A stretch of DNA of 43,760 nt from a virus (taxonomy: Duplodnaviria > Caudoviricetes): the IMG/VR virus record IMGVR_UViG_3300033485_000035, positions 1-43,760 of that record, one strand, 5' to 3'. Of this stretch, positions 1 through 43,760 are shown piece by piece. A program made the translations under genes and the position numbers. Within the stretch, counting starts at the first letter, position 1. The number at the start of each line of letters is the position of its first letter. The notes below the pieces were generated by a model. The model was not told the origin of the DNA and searched no databases. It saw nothing but the letters and a program-made list of their open reading frames with translations.

Positions 1-127
1 AGGTGAAGCGTGCGCCGGTCAGGTTGTCCTCGTTCCACGCGATCAGAACGTTCACGCTGTTCGTCAGATCGACGGCCGCCGCCCAGTTGGCCCAGAGGGT
101 AGAGGCCAGCGTATCGTAAAAGAGAGT
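1..127. repeat. Terminal direct repeat, copy 1 (identical to 43634-43760); circular assembly overlap
   Basis: Exact 127-nt match AGGTGAAGCG...AAAAGAGAGT at both ends. 127 is a common assembler k-mer, and a reading frame continues through the join. Confidence 0.97.
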
Positions 128-790
128 GGCGATCGACGTTTCCGCCCAGGAGTTGGCCGAGTCGTCGAACAGCTTGCGGCTGATCTCGTTCGCGCTTGCA
201 TCCCAGAAGAAGCACATCAGATCCTGATTGTCGGCGCCCCATCCCGGCAGCAGGATCCATTGATCTGTCGTCGCTGCCTCGGTCGCGCTGTTCTTCCCGG
301 TGAACGTGGCGCCAGCATCGGTCGACACGGCGAAGCCGTGCTCCGCCCCAGCGTCGATGCAGTACAGGACTCCAATGTTCCCGCCACGCGCTCTCGTGAT
401 CGAGAGCGCGCCACCGGCCGCCGTGCTCGTGCCAGAAAGGATCACAACTGGCGACGCGCTCAGCGTGTCAGTCGAGGCGTCTAGGCTCCTGTACTCGACG
501 TTGTCGTTTGTAGTCTCGATGTACGCAATATGGATCACGTCTCCGCTGATGCCGCTCCATCGGTCGTACCAGACAGCAACAGCAACGGCGCCCCCAGCGG
601 TCAGAATGCCAACGGGGTTGCCCCACGTGATACCGTGATCGGTCGACTTGTGGTAGACGATATTGTTGAGCCCGGTCGTCAAGAACACGTACAGATCGCC
701 GTTCGGCTTCTCGACGACGTAGTTGGTCGACCCGCCCGTGAACTGCGAGGTCGTAGTGGTGCTTACCACCACGTCTTTAATCGCAGGCAT
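1..790 (-). CDS. 5' part of a 394-aa Asp-box (BNR) beta-propeller / sialidase-like virion-associated protein; continues at 43633-43239
   Basis: ATG at 790 with AGGAG RBS; begins MPAIKDVVVSTTTTSQF. Open through position 1 and in frame with ORF 43239..43688. Asp-box motifs STDHGITW, STDAGATF, SADSGTTW. Confidence 0.8.
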   Translation of the reverse strand, partial: MPAIKDVVVSTTTTSQFTGGSTNYVVEKPNGDLYVFLTTGLNNIVYHKSTDHGITWGNPVGILTAGGAVAVAVWYDRWSGISGDVIHIAYIETTNDNVEYRSLDASTDTLSASPVVILSGTSTAAGGALSITRARGGNIGVLYCIDAGAEHGFAVSTDAGATFTGKNSATEAATTDQWILLPGWGADNQDLMCFFWDASANEISRKLFDDSANSWAETSIATLFYDTLASTLWANWAAAVDLTNSVNVLIAWNEDNLTGARFT

Positions 791-800
791 GGCGTCTCCT

Positions 801-1232
801 TTAGGAGAGCGTGAACACGCTGGTCGTAAAGTCGACCACGAACTGCTCCCCGTCGTTCACGGTGATCGCCGACCCGTAGTCGTACCAGCCCACCAGTGGA
901 TCGGCCGGACTCGTCTGCGTATCGTTGTAGATCACGGCGTACCGGAAGGGTCCGAAGGATCCACCGCTCGCCGTCCACGTCACGTCGGTAGCGGTGACGG
1001 TGAGAACGCCGCCCGTTTCCGAGCACGCGTTCTGGATGTCAACCCCACCGGAGGGCGTGTACCCGAACTGGACCGTGATCTCGGCGATGTCGGTCTTGAC
1101 CGTGTCGGCGGCGAGCGGCAACTCGTTCGACAGGTAGACCTTCAGCACGTGCCCCGTCGATGTCAAGTCGTGCTTCGCAGCGCCTAGCTGCTCGACGAAG
1201 TCGTTGAACTTGTTGAACGCTACGTTCGGCAT
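801..1232 (-). CDS. Conserved phage virion-type beta protein (143 aa)
   Basis: GGAG RBS. Motifs LKVYL..., DVTWTASGGSFGPFRYAVIYNDT and LVGWYDYGSAIT resemble a widespread phage structural hypothetical family. Confidence 0.75.
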   Translation of the reverse strand: MPNVAFNKFNDFVEQLGAAKHDLTSTGHVLKVYLSNELPLAADTVKTDIAEITVQFGYTPSGGVDIQNACSETGGVLTVTATDVTWTASGGSFGPFRYAVIYNDTQTSPADPLVGWYDYGSAITVNDGEQFVVDFTTSVFTLS

Positions 1233-1265
1233 CGGTTACTCCTTCTTCTTCGGCCGCCTCGCGGC

Positions 1266-2105
1266 CTACAGCTTACCCCATCTTACGTTGCGGAAGTAGA
1301 TGTAGGGCGACCCGCCAAAGAGCGATAGCCCGTCCACGTTCCCGACTACTAGGTACTCCATGTCCTTCGAGTCACGGTGGATCGCGATCGTCTTTTCGCG
1401 CGATACGCTCCCAACCGTCGCCTTCATCCACAAGTGCGTCGCGTCATTGCGCCGCCATTCGAGCCGGAGCGTGGTCCACGTCTTGACGATGATCGGCACC
1501 GAGAGCGGCCAGATGTCGCAGACGATATCCTTGACCCCGCCCCGGTCGTACCAGGCGTTCCCCGCCGCGTCCGCGTTGTAGGTGTTGATACGCCAGCCAT
1601 CGGTGCGGATCGTCAAGTCGGGCCGCAGCCATCCCCCGTAGGGGCGCGGGTCGCCGAGGTATTCCGAGTAGGATGTCGGCCCGCCCATGTGCTTCCCGCC
1701 ACCCGTGCCGGGCACCTGCTCGGTCGCGAGATAGTAGTCAAAGGAGATCCAACCCTTCGGCCATCGTTCGTCTGTGGCTCCGAGTTGCCGGTAGGCTTGC
1801 GCGTTGGAGCGCATGATGCCGTAGCCGGCGGGATCGGTGAGGAAGTTGTCGTACTCGTCGCCGCACCAGTCCTGCCAGAAGCCACCGAGGGCATCGGCGC
1901 CGACGAAGCAGGCGCCGGGAGGTGGTGGTGGCGGGGGCGGCGGCGGGGGCGGCGGCGGAGGGTCCGGTGCGGTCGGTAGCAGGTCGAGCGAGTCGAGCAC
2001 CGAGTACACGCGCGCATTGATCTGCGCGTCGATCGCCTGCTCGGTCGCGCCCGCGAAGGCCGTCGCGGCGAACATGAGCGGCACCAGGAACACCATCTTT
2101 CTCAT
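1266..2105 (-). CDS. Secreted protein: signal peptide, 15-Pro linker, jelly-roll / polysaccharide-lyase-like domain
   Basis: AGGAG RBS; MRKMVFLVPLMFAATAFA signal peptide; P15 run; ISFDYY...GGKHMGG...WTTLRLEW...IYFRNVR. Confidence 0.65.
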   Translation of the reverse strand: MRKMVFLVPLMFAATAFAGATEQAIDAQINARVYSVLDSLDLLPTAPDPPPPPPPPPPPPPPPGACFVGADALGGFWQDWCGDEYDNFLTDPAGYGIMRSNAQAYRQLGATDERWPKGWISFDYYLATEQVPGTGGGKHMGGPTSYSEYLGDPRPYGGWLRPDLTIRTDGWRINTYNADAAGNAWYDRGGVKDIVCDIWPLSVPIIVKTWTTLRLEWRRNDATHLWMKATVGSVSREKTIAIHRDSKDMEYLVVGNVDGLSLFGGSPYIYFRNVRWGKL

Positions 2106-2120
2106 CGCATCACGCTCCTT

Positions 2121-2420
2121 TTACTTGTAGACCAGATGGAGAACGATCGGCACCGCGAAGGCCAAGAAGGCGATCACCGCGCCAAGACCCCAGGTGACTC
2201 TCTCTAGTCCGACGACCCGAGTGGTCATTTCGCGGTAGCCGTACTCGTAGGCTGTCTTATCGATGAACTTGGCCTGCATTTCCAACAGTTGCGCGTGCGA
2301 GTGATTCAGGTCGCTGAGTCGGCGGCTGAGCTCTTCAGCCGCAAGGCGAAGCGCCTCAGACTGCGCAGCCATTCTTATGTCCACGTAGTCGCGCATCCGA
2401 ATCACGTCACGGTCGTTCAT
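2121..2420 (-). CDS. Holin-like / XhlA-like protein (coiled coil plus C-terminal TM helix)
   Basis: Likely start MNDRDV. Heptad-rich middle and TM WGLGAVIAFLAFAVPIVLHLVY. Lies directly downstream of the endolysin. Confidence 0.55.
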   Translation of the reverse strand: MNDRDVIRMRDYVDIRMAAQSEALRLAAEELSRRLSDLNHSHAQLLEMQAKFIDKTAYEYGYREMTTRVVGLERVTWGLGAVIAFLAFAVPIVLHLVYK

Positions 2421-2433
2421 GTCTTGATCCACG

Positions 2434-2976
2434 TCATGGCATCCTGTCAACAGCGCCGGCCAGAGCACGCCCGGCAGCTATCGTCCCGCCGTGCAGTATC
2501 CAGTGTAACTCTTGCTCGTTCGTCAGGAACGATACTTCCACAAGAGCTGCCCAAGGCCTCGTATCTCGGCACCAGGCAAGACGTTTTCGGGCTGACTCAG
2601 CATCTGACTTTACGCCTCGCGGGCTGCGGCCGATACGAACGAGCCCCGCGTGCAGCTGGGCCGCCAGCTCTCGCCCGCGCGCGCTCGATCCTGCATAGAA
2701 CGTCTCGCAACCGGCCGGGTCAGGCGAAGAGGACCAGTTGAGATGCACCTCAACGGCGAGATCGCCCGGCTGCGACCAGCGATTGACCCAGGCGATGCGC
2801 TCCGTTAACGTGGCCATCGGCACGAGGAGCGGCACGCAGTTAGCCATCGAAAGGGCCATCTCGTCGGCGATCGCCCACACGAGCGCATCCTCGCGGACGT
2901 TCACGACGACAGCACCCGGGTCGTCGGGTTTCGTCATCGGTCGCTCTTGATGGCCTGCCGCTATGAAACAGCGCAC
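2434..2976 (-). CDS. Endolysin, N-acetylmuramoyl-L-alanine amidase (Amidase_3)
   Basis: GTG start after GGGAGAAGAGG. Zn/catalytic motifs IAAGH..DPGA..RE, EVHLN, GCETFY, ALVEVSFLTN. Confidence 0.9.
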   Translation of the reverse strand: MRCFIAAGHQERPMTKPDDPGAVVVNVREDALVWAIADEMALSMANCVPLLVPMATLTERIAWVNRWSQPGDLAVEVHLNWSSSPDPAGCETFYAGSSARGRELAAQLHAGLVRIGRSPRGVKSDAESARKRLAWCRDTRPWAALVEVSFLTNEQELHWILHGGTIAAGRALAGAVDRMP

Positions 2977-2987
2977 GCCTCTTCTCC

Positions 2988-3941
2988 CTAGCTGATGTAG
3001 TACACCATCAGCGCGTCCGTCGTCAGGTCCACGTAGATGCCATTGATGCACTCAATCGCTCCCGGCATCAGCCCGGGAGGAGCATCACCCGCAGCGGCGA
3101 TCTGGTCGATAATCGTACCTCCGGCATCCGTGCCGTCATAGATGATCGCCGAGTTGGTAGTACCAGAGATACGGCGGCAGCCGAGATACCAGCACGGGCC
3201 GCGCGCCACGATGCCATCTGCGGTCATCTTCTTGGCGCGCACGACTCCCGGGAAGGCGTTGAAGCGGCGCGTGAGCGACATGGTACGGATTTCCATCGTG
3301 TTCGCCACCGCGCTGCCTGAGTTGATGGCCTTGAAAAAGGCCTGGCCGAGCACGCCCGACTGCCATAGCCGAGAGACTTTGCCGCGCGAGCTGTAACTGG
3401 CTACCTGCACACCGTTAGCGATAAAGTACACGGCCTCCGGATGGACTCGCATCTCTAAGTCCATGTATGAAAGGTCGCCAGCGTTCGGCAGCGATATGGG
3501 AGTGTCGGCTGCGAACTCGGCTCCGCCCGCGTACACTCGGGCCACCCAGCTCGTGCCGGTGCCGAGGAACTGCGCGTAGTTGCTCGCATCGACCTTGAGC
3601 GTCATCTCACGCGCGCAATCAGCCACGAGAGCCGTGCCGAATCGCAGGTGAGCCTTGAAGGTCATCTCGGCGTACGGCAGGAACACGGCGGTGGGCACGC
3701 TCAGGATGCTAGCGCTGCCGGCTGTGTTCGTCGAGGTGTTGAGCGTGATCCCTGACGACTGCGTGACCGTGCCGCCCGAGCCGGTACCGGCTGTCCACTT
3801 GTCGGTGTCGACGGTGGTCGCCTCGAAGGCATCGAATAGTAGCGCGTGCTCCATCGCTACAATCTGAGAGCCGGCCAGAGCGATCGCGGCTGACGAGTCT
3901 GGTACAGCCGAGTCCTGAGCTTTGCTAGTGTACTGAGCCAT
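2988..3941 (-). CDS. Putative tail/receptor-binding virion protein
   Basis: GGAGG RBS; G/S/T-rich and beta-rich; last gene of the tail block. Confidence 0.6.
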   Translation of the reverse strand: MAQYTSKAQDSAVPDSSAAIALAGSQIVAMEHALLFDAFEATTVDTDKWTAGTGSGGTVTQSSGITLNTSTNTAGSASILSVPTAVFLPYAEMTFKAHLRFGTALVADCAREMTLKVDASNYAQFLGTGTSWVARVYAGGAEFAADTPISLPNAGDLSYMDLEMRVHPEAVYFIANGVQVASYSSRGKVSRLWQSGVLGQAFFKAINSGSAVANTMEIRTMSLTRRFNAFPGVVRAKKMTADGIVARGPCWYLGCRRISGTTNSAIIYDGTDAGGTIIDQIAAAGDAPPGLMPGAIECINGIYVDLTTDALMVYYIS

Positions 3942-3954
3942 AGTGGCCCTCCCC

Positions 3955-4881
3955 TTAGACGTTCTCCTCGAACGTTAAATCCGTGTATGCACCGCCTCCG
4001 ACTACCGAGTACGACTGCGTTTCAGCGAAGCGCCCGAAAACGCAGGAGCCGTACGTGGACGACGGAGAGGCCCACAGGTCAGGCGGCGCGAGCACTGTAG
4101 GCATGTCGAGGCGCCAATGAGTCGCGGCGTGCGAGTTGGACCCGATGCCCCGGTGCATCAGCAGGCGATCGAGGGACACGCGCTCGATCTCGCTTTCGAA
4201 GCGCGTGCGCATAGACCAGAAGCGCGTGCCCTTTTCGTTGACCTTGTATGTGACGGGGCCGTTCGGCCTAGAGGCCATGATCGCTCCACCCTTCTGACCT
4301 CGGCCGAGCGGCGCTAGAATCGGGTGCGGGAAGGAGTAGATGCCTCCGGCTAACACGGCTCCGACAGCTGCGCCCCAAACGTTGCCGGTTCGAGTCGTCA
4401 TGCGAAAGTCCACGAGCAGGTAGCTGCAGCTGATCGGGCTCGCAAAGTACGCGAAGAAGTTGGCTCCGAGATTCTGCCAGTCGAGTATGGGTAGGGGCGT
4501 CCAGTCGAGGCGCACCGTGATCGTCGTTCCTACGCCGGTGCGTATCCTGACCTCCATCAGGCGCTCAAGGTTCGGGCCGCCGCTGTCCGCGTAGTAGTAG
4601 AGCGAGTGGCACTCGATGATGCCCACAGCTTGAATGGCCTGAAAGTAGCCACCGAATCCGTAGGCCACCGTCGTCGTGTTCGTCGCAGGGATAGCAGGCA
4701 TCGCGCGCCCGGGCCGGCCGGGCGTATACAGCATCGTGTTCTCCCACTCGTAACCCGGGTAGTCAGCCACTGAACAGGTCGGATCGACGCCCGAAGGAGT
4801 ACCTGTGCGCCAGATCGTGGCCGTGCTCGGATGAATGACATTCCGAGCGATGGCGATCGCAGTCTCTTGCCAGTAGGCCAT
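3955..4881 (-). CDS. Putative tail protein (distal-tail-like)
   Basis: TGATG coupling to the upstream gene; ends ...DLTFEENV; tail-module position. Confidence 0.55.
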   Translation of the reverse strand: MAYWQETAIAIARNVIHPSTATIWRTGTPSGVDPTCSVADYPGYEWENTMLYTPGRPGRAMPAIPATNTTTVAYGFGGYFQAIQAVGIIECHSLYYYADSGGPNLERLMEVRIRTGVGTTITVRLDWTPLPILDWQNLGANFFAYFASPISCSYLLVDFRMTTRTGNVWGAAVGAVLAGGIYSFPHPILAPLGRGQKGGAIMASRPNGPVTYKVNEKGTRFWSMRTRFESEIERVSLDRLLMHRGIGSNSHAATHWRLDMPTVLAPPDLWASPSSTYGSCVFGRFAETQSYSVVGGGAYTDLTFEENV

Positions 4882-7748
4882 CAGTAACCTCCATACCGCT
4901 CGTTGTTGATGGCCGTTACCTTCGACAGCACGAGGCCATTCTCGCTAGGGAGATACGTCACACTGTCCACGTACCAGATAGCGCCATACCAGTTTTGGCC
5001 GCTCTGGCCCGGCAGTTGCCGGATCGGGATCTTGCACTCGAAGTAGTCGTCGGCCTCTGCGGAGAGTTGGAACACGTCGCCCACTCGCAAGTCGAGGACG
5101 TGCATGTTCACGACCATCGTGAGGCGCACACGCTGGCAGGCCCACCATCGCAGCAGGTAGTTGCGAATAGCCAAGGCTTCGTGCCACCGGAATACGTAGG
5201 GCAGATCCTGCCGGTAGCGCCGCGTGCCGTAGCGCACGTAGCTCTCGTTCATCAGCAGGCCCATCTCGGTCGCCTTGTAATCGGTGGCCACTGTATTGTT
5301 GATGCCCGAGTCGGCCCCGCTGTTCTGCGTGTTGCGCGGCATGCCGGTATCGAAGGCCCCTCCGGCTTCGCCACCGGCTGTTGCGTACAGCTCTCTCGTG
5401 TACGTACCCTTGATCGTCGACCATCCGTAGCGCAGGCGCACCGTGTTCACCACTTCCTCGCGCTGCGTCATGCGGAACGACGTGGAGATCGTATCGGTGC
5501 GAAGGTCGATGCGACGGCGGAATGTGATCGGCGCACCGGTCTGCGGCCACAAGCACCCGAACGAACTGCGATAGCGGTTGCCCACGTCGGCGCTAGCTGC
5601 CTCGGGGTAGGTCACGAGTCGCAGGCCTGGAACGCAGGTACAGAGAGAGCGCGCGATCTCGCGCACACCGTTCCAGCTCGAATAGTTGGCCGCGAGCTTG
5701 AACGTTTCTGCCGTGCCCGTCGCTGCCGCTTCGATCACGGCCGCGTTCAGGGCCGCCGCTGTCGTGTTCCAGTCGTAGGGCTGCGAGCCACCCGTCTCGA
5801 ACTGATCTTGGTGAATCACCGGCCACGACGGGTTGTCCCAGCCGTAGTTGAGCAAATCCTCGCCACCGTACACGAGGATGGCATCGCGCAGGATGTAGGC
5901 TGGATTCATCACGCCGACGTGAGTGCTCGGCGCGCCAATCCAGTACGGCTCCGTGCCGCGATACGTAGCCACGCCCACTCCCGGGCCAAAGTAGTGTACA
6001 TTCCGCATCGCGGGCGGCGTCTCGGCTCCGAACACTCGGTACAAGTAGCGATCAGTGACAGTGTAGTCTGGCCGTGCTCGACCGGCAGAGTCGTAGCCGC
6101 CATCCACGAGCCGGTCGATCAGGCGCTCGCGTATCTCAAGGAACTTGCGATGCGGGTTGAACTTCACCTTCACCGAGAACTGAATGATGTCCCACACATC
6201 GCCGGCCACGCTCTTCGTCCATCCGAGGCCGATGGGCATCGGCTTGTACGGGTCCACATCCTGCTGCACGAACTCCCAGGTCATCGTTTGCGGAGCCGAG
6301 ATCAGGAGAGATGGCGAGAGAGAGATCAGCGCGAACGCGTACCCGTCCGTGTTCGGAGTCAGCACGGCACCGCCACTGCTTGAGTTGGCCGGGTTGCCGG
6401 CAAAGTCGATCTGCACGTAGACGTTCAGCGCGCCGCTGCCCGAGCGCCTGCGCGCGCAAACCTCGATCCGAATGTCATCGACGCAGCCCAGGTTGGAGTA
6501 CTGGCCGCCCAGCTCGAAGTAGCACACGCGCAGGCTGCCCGAGGCTACGTCATCCTTGAACCAGGAGTACCGGTCGCCGTCGATCATGTTCTGCGGCCCT
6601 CGGCGGCGATGCGTCAGGCCGAACAGCGAGTCGAGATTGTCGAGCCCAAGACCGTTTACGTTTCCTTCGATGCGCTTCGACGGGAAGAGCGTGGCCTGGC
6701 CTACGTACTTGTCCTGAATCCGGCCATAGGCCACCGACTTAAGATCCTCAAGGCCCGCGTCGGATAGGTAGTCGTACTGCGGATGCGAGGGCAGCATCAG
6801 GCCCATAGTAACGTACGGCTTGAAGTCGACGCCCGTTCTGTCGGCCTGGAAACCGGGCGCGAGGATAGCCACCTCATGCGGAGAGATCGGTATCACGAAG
6901 GCCTTCGTGCCGGGCGCGTCTCCAATGGCGTTCGACTTGTGCCGAGCTATCAGCCATTCGGAGTCGCGCTGATAGTCTGTGTCGTGCGAGCGAAAGACGC
7001 CCATGCAGATCGTCTCGTGCAGGTTCAAGCAGACAGGGAACAAAGGCATGTTCAAGTCAGCCACTGTGCCGTTGACGACTTGATTCTTGCAGAAGTCCTT
7101 CGAGTGCCAGAGGCCGAACTGGCCGTAGCAGATAGGGAAGGACTCGCCGAGCGATTCCTGCGGGGCCACGACGAAGTTTTTCCGCGTCATGGAGTAAGGC
7201 CGCTGCCGGTCCCAGCGCGTGTCCTCGATGAAGCGCATGACAACGATCGTGCCCTCTTCGACGACCTCGAACTCGGCCAGCAGACCCTTGAACAGGTAGT
7301 AGTGATCGGCCGTCGCATCACCCTTCGGCGTCAAGTAGAGCTGTGCCTGCCCGGGCCGAAACGCGTACCCCGGAGTAACGGGCGGCCCCGCCAGTGAATA
7401 CTGCGACAGGTAGTCCGACAGCTTGCCCTGCTTTAGCGAGGCTGGGATGATCTCGTTCTGCGAGTGCACGGCCATCGGCACGTTCAACGCTTCGACTGTC
7501 AGCGCAGCAACGCCGTCGCCCGACGGATTAGGCGTCATCGGGGCCGCATACGTGATCTCGGAGATGGAGCGGATAATGGCTGCCCCTCGATGATGCTCCT
7601 CGGGCGTTCCGTCGGCCTTGAACTTGATAGCCCCTCGCTCTTCGGTCGTCAAGATCAGCTCTAAGTCGGCCAGCGAAATGCGCAGCACGAGCTGGGCCAC
7701 GTAGGCCGACGTATCGAACTCCTTGACCTGAGTGTCAGTGAAGGCCAT
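4881..7748 (-). CDS. Large tail tip / baseplate hub protein (~955 aa)
   Basis: Starts MAFTDTQV, overlapping the TMP stop. Tail-tip-like segments GESFPICYG, NPAYILRD, VVNTVRLRY and LDLRVGDVFQL. Confidence 0.7.
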   Translation of the reverse strand: MAFTDTQVKEFDTSAYVAQLVLRISLADLELILTTEERGAIKFKADGTPEEHHRGAAIIRSISEITYAAPMTPNPSGDGVAALTVEALNVPMAVHSQNEIIPASLKQGKLSDYLSQYSLAGPPVTPGYAFRPGQAQLYLTPKGDATADHYYLFKGLLAEFEVVEEGTIVVMRFIEDTRWDRQRPYSMTRKNFVVAPQESLGESFPICYGQFGLWHSKDFCKNQVVNGTVADLNMPLFPVCLNLHETICMGVFRSHDTDYQRDSEWLIARHKSNAIGDAPGTKAFVIPISPHEVAILAPGFQADRTGVDFKPYVTMGLMLPSHPQYDYLSDAGLEDLKSVAYGRIQDKYVGQATLFPSKRIEGNVNGLGLDNLDSLFGLTHRRRGPQNMIDGDRYSWFKDDVASGSLRVCYFELGGQYSNLGCVDDIRIEVCARRRSGSGALNVYVQIDFAGNPANSSSGGAVLTPNTDGYAFALISLSPSLLISAPQTMTWEFVQQDVDPYKPMPIGLGWTKSVAGDVWDIIQFSVKVKFNPHRKFLEIRERLIDRLVDGGYDSAGRARPDYTVTDRYLYRVFGAETPPAMRNVHYFGPGVGVATYRGTEPYWIGAPSTHVGVMNPAYILRDAILVYGGEDLLNYGWDNPSWPVIHQDQFETGGSQPYDWNTTAAALNAAVIEAAATGTAETFKLAANYSSWNGVREIARSLCTCVPGLRLVTYPEAASADVGNRYRSSFGCLWPQTGAPITFRRRIDLRTDTISTSFRMTQREEVVNTVRLRYGWSTIKGTYTRELYATAGGEAGGAFDTGMPRNTQNSGADSGINNTVATDYKATEMGLLMNESYVRYGTRRYRQDLPYVFRWHEALAIRNYLLRWWACQRVRLTMVVNMHVLDLRVGDVFQLSAEADDYFECKIPIRQLPGQSGQNWYGAIWYVDSVTYLPSENGLVLSKVTAINNERYGGY

Positions 7749-10312
7749 CAGGACGTCCTCACTGAGCGAGCCCACCGCATCGCCTGGGTGAAATCCGCGC
7801 TGCTGAAATACTCCTTGGCCGACTTCGTGTCGACGCTCTTGACGTTGATCGTGATCTCTTCGCTGCTGCCCGCGCGGCCGCCCCTTTGGCCCGGAGGCCC
7901 CGGATCGGGGCTCGTGTCCGGATCGTGCCAGGGGCTGTCGTCGATGGTGCCGATGTAGCCTACCGGGTAGTTGCCGCCCCCTGATCTCGGGAGGCCGGTC
8001 GTCATGGCACGAGTGACAATCGGCCCACCGCCGCGCGACTTCTCTGCTTCCAGCTGCCTGTCGAGCTCCGCGTAGGCATCGTAGGCTTTCTGATTTCGCT
8101 GACTCAGGATGCCGCCGAGCAGTCGGCCTATGCCCATAACGGCCGTTGCGCCGATTGCCATGTAACCGGCCATCCCTAGAAGCCCCGAGGCACCCGTCAC
8201 GGGCGCGCCCGCAGTGGCTACAGCCGAGGCCATCTCTTCGCCGCTCTGCGCGACGACGGTTGCGCTCTTCGAGAACTTGTCCGAGGCCTTGAGGATCGCG
8301 TTGCCGCTCTCCGTGATGGACTTGAACGTCTCGGCCGGCACTTCGAGGCGGGAGGCGCGGATGTTCAGGTCCTTCGGGCTCGGCGGGCCTTCCATTCCAG
8401 GCAGCGGAGCATTGCCCGCACTCTGTTTGCCGCTGCCGAATAGCGAGAAGAGCTGCAGGAATCCGGCGCCGATGCCGCCACCGCCTCCACCGCCTGCGCT
8501 CATAGACTGGAACAGCTTGACCATCTCCAAGGCGAGTGACGAGATGCTGGCCACGAGGGCCAGCGTCTTGTTCCCAGCGAACTCAGCTACCCGCCCGAGA
8601 TCGTTGAACACGCTGTCGAGAGCGCTCATAACGGCGACCTGCTTGTTGGCCTCCTCCGTCACGCCTTTCATTTTCTCAGCGGCAGGGATCAGCGATAGAA
8701 CGAACGCCTCGGCCTCGGCCGCTGACTCTGCTGCCAAGCGTTCGCGCTCTGCCCGTGCTTCGCGATCAGCGTCGACTAGCTCGCCCGTTCGTACTCCGGC
8801 GTAGTATCCGAAAGTCGATCCTGGGCGCGGTGGCCCCTCGACGCCCGGTATCGGCTCATTGCCGGGCTGCACCTCGCGCTGCCGCCTGAACAGCTTGTTC
8901 ATGTAGTCGATGGCTGCCTGCACGCCTTCGAGATCGTCGCTCTCTTTCGGCATCGTCGGCTTCTTGTACTCGCGGGGCACGTCGTAGGGCGACTGCTCTC
9001 CGAGCCGCAGCTCGCCGATGCGCGACGTGTTGGCGGCCTCGTCGGCCATCTGCCGCATAGCCTCTGCTGCCTCCAAGGCCTTGTCGTGCACGGAGTCGAT
9101 ATGAACGCCGATCAGATCGAGCAGGCTTGGGTACGGCGCGAAGCTATAGAGCGCCCGCTTGTTGAAGGACTCGATGGCCTTCGCGTCCATCAGCTCGGAA
9201 TACTTCTGCAGGATGAGCAAGTCCTCGGCTACCTGATTCAGCGGCTCTAACAGCGGTTCGACGGCTTCAGACTTGAGCGCCTGCCAACGCATGCTGAGGC
9301 CAGCAACGGTATCCTCAAGGCGCGCGGCCTTGGCTACGAGATCGGGATCGAGCACAACACCCAGCTCTCGGGCCTTGTCCGTCAGGTCGGTGATACCTTT
9401 TACACCGCCCTCGAACATCGGAAGCAGCGTAGCTCCCGCGCGCCCGAATATCTGCACGCTCAGGGCTGTGCGATCGGCATCGTTCGCGAGGTTCATCATA
9501 CCCTGCGCGATGCTTGGCAGGATCTCGTCGGCCTTGCGAATGTTCCCTTCGGCATCGAGAGCCGAGACTCCAAGCTGCTTGAACGCCTTGGCCGCTTCGC
9601 TTGTCGGATCAGTGGCCGCCTCGACGAGATTGATCTGCAGGAACCTGATGCCCATCGCCAGCGAACTGAAGGCGACCTCAGACTGATCGGCCGCGTAGCG
9701 CAGCGCGCCCAGCGATGACGTGCTGATGCCTGTCTTGGACGAGACGACGTCCAGCTCCTTGCCAAGGGCCATCGTCGAGGTAACGGCCTCGGTCATGGAC
9801 TGCTTGAGGCTGTTGAATACGTTGATGGCTGTGCTGAACACAAGGAAGCCGCCCGCAATCTTGACGAGGCCGCTGAACGCGTTCGTCGCTTGCACGGCCG
9901 ACGTGCTAGCCATGAGCAAGCCGCCGCTAGATGCGGCCATCGCTGGCGTGATGACTCTGGACGCAACGACGGCCGCACCGCCCATGCCGGCCATCGAGGC
10001 CGATGCGACCCGGGCGGCAGCGGTCGTCTGGTAAATCTGCTGATTCAGCGGGACTATCGCGGCCGTTGCGGCCCGCGCAGCTGTTGCGGCCTCTACCTCT
10101 GCAGCGGCCATCGCGTTGAGAGCAGTAGCCGAAGCGTAGCACGACTGATTCAGTGGAGTGAGAGCGGCGGCTCCAGTCGCCCCCAGGCGCACGATCGAGG
10201 CGTCGAGGCCGGTAGCGGCAGCCGCTGTCGCGCCCGCCTGCATCTCGACGGCGCGCAAGGCCGACAGGGCCTGCGCGTTCAGCGCTTGAACCTCGATGCG
10301 TAGCGGTTCCAT
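7748..10312 (-). CDS. Tail tape measure protein (854 aa)
   Basis: Ala-rich helical sequence; TMP core SSKTGIST...AFKQLGVS...IFGRAGATLLPMF; follows the tail tube and chaperones. Confidence 0.93.
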   Translation of the reverse strand: MEPLRIEVQALNAQALSALRAVEMQAGATAAAATGLDASIVRLGATGAAALTPLNQSCYASATALNAMAAAEVEAATAARAATAAIVPLNQQIYQTTAAARVASASMAGMGGAAVVASRVITPAMAASSGGLLMASTSAVQATNAFSGLVKIAGGFLVFSTAINVFNSLKQSMTEAVTSTMALGKELDVVSSKTGISTSSLGALRYAADQSEVAFSSLAMGIRFLQINLVEAATDPTSEAAKAFKQLGVSALDAEGNIRKADEILPSIAQGMMNLANDADRTALSVQIFGRAGATLLPMFEGGVKGITDLTDKARELGVVLDPDLVAKAARLEDTVAGLSMRWQALKSEAVEPLLEPLNQVAEDLLILQKYSELMDAKAIESFNKRALYSFAPYPSLLDLIGVHIDSVHDKALEAAEAMRQMADEAANTSRIGELRLGEQSPYDVPREYKKPTMPKESDDLEGVQAAIDYMNKLFRRQREVQPGNEPIPGVEGPPRPGSTFGYYAGVRTGELVDADREARAERERLAAESAAEAEAFVLSLIPAAEKMKGVTEEANKQVAVMSALDSVFNDLGRVAEFAGNKTLALVASISSLALEMVKLFQSMSAGGGGGGGIGAGFLQLFSLFGSGKQSAGNAPLPGMEGPPSPKDLNIRASRLEVPAETFKSITESGNAILKASDKFSKSATVVAQSGEEMASAVATAGAPVTGASGLLGMAGYMAIGATAVMGIGRLLGGILSQRNQKAYDAYAELDRQLEAEKSRGGGPIVTRAMTTGLPRSGGGNYPVGYIGTIDDSPWHDPDTSPDPGPPGQRGGRAGSSEEITINVKSVDTKSAKEYFSSADFTQAMRWARSVRTS

Positions 10313-10316
10313 GTGC

Positions 10317-10515
10317 CTACCTTCTGCCCGGCATCCCGGCCTCGCGCTCCTGAATGATCCGAGCGTCTACTCGGGCCAGCATCGTCACCGAGGCTCTGAA
10401 CTCGCTCGTGTCCATCTCAAGCACGTCGATCGGCGCGCAGGCCATGACCGTCGCGAGGCGCACTGCCCAATAGATCGTGTCGTCGTCACAAGCCGCTATC
10501 TTGGCCTCGAAAGGA
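10317..10515 (-). CDS. Tail assembly chaperone C-terminal (GT-like) segment, probably reached by +1 frameshift
   Basis: Lies in the +1 frame relative to 10486..10887, has no good own RBS, and sits just before the TMP. Sequence ..PIDVLEMDTSEF.. Confidence 0.7.
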
Positions 10516-10887
10516 TGCGTCGGCCTCGTTGACAAAGGCGTGAACGGCTCCCAACAGGACGTAGAACCGATTCAGGCCCAGGTCAGCGAGCCAGACCTCC
10601 TCTCGTGGAATGCGCTGGCCTTCCGGCGTGATGAACTCCTTGACGACGTGCGGGTAGACCTCGGCCTCCCACACGCCAAGCTGCTCCGAACTCATGACGA
10701 CACTCGGCGGCGGGGCAGGCGGTGCATCTCGGCCCTGTTCCTTGGACTCGATTTCAGCTGCGATTTGGTGCGGCTCTAAGCCGCCACGCAGCGTGCGCGA
10801 CCAGCGCGTGCTGATCCAAGGTTGAGGCCGAACGATGACGGCCTGCCAGCCGCCGCCAAGGTCGACTGTCTTGCTCGCTCGTTCCAA
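10486..10887 (-). CDS. Tail assembly chaperone (G-like)
   Basis: TTG start with GGAGG RBS; between tail tube and TMP. Confidence 0.75.
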   Translation of the reverse strand: MERASKTVDLGGGWQAVIVRPQPWISTRWSRTLRGGLEPHQIAAEIESKEQGRDAPPAPPPSVVMSSEQLGVWEAEVYPHVVKEFITPEGQRIPREEVWLADLGLNRFYVLLGAVHAFVNEADASFRGQDSGL

Positions 10888-10917
10888 CGTCTCGCCCTCC
10901 TTCTCCTCAGGTTGGCC

Positions 10918-12024
10918 TTACGGCGTGAGAATGTCCGAATACTTCGTGTAGGCACCGATCGACGGCGTATAGAGCGGATCGGTCACCTGCGCGCGGAACG
11001 GCTCAGGGAATAGCGCGCTGCCACCAGCCTTGTAGATAGCCTTGAACGCGATGGTCTGCCGCTGCGGCCCCATACCGTCTGTGCCGCCGCCCGGCTCGGT
11101 GATGTAGGCGTTCGAGACGGTGAACGTCCATGCCTTGTTGGTCACGCCAGTCGATGCGGGATCGTCGTAGAGCCACACGATCGAGGCCGGCCTCGTGCCG
11201 CTCCATCCCCACTTGAGAGCTTGCTCGGTCCACACGATGTCCTGCTCGAATGTGAGCTTGCCCGTCACGTTACGCGGCGCACTACGCGCCGGCACGGACT
11301 GCTGCAGCGTGTTACCGATCGTCACCGTCTGCTCCAACGGGTTCTCGACCGTGATTTCCCACTCGGTCGCGTTCATGGCAGTCGACGCACCGCCCTCGAA
11401 AAAGATGACGCAGCTAGCCGGCGTCACTTGATTCCAGAGCACGAGCGGCCCATTGTACGGGCTGAGGCCGCCCGAGCTGTCTGGCGGAACAGTCGTCGTC
11501 TCCGTCTCGGCATAGGCGCACTGCTGGGCCGCGAAGTCGATCGACGCCATGACAGCCCCAGAAGTCTTGCCCGATAGGGTTAGCTTGGTCGGCTTCGTCC
11601 CGGTGAGCAGGTTCTGAGCGTACAGCTGCGTCGCGTCGATCCCATACGGGAAGATGTGGTACAGGGAGCACGACTCAAGCCGGTCATCCGTCGTGGCCAG
11701 ATGCACGTTCGGCGTGCCGGCCGTCGATGCGCCCAGGCCCATCGCCCAGCTCAGCAAGCAGAAGTGGACCGGCGAGTAGCGCAGCGGGAAACTCAGCGTA
11801 CCGCTCACCTCGCTAGGGCCGGCGTATAGCGCGGCCTCATCGTAGGTGTTCGAGCCTCGAATCTCCGCGATGCGTTCCGTGCGCACCGGCCGACGCAGCT
11901 GGAAGCTGTCGAAGTAGAGCCGAAGTCCTGTCGTCGCAGACAGGCCCGACGGCCCACCGGGCGATGACTCCCGGTTGATGTAGAGTTTGGCAAGGCCGCC
12001 GCTTGGCGCTCCAGTCCCAGCCAT
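10918..12024 (-). CDS. Major tail tube protein
   Basis: VSGTLSFPLRY, WEITVENPLE...RNVTGKLTFE, QTIAFKA; tube-family pattern and position. No sheath gene is present. Confidence 0.8.
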   Translation of the reverse strand: MAGTGAPSGGLAKLYINRESSPGGPSGLSATTGLRLYFDSFQLRRPVRTERIAEIRGSNTYDEAALYAGPSEVSGTLSFPLRYSPVHFCLLSWAMGLGASTAGTPNVHLATTDDRLESCSLYHIFPYGIDATQLYAQNLLTGTKPTKLTLSGKTSGAVMASIDFAAQQCAYAETETTTVPPDSSGGLSPYNGPLVLWNQVTPASCVIFFEGGASTAMNATEWEITVENPLEQTVTIGNTLQQSVPARSAPRNVTGKLTFEQDIVWTEQALKWGWSGTRPASIVWLYDDPASTGVTNKAWTFTVSNAYITEPGGGTDGMGPQRQTIAFKAIYKAGGSALFPEPFRAQVTDPLYTPSIGAYTKYSDILTP

Positions 12025-12048
12025 CAGAGTCCGTCCTTCTCGCTCGCC

Positions 12049-12855
12049 CTAGCCGCTCGTGATCTCACTGTTCGATTCCTGCAGTACCAGCACAAGATTG
12101 ATCTCGATTGTGGAGCGCTCGCGTGCCCAGGCCACCGAGAGATCATTCTCGACGGCCTGGAACCGCACACCGCTGAACGGGATGCCGTCGTTCACTGCGC
12201 CATCGTAGGGCACGACGAGGGCCGCAATGGCCCGCCGTACGTCGTGGAACAAGAATAGGGCCGTCGTGTCTCCCGCGTTCACGTCATGCGCGAGCAAGCG
12301 CACGATGTACTCCGTATCGAGGCCCGCCCCCCAAGGGCCGCTGCCGATCTCTTGCGTCTCAATCGAGGCCATCGAGACGCCGACGACACCGATCCAAGGA
12401 AAGATCGCGATCTCTTCCCATTGCCTCATGGCCCTCTCGACGATGGGCTCCGTCGAGTAACCGCCTGACAGCTTGATGGCTGACAGAGCGCGCACGATCC
12501 GCAGCACGGCCCGCTCAAGTTTCGGGCCGAGATCGACGGACCATATCTCAGTGCCGGTAGAGCTGGCCGCATCAGCCGCCACCGTCACCGTTGCATCGGT
12601 GAACGTAGGAGCCACAGCGACGTTGTCCGCTAGCGGTACGATGAGAGTGCCAGCAAAGGCCGCCACTGTCGCACTGGCCGTGAAGTCGGCGGTGCCGTTC
12701 GTCGCGTTGTCGAGCGAGTCGTAGACCTTCACCGATAGGTCGCCGCCTGCGGTGGCCTTCATGAGGCGCACGTACCAACGTCGCGTCTCTTCTCTGAACA
12801 GGCGGGCGGCCTGCACCGTGAAGTGAGTGCCCGAGCTTCGCGTGTAAATGGCCAT
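12049..12855 (-). CDS. Tail terminator / completion-like protein with N-terminal extension
   Basis: C-terminal half (RIVRALSAIKLSGGYST...FPWIGV) resembles tail-completion proteins; directly precedes the tail tube. Confidence 0.55.
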   Translation of the reverse strand: MAIYTRSSGTHFTVQAARLFREETRRWYVRLMKATAGGDLSVKVYDSLDNATNGTADFTASATVAAFAGTLIVPLADNVAVAPTFTDATVTVAADAASSTGTEIWSVDLGPKLERAVLRIVRALSAIKLSGGYSTEPIVERAMRQWEEIAIFPWIGVVGVSMASIETQEIGSGPWGAGLDTEYIVRLLAHDVNAGDTTALFLFHDVRRAIAALVVPYDGAVNDGIPFSGVRFQAVENDLSVAWARERSTIEINLVLVLQESNSEITSG

Positions 12856-14024
12856 CAGAGCTGCCCTCGCACGGTCACGGCCAGGTCGTAGGCCATCTCC
12901 GTTTGCGTGTTTCCGCTCAGCGTGTCGTCGCTCGTGAACTCAAGCCAACCGCCGTTGAGCCGCCACTCGTTGACGTGGCGCACTACGCGATCCCACGAGA
13001 GCGGCGTGCCATCGCATACGTGATGCAGCACGTTCCTCGGGTCGCGCTTCCACTCAGTGATCGAAGTCTCGGCCGGCCGCATGTTCGTCGCGCTGACCGA
13101 CCAGATGTTTTCGAAGAACCAGGGCATCGCGTGCTGGTAGGTGCCGTTCGGTCCGCTCTCGGGAACGTTAGCCAGCCGCCACGCGGGCTGCCCGATCATC
13201 GTGCCCGAGGCCGTGAGCGCGGCCACTTTCGAGGTCAAGTACGTGTACTTGTCGGCGTAGTCGCGCCACGTGCTCGTCGGCGTACCGTGCGCCGCGCACA
13301 GGTCGTTCCAGTCGGTCTGATAGGGCTCTGTCTCATAGGCCGTCTTGAGGAACGGGGCTGTCTCGCTCGTGTCGCCGTGCCCCGAGCCGTAGGTGTCATT
13401 GTTCGGTATCATCCAGGCCCGCATGTCGTGGTACGCGTTGTCGCAGAACACGCCCGCATTCGGTAGCTCGTACACGCCGTTCTGCAGCAGGTCGCGCGCA
13501 AAGCTGACCTGTCTGGCCGCGAGCGAGTCTAGCTCGGCGTAGGAGAACTTCTGCAGTGGCACCATCTCGTACCGCTCGCCGTACGTACCGTGCGAGAGAT
13601 AGCCGAAGAAACAGGCTACGATGTCGGGCGTGCGAGCCGTGAGGAGCATGCGGTACTTCGTAAGCGAGCCGGAGGCCGTGCCGGCGAACTGCCAGTTGCC
13701 CCGGAAGTAATCGGACCATCCGTCGGCCCCAAAGTCGGTGCGGCTGTACGGATAGGTCTGCGTGATCTCGTACCGCCAGAACAGCTTGCCGTCGTTCACG
13801 AGATCCCGAACCGCAGCGGCCTGGGTCGGCTGCTCATACTGCAGGTGCGAGATGAAGCCGTCGAAGCTAGCGCGCTTGGACCACGCCGTACCGTTTGCCA
13901 GGTCGGTCCCGTAGAACACGCGCATGAGGTACCGGCCCGAACCCGGGGGGGCTGGCGCGCCGGGAGCCGGACGGGGATGCACGATCTTCTTCTTGCGCTC
14001 GATGGAGGATAGGAATCGGCTCAT
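12855..14024 (-). CDS. Hypothetical 389-aa protein, possible glycoside-hydrolase-like TIM barrel
   Basis: TGATG-coupled start MSRFLSS; Pro linker; GVFCDNA and WFFENIW; aromatic-rich. Confidence 0.5.
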   Translation of the reverse strand: MSRFLSSIERKKKIVHPRPAPGAPAPPGSGRYLMRVFYGTDLANGTAWSKRASFDGFISHLQYEQPTQAAAVRDLVNDGKLFWRYEITQTYPYSRTDFGADGWSDYFRGNWQFAGTASGSLTKYRMLLTARTPDIVACFFGYLSHGTYGERYEMVPLQKFSYAELDSLAARQVSFARDLLQNGVYELPNAGVFCDNAYHDMRAWMIPNNDTYGSGHGDTSETAPFLKTAYETEPYQTDWNDLCAAHGTPTSTWRDYADKYTYLTSKVAALTASGTMIGQPAWRLANVPESGPNGTYQHAMPWFFENIWSVSATNMRPAETSITEWKRDPRNVLHHVCDGTPLSWDRVVRHVNEWRLNGGWLEFTSDDTLSGNTQTEMAYDLAVTVRGQL

Positions 14025-14689
14025 CACAAGGCCTCGATCTTGGAGACGCAGGTTCGTACGGCCTGCTCGAAGCGCTTTTCGACCCAAGGAGCGGCCTGCC
14101 GTCTCGATGCAGCCCACACGGCCCGGCGCGGTATGCGCACGGACTTCTTGAGCACGAAGAGGAGCTGTAGCTCGAAGCGCTTTCGGCCGCGCTTGAAACG
14201 GCCAATCTTCGTGCGAAGCAAGCGCTTGCTCGTGCTCTTGTGCAAGCGCTGCGCGAGGAGCAGATTCTTTCGCTTGGAGACGAAGAAGAACGCGTTCGGG
14301 AAGTCGCGCGCGCGGGGGCGCTCGGCACCGCGCTTGTCAGCCGGGCTGCCCGGGATCGGGATCGTGAGCCAAGGCCGGCCGTGTATCGTGCCGCCCGTCT
14401 CGTGAATCATGGCGTACGGCAGATAAGGCTCCTGCATGTAGACTGCGCCGACGATCGAGCGGTCAGCAGCTGTGCCGCTCAGCTCGAAGAGCACGCGACT
14501 GCGCAGCCTGCCGGAGCGGGAGGCCAGACGATCACCGGAGTACGACTTGGGGCCGCCGGGCCCCGAGTACCGTTCCTTCACGATGCGGTAGGTGTGCATG
14601 ACGGAATCGCGTACAGCCCGGGCCATCTCGCCTGAGATGACGCGGGCTGCCTTTTCGTGTAACCGCGCGAGTCCGTTGTGCACGGGCAT
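14024..14689 (-). CDS. Neck / virion morphogenesis protein (HK97 gp10 / gpG-like)
   Basis: RSGRLRSR, YAMIHETGGTI and VRIPRRA motifs; basic protein. Confidence 0.8.
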   Translation of the reverse strand: MPVHNGLARLHEKAARVISGEMARAVRDSVMHTYRIVKERYSGPGGPKSYSGDRLASRSGRLRSRVLFELSGTAADRSIVGAVYMQEPYLPYAMIHETGGTIHGRPWLTIPIPGSPADKRGAERPRARDFPNAFFFVSKRKNLLLAQRLHKSTSKRLLRTKIGRFKRGRKRFELQLLFVLKKSVRIPRRAVWAASRRQAAPWVEKRFEQAVRTCVSKIEAL

Positions 14690-14706
14690 CGTGTTCCCCT
14701 GCTAGG

Positions 14707-14764
14707 GGCGGGCTCGGGAGATCGGCCGGGGCGAGACGTTTTCGGCCTCTCCCCCTCACCCGCC
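14707..14764. other. Intergenic stem-loop
   Basis: Nested pairs GGCGGG/CCCGCC, GGGAGA/TCTCCC, GGCCG/CGGCC. Confidence 0.55.
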
Positions 14765-14765
14765 A

Positions 14766-15425
14766 TCAGGCCCTGACTCCGAAAAAGCCGATGCTAATCG
14801 GCTGCGGGCCGGCTGTCGTTCCGATTCGACGCTGCCGGCGATACTTAGCGATGACCGGATTCCAGCGCGTGACGCGGAAGGCCTCCGAGAGCGTCATCAC
14901 CGGATCGTAGTACGTGATCGATCCGTCCATCTGCGACTGCGAGGCCACGCCTCGGCGTCGGTTCAGCATGTCCTGCCAGAGCTGCAGCGCGCAGTCGAGC
15001 GTGAGCTCCCACAGGTCGCCGGCCTCAATCTTGATCGACGCGAGCGCGAACCCGGCGTCGTAGGTCACGGTGACGTTCCTGTGACCACGCGTCCAGAGGC
15101 GCTGCTGCAACTCGAGGATCGCGGGCGACGAAGCCGACGTGTCGTATCGAATCTGGTCCGCATCTAGCGGCGTGATCGCGCTCTCGTCCTCGATGGCCAC
15201 GCTCGTGAGCAAGCGCAGCGGGTAGTTGTCGAGCATGAGACGCGGCGTGTCATTCCCGTCGTGCACCTCGGCCGTATAGGTCTGCTTCTCGAACTTGCGC
15301 AGGCAAGCGCCTTCGATGCGGGCCTGCACGCGCTCGATCAACTGCGTGATCTCAGCGTCGTACGCGGTTTCCGCTGACGGCACCCGCAGCGCCGTCTTGA
15401 ACTCGCTCACCGCGACAAGGGCCAT
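14766..15425 (-). CDS. Head-tail connector (gp6-like adaptor)
   Basis: MALVAVSEFKTALRV...YDAEITQLI..A.IEGAC.RKF...E.HDG...LDNYP...VTVTYDAGF. Confidence 0.88.
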   Translation of the reverse strand: MALVAVSEFKTALRVPSAETAYDAEITQLIERVQARIEGACLRKFEKQTYTAEVHDGNDTPRLMLDNYPLRLLTSVAIEDESAITPLDADQIRYDTSASSPAILELQQRLWTRGHRNVTVTYDAGFALASIKIEAGDLWELTLDCALQLWQDMLNRRRGVASQSQMDGSITYYDPVMTLSEAFRVTRWNPVIAKYRRQRRIGTTAGPQPISIGFFGVRA

Positions 15426-15430
15426 GACGA

Positions 15431-15733
15431 TCAGCTCCCCGAGGCGATTCGACCTCGACTCTCTCCGCGCACGCGCCAGGCCGCGCCCTTGAGCGTGGGC
15501 GGTGCGCCCTCGCCCTTGCCGCCCTCCATGTGTGTCTTGGGCTCAGGTGGAACGGGCACGTCGCTGCTCACATCGGAGCCCGAGGCCACCGGCGCTCCCG
15601 TCCAGGGCACACACCGGCCCGCCCGCTCTTCGTTTAGAGCGCGCGCATACTCCTCGCTCAGCTCGTACACGTGATCGGCCAGGTACGCGTTGTGGCCATC
15701 CCCTGTCTTGATCGTGAACCTGTAGAGAGGCAT
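15431..15733 (-). CDS. Small post-capsid hypothetical protein
   Basis: ATG at 15733 with GGAGG RBS; typical position after the MCP. Confidence 0.65.
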   Translation of the reverse strand: MPLYRFTIKTGDGHNAYLADHVYELSEEYARALNEERAGRCVPWTGAPVASGSDVSSDVPVPPEPKTHMEGGKGEGAPPTLKGAAWRVRGESRGRIASGS

Positions 15734-15749
15734 GCAATCCTCCGTTCGG

Positions 15750-15856
15750 GCAGGTGATCCGAGCGGGCCGAGCCGTTTCGCTGGTCGGTGCGATCGGAGC
15801 CGGAAGGCTTCCACTCCGACCGCACCTAGACTCGGCCCACTCGGGTCAGCTCCTGC
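15750..15856 (-). other. Long imperfect RNA hairpin after the capsid stop codon
   Basis: Five stacked stems; several mismatches become G-U pairs on the mRNA (minus) strand. Confidence 0.7.
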
Positions 15857-15861
15857 AGGGC

Positions 15862-17421
15862 CTACGTGATCGGCAGATTGACCAGGCAGGCCTCCGTCGT
15901 CTCAGTCGACTTCACAGTTTTCTGGAAGTCCCCGCGCCACCAGCAGTACATCATCGACTGATCCCACCACGAGAAGCGCTCGCGCTCGCTCGTCATGCCC
16001 CGGAAGTTGCCGAGGATGTAGCGGGTCTTGTCGAAGAGGATGACCTCAGTGGTCGTCCCGGTGCCGGTGTAGCGACCTGTCGTGGCCAGGTCCTCTCGCA
16101 CGTACTCGTGCACGATGAGGCTGCGGCCAGCGATGAGGCCGACCGCTCCGGTTGCGAGCGTGGCCCGCGCACCGGCCTTGTCGAGCGTGATGAACGCGTC
16201 GGTATCCAGCACGTCCAGGTACGACTTGAGGCCGAAGATCCACATGGAATCGCTCGGCTGCAAGCCGTACCTGTTCAGCTTGCGGATCGTCGCGAACAGG
16301 TTCGTGACAGTGATTGACGCGCCCCCGCCATCGACGGTCGTGGAGTTGGCGCGCGCGAACTCGCGGAAGCCCTTCCAGGCCGTGCGGTTCGAGTACGAGC
16401 CGTCCGTCCCGTCAGCTGCGAGCACCAGGTCGGCGTCCAGCTCGGGCGAGTCGGTGTCGCCGTTGATCATCGCGTCCTCGATCGCGCGACGGATCGAGGC
16501 TGCGACCTCCTGAGCCGCGAACGGCGCGGCTGCCACGATCGACTCCTCCTCGAACTCCGTCGAGAATCCGAAGTGCCCGCGCAGCTTCTTGGCCGAGAGC
16601 GTGATGCCGCCGATCGGGTCCAGCGTCTCGTACAGGGCATTCGCGGCCTGCATGGCGGCCGTCGGGTAGCCCTTGTACGCCGTGTTCTCGGCCCAACGGC
16701 GGGCCTTGTCGATACCCGTCGTGATTGGGTACTTGTACGTTGACGTGGGCATCGGCACGGTGCGGATGTTCGGGAGCAGCGAGCCCGTCACTTCGAGGTA
16801 GCGCAGCAGCTCAGCCGACATGAGGGAGGGGATCCACTCGGTCGCGTCGGCCGTGTCGGCCGGGAACGCTCGCTTGAGGATTTCCTCGCCGAACAGCTCC
16901 TTGCGCAGCATCTCGTACTCGTACCAGAGCATGCGGGCCGCTAGGGTCTTGGCCTTCGTCGGGTGCCACCGCTGCGAGTACGGCTGTCCCGGGAGCTGCT
17001 GATTTAGGGCCGAGCCGATCACGGCTAGCTGCAGCGACAGCTCCTGGAACCGCTTCACCTTGTCGTCGACGGGCCGAGTCTGCAGCATGAAGTCGTAGAC
17101 TTCACGCACCTGCTCCTTCGTCTCGGCCACCTCCATCGCCCTACGGGCCGCACGGATGGAGTAGTCGACGGTCGGCACGAGATCGACGCGCCGGTTCGTC
17201 TGGTCCTGCTTGCTGATGGCGATCAGCTCGCGCACCAGCTCCTTCACGTGGTCGTCGTTGGCCGCCGCGTTCCTGGCCTGCTCGAAGCGCTCCATACGCT
17301 CTTCGAGGCCGGCCGCCTTGGCATCGAAATCCGCCTTGAAGCCGTTCACTGTCTCGCGGATTTCGTTCGTTTTATCGACGATCAGCTTCCTGGTCGTCTC
17401 ATCGAACTCGTTGATGGCCAT
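15862..17421 (-). CDS. Major capsid protein, HK97 fold, with long N-terminal delta/scaffold domain
   Basis: Coiled-coil N-terminus; WIPSLMSAELLR, WAEN, ITLSAKKL...IRRAIEDAMINGD; follows the protease. Confidence 0.95.
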   Translation of the reverse strand: MAINEFDETTRKLIVDKTNEIRETVNGFKADFDAKAAGLEERMERFEQARNAAANDDHVKELVRELIAISKQDQTNRRVDLVPTVDYSIRAARRAMEVAETKEQVREVYDFMLQTRPVDDKVKRFQELSLQLAVIGSALNQQLPGQPYSQRWHPTKAKTLAARMLWYEYEMLRKELFGEEILKRAFPADTADATEWIPSLMSAELLRYLEVTGSLLPNIRTVPMPTSTYKYPITTGIDKARRWAENTAYKGYPTAAMQAANALYETLDPIGGITLSAKKLRGHFGFSTEFEEESIVAAAPFAAQEVAASIRRAIEDAMINGDTDSPELDADLVLAADGTDGSYSNRTAWKGFREFARANSTTVDGGGASITVTNLFATIRKLNRYGLQPSDSMWIFGLKSYLDVLDTDAFITLDKAGARATLATGAVGLIAGRSLIVHEYVREDLATTGRYTGTGTTTEVILFDKTRYILGNFRGMTSERERFSWWDQSMMYCWWRGDFQKTVKSTETTEACLVNLPIT

Positions 17422-18231
17422 CTAGGCTCTCCCGTCCTTCCGCGAGTTATCGGCTGCCAGCGAAGCCGCCACAATCGTTTCCACAGCGCTCATCGCGGCC
17501 GCGACCTTGTCGCGGCGCGTGCGCACGAGCGCCTCAAGTCGTTCGTCCACTACCTCGGCCACGACGCGCCTTAAACGCGTCTCGTCCTCGAATCCAATGC
17601 CCCGCGCTTTGCGCTCGCGCGGGGGGAGCTGCCTGAGCGAACCATTGTTCCAGCGAGCCACGCGCGCAGCAGAGCGCGAGTCGAGAAGCGCGTAGGGGTT
17701 GGCCGGCACGGACACGAGAGAGATTTCCAGCAGCGACATGCGGCCGAACACGAGCTGCCCGGCATCCTGGTCGATCTTCGGCTCCTCTTCGGGCAGGAAA
17801 CCGACGGACATGGCCCGCAGGAAGCCGCGCTCAACCTGACCGGCCTTCTTGCGCGCGAACTCGTCGTCCAAGTCCATCTGCGCCTGCACATGCAGGCCGT
17901 TCTGGCGCGGATCGAAGCCACGCGTAGCGAACACGATCGCGCTGTGGTCGTGATTGAAGAGGCCAACCGGGTTCCTCATGTAGGCGTCCATGCTCGGCAC
18001 GAAGCCCGAGACGGGCAACACCCACCGATCGTGGTCGGGGTCGATCGTCGACGCGTACCCCGAGAACGTGCCGCCCCAGCTCGCGTCGAACGGGAAGCCC
18101 CGCTCGGCCGGCGCTTCGACGGCACCCGAGGCCACGCGAATCGACAAGGCCTGCATCAGCTCGTCGACGATGAGGTTGGCGCTGCGGGCGCTCTTCAGGT
18201 CGGGCACCCAACGGGTCAGGCGGTCTGCCAT
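17422..18231 (-). CDS. HK97-family prohead protease
   Basis: FSGYAST, NPVGLFNHDH, GFLRAMSVGF, LLEISLVSVPANPYA. Confidence 0.95.
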   Translation of the reverse strand: MADRLTRWVPDLKSARSANLIVDELMQALSIRVASGAVEAPAERGFPFDASWGGTFSGYASTIDPDHDRWVLPVSGFVPSMDAYMRNPVGLFNHDHSAIVFATRGFDPRQNGLHVQAQMDLDDEFARKKAGQVERGFLRAMSVGFLPEEEPKIDQDAGQLVFGRMSLLEISLVSVPANPYALLDSRSAARVARWNNGSLRQLPPRERKARGIGFEDETRLRRVVAEVVDERLEALVRTRRDKVAAAMSAVETIVAASLAADNSRKDGRA

Positions 18232-18893
18232 TCCTGGTACCTCTCTCTCGATCCGTCCTGCCAGGGGCCGAACTGCGCTGTCGACAGCGAGCGGCGCACG
18301 GTGATCAGCGGCCGGCGCAGCATGTGGACTCGGATGCTCGGGTTGGCCACGTACTTTATGAAGAAGTCGAAGTGCTCGCCGTGCGAGATCATGGGGTCGA
18401 AGAGCACGCGCAGTGCCCGCTCCGTGCGCACCGCGTAGGACACGTTCGGCACGATCAGCTTGGCGCGTGTCGGGGCCTCAAGCAGCTTGGCCCGCGTATC
18501 GGCGTCGAACGGCACGTGATTGTAGGAGCCGCTGCCGTCCTCGAAGAAGTGCTCGCCGTAGTAGAGGTCGGCCTCCTTCGCGTCCTGCAGGTCGGCCCAG
18601 GCCGTAGGAAGCATCAGGTCGTCGGCATCTATGAACAGGCACCACTCGAAGCCGGCCGCGTCGGCCGCTCTGATTCCGATGTTGCGCGCCTCGCTGCGGC
18701 CAACGGGGTCGTCGGTCGTGATCACGGCCACGCGATCTCGCTCGTCCTCGAACTGCGGCGCGGGCGGGCTCTGCTGCGCGCCGTCGTAGACGACGACGTG
18801 CAGCGGGAAGGCCGTCGTCGACGCGACGGCATCGCTCACGTGCAGGCGGTGCGGCCCGCGCGCCACAGGCGTGATGACGGCGATTCGGCGCAT
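18216..18893 (-). CDS. Glycosyltransferase family 2 (GT-A fold)
   Basis: IAVITPV, VVVYDG, GRSEARNIGI, FIDADD (DxD), GEHFDF. Confidence 0.88.
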   Translation of the reverse strand: MRRIAVITPVARGPHRLHVSDAVASTTAFPLHVVVYDGAQQSPPAPQFEDERDRVAVITTDDPVGRSEARNIGIRAADAAGFEWCLFIDADDLMLPTAWADLQDAKEADLYYGEHFFEDGSGSYNHVPFDADTRAKLLEAPTRAKLIVPNVSYAVRTERALRVLFDPMISHGEHFDFFIKYVANPSIRVHMLRRPLITVRRSLSTAQFGPWQDGSRERYQEWQTA

Positions 18894-18894
18894 G

Positions 18895-19101
18895 CTAGAA
18901 CGGCTTGTAGGCGGTTTGGGTGTAGATGATCTGCGTGAGCCGCTGGGCCACGAAGGTCAGCTCGATCACGCCGTCCGTGAACCGACGATCGAATCCGGCT
19001 CGACCGGCCGGGTCGGCCTGATGAATGATCTCCGTCAGCATGGCGATCAGGGCTGGCCCCTTGACCTTCTCATCTTCGGTACAGGTAACAGTGGTAGGCA
19101 T
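18895..19101 (-). CDS. Hypothetical protein
   Basis: AGGAG RBS; fills the gap in the operon. Confidence 0.6.
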   Translation of the reverse strand: MPTTVTCTEDEKVKGPALIAMLTEIIHQADPAGRAGFDRRFTDGVIELTFVAQRLTQIIYTQTAYKPF

Positions 19102-19113
19102 GCTCTTCTCCTA

Positions 19114-19635
19114 TCAGGCCGCCCACAGCTCGGCGGTGCCTGTGAACGAGTCATCCTGCACCCCGTCAGCGTCGGCCGTCACGTAGAAGGCCACGCGAGC
19201 GAAGGCTGCCCCGCCCGGTATCTGCTTCACGTCGTTCATCTCGTGGACGATGGCAGTGGCCGTCGTGTAGGTCCACTTGCCGCCCGTACCGGCTCCGCTC
19301 TGCAGCGAAGAGCCCACGAGGATCGGCTCGGTCGCGTTGCCAGCCACACTCGTTGTCGAGAGCACGGGCACCCATAGGTCCTGATACGACAGCTCGACAA
19401 CGGCGTAGGTGAGATCAGTGGCGTCGGTCGCAGCCGCCGTCACCTTGTAGTGCAGGATCAGCTCGCGCGTGCTCTTCGGAATCTGCACGGCATCAGTTAC
19501 ACCGATGCGCGTGGTCGTGCTGGGGGCCGAAGCGATACCGGCCGTCATCGTGCCGAGGATGAGTCGAAGGGGCACCGGCTCGTCGGCCATGCCGAGGCCG
19601 CTGCGCTTGTCAGTCGTGGTCACGGTTCCAGGCAT
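19114..19635 (-). CDS. Hypothetical virion-type protein
   Basis: GGAGGAG RBS, abutting the portal stop; T/A/G-rich beta-type sequence. Confidence 0.65.
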   Translation of the reverse strand: MPGTVTTTDKRSGLGMADEPVPLRLILGTMTAGIASAPSTTTRIGVTDAVQIPKSTRELILHYKVTAAATDATDLTYAVVELSYQDLWVPVLSTTSVAGNATEPILVGSSLQSGAGTGGKWTYTTATAIVHEMNDVKQIPGGAAFARVAFYVTADADGVQDDSFTGTAELWAA

Positions 19636-21930
19636 CTACTCCTCCTCGCTGCTGCCCGTCTCGGACAGTCCTTCGACAACCGGCACCAGAGTGCAGCGGC
19701 AGTTGATCACTTCGCTGGCCGGCCCCATCGGGTCGCCTGGAAACTGCAGCTGGCAGCGGCGACCCTGATCGTCTACTAAGTCGAACAAGTCGTCGGCCGC
19801 ACGCACCTGGCCATCAGCGCGCGCATGCGACGGGCGCACGAACGCGTCGTGCGACGACAGCCATTCCATCTTCTCGACGCCGGCCTGACGGAAGCCTTCG
19901 AGCGTGCCCGAGTTGGCCGCCGAGATCGCCTCTGTGCGCGCGATGCGCTCTGCGCGCATCGTTCCAACCTCATCGCGTATGCGCTCGGTCAGCTCGTCAA
20001 GGCCGAGGCCTGACTCGCTGAGAGTGGCGCGCAGGCCGTCGAGCAAGCTGTCGGTGACACGGACCATGCGCTCGGTGTCGCGTTCGACGAGGCCAAGCAG
20101 CTCAGGCGCTCCGTCGTCGAACGTCACCATCTTCCCGACCTGCTGCGCGATGCTTTTCGCTGCCTCTTCTCCGAAGCGCGCTACGACGGCCTGGTAGATG
20201 CGGCCGTGTCCGTCAACGGCCTCCGCGATCAGCTCGTTTGGATCGGGCAGGTAGAACGAAGCATCGAGGGGCAGCAGCTCGCGCACGGCTTTCGTGCCGA
20301 CCTCCGGCGTCGGCGGGTGCGCAGTGAGGCGGCGCACGATGTAGGCCGCGAGATCGGAGAACAGGCTATCCCAATACGAGTGGAGCTCTCGCTCGGCCGC
20401 GCGCAAGCGACGATCGAAGCCGCGCCAGGAGGCTTTGCGCCGCCTGGCCCGCTCGGTGAGGGGGACGATCTCAGCATCGAGGATGCCGCGAGCCGCACGC
20501 CTGTCCTGCGTAGCGGAGGCCGCAGCGCGTTCTTGGCTCGCATCGGCATCCTCGACGTTGTCAGCCTCGTCCCCCTCGGGCGCGGGCGGGGGCTCGCCCG
20601 GGCCACCCCCCGCGTTTGGCATGATGATGGGCGGGGGTGGCGGCTCGGGCGGCTCAAGCATCTGGTCGACGGGCATCAGAGAACTCATTACGTAATGCGT
20701 GTCGCCGCCCTCGTACGTGTCGCGGCCTTCCTCTGCAAGGATCTCGTTCGGCGTGCGCAGGGCGAAGGAGATCAGCTTGGTCTGCCGATCTACCTTCGCG
20801 TTCTCGTCCTCCTGCAGGGCCTGCACGCCGCTCAGGTCGATGGAGAAGTAGAGGCCCGGCCGGCGCGGATCGGTGCTCGGCGCGACACGAGTGGCGATCG
20901 TACGGTTGACGGCTCCCTCGACGCGGGCCACGAGCGGCTTCTGCAGGTTCGTCCAGTACGTGCGATCCTGCATCTCGACCTGGGCGTAGTTGGCATTCTT
21001 GAAGTCACCGGCCACAGCGGGCGGCGTCGTATTCGCGGCCAGGATCTCTTCGCGGATGAGGCGCATCAGGGACTCGAAGCCGAGGTCCTTGTGCGAGGCC
21101 TCCCAGGGCTTGAGCTTGAGGCCCTTGTCGAAGAGCAGCACGCTCCACGCCTTCTCTTCGCCCTCGACTTGACTCACAATCTGCTCAAGCAGGCGGCCGA
21201 ACGATGCGTCGTCCAAGTCCTCGTCAGTCTCGGCGATGGCACTTGGCCGAGCGCCCTTCTTGAAAAAGCGGGCGTTCCACTTCGTGGCCTTGTACATCGT
21301 GTCTAGCAGCAACATGATCGGAGACTGAGGGGAGAGGCCGAAGGCGATCGGGTTCTCGGGATCGAAGAGGGAGAAGAATGCTACGGACTCACGCGGGAAT
21401 CTGCGCTCGATGCCGCCCAGCGTCGTGTACTTCCATTCCTTGATAACGTCGCTCGGTGTGAGGACGGGATCGAGGCGGTGGGGCAGTAGGGGCCACATTT
21501 CGACGACAGGCCCCTGCAGGTTCGGCGTGAGCGTTTCGAGCAACGAGCCGGCTGAGCCGGCCGTGTACAGGTACGTGACCTGTGACTCCATCCACTCCTG
21601 GTAGCCCATGAGCAGATTGGGCCGAGAGAGGAGCGAGGAGAGCGGGTTGTCCTCGGGAGCCTCGGGGTCCTCAGGCTTGGGGCCCGTGCGAACCTTGAAG
21701 GGGAGGCCGGAGAGATCGCGGGCAATGCGGGAGACGGCCGAGTAGACCCAGCCGATGTTCTTGTAGGCCTGAATGCCCCACAGGCGGTGATCGTTCCCGG
21801 TCTGGAACGTCGAGGTATCGAGGACCTGTCGATCGCCGCGAGCCGCTGTGGCCGTGATGCGGCGAACGTGAGGCATCCGGCCATTGCCGGTGTTCGCCAG
21901 CTCGAACCGATCTACCGAGACGGCCACCAA
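19636..21930 (-). CDS. HK97-family portal protein fused to an SPP1 gp7 / Mu gpF-like head morphogenesis domain
   Basis: Portal motifs WVYSAVSRIA, NARFFKKGARPS, ANYA, TPNEI. A Pro/acidic linker is followed by RAERIARTE, EWLSSHD..VRPSH and FPGDP..PASEVINCRC. Confidence 0.92.
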   Translation of the reverse strand: MVAVSVDRFELANTGNGRMPHVRRITATAARGDRQVLDTSTFQTGNDHRLWGIQAYKNIGWVYSAVSRIARDLSGLPFKVRTGPKPEDPEAPEDNPLSSLLSRPNLLMGYQEWMESQVTYLYTAGSAGSLLETLTPNLQGPVVEMWPLLPHRLDPVLTPSDVIKEWKYTTLGGIERRFPRESVAFFSLFDPENPIAFGLSPQSPIMLLLDTMYKATKWNARFFKKGARPSAIAETDEDLDDASFGRLLEQIVSQVEGEEKAWSVLLFDKGLKLKPWEASHKDLGFESLMRLIREEILAANTTPPAVAGDFKNANYAQVEMQDRTYWTNLQKPLVARVEGAVNRTIATRVAPSTDPRRPGLYFSIDLSGVQALQEDENAKVDRQTKLISFALRTPNEILAEEGRDTYEGGDTHYVMSSLMPVDQMLEPPEPPPPPIIMPNAGGGPGEPPPAPEGDEADNVEDADASQERAAASATQDRRAARGILDAEIVPLTERARRRKASWRGFDRRLRAAERELHSYWDSLFSDLAAYIVRRLTAHPPTPEVGTKAVRELLPLDASFYLPDPNELIAEAVDGHGRIYQAVVARFGEEAAKSIAQQVGKMVTFDDGAPELLGLVERDTERMVRVTDSLLDGLRATLSESGLGLDELTERIRDEVGTMRAERIARTEAISAANSGTLEGFRQAGVEKMEWLSSHDAFVRPSHARADGQVRAADDLFDLVDDQGRRCQLQFPGDPMGPASEVINCRCTLVPVVEGLSETGSSEEE

Positions 21931-21989
21931 GCCAACCGATCTGCCTTCCGCTTGGCCAATCGGCGTGGACGAGTACCGCTATGCGGCCG

Positions 21990-22011
21990 GCGCCGTCAAC
22001 AGGAAAAATCG
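21990..22011 (-). promoter_or_regulatory. 22-bp motif containing TTGACG upstream of the portal (candidate late promoter/operator)
   Basis: CGATTTTTCCTGTTGACGGCGC, 20/22 identical to 33407-33428. Confidence 0.55.
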
Positions 22012-22018
22012 CGGGGGC

Positions 22019-23515
22019 TTACCGGACAGCCTGCAGCAGGCGAACCCGATGCTCCGAGAGGAGCGTCGTGGCCCGGGCGGCGTAGGCCAGCGCGTCGACC
22101 TGGTCGTCGTGGGTGCCGGTCGGGAAGTGCACCAGCTCGTCGATCAGGTCGGCTAGCCAAGGGGCAGCCTCGGGTACGAAGAAGTCTCCGGCCGCCATCA
22201 TCGCCTCTAAAGGCATGGCACGAGTGACTTTATCTCCTCGCGCCTCGATCGGCCTGATCTTGATGCCCTGAATCCGGCGCTTGCCTTCCTGCACGAAGGC
22301 GGCCTGGTAGGCGGTAGCCTCGACGCCGATCCAGTCGAGCCGGTGCATGAGGCCGACGGCCCGGGCCTGCTCGATCTGATTCGAGAACTCAAGGCGCTGC
22401 CGGTGAACGTCGAGCAGGAGCAGGCGCGGGCGCACCCACAGGAAGGCGGCCGTCACGGTGTAATCGGCCGTCGTCTTGAGCGAGATAGCCAGGTCCATCG
22501 TGCCGAACCGGATGCCCGAGGAGAAGGCTACGCGGCGCTCCACGCCCGAATCGTCGAGCACGTAGCAGCCGGCATCCCGGTCGATGCGGTAAAAGCGCAG
22601 GTACCCAGCCTTGAGGATGCCGCCCTCAAGGGGCTGCGGCCGCTGCCGGTACTGGCCGTTCCAGACGGTCGGCCCGCGCTCGGTTCGGATGGCTTTCAGC
22701 ACGTGGGCTGGCCAGCGCTCGGGCCACAGCGCTTCCCCCTCCGCCCGGCCCAGCGCGTCGTCGGGCGACTCGGCCAGGGCGGGCAAGTCGATGATCTCGA
22801 TGCGGCGGCCCGTCTCCTTGGCCTGCCTGATCGTGCGGCCGATCGGGTCGTCCTCGTGCCAGCGACTCATCACGAGCACGGCCGAGGCACGAGGCTCAAG
22901 GCGGGTCATGAAGGTGCCGTTCCACTCCTGCCAGACCTTCTCGCGGGTGGCTGGCGAGTTGGCCTCCTCCCAGTTTTTCAGCAGGTCGTCACCGACGAGG
23001 AACTTGGCCCCCCGGCCCGCCGCGCCCGACGTGATCCCGACGGCGCGCAGGCCGCCGCCGCGCGTGGTCTGGAACTCGCGCTTCGTTTGCATCGTCGGCC
23101 GAAGCGTGAGGCCTAGCGTCTGGCCGTGCTCGGCGATCGTCGCGATGCACTTGCCACTCCACACTTCGGCCAGGTCGTCGGCGTAGCTCGTGAGGATGAT
23201 CGGCCAGTCGGGAAAGACGGAGAGCAGCCAAACGATCATCCAATGGGAGATCAGCTCACTCTTGCCGTGCCTCACCGGCATCTGGACGATCAGCAGGCTG
23301 TTCGGCGTTAGAGCCGTTGCCATTAGACGGCGGCTCAAGAAGTCGAGATGCCTCGCCCGCACCCACTTGCCACCCGACAAGACCTGGGCCATCGAGGCCG
23401 GCGTCAAGCGCCAAGCGATCGGCAGCAGCGTTTGCGAGTTGGCTGGCGAGATCGAGGGCGACGGGGTCGGCCGCGAACTGCTGGACAAGGATCGAGATTT
23501 GCGTGGCCTTGTCAT
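22019..23515 (-). CDS. terL: Terminase large subunit (Terminase_6-type); true start may be 23392
   Basis: Walker A MPVRHGKSE, GRGAKFLVGDD, MSRWHEDD, QYRQRP; nuclease motifs DLAIS..TADYT and FPTGTHDDQVDA. Confidence 0.95.
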   Translation of the reverse strand: MTRPRKSRSLSSSSRPTPSPSISPANSQTLLPIAWRLTPASMAQVLSGGKWVRARHLDFLSRRLMATALTPNSLLIVQMPVRHGKSELISHWMIVWLLSVFPDWPIILTSYADDLAEVWSGKCIATIAEHGQTLGLTLRPTMQTKREFQTTRGGGLRAVGITSGAAGRGAKFLVGDDLLKNWEEANSPATREKVWQEWNGTFMTRLEPRASAVLVMSRWHEDDPIGRTIRQAKETGRRIEIIDLPALAESPDDALGRAEGEALWPERWPAHVLKAIRTERGPTVWNGQYRQRPQPLEGGILKAGYLRFYRIDRDAGCYVLDDSGVERRVAFSSGIRFGTMDLAISLKTTADYTVTAAFLWVRPRLLLLDVHRQRLEFSNQIEQARAVGLMHRLDWIGVEATAYQAAFVQEGKRRIQGIKIRPIEARGDKVTRAMPLEAMMAAGDFFVPEAAPWLADLIDELVHFPTGTHDDQVDALAYAARATTLLSEHRVRLLQAVR

Positions 23516-23891
23516 TCCCGCTCCCTTCGACCACGTAGTTGCGCGGTACCTCTAGGCCGGGCACAAGCCGGCAGCGGCGCTCGCTGATTCGCAACGCGCG
23601 GTCGATCGCGTCGAGTGCGCCTTGCTGCACGGCCGGCCAGATGGCGAACAGCATGCGATCGAGGCGCAGTAGCTCGACGACGCGCAGCTCTTCGGCTGCC
23701 TCAAGCGGGATCGTGTCGACCTCGTTGCTCACGGCCGTTGCGCACGTCTTGGCGCTCTTGTACCCGGTGGCCTCCGCGATCTGCGCGTATGGCGCGCCCG
23801 AGATGCGCATCTGCACGGCCCGCGCGCGCTGCAAGGCCCAGTTGACTCGACGTGGGCTCGTTTTCGATTCACCTATGCCTTGTCCCATCAC
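23256..23891 (-). CDS. terS: Terminase small subunit
   Basis: HTH RAVQMRISGAPYAQIAEATGY; ELLRLDRML..IWP..G...AIDRALRISERRCRL.G; precedes terL. Confidence 0.85.
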   Translation of the reverse strand: MMGQGIGESKTSPRRVNWALQRARAVQMRISGAPYAQIAEATGYKSAKTCATAVSNEVDTIPLEAAEELRVVELLRLDRMLFAIWPAVQQGALDAIDRALRISERRCRLVPGLEVPRNYVVEGSGNDKATQISILVQQFAADPVALDLASQLANAAADRLALDAGLDGPGLVGWQVGAGEASRLLEPPSNGNGSNAEQPADRPDAGEARQE

Positions 23892-24490
23892 ACGGTCCCC
23901 ACGCTGCAGAGCCAGTTACGCGCCGGGTCGCCCCCGAGACGCGACGGCTGCTCGGCCGCGAGATCAGAGATCGGTTGCAGGCCTCGCGCGTGCACGACGC
24001 GCACGCTGCCCTGGTCGTTCCAGTTTTCCGGCCAGGACCACTTCTCGAACGAGCCTCGATTGATCCAGCCGACGAGCTGCACCCAGCGGCCCTCGGGTTG
24101 CTCGGGCATGGCGATCGCTAGCACGGCCAGGTCGGCGCGCATCGGCTTGTCGTCTCGGAAGAAGAGGCACGTGGCCGCGCCGAAGTCGCGGTCGCGCGTG
24201 CGCACCTCGACCGTGTAGGGCTCGCCCCACTGGCCGAGGATGATCGTATCGTAGTGCCGATCTCCGTCGTGCCGGTAGTCGCGCTGCAGGCGGCCGCCGC
24301 TGTACCTGCAGAATGCGATCTCGCCGGCCGCGCCGTCAATGTGGCACGCGAGCGCCGTCTTGCGTCCCGATCGGTGGAGTTGCTTCGACACTAGACCGAT
24401 GCGGTTCCTCTGTCTTGCCAGCTCGTGGGCCATTTCACAATCGCTTCCGTCGAGCCAGACGCGCTCACGTATTGGCGCTTTACTGCCCAT
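23888..24490 (-). CDS. Putative PD-(D/E)xK nuclease-fold protein
   Basis: GGAG RBS; GAAGEIAF...D.HYD...VEVRT...LVGWI. Confidence 0.55.
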   Translation of the reverse strand: MGSKAPIRERVWLDGSDCEMAHELARQRNRIGLVSKQLHRSGRKTALACHIDGAAGEIAFCRYSGGRLQRDYRHDGDRHYDTIILGQWGEPYTVEVRTRDRDFGAATCLFFRDDKPMRADLAVLAIAMPEQPEGRWVQLVGWINRGSFEKWSWPENWNDQGSVRVVHARGLQPISDLAAEQPSRLGGDPARNWLCSVGTV

Positions 24491-24590
24491 ACGACTCTCC
24501 CTCCTGACGGATCGGTTCCGGCCTCGTACAGCGCGGCCTGGCCGCAGTAGGCCACGTCCATCCAAATCGAATCGCAGTCCAACCTGAGCC

Positions 24591-24845
24591 TCATGCCTCG
24601 TCTCCGTTGATGAACGAGTCCTCGATCTGCCGCCTGATAGCTTCGGCTGCGTCGCGCATCAGGAAGGCCTCGAACGACTCGGGGCCGATCGACTCGGCGC
24701 TCACAGTGACGGCCGAGCGAAAACGCGCGGCCTCGAAGCCCACGAACCGATGCACTGCGGTCGGCGCAGCGGCGGCCAGCGTTTCGAGCGCCTTCCCGGC
24801 GAACGGGAGCGCGAACAGCGCGGCCATGAAGCGCCGACGATCCAT
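24591..24845 (-). CDS. 84-aa protein with twin-arginine-like leader and capsid spine-helix-like C-terminus
   Basis: TGATG-coupled to folE; MDRRRFMAALFALPFAG; IRRQIEDSFINGD versus MCP IRRAIEDAMINGD. Confidence 0.75.
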   Translation of the reverse strand: MDRRRFMAALFALPFAGKALETLAAAAPTAVHRFVGFEAARFRSAVTVSAESIGPESFEAFLMRDAAEAIRRQIEDSFINGDEA

Positions 24846-25420
24846 CAGTCCGTCTCCCTGTCGAGCGCGAAGAACTCGCGGCGCACTTGCGGCTCCCTGA
24901 ACAAGCCGAGCAGAGAGCTGGTCACCATCTCCCCCCGCGCCTTGATCCCCCTCGCGCCCATGCACGTATGATGCGCGCGCACGATCACCCCGACCCCCTG
25001 CGGATCGAGCGCTTGCATCATATCTCCTGCGATCTCTCTGGTCATCCGTTCTTGGAGCTGCAGTCGGCGGGCGTGGGCATCGACGAGCCGGGCCATCTTG
25101 GAGAGGCCCACTACGAGCCCGTCCTTGCCCGGCAGATAGGCCACTGAGGCCGTGCCATGAAAGGGCATCAGGTGGTGCTCGCAGAGCGAGTAGAACGGGA
25201 CCCGGCAGAGCGCTATCATCTCGTCGGCCCGCTCGTGGAACCGGGCCGCGCGTAGCATCGCAGCCGTGTCGATCTCGACGCCTCGCGTCATCTCGCGCAG
25301 AGCCTCGATGAAACGGCGCGGCGTGTCGGCTAGGCCTTCGCGCGTTGGGTCCTCGCCCAAGTGCCTGAGCACGTAGCGCACCGCGCTGCCGACCGCATCT
25401 CTCTGCCGAGCGGGGTCCAT
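24845..25420 (-). CDS. folE: GTP cyclohydrolase I
   Basis: GEDPTREGLADTPRR, FYSLCEHH, GLSKMAR, RLQLQER, HTCMGARG. Confidence 0.96.
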   Translation of the reverse strand: MDPARQRDAVGSAVRYVLRHLGEDPTREGLADTPRRFIEALREMTRGVEIDTAAMLRAARFHERADEMIALCRVPFYSLCEHHLMPFHGTASVAYLPGKDGLVVGLSKMARLVDAHARRLQLQERMTREIAGDMMQALDPQGVGVIVRAHHTCMGARGIKARGEMVTSSLLGLFREPQVRREFFALDRETD

Positions 25421-25422
25421 AG

Positions 25423-26067
25423 CTACCGCACGCCGATCCACTTGTGGGTCTGCAGAGAGAGACGCCATGAGGGGTTCTCCGTGATGAGGCCCAGGCACCA
25501 GTGCACGGCGCGCGGGTCCAGCTCTGGGCCATCGAACGCGGGCGAGATGAGGTAGTGCTCGGCCAGAATCTGCGTCTTGGGCAGCCCCTGCCCGTACGCG
25601 CGGACGTACTTGGCCTCGTGCGCCCGCGTCTGCCTTATCGAGTGCTCGGCCGTCTTGGGTGACACGGTGATCCAGTCGATGGGCAGTGCTTCGCCGGCCT
25701 CGTCGACTAGGGCCACCGTGCCGTTCGTCTCGATGGCCACAGAGAAACCGAGTGCGTGCAGGCCGTCGAGCAAGCGCCGATCGACTTGGAGCGCGGGCTC
25801 GCCGCCCGTCAGGCAGACCCACTCGATGCGGCCGCCCAGGCGCTGCCTCTCCTCGGCCACCTCGTGCAACAGCTCGGCCAGCGACAGCTCTCGCCCGCTC
25901 GTGAACTCGCTGTCGCAGTCGAAGCCCTGCGGGCTGTCCTTGGAGCACGCGAGGTTGCAGCCCGCGAAGCGCACGAAGAGATGCGCGAGGCCGGCATGCA
26001 AGCCCTCACCTTGCACGGACCCGAACACTTCGTTCACGTGGTACAGGCCGGCTTCGTGGTGCCTCAT
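25423..26067 (-). CDS. queE: 7-carboxy-7-deazaguanine synthase (radical SAM)
   Basis: EVFGSVQGEG, FVRFAGCNLAC...CD, LTGGEP.LQ, IETNG, VSPK, WRLSLQTHK. Confidence 0.95.
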   Translation of the reverse strand: MRHHEAGLYHVNEVFGSVQGEGLHAGLAHLFVRFAGCNLACSKDSPQGFDCDSEFTSGRELSLAELLHEVAEERQRLGGRIEWVCLTGGEPALQVDRRLLDGLHALGFSVAIETNGTVALVDEAGEALPIDWITVSPKTAEHSIRQTRAHEAKYVRAYGQGLPKTQILAEHYLISPAFDGPELDPRAVHWCLGLITENPSWRLSLQTHKWIGVR

Positions 26068-26498
26068 TTCTTGGCCCTCGCTTTGGCCCGCGCACGCCGG
26101 GCCGCGTTGAACTTCCGATACTTCACGCGGCAGGGCAGGCAGATCACGTGCCGGCCGTCCGTTCTCGCGCAGCAGTAAATGCAGAGGCCTGCATCGCGCC
26201 GAGCCTGCTCGCGGGCCTGCTGCGTCTCTCTCTCTTGAACGATGCACTTCGCGCACTTGTAGCGGCTGCCTCGTGCGAGAGGCCGGCCGCACCTGCATCG
26301 GCCCGAGCTGTTCAGCCGGCGCCTCATTTCCTTCGATGATTCTTTCGGGTGAGGCCCGAGCATGCGTGCGGCCTTCACGAAGTGCTCGCGGCGAGGCATC
26401 CTGCTGTCTCCGCTTCCCTTCACCCACTCAACGAACGCGAAGGCGCGGGCCAGGTCCATCCTCGCTCTCCTGTATGCGCGAAAGAACGGCGTGGCCAT
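26064..26498 (-). CDS. Basic Cys-rich (Zn-finger) hypothetical protein
   Basis: CRCG...CAKC and CIYC...CLPC; ATGA-coupled to queE. Confidence 0.65.
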   Translation of the reverse strand: MATPFFRAYRRARMDLARAFAFVEWVKGSGDSRMPRREHFVKAARMLGPHPKESSKEMRRRLNSSGRCRCGRPLARGSRYKCAKCIVQERETQQAREQARRDAGLCIYCCARTDGRHVICLPCRVKYRKFNAARRARAKARAKK

Positions 26499-26499
26499 C

Positions 26500-26781
26500 T
26501 CACGACACGTAGGGCTGCATGATGGCCTGCAGCTTGAGCGCGCCGCGCAGCTTGGCCAGGTAGTACACGGAACGCACCTGCGTGAGCGTGGCCCTCTCGG
26601 CCATCTGAATCAGCTTGGCCTTGTTGCTCATGTCGCTCGCGGCCTTGGCCTTGCCCATCATCTCTCGTTTCAGCTCGCGCCACTCGTCGTTGATCTCCCA
26701 CAGCAGCGCGTACAGGTCGGCATGCTCGTCGGCCGCATCGCGTGCCCGGCCGACTAGGTCGCTCGGGGTTCTCTTGCTCAT
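26500..26781 (-). CDS. Hypothetical helical protein
   Basis: GGAGG RBS; ATGA overlap with the upstream gene. Confidence 0.65.
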   Translation of the reverse strand: MSKRTPSDLVGRARDAADEHADLYALLWEINDEWRELKREMMGKAKAASDMSNKAKLIQMAERATLTQVRSVYYLAKLRGALKLQAIMQPYVS

Positions 26782-27014
26782 CGGTAGATCCTCCGTAAAA
26801 CATCGACCGTGAAGAGGCCCAGGCGCGCATGGAGCGGCCAGGGCGGGGATACCAGCTTGCCGCCAAGGCCGTGCCAGACGCCCAGCTCAGCAGCGAATAC
26901 GATGCGATAGCGCCAGCGCTTGGCCGCGTAGTGCAGTCCGAACAGAGCAGCGAGGATCAAGCCCGCGCGGAGCGCGTCGGGCGCGATGATCCACGTCCAC
27001 CAGGGCTCGTTCAC
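26778..27014 (-). CDS. Small membrane protein
   Basis: GTGA overlap start; TM segment AGLILAALFGLHYA. Confidence 0.55.
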   Translation of the reverse strand: MNEPWWTWIIAPDALRAGLILAALFGLHYAAKRWRYRIVFAAELGVWHGLGGKLVSPPWPLHARLGLFTVDVLRRIYR

Positions 27015-27142
27015 CGCATCTTCCCCATGCCGCAGTCGCGGACGAGCAGCACGAGGCCAAGGATGATCCCCGCTGCCCACAGCAAGGTGACGATCAGCGA
27101 TCCGATCTTGTCGTTCATCAGCGATCCGATCTTGTCGTTCAT
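27011..27142 (-). CDS. 43-aa membrane peptide with duplicated N-terminus
   Basis: GGGGGAG RBS; MNDKIGSL-MNDKIGSL followed by one TM helix. Confidence 0.55.
   Translation of the reverse strand: MNDKIGSLMNDKIGSLIVTLLWAAGIILGLVLLVRDCGMGKMR
27095..27142. repeat. Perfect 24-bp tandem duplication
   Basis: CAGCGATCCGATCTTGTCGTTCAT x2. Confidence 0.95.
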
Positions 27143-27399
27143 GACTCCCCCACGATCCGCGCCAGCGCGGCGTCGTCCATCAGAAGATTGTCCGGGGCAC
27201 TCCCGCCGCGCATCCCTTCGTACCAGTCCCGCACCTTCCGCGCGGCGTCGAGGCGGGCGTCCTCCTCGATGTGCCGCATGTACTCGTCCACCGTCTCTTG
27301 ACTCGGCCACGTCGTCTTACAAGCCGCGCACATCTCGACGTAGGCCACCTTCAGCACGCGCGGGCTTTGCTCGGCGTGACAATACGGGCAGGCGCTCAT
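27139..27399 (-). CDS. Zn-ribbon hypothetical protein
   Basis: MSACPYC...CAAC; ATGA overlaps at both ends. Confidence 0.6.
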   Translation of the reverse strand: MSACPYCHAEQSPRVLKVAYVEMCAACKTTWPSQETVDEYMRHIEEDARLDAARKVRDWYEGMRGGSAPDNLLMDDAALARIVGES

Positions 27400-27872
27400 T
27401 CCTCGCCTCTCCCTTCGCTGACCTCCGCGTAGCAGTTTTCCGTCTCCCACAGGCGCACGCGAACGACGCGCACGCCCTGGCCGGGCTCGAACAGGCCCAG
27501 CCCTTCGCGTAACAGCTCGGGGCCGAGACGCAGTAGATGCTCGGCCATGCCCTCGGCTGTCGGCTGGCCCTTGGGCATCACCCACACTTTCTCCATCGGG
27601 TAGCCTGCGTGCAGGAGGCCGTACGTTTCGAGCAACGGATCGTTGGCCGAGAGAATCAGCTTGTGATCCCAGTTGGCCTCGATCCACTCGCCGTACCGGG
27701 CTTTGAGGACGCCGAAGTCGACGACGCGAGTGAGGCGGTCGAGATGATCGACGGCCGCGACGACGAGGGCCACGTAGTTATGGCCGTGCAGCCAGTTGCA
27801 CTTCGACTCGTGGCCGTAGATTCGATGGCCGGCGCAGAACTGGAAGCGCCGGGCCACGCGGGTCGTGCTCAT
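27396..27872 (-). CDS. queD: 6-carboxy-tetrahydropterin synthase
   Basis: FCAGHRI.GH..KC..LHGHNY, DFG.LK, WDH, PTAE, LWETENCYA. Confidence 0.95.
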   Translation of the reverse strand: MSTTRVARRFQFCAGHRIYGHESKCNWLHGHNYVALVVAAVDHLDRLTRVVDFGVLKARYGEWIEANWDHKLILSANDPLLETYGLLHAGYPMEKVWVMPKGQPTAEGMAEHLLRLGPELLREGLGLFEPGQGVRVVRVRLWETENCYAEVSEGRGEE

Positions 27873-28834
27873 GGGGCCTCCTGGGCGACCTCGTACAGGT
27901 ACTCGCGGAGCGTGCTGGTCGCGTTCTTGTTCGACGACGCGCGGCCCGCGATGCGCAAGCCCGAGAAGAGCGCGGCCTCGACGGCCTCTATCTCGTCGTC
28001 CACGCTCTGGTAGGCCACGAGGACGCGGCACTTGCGGGCCAGCAAGCGCATGATCGTGGTGCGCATGAACTCGCGGAACCGGGCCTCGCCCACAGCGTAC
28101 TCGGCCGGCATCGGCTGCGGCCTCTGCCGAAGCACGCTCATCAGCGTCACGGCATAGAACCCGTAGGCTTGCTCGTTCGTCTTGTGGCGACCCTTGGGCG
28201 TAGGCCAGGCCGGGTCCCAATACACGAGCGCGCCAGCCGCTCGCTCGAAGAACTGCTCGGGCGGGTTGAGGTAGTCGACGGCCCAATGGGCCACGCCGTC
28301 GGGCAGCGGCATGATGAAGCGCTCGATGCGGCGCAGGTGCCTGAGCACTTCGCGCTTGAGCGTGGCCGTGTCCATGTCGCGGGTGCCAAGGAAGCACGAG
28401 TACATGGGCGCACGTTGAGTGATCGCGGCCGCGAGGCCGAGCAGAGCGAAAGAGCTGCCTCGATGCGTAGCGCAGTAAGCGTCGATGAACGCGGCCGTGT
28501 CGGGCCTGAACTCGCGGGCCAGCTTGGGCGACTGCGAGACGAACCCGGGCTTGGGTTGCACGTACTCGACGAGGGCCTTGATCGCGGCCTCCGTGTGACG
28601 CGGCCCGTATAGGGCCTCCGCGATCAAGTGCGGGTACGGGCTCACGTCATTCAAGACGAGCGAGCGGGTGCCGTATCGGTGCACGAAGTGGCTAGCCACA
28701 GAGCCGCCGCCGGCCGTCATGTCGACGAAGCGCGGCACTCGCGCCCGGCCAAGCAGCGAGCAGAACAGGTGCAGGTACGGGGCCTTGTTGCCCAGGTACG
28801 GCACGCTGAAATGCTTGGGCGCGGCGGCCGTCAT
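27869..28834 (-). CDS. Dam/D12-class DNA amino-methyltransferase-like protein with atypical motif IV (DPAW)
   Basis: PYLGNK, FVDMTAGGGSV, LNDVS, LVYWDPAW, REYLY. Confidence 0.8.
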   Translation of the reverse strand: MTAAAPKHFSVPYLGNKAPYLHLFCSLLGRARVPRFVDMTAGGGSVASHFVHRYGTRSLVLNDVSPYPHLIAEALYGPRHTEAAIKALVEYVQPKPGFVSQSPKLAREFRPDTAAFIDAYCATHRGSSFALLGLAAAITQRAPMYSCFLGTRDMDTATLKREVLRHLRRIERFIMPLPDGVAHWAVDYLNPPEQFFERAAGALVYWDPAWPTPKGRHKTNEQAYGFYAVTLMSVLRQRPQPMPAEYAVGEARFREFMRTTIMRLLARKCRVLVAYQSVDDEIEAVEAALFSGLRIAGRASSNKNATSTLREYLYEVAQEAP

Positions 28835-29580
28835 CGCAGCTCGCTCCCCTGCTGCTGGGCCAGGTACTGAGGCCAGAGGTGAGACTTGCGCGGCGGCTTG
28901 AGGTAGCGCGTGGGATCGCGCTTACCGAGCAGGTGCCAGGCCACAGCGCGTTCGACGCACTTGTAGCACAGGCCGCAGTGCACGGCCGAGTCGGCCAGGC
29001 AGTTAGTCGTCAGGCCCATGATCTTGCGGCCCATCGTCGAGAGGCCTAGCTCGAGGCGGTCCTTCTTGAAGCGTGCTGGCCGGCCGAAGTCCGAGAGCGT
29101 GAGCAGGCGGTAGGCCGGCCCCCACTCGTGCCACAGGTACGCGACGAGGGCGCGCGTGTCGGCATCGGCGGCCGCGACGTGATCCTGCACCACCCACGTG
29201 TCAGCGCCCACGTACTCGCCCATGCCGATCGTGCCGGCCGGTCCGCAGCAGCGCGTGATCACGTAGTCGATCAGGTAGCGGTTGCGGCGGGGGATCTCGC
29301 CCTTGGCCGTGAAGGCCGAGAGATCGAGGCCGTCATAGGCCATGTAGTTGTAGAGCAGGCGGCGCTGGGCCGGCAACGCGCGCTGAATCTCGGCCCATAT
29401 GCGCTCGCGCGCGCGGGCCTCGCGGGCCGCCATGCGCGGGGCCGAGATAGAGTAGAACGGCACGGAGATGACCTGGGCCGGGATGCCGGCCTCGATCATC
29501 AGGCCGATGAGGGCGGTCGAGTCGATGCCGCCCGACCAGAGCACGTAGGGCGTATGGCCGCCACGCCAGAGCCGCTTCAC
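28831..29580 (-). CDS. queC: QueC-like PP-loop ATPase (7-cyano-7-deazaguanine synthase family, divergent)
   Basis: WSGGIDST, IPRRN, C-x7-CGLCYKC..R, DPTRY. Confidence 0.82.
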   Translation of the reverse strand: MKRLWRGGHTPYVLWSGGIDSTALIGLMIEAGIPAQVISVPFYSISAPRMAAREARARERIWAEIQRALPAQRRLLYNYMAYDGLDLSAFTAKGEIPRRNRYLIDYVITRCCGPAGTIGMGEYVGADTWVVQDHVAAADADTRALVAYLWHEWGPAYRLLTLSDFGRPARFKKDRLELGLSTMGRKIMGLTTNCLADSAVHCGLCYKCVERAVAWHLLGKRDPTRYLKPPRKSHLWPQYLAQQQGSELR

Positions 29581-30176
29581 AGCTCGGCCTCCTCGAGGTC
29601 AGCGTAGCGTGGCTTGATCGGCCGGCGCACGGCGGTCAGCTCGCGCGCTAGAACCCAATCGTCGAAGCGCGAGCACTTGGGCACGGCCGTCGAGAAGCGC
29701 TTGCGCGCGACGACGTGCGAGCCTGCGCCCATGTCCTTCAGCCGCTCGGCCAGCGAGACGTCGCCCGAGCCGAGGCCGGTCACGATGATGCGGGCCGCGA
29801 AGAGCAAGGCCGCGTGGCAGGCCCGGCGCACGAACTGCCGTTCGTCCTCGGCCGACCATCGGCGCGCGAAGTCGGGTGCCGATTCGGGGAACAGCGGCCG
29901 GCCGTCCACGATCGTCGGAGTGCCGAGGTACATAGCCTCGACGCCCCGGTACAGCTCGGGCTCTGCGATCGTCAGCCAACCGAAGCGCGAGAGGGCCGAG
30001 AGGAGGGCCGGTGAGGCACCGCACGGCAGCCAGATCACGGCCGGCTTGGTACGGGGCGGTCCAAGCGCTGCGATGATCTCAGGCCAGATCAGGGACTGCC
30101 CACCCGGGTGATCGTCGACAAGGCCCAAGGCCGCCCGCAAGAGGTCAGGGTTGAGGAGTTGCTTCGTTGATCGCAC
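29577..30176 (-). CDS. Hypothetical protein, probable degenerate Dam-like Rossmann fold
   Basis: HPGGQSLI (~YPGGK), IWLPCGAS (~EPFAGS) and AMYLGTP (~VYLDPP) occur in alpha-class order. Confidence 0.55.
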   Translation of the reverse strand: MRSTKQLLNPDLLRAALGLVDDHPGGQSLIWPEIIAALGPPRTKPAVIWLPCGASPALLSALSRFGWLTIAEPELYRGVEAMYLGTPTIVDGRPLFPESAPDFARRWSAEDERQFVRRACHAALLFAARIIVTGLGSGDVSLAERLKDMGAGSHVVARKRFSTAVPKCSRFDDWVLARELTAVRRPIKPRYADLEEAEL

Positions 30177-30981
30177 GTCTCGCCTCGATGGCCTCCATGA
30201 CGGGGCGCCACTTCTCGCGCGCCCGCGCTTCGAGGCTCAGGTAGTAGTTGAACTCGGCCCGCAGGTTTTGGCTCGAACCGCGCAGGCTCATCTTGCCGAA
30301 GGCGCGCCAGTTTCCAGAGCGACACGGCCCGGCCTCCCAGCTCGTCGCGTCGACAGAGTGCCAGGGGTAGGCCATGAGCATGCGCTCCGTCGCCGTGCCG
30401 AAGCCGTGCACACGCGTCGGCCCCGCTGCGCGCCAGATGCGGGAGAAGCAGGCGGCCACGTACTCGTACTTAGCCTCGCCGCGCAGGTCGGCCATGCCGC
30501 CGATCGCGATCTTCGGGTAGTCGCGCGCGAGCGCTTCGAGCTGCGCCCAAGGCTCGTGGCGATGGAAGGCGGGGACGGCCTTGACGCCTGCAGCCCACAT
30601 GGCCTCGGCGTTCTTGATCGAAGCCCGCCAGTCGCCGATCACGTCGAGCGCGAACACGTCGACGAGCGTGGGATCAACGGCCAGGATGCGCTTGGCCACG
30701 TCGATGTACTCGGCCAGCTCGATACGGATGCCCCGAGAACGGGCCGAGAACGCGCCCGAGTCGAGCGCCCAATCTCGGTACGCGTACAGGTGTTGGCCGT
30801 TGAGCCAGTGCCTGAGGTAGACGAACGAGATGAGGAGGCCCGGGTAAAGCAGCGGCCCCGAGTCGATCTTGTCGCGGCGGTTCGGGTAGCGTCGAGCGCC
30901 CCCCGGCGCAGGCCCGAAGAGAGCGCCGAACGCGGCCAGCCGCAGCGTTGGCGGCCCGAGCTTTTCAGCCGCCTGCGTCAT
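30145..30981 (-). CDS. dpdA: DNA deazaguanine transglycosylase (TGT family)
   Basis: LLISF, LDSGAFS, LDVIGD, PAFH, IAIGG, VHGFG, HSVDATSW; clustered with que/fol genes. Confidence 0.9.
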   Translation of the reverse strand: MTQAAEKLGPPTLRLAAFGALFGPAPGGARRYPNRRDKIDSGPLLYPGLLISFVYLRHWLNGQHLYAYRDWALDSGAFSARSRGIRIELAEYIDVAKRILAVDPTLVDVFALDVIGDWRASIKNAEAMWAAGVKAVPAFHRHEPWAQLEALARDYPKIAIGGMADLRGEAKYEYVAACFSRIWRAAGPTRVHGFGTATERMLMAYPWHSVDATSWEAGPCRSGNWRAFGKMSLRGSSQNLRAEFNYYLSLEARAREKWRPVMEAIEARRAINEATPQP

Positions 30982-31610
30982 GCGGCCGTCGTGGGTGTGA
31001 AAGCCTGCACGTAATAGAGGCACACGGCCGTGATGGCGTCGGCATCGCTAAGGCCAGGCTTCGAAGCGCGGGCACGCGCGATGGCCTCAACGAAGATCGC
31101 GTACTGGTCGGCGTTCAGCTTGGGCATGACGTGGTGGCCAAAGTCGGCCATCTTCTGCTCCTCAGCGCTGGGGTCTACGGCCGGCGGCTGCCAGTCAGCC
31201 GTGACGAGCGGGTTGATCACGTAGTCGGGCCAAACGAGCTTGTGCACGGCGGCCTCGTCAGTCTCGAGGATCTTGAATAGCTGGGCCAGGATCGCCGAGT
31301 CCTGCTCGGCCATGCCGGCGAGCGGGTCAAGCGTCGCGATTGCCTCGCGCGCTTCGGCTTCGTCGAGATCGACGACGAGCACCGGCACGAGCTCTTCGGG
31401 CTCAAGCCCGGCCCGGAGGTGGCCGTCGATGATCTGCAGGTCGCCCCCGGTCGTCTCGCGCACGATCAGGGCGTCGATGAAGCCGAGCCGTTCGATCGCA
31501 GCCCGCAGCGCGGTGGCCTGCGCGGCCGGGTGCGTGCGCCAGTTGAGCGGGTGCGGCTGCAGCGAGCCGGCCTTCACGCGCAGCAGTCGAGTGATCCGAT
31601 CTCTGGCCAT
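30978..31610 (-). CDS. ParB/Srx N-terminal domain protein
   Basis: LQPHPLNWRTH, L..AI..LGFIDALIV, IIDGHLR, VPVLVVDL. Confidence 0.88.
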   Translation of the reverse strand: MARDRITRLLRVKAGSLQPHPLNWRTHPAAQATALRAAIERLGFIDALIVRETTGGDLQIIDGHLRAGLEPEELVPVLVVDLDEAEAREAIATLDPLAGMAEQDSAILAQLFKILETDEAAVHKLVWPDYVINPLVTADWQPPAVDPSAEEQKMADFGHHVMPKLNADQYAIFVEAIARARASKPGLSDADAITAVCLYYVQAFTPTTAA

Positions 31611-31715
31611 CAGCGCCTCCATGTGAGCACGGGCCGGGGGCCGCCGCCGCCGAGATGTCCATCGTTCATCCCTTGGTGGCCCGAGCGATGCCTTGAAACC
31701 CGGCCCGCTGCTGGA

Positions 31716-31744
31716 ACCCTATCGCCGCTCGCTGCGGCGGGCAA
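31716..31744 (-). promoter_or_regulatory. Candidate sigma70 promoter of the modification/packaging operon
   Basis: TTGCCC-N17-TAGGGT in the non-coding gap. Confidence 0.45.
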
Positions 31745-31837
31745 GAAGTTTCTTCGGCTGCGCCGTAACGTCAAGGGTGCGCTCGGGTTGGCCTGTGCAG
31801 GACGAAAGAAATGCCAGCCGAATACTTTTCTGATGTA

Positions 31838-31870
31838 CGCGTAAGCGTGGCCCGGGCAGCGAGTTACGCG
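31838..31870. promoter_or_regulatory. Palindromic CGTAA-N19-TTACG site (IHF-like)
   Basis: CGCGTAA...TTACGCG; same 29-bp geometry as 40416-40444. Confidence 0.45.
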
Positions 31871-31887
31871 CTGCAAGAATGGGCCTC

Positions 31888-33336
31888 TCATTCTTGCACT
31901 GCTTTGGCGAGCACGTCTCGCAGGCGGGCGGGCATGAACGTGGAGCGGCGGTTGTCGGCGGCCGAAGCCCGTTCCGCTGCAGCAGCCCCGGCGTTCGCGC
32001 GCTTCTCGCGGTACGTGTCCTCGAGGTAGGCGTGGGCCGAGTCGGGCGGGTCGCCTCGTTCGAGGCGCAGGGAGAGAGCAAGTAGGGCTGCGAGCATGGC
32101 GGGCGGGAAGCGACGGCGCTTGAGAGAGAGGCCCCACCAAGCTCCCGGGTCGAAGGCATCGGGTGGACGGAGTGCTCGGATGCGGTCGATGGTAGCAGTG
32201 GCAGCGCGGTCGAAGGCGTGTGGGTCGCGCTCGCGAATCGAGGCAATAGAGTCAGCATCGGGCCGCGCTATCAGCGCGGGAAGGGGGCGGGCGTCTTTCT
32301 GCGAGCTTCTATTGCTCTCTTCCTGCTCTTCGAGCAGCAAGAGAGCGCTCATGTTATCTTGATCTCTTCTCTCTGTAAGTCTATTTAAGTCACGAGAGGG
32401 CACCGAATCGTCGCAAGGTGAAGGGCCGCAGTCGGTTACGCTGCCTGAAAACGTTTTCACAGCTGGATGTTCACCACCACCAGGCTGGATGTTTACCACC
32501 ACCGGTGCGGGCTGGGGCTGGCCCGGGAGGATGTTCGCCACCACCGCCGAGGATGTTCGCCGCCACGAGGGGCCTCGCGTCACGGCCCGGCCCGGCCGCT
32601 CGGGCGCGGGCAGCGGGGGATCCAACGCGGCCGCCTCAGCCACCCTGCCGCCCTGCCCTGCCCTGCCGCCCTGCCCTGCCGCGCCGCCTGGGGAGGGAAG
32701 GGGAGAGCGCGACTCAAGAGCACTACACCAAGGAGTAGCGTTCGCGGGGGTGTCTCTCCGCTCGCTGGGGACCCCAGGGGACCGTCTCGCGGAGGGGGGT
32801 GACGCAGCATACGCGGGGGGAGCTGAGACGGCGTCTAGAGTCCCCTGTAGAGCGCACAGCCCGCTTGAGAGCGCCCGCTCTGCGCAGAGCGGGGGACTTG
32901 CTGCGCTCTGCGCTGCGCGCTCGCTCTGCGCGCTCGCTCTGCGCTCTGCGCTCGCTCTGCGACGAGTCGACGAAGCGCTCGCTCGCTCGCTCGCTCGATC
33001 GCCTGACTCCCCGAGCACGAGCGCGCGCTCCGTCGCGGCCCGGTGCTGCGCGAGCCGGTCCGGGCCCACGCGATCGAACAGGGCCAGGATGGGCGCGAAG
33101 AACGCGACCAGGACCTGCCGGCGCACGGACCACGCCGTACCAGCCCGACCGCCCACTGGCTTCCCGACCAGGCGGGCCAGCTCGTGCGGGTCCTCAGGGA
33201 TCCAGCCCTGCCGGAACTGGACACACAGGAGCCGCAAGTACGCGGCCTCCTGCGCTAGAGTGAGCCCGGCCACGCCGGCCGAGCCGTAGAAGTCCCCGTA
33301 CCAGAAGCGCATCCATTTCGCGCGATGGCCCGCCAT
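31888..33336 (-). CDS. Replication initiator (DUF1376/YdaU-like N-terminal HTH)
   Basis: GGAGG RBS; WMRFWYGDF...LTLAQEAAYLRLLC.Q...GWIP.D..ELARL; low-complexity middle carrying iterons. Confidence 0.8.
   Translation of the reverse strand: MAGHRAKWMRFWYGDFYGSAGVAGLTLAQEAAYLRLLCVQFRQGWIPEDPHELARLVGKPVGGRAGTAWSVRRQVLVAFFAPILALFDRVGPDRLAQHRAATERALVLGESGDRASERASASSTRRRASAERRASAQSERAAQSAASPPLCAERALSSGLCALQGTLDAVSAPPAYAASPPSARRSPGVPSERRDTPANATPWCSALESRSPLPSPGGAAGQGGRAGQGGRVAEAAALDPPLPAPERPGRAVTRGPSWRRTSSAVVANILPGQPQPAPVVVNIQPGGGEHPAVKTFSGSVTDCGPSPCDDSVPSRDLNRLTERRDQDNMSALLLLEEQEESNRSSQKDARPLPALIARPDADSIASIRERDPHAFDRAATATIDRIRALRPPDAFDPGAWWGLSLKRRRFPPAMLAALLALSLRLERGDPPDSAHAYLEDTYREKRANAGAAAAERASAADNRRSTFMPARLRDVLAKAVQE
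32462..32566. repeat. Four iteron-like direct repeats (putative origin)
   Basis: GGATGTTYRCCRCCAC at 32465, 32487, 32529 and 32551 (spacings 22/42/22), next to an AT-richer tract at ~32345-32395. Confidence 0.75.
32643..32678. repeat. 18-bp tandem repeat inside the initiator gene
   Basis: CCCTGCCGCCCTGCCCTG x2. Confidence 0.85.
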
Positions 33337-33375
33337 GCTCCCTCCTGCCAACGACTTACGGCCCCTCGATCGCTG

Positions 33376-33404
33376 AAGCTAGCGCCGGGGGGAGCACTGG
33401 TCAA
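33376..33404 (-). promoter_or_regulatory. sigma70-like promoter for the replication initiator
   Basis: TTGACC-N17-TAGCTT, 40 bp upstream of the ATG. Confidence 0.7.
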
Positions 33405-33406
33405 CA

Positions 33407-33448
33407 CGATTTTTCGTATTGACGGCGCATAGCGCGGCCCGGCATGCT
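33407..33448 (+). promoter_or_regulatory. 22-bp motif / divergent promoter
   Basis: CGATTTTTCGTATTGACGGCGC; TTGACG-N18-CATGCT. Confidence 0.5.
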
Positions 33449-33563
33449 CGGGCTTGCGAGAGGACAGCCGAGACACGGGCCTTCTCGCTCGGCTTCGATC
33501 GACTCCGCGCCGCTCGGCTCCCTCCGGCGCTGCGAGAGCACGATTGGCCGGGCAGAGGCAGAG

Positions 33564-33604
33564 AGAGCCGGGGGGCCTCATGACTCCCCGGCTCTTCTCT
33601 TCTC
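33564..33604 (+). terminator. Intrinsic terminator-like hairpin
   Basis: AGAGCCGGGG / CCCCGGCTCT 10-bp stem followed by TCTCTTCTC on the + strand. Confidence 0.5.
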
Positions 33605-33605
33605 G

Positions 33606-33809
33606 TCAGGCGCTGTCGCCGGCTAGGTACTCGAACCTCTCGTTCACGTACTCCAAGGCCCGTTTCCTACTGCGAGCGTCGAGGGCCAGCAGGATGCGCA
33701 CGAGCTGCTGCATTGCCCGTACCTCGGGATCTCGCTGCCACTTCTTGAGCGGGCCGCTCGCTGCCATGATCGGGCTCGGCTTCCGGCCCGCCCTGCTCCT
33801 GCTCGGCAT
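33606..33809 (-). CDS. Small hypothetical protein overlapping the recT 3' end
   Basis: AAGGAGG RBS; amphipathic DPEVRAMQQLVRILLALD..RKRALEYV. Confidence 0.6.
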   Translation of the reverse strand: MPSRSRAGRKPSPIMAASGPLKKWQRDPEVRAMQQLVRILLALDARSRKRALEYVNERFEYLAGDSA

Positions 33810-34602
33810 GCTCTTCGCCTCCTTCCTTCGTCTCTTCCACAGGCGGTGCGACCACCGCTCGGGCGCGCAGCCGCTCGGCTGGCGTCCCCGGCGCTTCGAC
33901 GATCGACGCGAACCCCGCGCCTGTCGACTCGTCGTCCGCTTGAATGGCCTGCACGGCCAGGTCGTCGAGCGGCAGGTACTTGCAGTGACGGCGCAGGACC
34001 GTCTTGCGCGCCATCTCCTCGTACCAGTCCTTCCAAGGCCCCGAGTTGCGGGCCTTCGACACGGCCCGCACTTTCTCGATCTCGTCGCGGGCCATCATCT
34101 CGACCGACACCGCTCCGTTGAGCAGCCGCACCATCGAATACGCTCCGACGATCTCGCCCCTCGGCGGGATCGAAGGCACGTGACGGAAGCGCTGCTCGAG
34201 GCCGTATTCCAACTCGATCATATCGCCGTCGCGGATCACGCGGGCCTCGATCGAGGCGATCTCTCCCGACCGCCGCACGAGCTTGCACAGGCCCACGTAA
34301 CTGCGGATCAGCGTGCATACGTTCCCGAACGGCACAAGCCAAGCGCCGCCGAACAGGCCGGTCGGCTCAAGGCCCTCGCTCGCTGCCTCAAGCAGGCAGC
34401 GCAGGATGGAGTTGGGCGTGCACGCGAGAACGTTCGGGCTCTTGGAGAGCGCGATCAGCGTAGACCGCACGAACCGCTCGCGGTCCATGCTCTTCGGCAG
34501 GACCTTGCCCAGCTCTTCCATCCTCTCGAAGATCATGCCGCGCACGATCTCGATGGTCGGGCGGCCCGAGGCCCCCGCGACTTGAACCTGATGACTTGTC
34601 AT
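33667..34602 (-). CDS. recT: RecT-family single-strand annealing recombinase
   Basis: LPKSMDRERF, LACTPNSI, GLEP...AWLVPF, YVGLCKLVRRSG, PWKDWYEEMARKTVLRR..KYLP. Confidence 0.95.
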   Translation of the reverse strand: MTSHQVQVAGASGRPTIEIVRGMIFERMEELGKVLPKSMDRERFVRSTLIALSKSPNVLACTPNSILRCLLEAASEGLEPTGLFGGAWLVPFGNVCTLIRSYVGLCKLVRRSGEIASIEARVIRDGDMIELEYGLEQRFRHVPSIPPRGEIVGAYSMVRLLNGAVSVEMMARDEIEKVRAVSKARNSGPWKDWYEEMARKTVLRRHCKYLPLDDLAVQAIQADDESTGAGFASIVEAPGTPAERLRARAVVAPPVEETKEGGEEHAEQEQGGPEAEPDHGSERPAQEVAARSRGTGNAAARAHPAGPRRSQ

Positions 34603-35624
34603 GCTCCCTCCTCATCGTAGTGCACCATGAAGCGACGGCCGCCCCCGGCCTTGCGCGTATGCTTGGCCAGGCGCGGCGCGAGATCGTCGGGCTGCCAGCC
34701 GAACTCTTCGGCTAGCTCCGCGATCAGGTCCTTGTACTCGATGCGGTCGAACTGCGCGGCGTTCTTCCACGTCACGTAGAAGCCTTCACCTTCGAGCACG
34801 GTGGCCTCGCCCATCCGCGCTTTCAGCCTGTTCGACGCGAGTAGCACGCGCTCTTCGGCTGCCTTCAGAGCCTCGCGCGCGTACTTCAGCTCCTCCGCTG
34901 CCGCGTAGTCGTCGAGCGTGGCCGTAAGCACTTCGCCCTGCTCTCTCGGCCAGCGCTTCGCTAGGTACTCGGCGCAGGCTTTCGAGCCGTCGACAGGCGG
35001 CGGGTCGCCTGTCAATACGTACCGCTGCCAGAACTCGCGGCCCTTCTCGACGATCAGGCCCACCATGTCGTCGTCCAGCGCAACCGTGTACACGGCGGGC
35101 GGCCATGCGCCCGCGACGAGCGCCACCACGTCGGCCACTTGCTCAGCCGCAAGGAACAGGTAGTGCTGCACCTGTACGTAGGCGTCGAGCGGAATGCCCG
35201 GCCCCTTGCGGTCGCCCCATCCCTCGCGTACACGTGAGGTCTTGATTTCGACGATGCGGCTCTCGGGCTGCTTGTTCGTGCGATGCCATCGACGGTCGAT
35301 GAACCCGATAGCCCAAGTCTCGATCGGGTGCCGCATGAAGCCCGGCCGCGTCAAGATCACCCCGCGCGAGTCCGCGTACCACTGCGCGAGCTTCGGCTCC
35401 ATTAGCTTGCCGAACTCCTGCTCGGGCCGCTCGGGCTCCTTCGGCACGAGGCCGAGCTTCTGTGCCCATACGTCGAGCGGGGATCCCCACCGCGAGGCCC
35501 CGAGTAGCTTGGCCATGTCGCTCCCGCCCAGGCCCTTGTTGGCCGTGCGGCGCGCGATCTCTTCTTTCGTCAGCGCGTTGCCGACGATCTCGGCCCCGTC
35601 GGCCGAGTCGATTGTCTCGCTCAT
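34599..35624 (-). CDS. YqaJ-like viral recombinase exonuclease
   Basis: GLGGSD...SPLDVW..K, G..MEP, IDR...VEIKT, YVQVQHY, EFWQRYV. Confidence 0.93.
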   Translation of the reverse strand: MSETIDSADGAEIVGNALTKEEIARRTANKGLGGSDMAKLLGASRWGSPLDVWAQKLGLVPKEPERPEQEFGKLMEPKLAQWYADSRGVILTRPGFMRHPIETWAIGFIDRRWHRTNKQPESRIVEIKTSRVREGWGDRKGPGIPLDAYVQVQHYLFLAAEQVADVVALVAGAWPPAVYTVALDDDMVGLIVEKGREFWQRYVLTGDPPPVDGSKACAEYLAKRWPREQGEVLTATLDDYAAAEELKYAREALKAAEERVLLASNRLKARMGEATVLEGEGFYVTWKNAAQFDRIEYKDLIAELAEEFGWQPDDLAPRLAKHTRKAGGGRRFMVHYDEEGA

Positions 35625-36208
35625 CTCGCCCTCCTTTGCGGCGGAGGCCCTACGGCCTCTGCCTCGTCCAGCTCCCCCAACAGGCGGAAGCGCAGGCCTC
35701 CGTACTCCCGCGCTCCCCATAGTGCGATGCAGCACGCGTCGGCTAGGCCGCTGCGCCGCTGCGCGTTCGCTTCCCAATGCACCGAGTCCGTGATCTCAGG
35801 CAGCAGCATCGAGGCCATCTCGATCGCTCGCTCCTTCGTCAGGCCGCGATCGGCTCGCAGGATCCTCTGCCACTTGCTGGGCAGCACGAGGAACGAGCGC
35901 GTGCCGAGGCCGGCCGCGATCCCTTCGATCATGCCCTGCGCTTGGCCGACGGACTTGCGAGAGATCGCGCCCATGCCCGGGATCGGGAGCTGTTCTTCGC
36001 AGACCACGATCAGCCCCGGCTTCACCCACTCCCGCAGGTAGCCCGCGAGCACGGCCGCGTTGATTCGCCTCGGCTTGACGCCCTTGGGCTGCAGGAAGTC
36101 GGCCATGCTCTTCGCGTCCACGAGGTGCACGCGGTCGCCTACGGCCGGCCGCGCGTCGAGTAACACCACCGCCCCGTTCAGGCCTGGGTCAATGCCGGCG
36201 ACGATCAT
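35621..36208 (-). CDS. RuvC-like Holliday junction resolvase
   Basis: IVAGIDPGLNGA, VCEE, PSKWQ, K..AI, GLADACCIA. Confidence 0.88.
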   Translation of the reverse strand: MIVAGIDPGLNGAVVLLDARPAVGDRVHLVDAKSMADFLQPKGVKPRRINAAVLAGYLREWVKPGLIVVCEEQLPIPGMGAISRKSVGQAQGMIEGIAAGLGTRSFLVLPSKWQRILRADRGLTKERAIEMASMLLPEITDSVHWEANAQRRSGLADACCIALWGAREYGGLRFRLLGELDEAEAVGPPPQRRAR

Positions 36209-36396
36209 TCCTCCTCCTCACGCAGCGGGAGGCCGTCGAAGTCCTTCCGCTTGTAACCCCACTTCCGAATCATCATGGCCCGGTGCTCGGCGTCGTCGCA
36301 CTTGCACGTGCCGTCCATCCGGTAGTGCTCTGACACCAGGATGAGAAACCGGCAGGCCCGGATCGCGGACTGCTTGATCATCCTCACGTTCGTCAT
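36205..36396 (-). CDS. Small Cys/His hypothetical protein
   Basis: GGAGG RBS; C..LIL..EHYRMDGTCKCDD; ATGA overlaps. Confidence 0.65.
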   Translation of the reverse strand: MTNVRMIKQSAIRACRFLILVSEHYRMDGTCKCDDAEHRAMMIRKWGYKRKDFDGLPLREEEE

Positions 36397-36713
36397 GGCC
36401 GCAGCCTCCTTCCCGCGCTCTCCCGCGCGTAGGCCCAGCACTTGTCGCACAGGGCCGCGTAGTACACGCCCTCGGGCCACACGCGGCGCTCGACTCCCGG
36501 CCGCTCGCCGCATTTCGCGCACCGCATGCCCTCGGCCCTGTAGAGCGCGTCCATATGCTGCCGAAACAGCGAGGCCTGCCTGAGACACCGATCGCGCTCT
36601 CGACGGATCGCGGCTCGTCGTTCCCTCCATTCCAATAGCGCGGCCGCCGCGCACGCGACGAGCACGAGGCCGAACACGAACAGCGCCGCCTCCGTGAGAT
36701 TCAACCGTTCCAT
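36393..36713 (-). CDS. Membrane-anchored Zn-finger protein
   Basis: N-terminal TM helix; CAKC...CDKC; strong RBS. Confidence 0.65.
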   Translation of the reverse strand: MERLNLTEAALFVFGLVLVACAAAALLEWRERRAAIRRERDRCLRQASLFRQHMDALYRAEGMRCAKCGERPGVERRVWPEGVYYAALCDKCWAYARESAGRRLRP

Positions 36714-36726
36714 CTCTCCCTCCTTC

Positions 36727-37068
36727 CTAGTTACGCTTGGCCGATTCGGCGACCTCGCGCTCTGCCGCGCGCAGGGCTACGTAGTGTTCCGGAAACGTGA
36801 CGAGCGAGAGCAGCATGGCCACCGTCGTCGACAGCTTAGCGACGAACGCCAACTTGGCTTCCTTGCTCATGTTCGCCATCGCGGACAGCGTCTCGATCGG
36901 CGCTGCGCCGCGCCACGCGATCTCCAACGCGCCGTCATTGTCTACGTTGAAGCGGCCGGGCGCGACGAGCAGCGTCATCGCTTCGTCGACTGTGGCCTTG
37001 GCCTTCTCTCGCTTTATCGAAACATCGACGCGCCAGGCTTTTTCGACTACGTGAAACAAGGGCTCCAT
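36727..37068 (-). CDS. Hypothetical protein
   Basis: AAGGAGG RBS before MEPLF. Confidence 0.65.
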   Translation of the reverse strand: MEPLFHVVEKAWRVDVSIKREKAKATVDEAMTLLVAPGRFNVDNDGALEIAWRGAAPIETLSAMANMSKEAKLAFVAKLSTTVAMLLSLVTFPEHYVALRAAEREVAESAKRN

Positions 37069-37069
37069 C

Positions 37070-37276
37070 TCAGGCCTCCTTACGCGGTAAACCTGCGAGA
37101 CGCGGCAGCTCTTGGACTTCGATGTTATCCTCAAGGGGCAGGTCCTCGGCTTTCTCGGCATCGAGAATCAGCCGATCGACGGCCTTCCGCATGGCCTCAC
37201 CTTGACTCTTCGCTTCGATCGTGCGCGCGACGATGCTGCCGTCAACTAACTCTACCGACACGAAATAGAACATCAT
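37070..37276 (-). CDS. Hypothetical protein
   Basis: GGGAG RBS. Confidence 0.6.
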   Translation of the reverse strand: MMFYFVSVELVDGSIVARTIEAKSQGEAMRKAVDRLILDAEKAEDLPLEDNIEVQELPRLAGLPRKEA

Positions 37277-37297
37277 TGGCTCCCTTCTTCGAGTTTC

Positions 37298-37343
37298 GAG
37301 CGGGAGCGAGCGAGGCCGACGTGGCCCCGCCCGCTCCCCGCTC
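37298..37343. terminator. GC-rich intergenic hairpin
   Basis: GAGCGGG..GGCC / GGCC..CCCGCTC after the DUF932-like gene. Confidence 0.45.
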
Positions 37344-37355
37344 TCGGGCGCTCCC

Positions 37356-38435
37356 CTAGCGCACGATCACGAGCTCGCCGGCCATCTTCTCTAGGTCGAG
37401 GCGCTTGTCGAGATCGGCCTCGTCTCGGGCGATGAACGACAGCGCGTTCGACAGCCGCCAGGCCGTATTACCTGGGGGCAGCATCTCCACGTCGGGCCGA
37501 TTGAACACCTCGGCCACGCTCTTCGCTGTCTCCTGCGTCATGGCTCGCTTGCGCGTCAGGCTCGCAAGCACCTTGTCTACTTCGACCTCCTTCGTCGAGG
37601 CCTCGCGGATCTGCGCCATGAGATCATCGACCCGACGCGGCGCTGCGAGCTGCCGAGTCACGTCACGGACGGCCGAGATCGTGGCCCGCTGATCCAGCTC
37701 GTACGTGCGCTGCGAGTAGGCCATGTCATCGTCCAGACGGCCGCCGAGATGCACGCTCCGCATCTCGCGGGCCGCGATCGCTCCGTTGATGCAGACCAGC
37801 CGCATCATGAAGGATCGCAGCTCGTTGGCCCCCCGGCCGAAGTCGCTGTTCGTCCACGAGAACCCGAACACCATGTACTCGCCTGGCACCGGCTCAAGCA
37901 TCTGCGGCCGAATGAACCGCATGCTCACCCGCGTATCGTTGGCCAGGCCGTCAGCTGCGATCAGGCCTCCGCGCTTCGTCTCTTCCACGAGCACGTCGAC
38001 GATCGGCCGTGAGTCGATGCGCCGGAACCGATCCGACAGCAACCCGCGCGCCTCGCCCTTCACCGAGCGCACGAGGAACCGTGCGTCCTCCTCGATGTTA
38101 TGCAGCAACAGCTCGTTCAGGTTCATGGCAACGAGGTCCGTGCCCCAGTCGCCCTTCCCCATGATCTCGCTCGCCCACGAGTAGGGCAGCCCGAACTTCT
38201 GCGCTGCCTGCTGCAACGCGTTCGAGTGCATGCCCAGCTCCAAGCCGCCGTTATGAAAGTGCATGCGAAGCGCACCGGCCGTGTTACCGAACACCATCGC
38301 ACGGCCGCGCACGACGCGATCCTCAGGTACTTCGTCGAAGATACGGGCCACCACGCTCTTCGCGCGGCTCTGGCCGTCATTGATGAAAGCCGACAGGCGC
38401 GCCTGCGCCACTTGGCTACGATGATTCGATTCCAT
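37356..38435 (-). CDS. DUF932-like domain protein
   Basis: RGLLSDRFRRID, WTNSDFGRGA, RLVCINGAI, HLG, TAWRLSNALS. Confidence 0.75.
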   Translation of the reverse strand: MESNHRSQVAQARLSAFINDGQSRAKSVVARIFDEVPEDRVVRGRAMVFGNTAGALRMHFHNGGLELGMHSNALQQAAQKFGLPYSWASEIMGKGDWGTDLVAMNLNELLLHNIEEDARFLVRSVKGEARGLLSDRFRRIDSRPIVDVLVEETKRGGLIAADGLANDTRVSMRFIRPQMLEPVPGEYMVFGFSWTNSDFGRGANELRSFMMRLVCINGAIAAREMRSVHLGGRLDDDMAYSQRTYELDQRATISAVRDVTRQLAAPRRVDDLMAQIREASTKEVEVDKVLASLTRKRAMTQETAKSVAEVFNRPDVEMLPPGNTAWRLSNALSFIARDEADLDKRLDLEKMAGELVIVR

Positions 38436-38508
38436 GACTCCCTCTCTACGCTTTGCGAAGGCGGGGGCTACGCCACTTTGGCGCGCCCCCGCCCACGCGC
38501 GGATCACC

Positions 38509-38796
38509 CTACCTGGCCGACTGCTTGACTGTCTCTCGTGCGATCTCGATGCCTTGCATGAGGCCATCGAGGAACAACAAGCAGGCCTCGCGATCCTTCG
38601 CGCTCAGGCCGGCCCGAAAGATGTCGCGGCAGATGGTGACGTGGGCCTTAGACTTGCGCACAGACTCTGCGATCGCGTCGAGGTGATCCTGCAGGGCCTG
38701 GGCATTCTCGCTGGCCGCACGCGACCGCGTTCGCTTCGGCTTGTCATCAGCCTCGGCACGCACCCGCCGCGTCGTCTCTAGGGTCTTGTCGGTCAT
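38509..38796 (-). CDS. Hypothetical early protein
   Basis: GGAAGGGAG RBS before MTDKT; flanked by hairpins at 38460-38493 and 38842-38880. Confidence 0.6.
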   Translation of the reverse strand: MTDKTLETTRRVRAEADDKPKRTRSRAASENAQALQDHLDAIAESVRKSKAHVTICRDIFRAGLSAKDREACLLFLDGLMQGIEIARETVKQSAR

Positions 38797-38889
38797 TGTA
38801 TGGCTCCCTTCCTTGAGAGATACGCGCCTCGGTACACGAGAGGCCCGCGCGCGCCGTGAGGCGCAACGGCGCGGTGGGCCGGGCAAATC

Positions 38890-39405
38890 TCAGCGACACT
38901 TACACTCGGCCCGCACTTTGCAGCACGTCTCACACTGCGGCGTGGCCGCTCCGAAGAGAGAACCGTCCCAGCGCTTCGGTGCGCAGGCCTTGTGATACGG
39001 CATGTTCTCTACCTCGCCGTCCTGGTAGTCGCGGTTCGTCTCTTCGACGACCCACCACTGATCGGACTCGTCGATCACGGCACCGCATTCGGCGCAGGTC
39101 CACTCAGGCGTCAGGCAGTCCTCGAAGCATTCCTGATGATAGTGCCCGGCTGGCACTCCGTACTGCTTGGCAAACGGCGGCGCGACGAGCACGGGCAGCT
39201 CGCTCGTGATCTCCCGGCCGCAGTGCGCGCACTCTATCGGCTCCATGACTCCCCCTTCTTCGACTCTCGGGTACCACGCGGGCAACAGGTGCCGGTGCGC
39301 CTGCTCGCTCGGCGTGCGATCGAACGGCCGGCACGAGATCGTGCTCAGCCCGCCGTGCTTGTGAAAATCGCAGCACTCGAACACTCGGCCATCAGTCCGT
39401 GTCAT
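38890..39405 (-). CDS. Cys-rich multi-Zn-finger early protein (second in-frame start at 39246)
   Basis: AAGGAGG RBS; CAHC, HQEC, CAEC, HKAC, CETCC motifs. Confidence 0.6.
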   Translation of the reverse strand: MTRTDGRVFECCDFHKHGGLSTISCRPFDRTPSEQAHRHLLPAWYPRVEEGGVMEPIECAHCGREITSELPVLVAPPFAKQYGVPAGHYHQECFEDCLTPEWTCAECGAVIDESDQWWVVEETNRDYQDGEVENMPYHKACAPKRWDGSLFGAATPQCETCCKVRAECKCR

Positions 39406-39418
39406 CGCCCCCTCCTTG

Positions 39419-39835
39419 TTAGCGTGGGTCGCACGTGCAACCGTCCGACGTTTCGTCCACGTTCCGCAGCGAGTACAGGCCGCCGCACTCCGGGCAGAGA
39501 TTGTCGAGATCGGCATCGGCCTTGCTCATATTCCTGAGCGCACGATAGTCGGCCGCCTTCTCGGGATCATAAACGAGCGGCACAAGCATGGAGGCCGCTT
39601 CGCGCAGCACAACGATAACCTTGCGCAGGTCTGATGCCGCATCGCCCTTAAGCACCGGCTCCTCGATGTAGCCCTCGGCCGCTGAGAAAAGAAGCTCGTC
39701 GCTCAAGGACTTCGCAGCATCGAAAGCCTGCGTGCTGGCATCCGCGATCTCAGCCCGAAGAGCCATGACTCGCCGGGCGCTCTGCAACGGACTCGGGACT
39801 CCCTCTCCGATGATCTGGCCACGCTTGGTGTTCAT
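39419..39835 (-). CDS. Hypothetical early protein with C-terminal Zn ribbon
   Basis: GAGGGAG RBS; CPECGG...CTC. Confidence 0.6.
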   Translation of the reverse strand: MNTKRGQIIGEGVPSPLQSARRVMALRAEIADASTQAFDAAKSLSDELLFSAAEGYIEEPVLKGDAASDLRKVIVVLREAASMLVPLVYDPEKAADYRALRNMSKADADLDNLCPECGGLYSLRNVDETSDGCTCDPR

Positions 39836-39914
39836 TGTCTCGCTCCCTCTTCGTTCTCGCAGTGGGCGGCCGCTCTCTGCGCTTTGCAGAGTCGGCCGCT
39901 CGCTTGTCTCTCGC

Positions 39915-40283
39915 TTAGCGCTTCGGAATCCGGCCCACGTTAGCAGTCGAGCGCGCGAGGTCGCTGCGCTCGCTCAACCCGCTCGCTCGCAATGCGCGAT
40001 CGAAGCCGACCCACACTCCCGAAGTGTTCAGGCCACGCGCCGCGAGCACCGCGCGGGACATGCGCTGCACGTCGACACGTCCATCGACGATGGCCACGAG
40101 GTCGTTCGTCGCCGCGCTGCAGAGCAGGTCGGACGCGATCGTGTTCTCTTCGCGAGTCAACCCATACCGGGCCGGGTTGAATGCGAGCCGACGCGTGCTG
40201 GCAACTCCCTGCATCATGTCGGCCGCCCGGCGCTGCGCTTGCTCTGCGCGTATCACGCTCGTTTCGTTGCTCTTCGTTCTCAT
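39915..40283 (-). CDS. First early gene; conserved phage hypothetical
   Basis: GAGGGAG RBS; LVAIVDGRVDV...LAARGLN..G.WVGF pattern resembles a prophage hypothetical family. Confidence 0.65.
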   Translation of the reverse strand: MRTKSNETSVIRAEQAQRRAADMMQGVASTRRLAFNPARYGLTREENTIASDLLCSAATNDLVAIVDGRVDVQRMSRAVLAARGLNTSGVWVGFDRALRASGLSERSDLARSTANVGRIPKR

Positions 40284-40370
40284 GGCCCAGCTCCCTCTTC
40301 GATCTTGCGCTGCGCTCGCTCGCTGCGCTCTGCAGTCTCGCTGCGCTGCGCTCTCCCACGTCGCACAGCG

Positions 40371-40570
40371 AGCATAGCACGCCCTTATAATGAGAAGAAA
40401 GCGAAAAAATGAGCTCGTAAGTATAGCGTTTTCAGATACTTACGGGGGAGAGCGCTTGAAATAGGGGGCAGCGAGCGCTTCACGCGCGGGGTGTTGACAC
40501 AATCTCGACACCAAATATTGCCATAGCAATAATGGGATTCGAGAGCGGGGATACTTGCGCTAGCCCGCGA
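40371..40570. promoter_or_regulatory. AT-rich main control region between the late-operon end and the early genes
   Basis: Extended -10 TGCTATGCT on the minus strand (~40371-40379); CGTAAGTAT-N11-ATACTTACG (40416-40444); TTGACA at 40494; TATTGC-N4-GCAATA (40516-40531). Confidence 0.65.
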
Positions 40571-40573
40571 AAA

Positions 40574-41083
40574 CTAGAGGCAGCCGAAGGCCCGGCCGGA
40601 CCAGGCCCGCACGTCCTCGCGATCGCTCAACAACATCGTGGCCGGCTCAGCCTGATCGCGCACGCTGTACGCGAAGGCCCAGCGGTCGAGATGCGGGCCG
40701 AAGAACTCTTCCTGTGAATCATGGAGCACGAAACAGCGGACGCGCGGCCGAAGGCGATCGACAGCCTCGATGCGGGCCTCATTCGGGGCTTGATCGACGA
40801 GCGCCACGTCCCAGGCCTCGTCGTAGAAGGAGTGCGGAGCGGCCCAGTCGCCGGCCCAGTAGAAGCCGTGCGTGCCAGAGCCGAGCTCCGCGAAGCGATC
40901 CAGCCAGGCCCGATCGTGATCGACCGTGAGCAGGCGCCGGCCCCGAGCTGTGACATGCAGGAGCGGCGTGGAGGCCCACCCGCAGCCCAGCTCGAGGACC
41001 GGCCCCTTTGTGTTCAGGATGGCCGAGAGCAGCAGCCGCCAGTGCGTGCCGCCGCGCTCGACCATCAGAGCGTGGTAGGTCAT
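40574..41083 (-). CDS. Class I SAM-dependent methyltransferase-like protein
   Basis: PVLELGCGWAST, TVDHD..W, WDVALVDQ, VLHDS. Confidence 0.8.
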   Translation of the reverse strand: MTYHALMVERGGTHWRLLLSAILNTKGPVLELGCGWASTPLLHVTARGRRLLTVDHDRAWLDRFAELGSGTHGFYWAGDWAAPHSFYDEAWDVALVDQAPNEARIEAVDRLRPRVRCFVLHDSQEEFFGPHLDRWAFAYSVRDQAEPATMLLSDREDVRAWSGRAFGCL

Positions 41084-41565
41084 GCCGTCTCGTGCCTGGC
41101 CTTCTGAGCTACCATCCCATCGAGCCACCGGCCGATCTTCCCGCCGATAACGGACAGCGCCCATGCGAGCCAGAACTTCGCCGACTCGGCCGCTGCTACC
41201 TTTGCGCCCTCGGCAACGGTAGGATCTTGCGCGAACGCTGGGAGGACCATCGCGAGCGCACCACTGGCGGCCCCTCCTGCTGCCGCCGCGCCCAAGGCCG
41301 ACACGATCCCCACGTTCGATCTTGCCGCCGCGTACCCGCCCATGACCATCCCCAGCAGGATCCCGCCCTGGACGAGCACTTCGCTCATCTCTAACGGTGT
41401 CCTCCACGCGGCAACGATCGTGAACAGATAGCAGGCAAGCGCGGCGATCGTGTACCGCCACGCCTGCGGGAACTTGGGCAGCAACACTGCCTGGACCGGC
41501 GACAGGACCGCGTTGAACACGCCGATCCAAACGAGCGGCCAGTTAGGCGACAGGGGGCTTCCCAT
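41080..41565 (-). CDS. Multi-TM membrane protein (holin-like)
   Basis: Start MGSPL; four or five hydrophobic segments; ATGA overlap. Confidence 0.6.
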   Translation of the reverse strand: MGSPLSPNWPLVWIGVFNAVLSPVQAVLLPKFPQAWRYTIAALACYLFTIVAAWRTPLEMSEVLVQGGILLGMVMGGYAAARSNVGIVSALGAAAAGGAASGALAMVLPAFAQDPTVAEGAKVAAAESAKFWLAWALSVIGGKIGRWLDGMVAQKARHETA

Positions 41566-41794
41566 CTTTCTCAACCTCCTTCCGGAACGTGGCCCGGTTG
41601 CCGCACGAGCAGGCCAGGTGCCAGAACGACCCTGCATCGTGCACGTCTGGCGATTCTCTGCAACCGAGGCAGGTCCAGACGTTATGGCCTTCCGTCAGAA
41701 ATGCCCACTCCGATCCTTCCACTCTGCGCCCACGCGACGCGGTCGGACTCGTCTGCGACTTGAGCGAGCGGTTCGCCCTCTCCTCGTACCCCAT
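41543..41794 (-). CDS. Zn-ribbon hypothetical protein
   Basis: GAGGAGGAG RBS, TGATG coupling; CLGC...CSC. Confidence 0.55.
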   Translation of the reverse strand: MGYEERANRSLKSQTSPTASRGRRVEGSEWAFLTEGHNVWTCLGCRESPDVHDAGSFWHLACSCGNRATFRKEVEKDGKPPVA

Positions 41795-42915
41795 CAGCTC
41801 CTCCTCGCGGTACCGGGCGGGAAATACTGCGGGCTGTACGGCCCCTGGCCGGTCCTCCCCGGTCCGAACCCTTGGATGAGGACCAGGTCAGCAGCCGTCC
41901 CCGCGATTACGAACGCTCCCGATTGTATCAGCATCTTGCGCAGCGCCTTCAGCGTCGCCGCAGAGCCCGTCACCAGGAATGCGCCGCCGTCTGTCACCAT
42001 GATGAAACGCCGACCGATCGAGGCATTGCTCCCGGTCAGGTTGAACACGCCAGAATCAGGAACGATGCGCCGGTTCGCCCTCAGCCATGCCGCCGACCCG
42101 GAAACGGAGAAGGCAGTCGAGAGCGGCGTCATCCGACGGTGCGCCTGCAAGTTGACAGCGGTACCGCTCAACGTGAACGATCCGGGCAGCAGGACATACC
42201 CGCCGCCGCTGTAGATCAGGTTCGCATTCGTCCCCACGATCTCAAACACGCCCGGCAGCAAACTCATGCGGCGGTGATACTTGAGATCGACCGCTGTTCC
42301 CGACAGAAGGAACTCGCCGACCAGCCCCGTCATCCTCCGGTGGTACCGCAGGTCGGCGTTCGTCCCGGTAAGCGCAAAGGCCACCGTCGTCGCCCCGAGC
42401 GTGTACCGTTTCGCCATAGTCGCGTTCGTTCCCTCAAGCAAGAACGAACCGGACTGCGGCGTCATCTTCCTGTTCGCCCGGAGATCGACTACGCCAGCAA
42501 TCGAGAACGCCACTGTTTGCGGGCTCATTCTCCGGTGCAGCCTGAGATCGACGTTCGTGCGCGCCAGCGCGAACGAGTCCGTCGCACCTGTCAACTTCCG
42601 GTTCGCTTTCAGGTCAACGTTCGTCCCTGCCATCGCGAACGCAACAGTCTGCGGCGTGATCTTCCTCTGTGCTCGCAGATCGACAGCGGTTCCGTCCACA
42701 GAGAACGATCCGGGCTGCGCTACCAGCGGGTACTTCTTGATCAGGTTGACGTTCGTTCCCGCGTACCAGTGGAAAGCCGCCTGCGCCAACGTCATCTTGC
42801 GGTTGGCTTTCAGGTCAACGTTCGTCCCCGTCAAGGCAAAGCTGCCCGGCAACGCCGTCATCGTGTAGACGGTCGCGGTCGCCGGATTGCCGAAGAACGT
42901 TGTCGACTTTGCCAT
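41794..42915 (-). CDS. Tandem 22-aa repeat protein (~15 units), probable virion fibre
   Basis: Repeat unit ~ xxGsFalxGTnvDLraxRkMt. Confidence 0.8.
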   Translation of the reverse strand: MAKSTTFFGNPATATVYTMTALPGSFALTGTNVDLKANRKMTLAQAAFHWYAGTNVNLIKKYPLVAQPGSFSVDGTAVDLRAQRKITPQTVAFAMAGTNVDLKANRKLTGATDSFALARTNVDLRLHRRMSPQTVAFSIAGVVDLRANRKMTPQSGSFLLEGTNATMAKRYTLGATTVAFALTGTNADLRYHRRMTGLVGEFLLSGTAVDLKYHRRMSLLPGVFEIVGTNANLIYSGGGYVLLPGSFTLSGTAVNLQAHRRMTPLSTAFSVSGSAAWLRANRRIVPDSGVFNLTGSNASIGRRFIMVTDGGAFLVTGSAATLKALRKMLIQSGAFVIAGTAADLVLIQGFGPGRTGQGPYSPQYFPPGTARRS

Positions 42916-42922
42916 CGTCTAC

Positions 42923-43237
42923 CTACTGTGTCGTCGGGATCGAGAGGACGAAGTCGTTCCACTCCTTCGGCGTGGTCTGGTCGATGCCGACAACCGTGAC
43001 AACGTCGGCGTTCATCTCCGTCGCGCTCAACTCGATCAGCACGAGCACGGTGGACGACGGACTTACCGTTGGCAGGGTCGCTAGGCTCGCCAGCGCCGTC
43101 CCGTCGATCGCCACCTTGAAGTCTCCCGCCGCGATCGTCGGATTCGACTTGAACGATCCCGGAACGTTGGCGTCCTCCAACGCGATCCTAATCTTGAAGT
43201 CCTCGTTCTTCTTCGGCGGATTGTACGGCGCTGCCAT
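42923..43237 (-). CDS. Small Ig-like virion-type protein
   Basis: FKSNPTIAAGDFKVAIDG...LSATEMNADVV; good RBS. Confidence 0.7.
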   Translation of the reverse strand: MAAPYNPPKKNEDFKIRIALEDANVPGSFKSNPTIAAGDFKVAIDGTALASLATLPTVSPSSTVLVLIELSATEMNADVVTVVGIDQTTPKEWNDFVLSIPTTQ

Positions 43238-43238
43238 C

Positions 43239-43760
43239 CTACACTCCTATCCGCGCGTTCGCCGCGCCTCCAACGCCGCAGCAGAATCGCATCTGGTCGA
43301 AGGTCGTGCTGTTGTTGTCGTACCAGAGCACGCTCGGGCACTTCGAGCGGTAGAATCGCGGGCAGATGAACAAGGCCGACACCGACGGTGCGCTTGCCGA
43401 CGCGTACGCTGTCCACTTGAACTGCGGACCCCACGTCGTCCCACTATCCGCGCTGATCTTCGCGTAAATGTTGCCGATGGGAAACGATTCAGCGCTCGTA
43501 CCATCGCCAAGGTAGAAGGCCCACCACTGCTCCGTCACGGTGTCGATCGCCAGCCCCGCGAACCCCTGCCATCCCCCCGAACTTGCGATCACGTCTGTTT
43601 TGGCCGTGATCGCCGATTCGGTGACGGTCCAGCAGGTGAAGCGTGCGCCGGTCAGGTTGTCCTCGTTCCACGCGATCAGAACGTTCACGCTGTTCGTCAG
43701 ATCGACGGCCGCCGCCCAGTTGGCCCAGAGGGTAGAGGCCAGCGTATCGTAAAAGAGAGT
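43239..43760 (-). CDS. 3' part of the Asp-box propeller gene that starts at 790
   Basis: In frame across the circular junction; SADSGTTW; stop at 43239. Confidence 0.8.
   Translation of the reverse strand, partial: TLFYDTLASTLWANWAAAVDLTNSVNVLIAWNEDNLTGARFTCWTVTESAITAKTDVIASSGGWQGFAGLAIDTVTEQWWAFYLGDGTSAESFPIGNIYAKISADSGTTWGPQFKWTAYASASAPSVSALFICPRFYRSKCPSVLWYDNNSTTFDQMRFCCGVGGAANARIGV
43634..43760. repeat. Terminal direct repeat, copy 2
   Basis: Identical to 1-127. Confidence 0.97.

Follow-up and report, generated by a model that had tools for sequence, protein, structure and literature searches.

Bacterial immunity is known to respond to phage virion proteins, and both capsid and portal are described as immune triggers in the available text of PMC13581612. 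According to the same text, Lit and CapRel read short capsid motifs, and the target of Avs7, Avs8 and Avs10 on the folded capsid monomer is its A-domain. In the accessible part of PMC9712102, CapRel is modelled touching the P-domain β-sheet and the spine helix of the capsid, and escape mutations are located there. The signals of the twin-arginine (Tat) pathway carry the motif S-R-R-x-F-L-K, and the signal peptide is summarised as RR-x-F, a basic residue and A-x-A in the available portion of PMC6708511. Here we describe a phage mini-gene, P0001, which very probably consists of a twin-arginine-type leader joined to a capsid-derived tail.

The window, i.e. the whole stretch of 43,760 nt that was analysed, is a complete virus record with direct terminal repeats. 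All genes annotated in it are located on the minus strand, in the order YqaJ/RecT recombination, putative modification cluster, terminase, portal, protease, HK97 capsid and tail genes. P0001 is flanked by folE on one side and by the packaging genes on the other. The features required below are the following.

24591..24845, minus strand: mini-gene P0001, 84 aa, twin-arginine-type leader and capsid-derived tail (ORF, homology)
24768..24845, minus strand: leader, codons 1-26 (sequence; identity to the leader of phage G001; dN/dS)
24600..24743, minus strand: capsid-homologous segment, residues 35-82, mapping to own-capsid residues 273-322 (profile, tree)
24854..24859, minus strand: ribosome-binding-like site AGGGAG, 8 nt before the mini-gene ATG and within the end of folE (sequence)
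24845..25468, minus strand: folE-like GTP cyclohydrolase, upstream (Pfam GTP_cyclohydroI, E=2.7e-59)
23256..24490, minus strand: 200-aa gene and probable small terminase, downstream, leading to terL, portal, protease and capsid (weak HTH match, position)
26778..27014, minus strand: small hydrophobic EPWW gene, marker of the locus common with G001 (tblastn 49% over 78 aa, E=1e-7)
15862..17421, minus strand: own major capsid protein, HK97 fold, 519 aa, with a long helical N-terminal region (profile, AlphaFold model, Foldseek)
16456..16605, minus strand: capsid-gene segment homologous to the mini-protein tail, capsid residues 273-322 (16 of 50 aligned residues identical)

The phage also possesses folE, queE-like, queD, queC-like and tgt-like genes at 24845-31023 (-), together with a weak D12-class methyltransferase match. 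We take this cluster to be a 7-deazaguanine DNA-modification module; no match to it was found in G001. The portal, encoded at 19636-21930 (-), carries a fused MuF-like domain. The gene separating portal from prohead protease codes for a family-2 glycosyltransferase (18216-18893, -), found with 54% identity at the same place in L098; glycosylation of the capsid by this enzyme is possible.

The first-pass annotation had proposed an 84-aa ORF at 24845..24591 (-), which was confirmed; its product is MDRRRFMAALFALPFAG...IRRQIEDSFINGDEA. P0001 looks like a maintained phage gene and not debris, as that annotation had held, judging from the AGGGAG site, the coding-frame bias and the low dN/dS of the leader. 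The mini-gene frame scored best of the six, with 0.47 bits/codon, and the tail alone reached 0.45. The claimed coupling on both sides stood only in part. Upstream, the ATG of the mini-gene overlaps the folE stop (TGATG). Downstream, the mini-gene stop overlaps the ATG of a 67-aa ORF (ATGA; 24391-24594, -), but this partner scored just 0.07 bits/codon compared to 0.47, and overlaps by 100 nt the next gene, the 200-aa one, which has a strong ribosome site and a PHROG match. Because the 67-aa ORF shows almost no coding bias and overlaps a better-supported gene, it is a doubtful gene, and the downstream coupling may be to a non-gene. The small-terminase label of the gene beyond is probable, from position and the weak HTH match. 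Transcription before the head genes, also asserted previously, comes down to gene order, since the promoter scan remained at chance level (one found against 1.0 expected). The mini-gene is presumably expressed together with its neighbouring genes.

The leader consists of MDRRRF, twelve uncharged residues counted from Phe6, Lys18 and an Ala-rich end, with A-x-A sites at 24-26 and 25-27. Its D-R-R-R-F-M-A agrees with the Tat motif in the two arginines and the Phe, and differs at the Ser, Leu and Lys positions. The best 19-residue Kyte-Doolittle mean is 1.38. P0001 gave no match to the Tat-signal HMMs PF10518 at E<=0.5 or TIGR01409 at E<=1; its relative P0005 matched TIGR01409 below the cut-off (E=0.065). 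The earlier description as a Tat-like leader is borne out for RRxF; the uncharged core is short, with 12 residues. From its sequence, the leader appears Tat-like but atypical; it would presumably engage Tat, and stalling at the membrane seems as plausible as export.

Selection on the leader can be read from G001, a phage that has terL, portal, protease, capsid (38%) and tail genes in common with the window, and whose protein P0004 carries the same leader. The two leaders are 84% identical over 86 nt. Codons 2-25 differ by nine synonymous and three non-synonymous changes (Fisher p=0.0003), and dN/dS is 0.09 for these codons and 0.16 up to codon 28. By this comparison the leader is under purifying selection. 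The proposed dN/dS check thus covers the leader; no DNA locus of P0005 was found in viral contigs.

Sequence comparison shows that residues 35-82 of P0001 share ancestry with the strand-plus-spine-helix element of an HK97-fold capsid. The tail comprises a strand (35-51), a shortened linker and the spine helix (57-82), ending INGD. The proposed profile search gave a match to Pfam Phage_capsid (PF05065) at E=0.0043, with residues 37-83 on profile positions 71-119 of 280; its score of 16.9 bits is below the gathering cut-off of 24.2. All Pfam, NCBIfam and PHROG matches of P0001 remained below curated cut-offs, and those to NCBIfam methylcobalamin methyltransferase were discarded as noise (E 0.03-0.09; cut-offs 244-400). 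A profile built from eight clade capsids gave the tail (residues 34-83) about 30.5 bits, compared to 6.2 bits for the best of 2000 shuffled tails, 1276 of which received any score. With this profile, only two capsid genes and the P0001 ORF were detected at E<1 among the 13,169 stop-to-stop ORFs of 29 phage records. The tail was also recovered (E=1.4e-7) by a profile without the own capsid and its two closest relatives.

The previously reported identity of 10/13 with the capsid gene (nt 16456-16494) was reproduced exactly. A BLASTP alignment with the own capsid spans residues 61-82 only (12/22 identical), and therefore the homology of the strand part rests on the profile and the relatives. The own capsid was modelled with AlphaFold (mean pLDDT 67), and Foldseek matched this model to the HK97 fold (best E=2.6e-16). 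In it, residues 273-322 form a long strand (E271-287), a short helix and a long helix (H298-320), in agreement with the strand-plus-helix core suggested before. We refer to helix 298-320 as the spine helix of the fold. Ahead of the HK97 fold, the N-terminal ~185 aa are all-helical in the model. The model of P0001 alone is all-helical (pLDDT 55), and the tail by itself perhaps lacks a capsid-like surface, since this low-confidence model forms no strand. Recent duplication of the own capsid gene at the DNA level was rejected: the best DNA match, located at the conserved helix end, is just 24/28 nt, and the capsid gene of G001 matches about equally (21/24).

The first-pass annotation had interpreted the tail as a mimic of the phage's own capsid, and had proposed to verify whether the fragment tracks the cognate capsid. 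The reading was not supported for the present own capsid, and the fragment did not track it. The tail scored 40.4 bits against the capsid P0012, 36.2 against P0011, 34.7 against the capsid of G001 and 27.7 against the own capsid, and over 50 aligned residues the identities were 21, 18, 17 and 16, respectively. In a tree of 33 fragments the tail falls with G001 and P0012. The AU test rejected its grouping with the own capsid and the 72-82% identical relatives of this capsid (p=0.011), with 33 rows, 53 columns, a long tail branch and a group chosen after the pairwise scores were known. The own-capsid clade has few close relatives. The sequences thus point to the tail being a sister-lineage capsid piece and no copy of the present own capsid.

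This better fit to the capsids P0012, P0011 and G001 is what a weapon against competing phages would show: the tail would slot into or cap sister capsid subunits and drag them to the membrane, and the own capsid would be spared as diverged. Two prophage-encoded assembly blockers are described, Tab in the available text of PMC10884400 and Tai in the accessible part of PMC11364771, according to which Tai genes are often upstream of the packaging module; this is also the position of P0001. Nonetheless, we regard this explanation as unlikely. Gene transfer from a G001-like phage, whose leader DNA is 84% identical, explains the sister fit equally well, the best tail match in the family test described below is usually within the same record, and no match to integrase or repressor families, which would point to a prophage stage, was found among the 43 window proteins scanned.

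P0001 homologues are few. Among 1.84 billion representatives, three were found at E<=0.001. The homologues identified are P0003, a variant of P0001 with one conservative change (E37D-type), P0004 and P0005. A profile search added P0018, weakly (E=1.1). ESM Atlas gave no usable match for P0001, and only leads under 0.9 for residues 1-88 of P0005. In GenBank phages, P0001 matched seven records at E=4, six of them annotated as capsid and none spanning the leader, and P0005 had no match; none were found in GTDB genomes. Matches in L002 and L011 to the HRFVGFE word were discarded as chance, lying in other frames with stops nearby.

In P0005, a related leader is joined to the same capsid piece, cut at identical boundaries and 42% identical; its strand and helix score 44.5 bits. 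The design of P0001 and P0005 would therefore have persisted through a long divergence or arisen twice. Monophyly of the two was neither supported nor rejected (AU p=0.40). In G001, the leader gene of P0004 lies at a linked locus and carries a different tail; it directly follows the EPWW gene, from which the mini-gene of the window is separated by four genes, queE and folE among them. The P0004 tail reached E=0.013 against the capsid-clade profile, with 5 of 200 shuffles as good, so that a stitched capsid mosaic is suggestive only. The FRIPP word of P0004 may resemble a portal motif. Beyond the capsid piece, P0005 continues with a basic tail, similar on visual inspection to the end of P0004; both proteins end arginine-rich (PSK..RR...RR.AAWRRA), as a third module. 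Origin of the mini-gene from, or its sharing with, a G001-like lineage would be the simplest history, and the leader appears to act as a slot whose tails are exchanged between related phages.

The position of P0001, on the same strand and just upstream of the terminase-portal-capsid block, and the fact that its segment is the structural core of the fold could also indicate a helper of own head assembly, i.e. a membrane-tethered capsid piece nucleating procapsids or clearing misfolded capsid. We consider such a role improbable, given that the tail does not track the own capsid and that the G001 locus has a different tail. In addition, no leader ORF was found in L098, which has a 53% identical capsid and genes back to terL, and of which 10 kb upstream are present.

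The exchange of tails under a kept leader raises another explanation, in which the function lies in the leader, through occupation of TatBC or the membrane, and the tails are tolerated passengers that recombination picked up from virion genes with strong expression. Purifying selection is demonstrated for the leader only, the tail branches are long (0.93 and 0.6 compared to a median end branch of 0.12), P0001 has lost residues of the conserved linker, and a leader ORF in G030 contains an in-frame stop. We find it rather unlikely all the same: the P0001 tail retains its frame, its coding bias and the capsid-conserved residues, P0005 has the same piece with the same boundaries, and no preference for capsid and portal cores is expected from random capture, though conserved cores are the easiest to detect.

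Following the suggestion to search viral databases for Tat-type leaders with capsid fragments, two leader DNA patterns were run against IMG/VR and retrieved 3 and 29 loci. Both patterns required RRxF, and consequently invariance of the twin arginines is not readable from the family. The family set comprised 28 records besides the window, with the last 655 bases of G019 missing. Not included were G017 (its leader protein is close to the one in G011) and the records of L020 and L038 (repeats of L014 and L021). A scripted scan detected leader ORFs in 28 of the 29 records, 32 in total and 45-260 aa in length. PF10518 matched 11 of the 29 pattern-found ORFs, always below cut-off, and strict A-x-A is absent from P0004 and from 16 of the 32 family leaders.

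Seven of the 32 tails matched a protein of at least 250 aa of their own record at E<=0.05, compared to 3 of 496 small control ORFs (p=1.6e-7); without P0001 the count is 6/31. The targets were the major head protein in five cases, the portal in one and an unannotated ORF beside the capsid gene in one, so that the search recovered own head-protein matches for five of 32 tails. The remaining 25 had no own-genome match at E<=0.05, in a set where many records are fragmentary. One of the control matches is a capsid-end motif on an ORF without leader. The tail in G024 matched a major head PHROG (E=2.3e-5).

Several loci of the set show particular arrangements. At L092:15565-15738 (-), in G029, the leader is followed by a 28-aa piece of the own portal (E=5.7e-6). 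G018 possesses two tandem leader genes (L075:13067-13662, +), one with a capsid C-terminal piece followed by an N-terminal piece, in permuted order, and the other with a piece of the gene adjoining the capsid. In G016, a 121-aa ORF without twin-arginine leader (L071:1997-2359, +) ends with a copy of the own-capsid C-terminal motif (12/19 identical). A leader subtype in L056, L070, L087 and L089 continues with DPE.LLW.PG.KLISIP, and several of these tails resemble the N-terminus of phrog_283-type coat proteins. The G030 leader ORF with the in-frame TGA (L094:16591-16797, -) had no match in its own genome; the sequence around the TGA resembles what we take to be tail-fibre C-terminal motifs.

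Together with the independent protein P0005, the ribosome site, the frame bias and the leader dN/dS, the family enrichment argues against P0001 being debris or a chance resemblance. The matches below curated cut-offs and the scarcity of homologues would fit such an origin, but the shuffle and ORF controls largely refute chance, and we judge this explanation very improbable. The literature search found no description of twin-arginine leaders fused to virion fragments in the open full texts that were the best matches of longer listings. On this basis, the family is an undescribed modular gene family, with a conserved leader and exchangeable tails.

The reading that we favour, tentatively, is that the P0001 tail is a membrane-directed decoy for host sensors of a short capsid motif. 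The leader would likely direct P0001 to the inner membrane or to the Tat machinery, where the tail would likely serve as bait for host proteins recognising such a motif. A sensor of the CapRel or Lit type could be bound without switching on, and would then be retained at the membrane, broken down or withdrawn from the cytoplasm before the real capsid accumulates. Tail homology, selection on the leader, P0005 and the family enrichment (7/32 compared to 3/496) argue for a decoy. The appeal of the first-pass annotation to capsid-sensing defences is supported for CapRel, modelled on the strand and helix element of its target capsid (PMC9712102, available text). The A-domain, target of Avs7, Avs8 and Avs10 (PMC13581612, available text), is absent from the tail.

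Against the decoy stands the tail itself, identical to the own capsid in 16/50 residues, when a sensor bait might be expected to track the own capsid. A bait could also activate the sensor, and export would place it in the wrong compartment. Moreover, there are the 25 of 32 family tails without own-genome match at E<=0.05, and the weak match of the P0004 tail.

Tat is known to co-export partner proteins as hitchhikers. The decoy could be extended to the whole family as a modular bait cassette, in which the leader carries pieces of the virion proteins watched by immunity and the sensor is pinned at the membrane or carried out by Tat, a counter-defence by eviction; at present we consider this extension quite unlikely.

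If the tails are baits, the family would be a natural map of the virion epitopes read by bacterial immunity, and a counter-defence strategy reusing protein export. If instead they poison sister phages, they would represent a novel type of assembly interference, in which the interfering protein is made out of its own target. The window adds that the leader seems to be a slot with tail exchange between related phages, and that the tail need not match the resident capsid. With an 84-aa gene and a clear null (RR to KK, tail deletion), each reading is cheap to test.

With HK97-fold capsids (PF05065, TIGR01554), P0001 shares the P-domain strand and spine helix, homologous to its residues 35-82; unlike them, P0001 holds ~48 of some 300 fold residues, lacks the A-domain, the start of the E-loop and the N-arm, and cannot form a shell. 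Similar to Tat signals (PF10518, TIGR01409), the leader has RR-x-F, together with a short hydrophobic stretch and a putative A-x-A site preceded by a basic residue, within ~26-27 residues. It differs from them in being phage-encoded, with almost no N-region, just 12 uncharged residues and no HMM match, and its cargo is a fragment without predicted fold (pLDDT 55).

Tab and Tai are likewise small accessory genes acting on virion assembly, Tai often with a similar position. They target tails, however, and in the available text of their sources they are not described as virion-protein fragments or twin-arginine-led, so that it is by description that they are set apart. CapRel-SJ46, Lit, Avs7/8/10 and type I Thoeris are candidate targets, CapRel being the one modelled on the P-domain sheet and spine helix in the available text; they are host sensors, whereas P0001 is a putative phage decoy. 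In the literature searched, no capsid-fragment decoy against CapRel, Lit, Avs7/8/10 or Thoeris was found described. None of five proteins matched the PADLOC 2023 defence-protein models at E<=0.1, a library that may lack Tai and Tab. A parallel in principle is the DNA mimic Ocr of T7, a look-alike that soaks up a defence protein (PMC12409349, available text), as proposed here for P0001. In contrast to Ocr, P0001 would act through a fragment of a phage protein that is borne on an export-type leader, with exchangeable tails.
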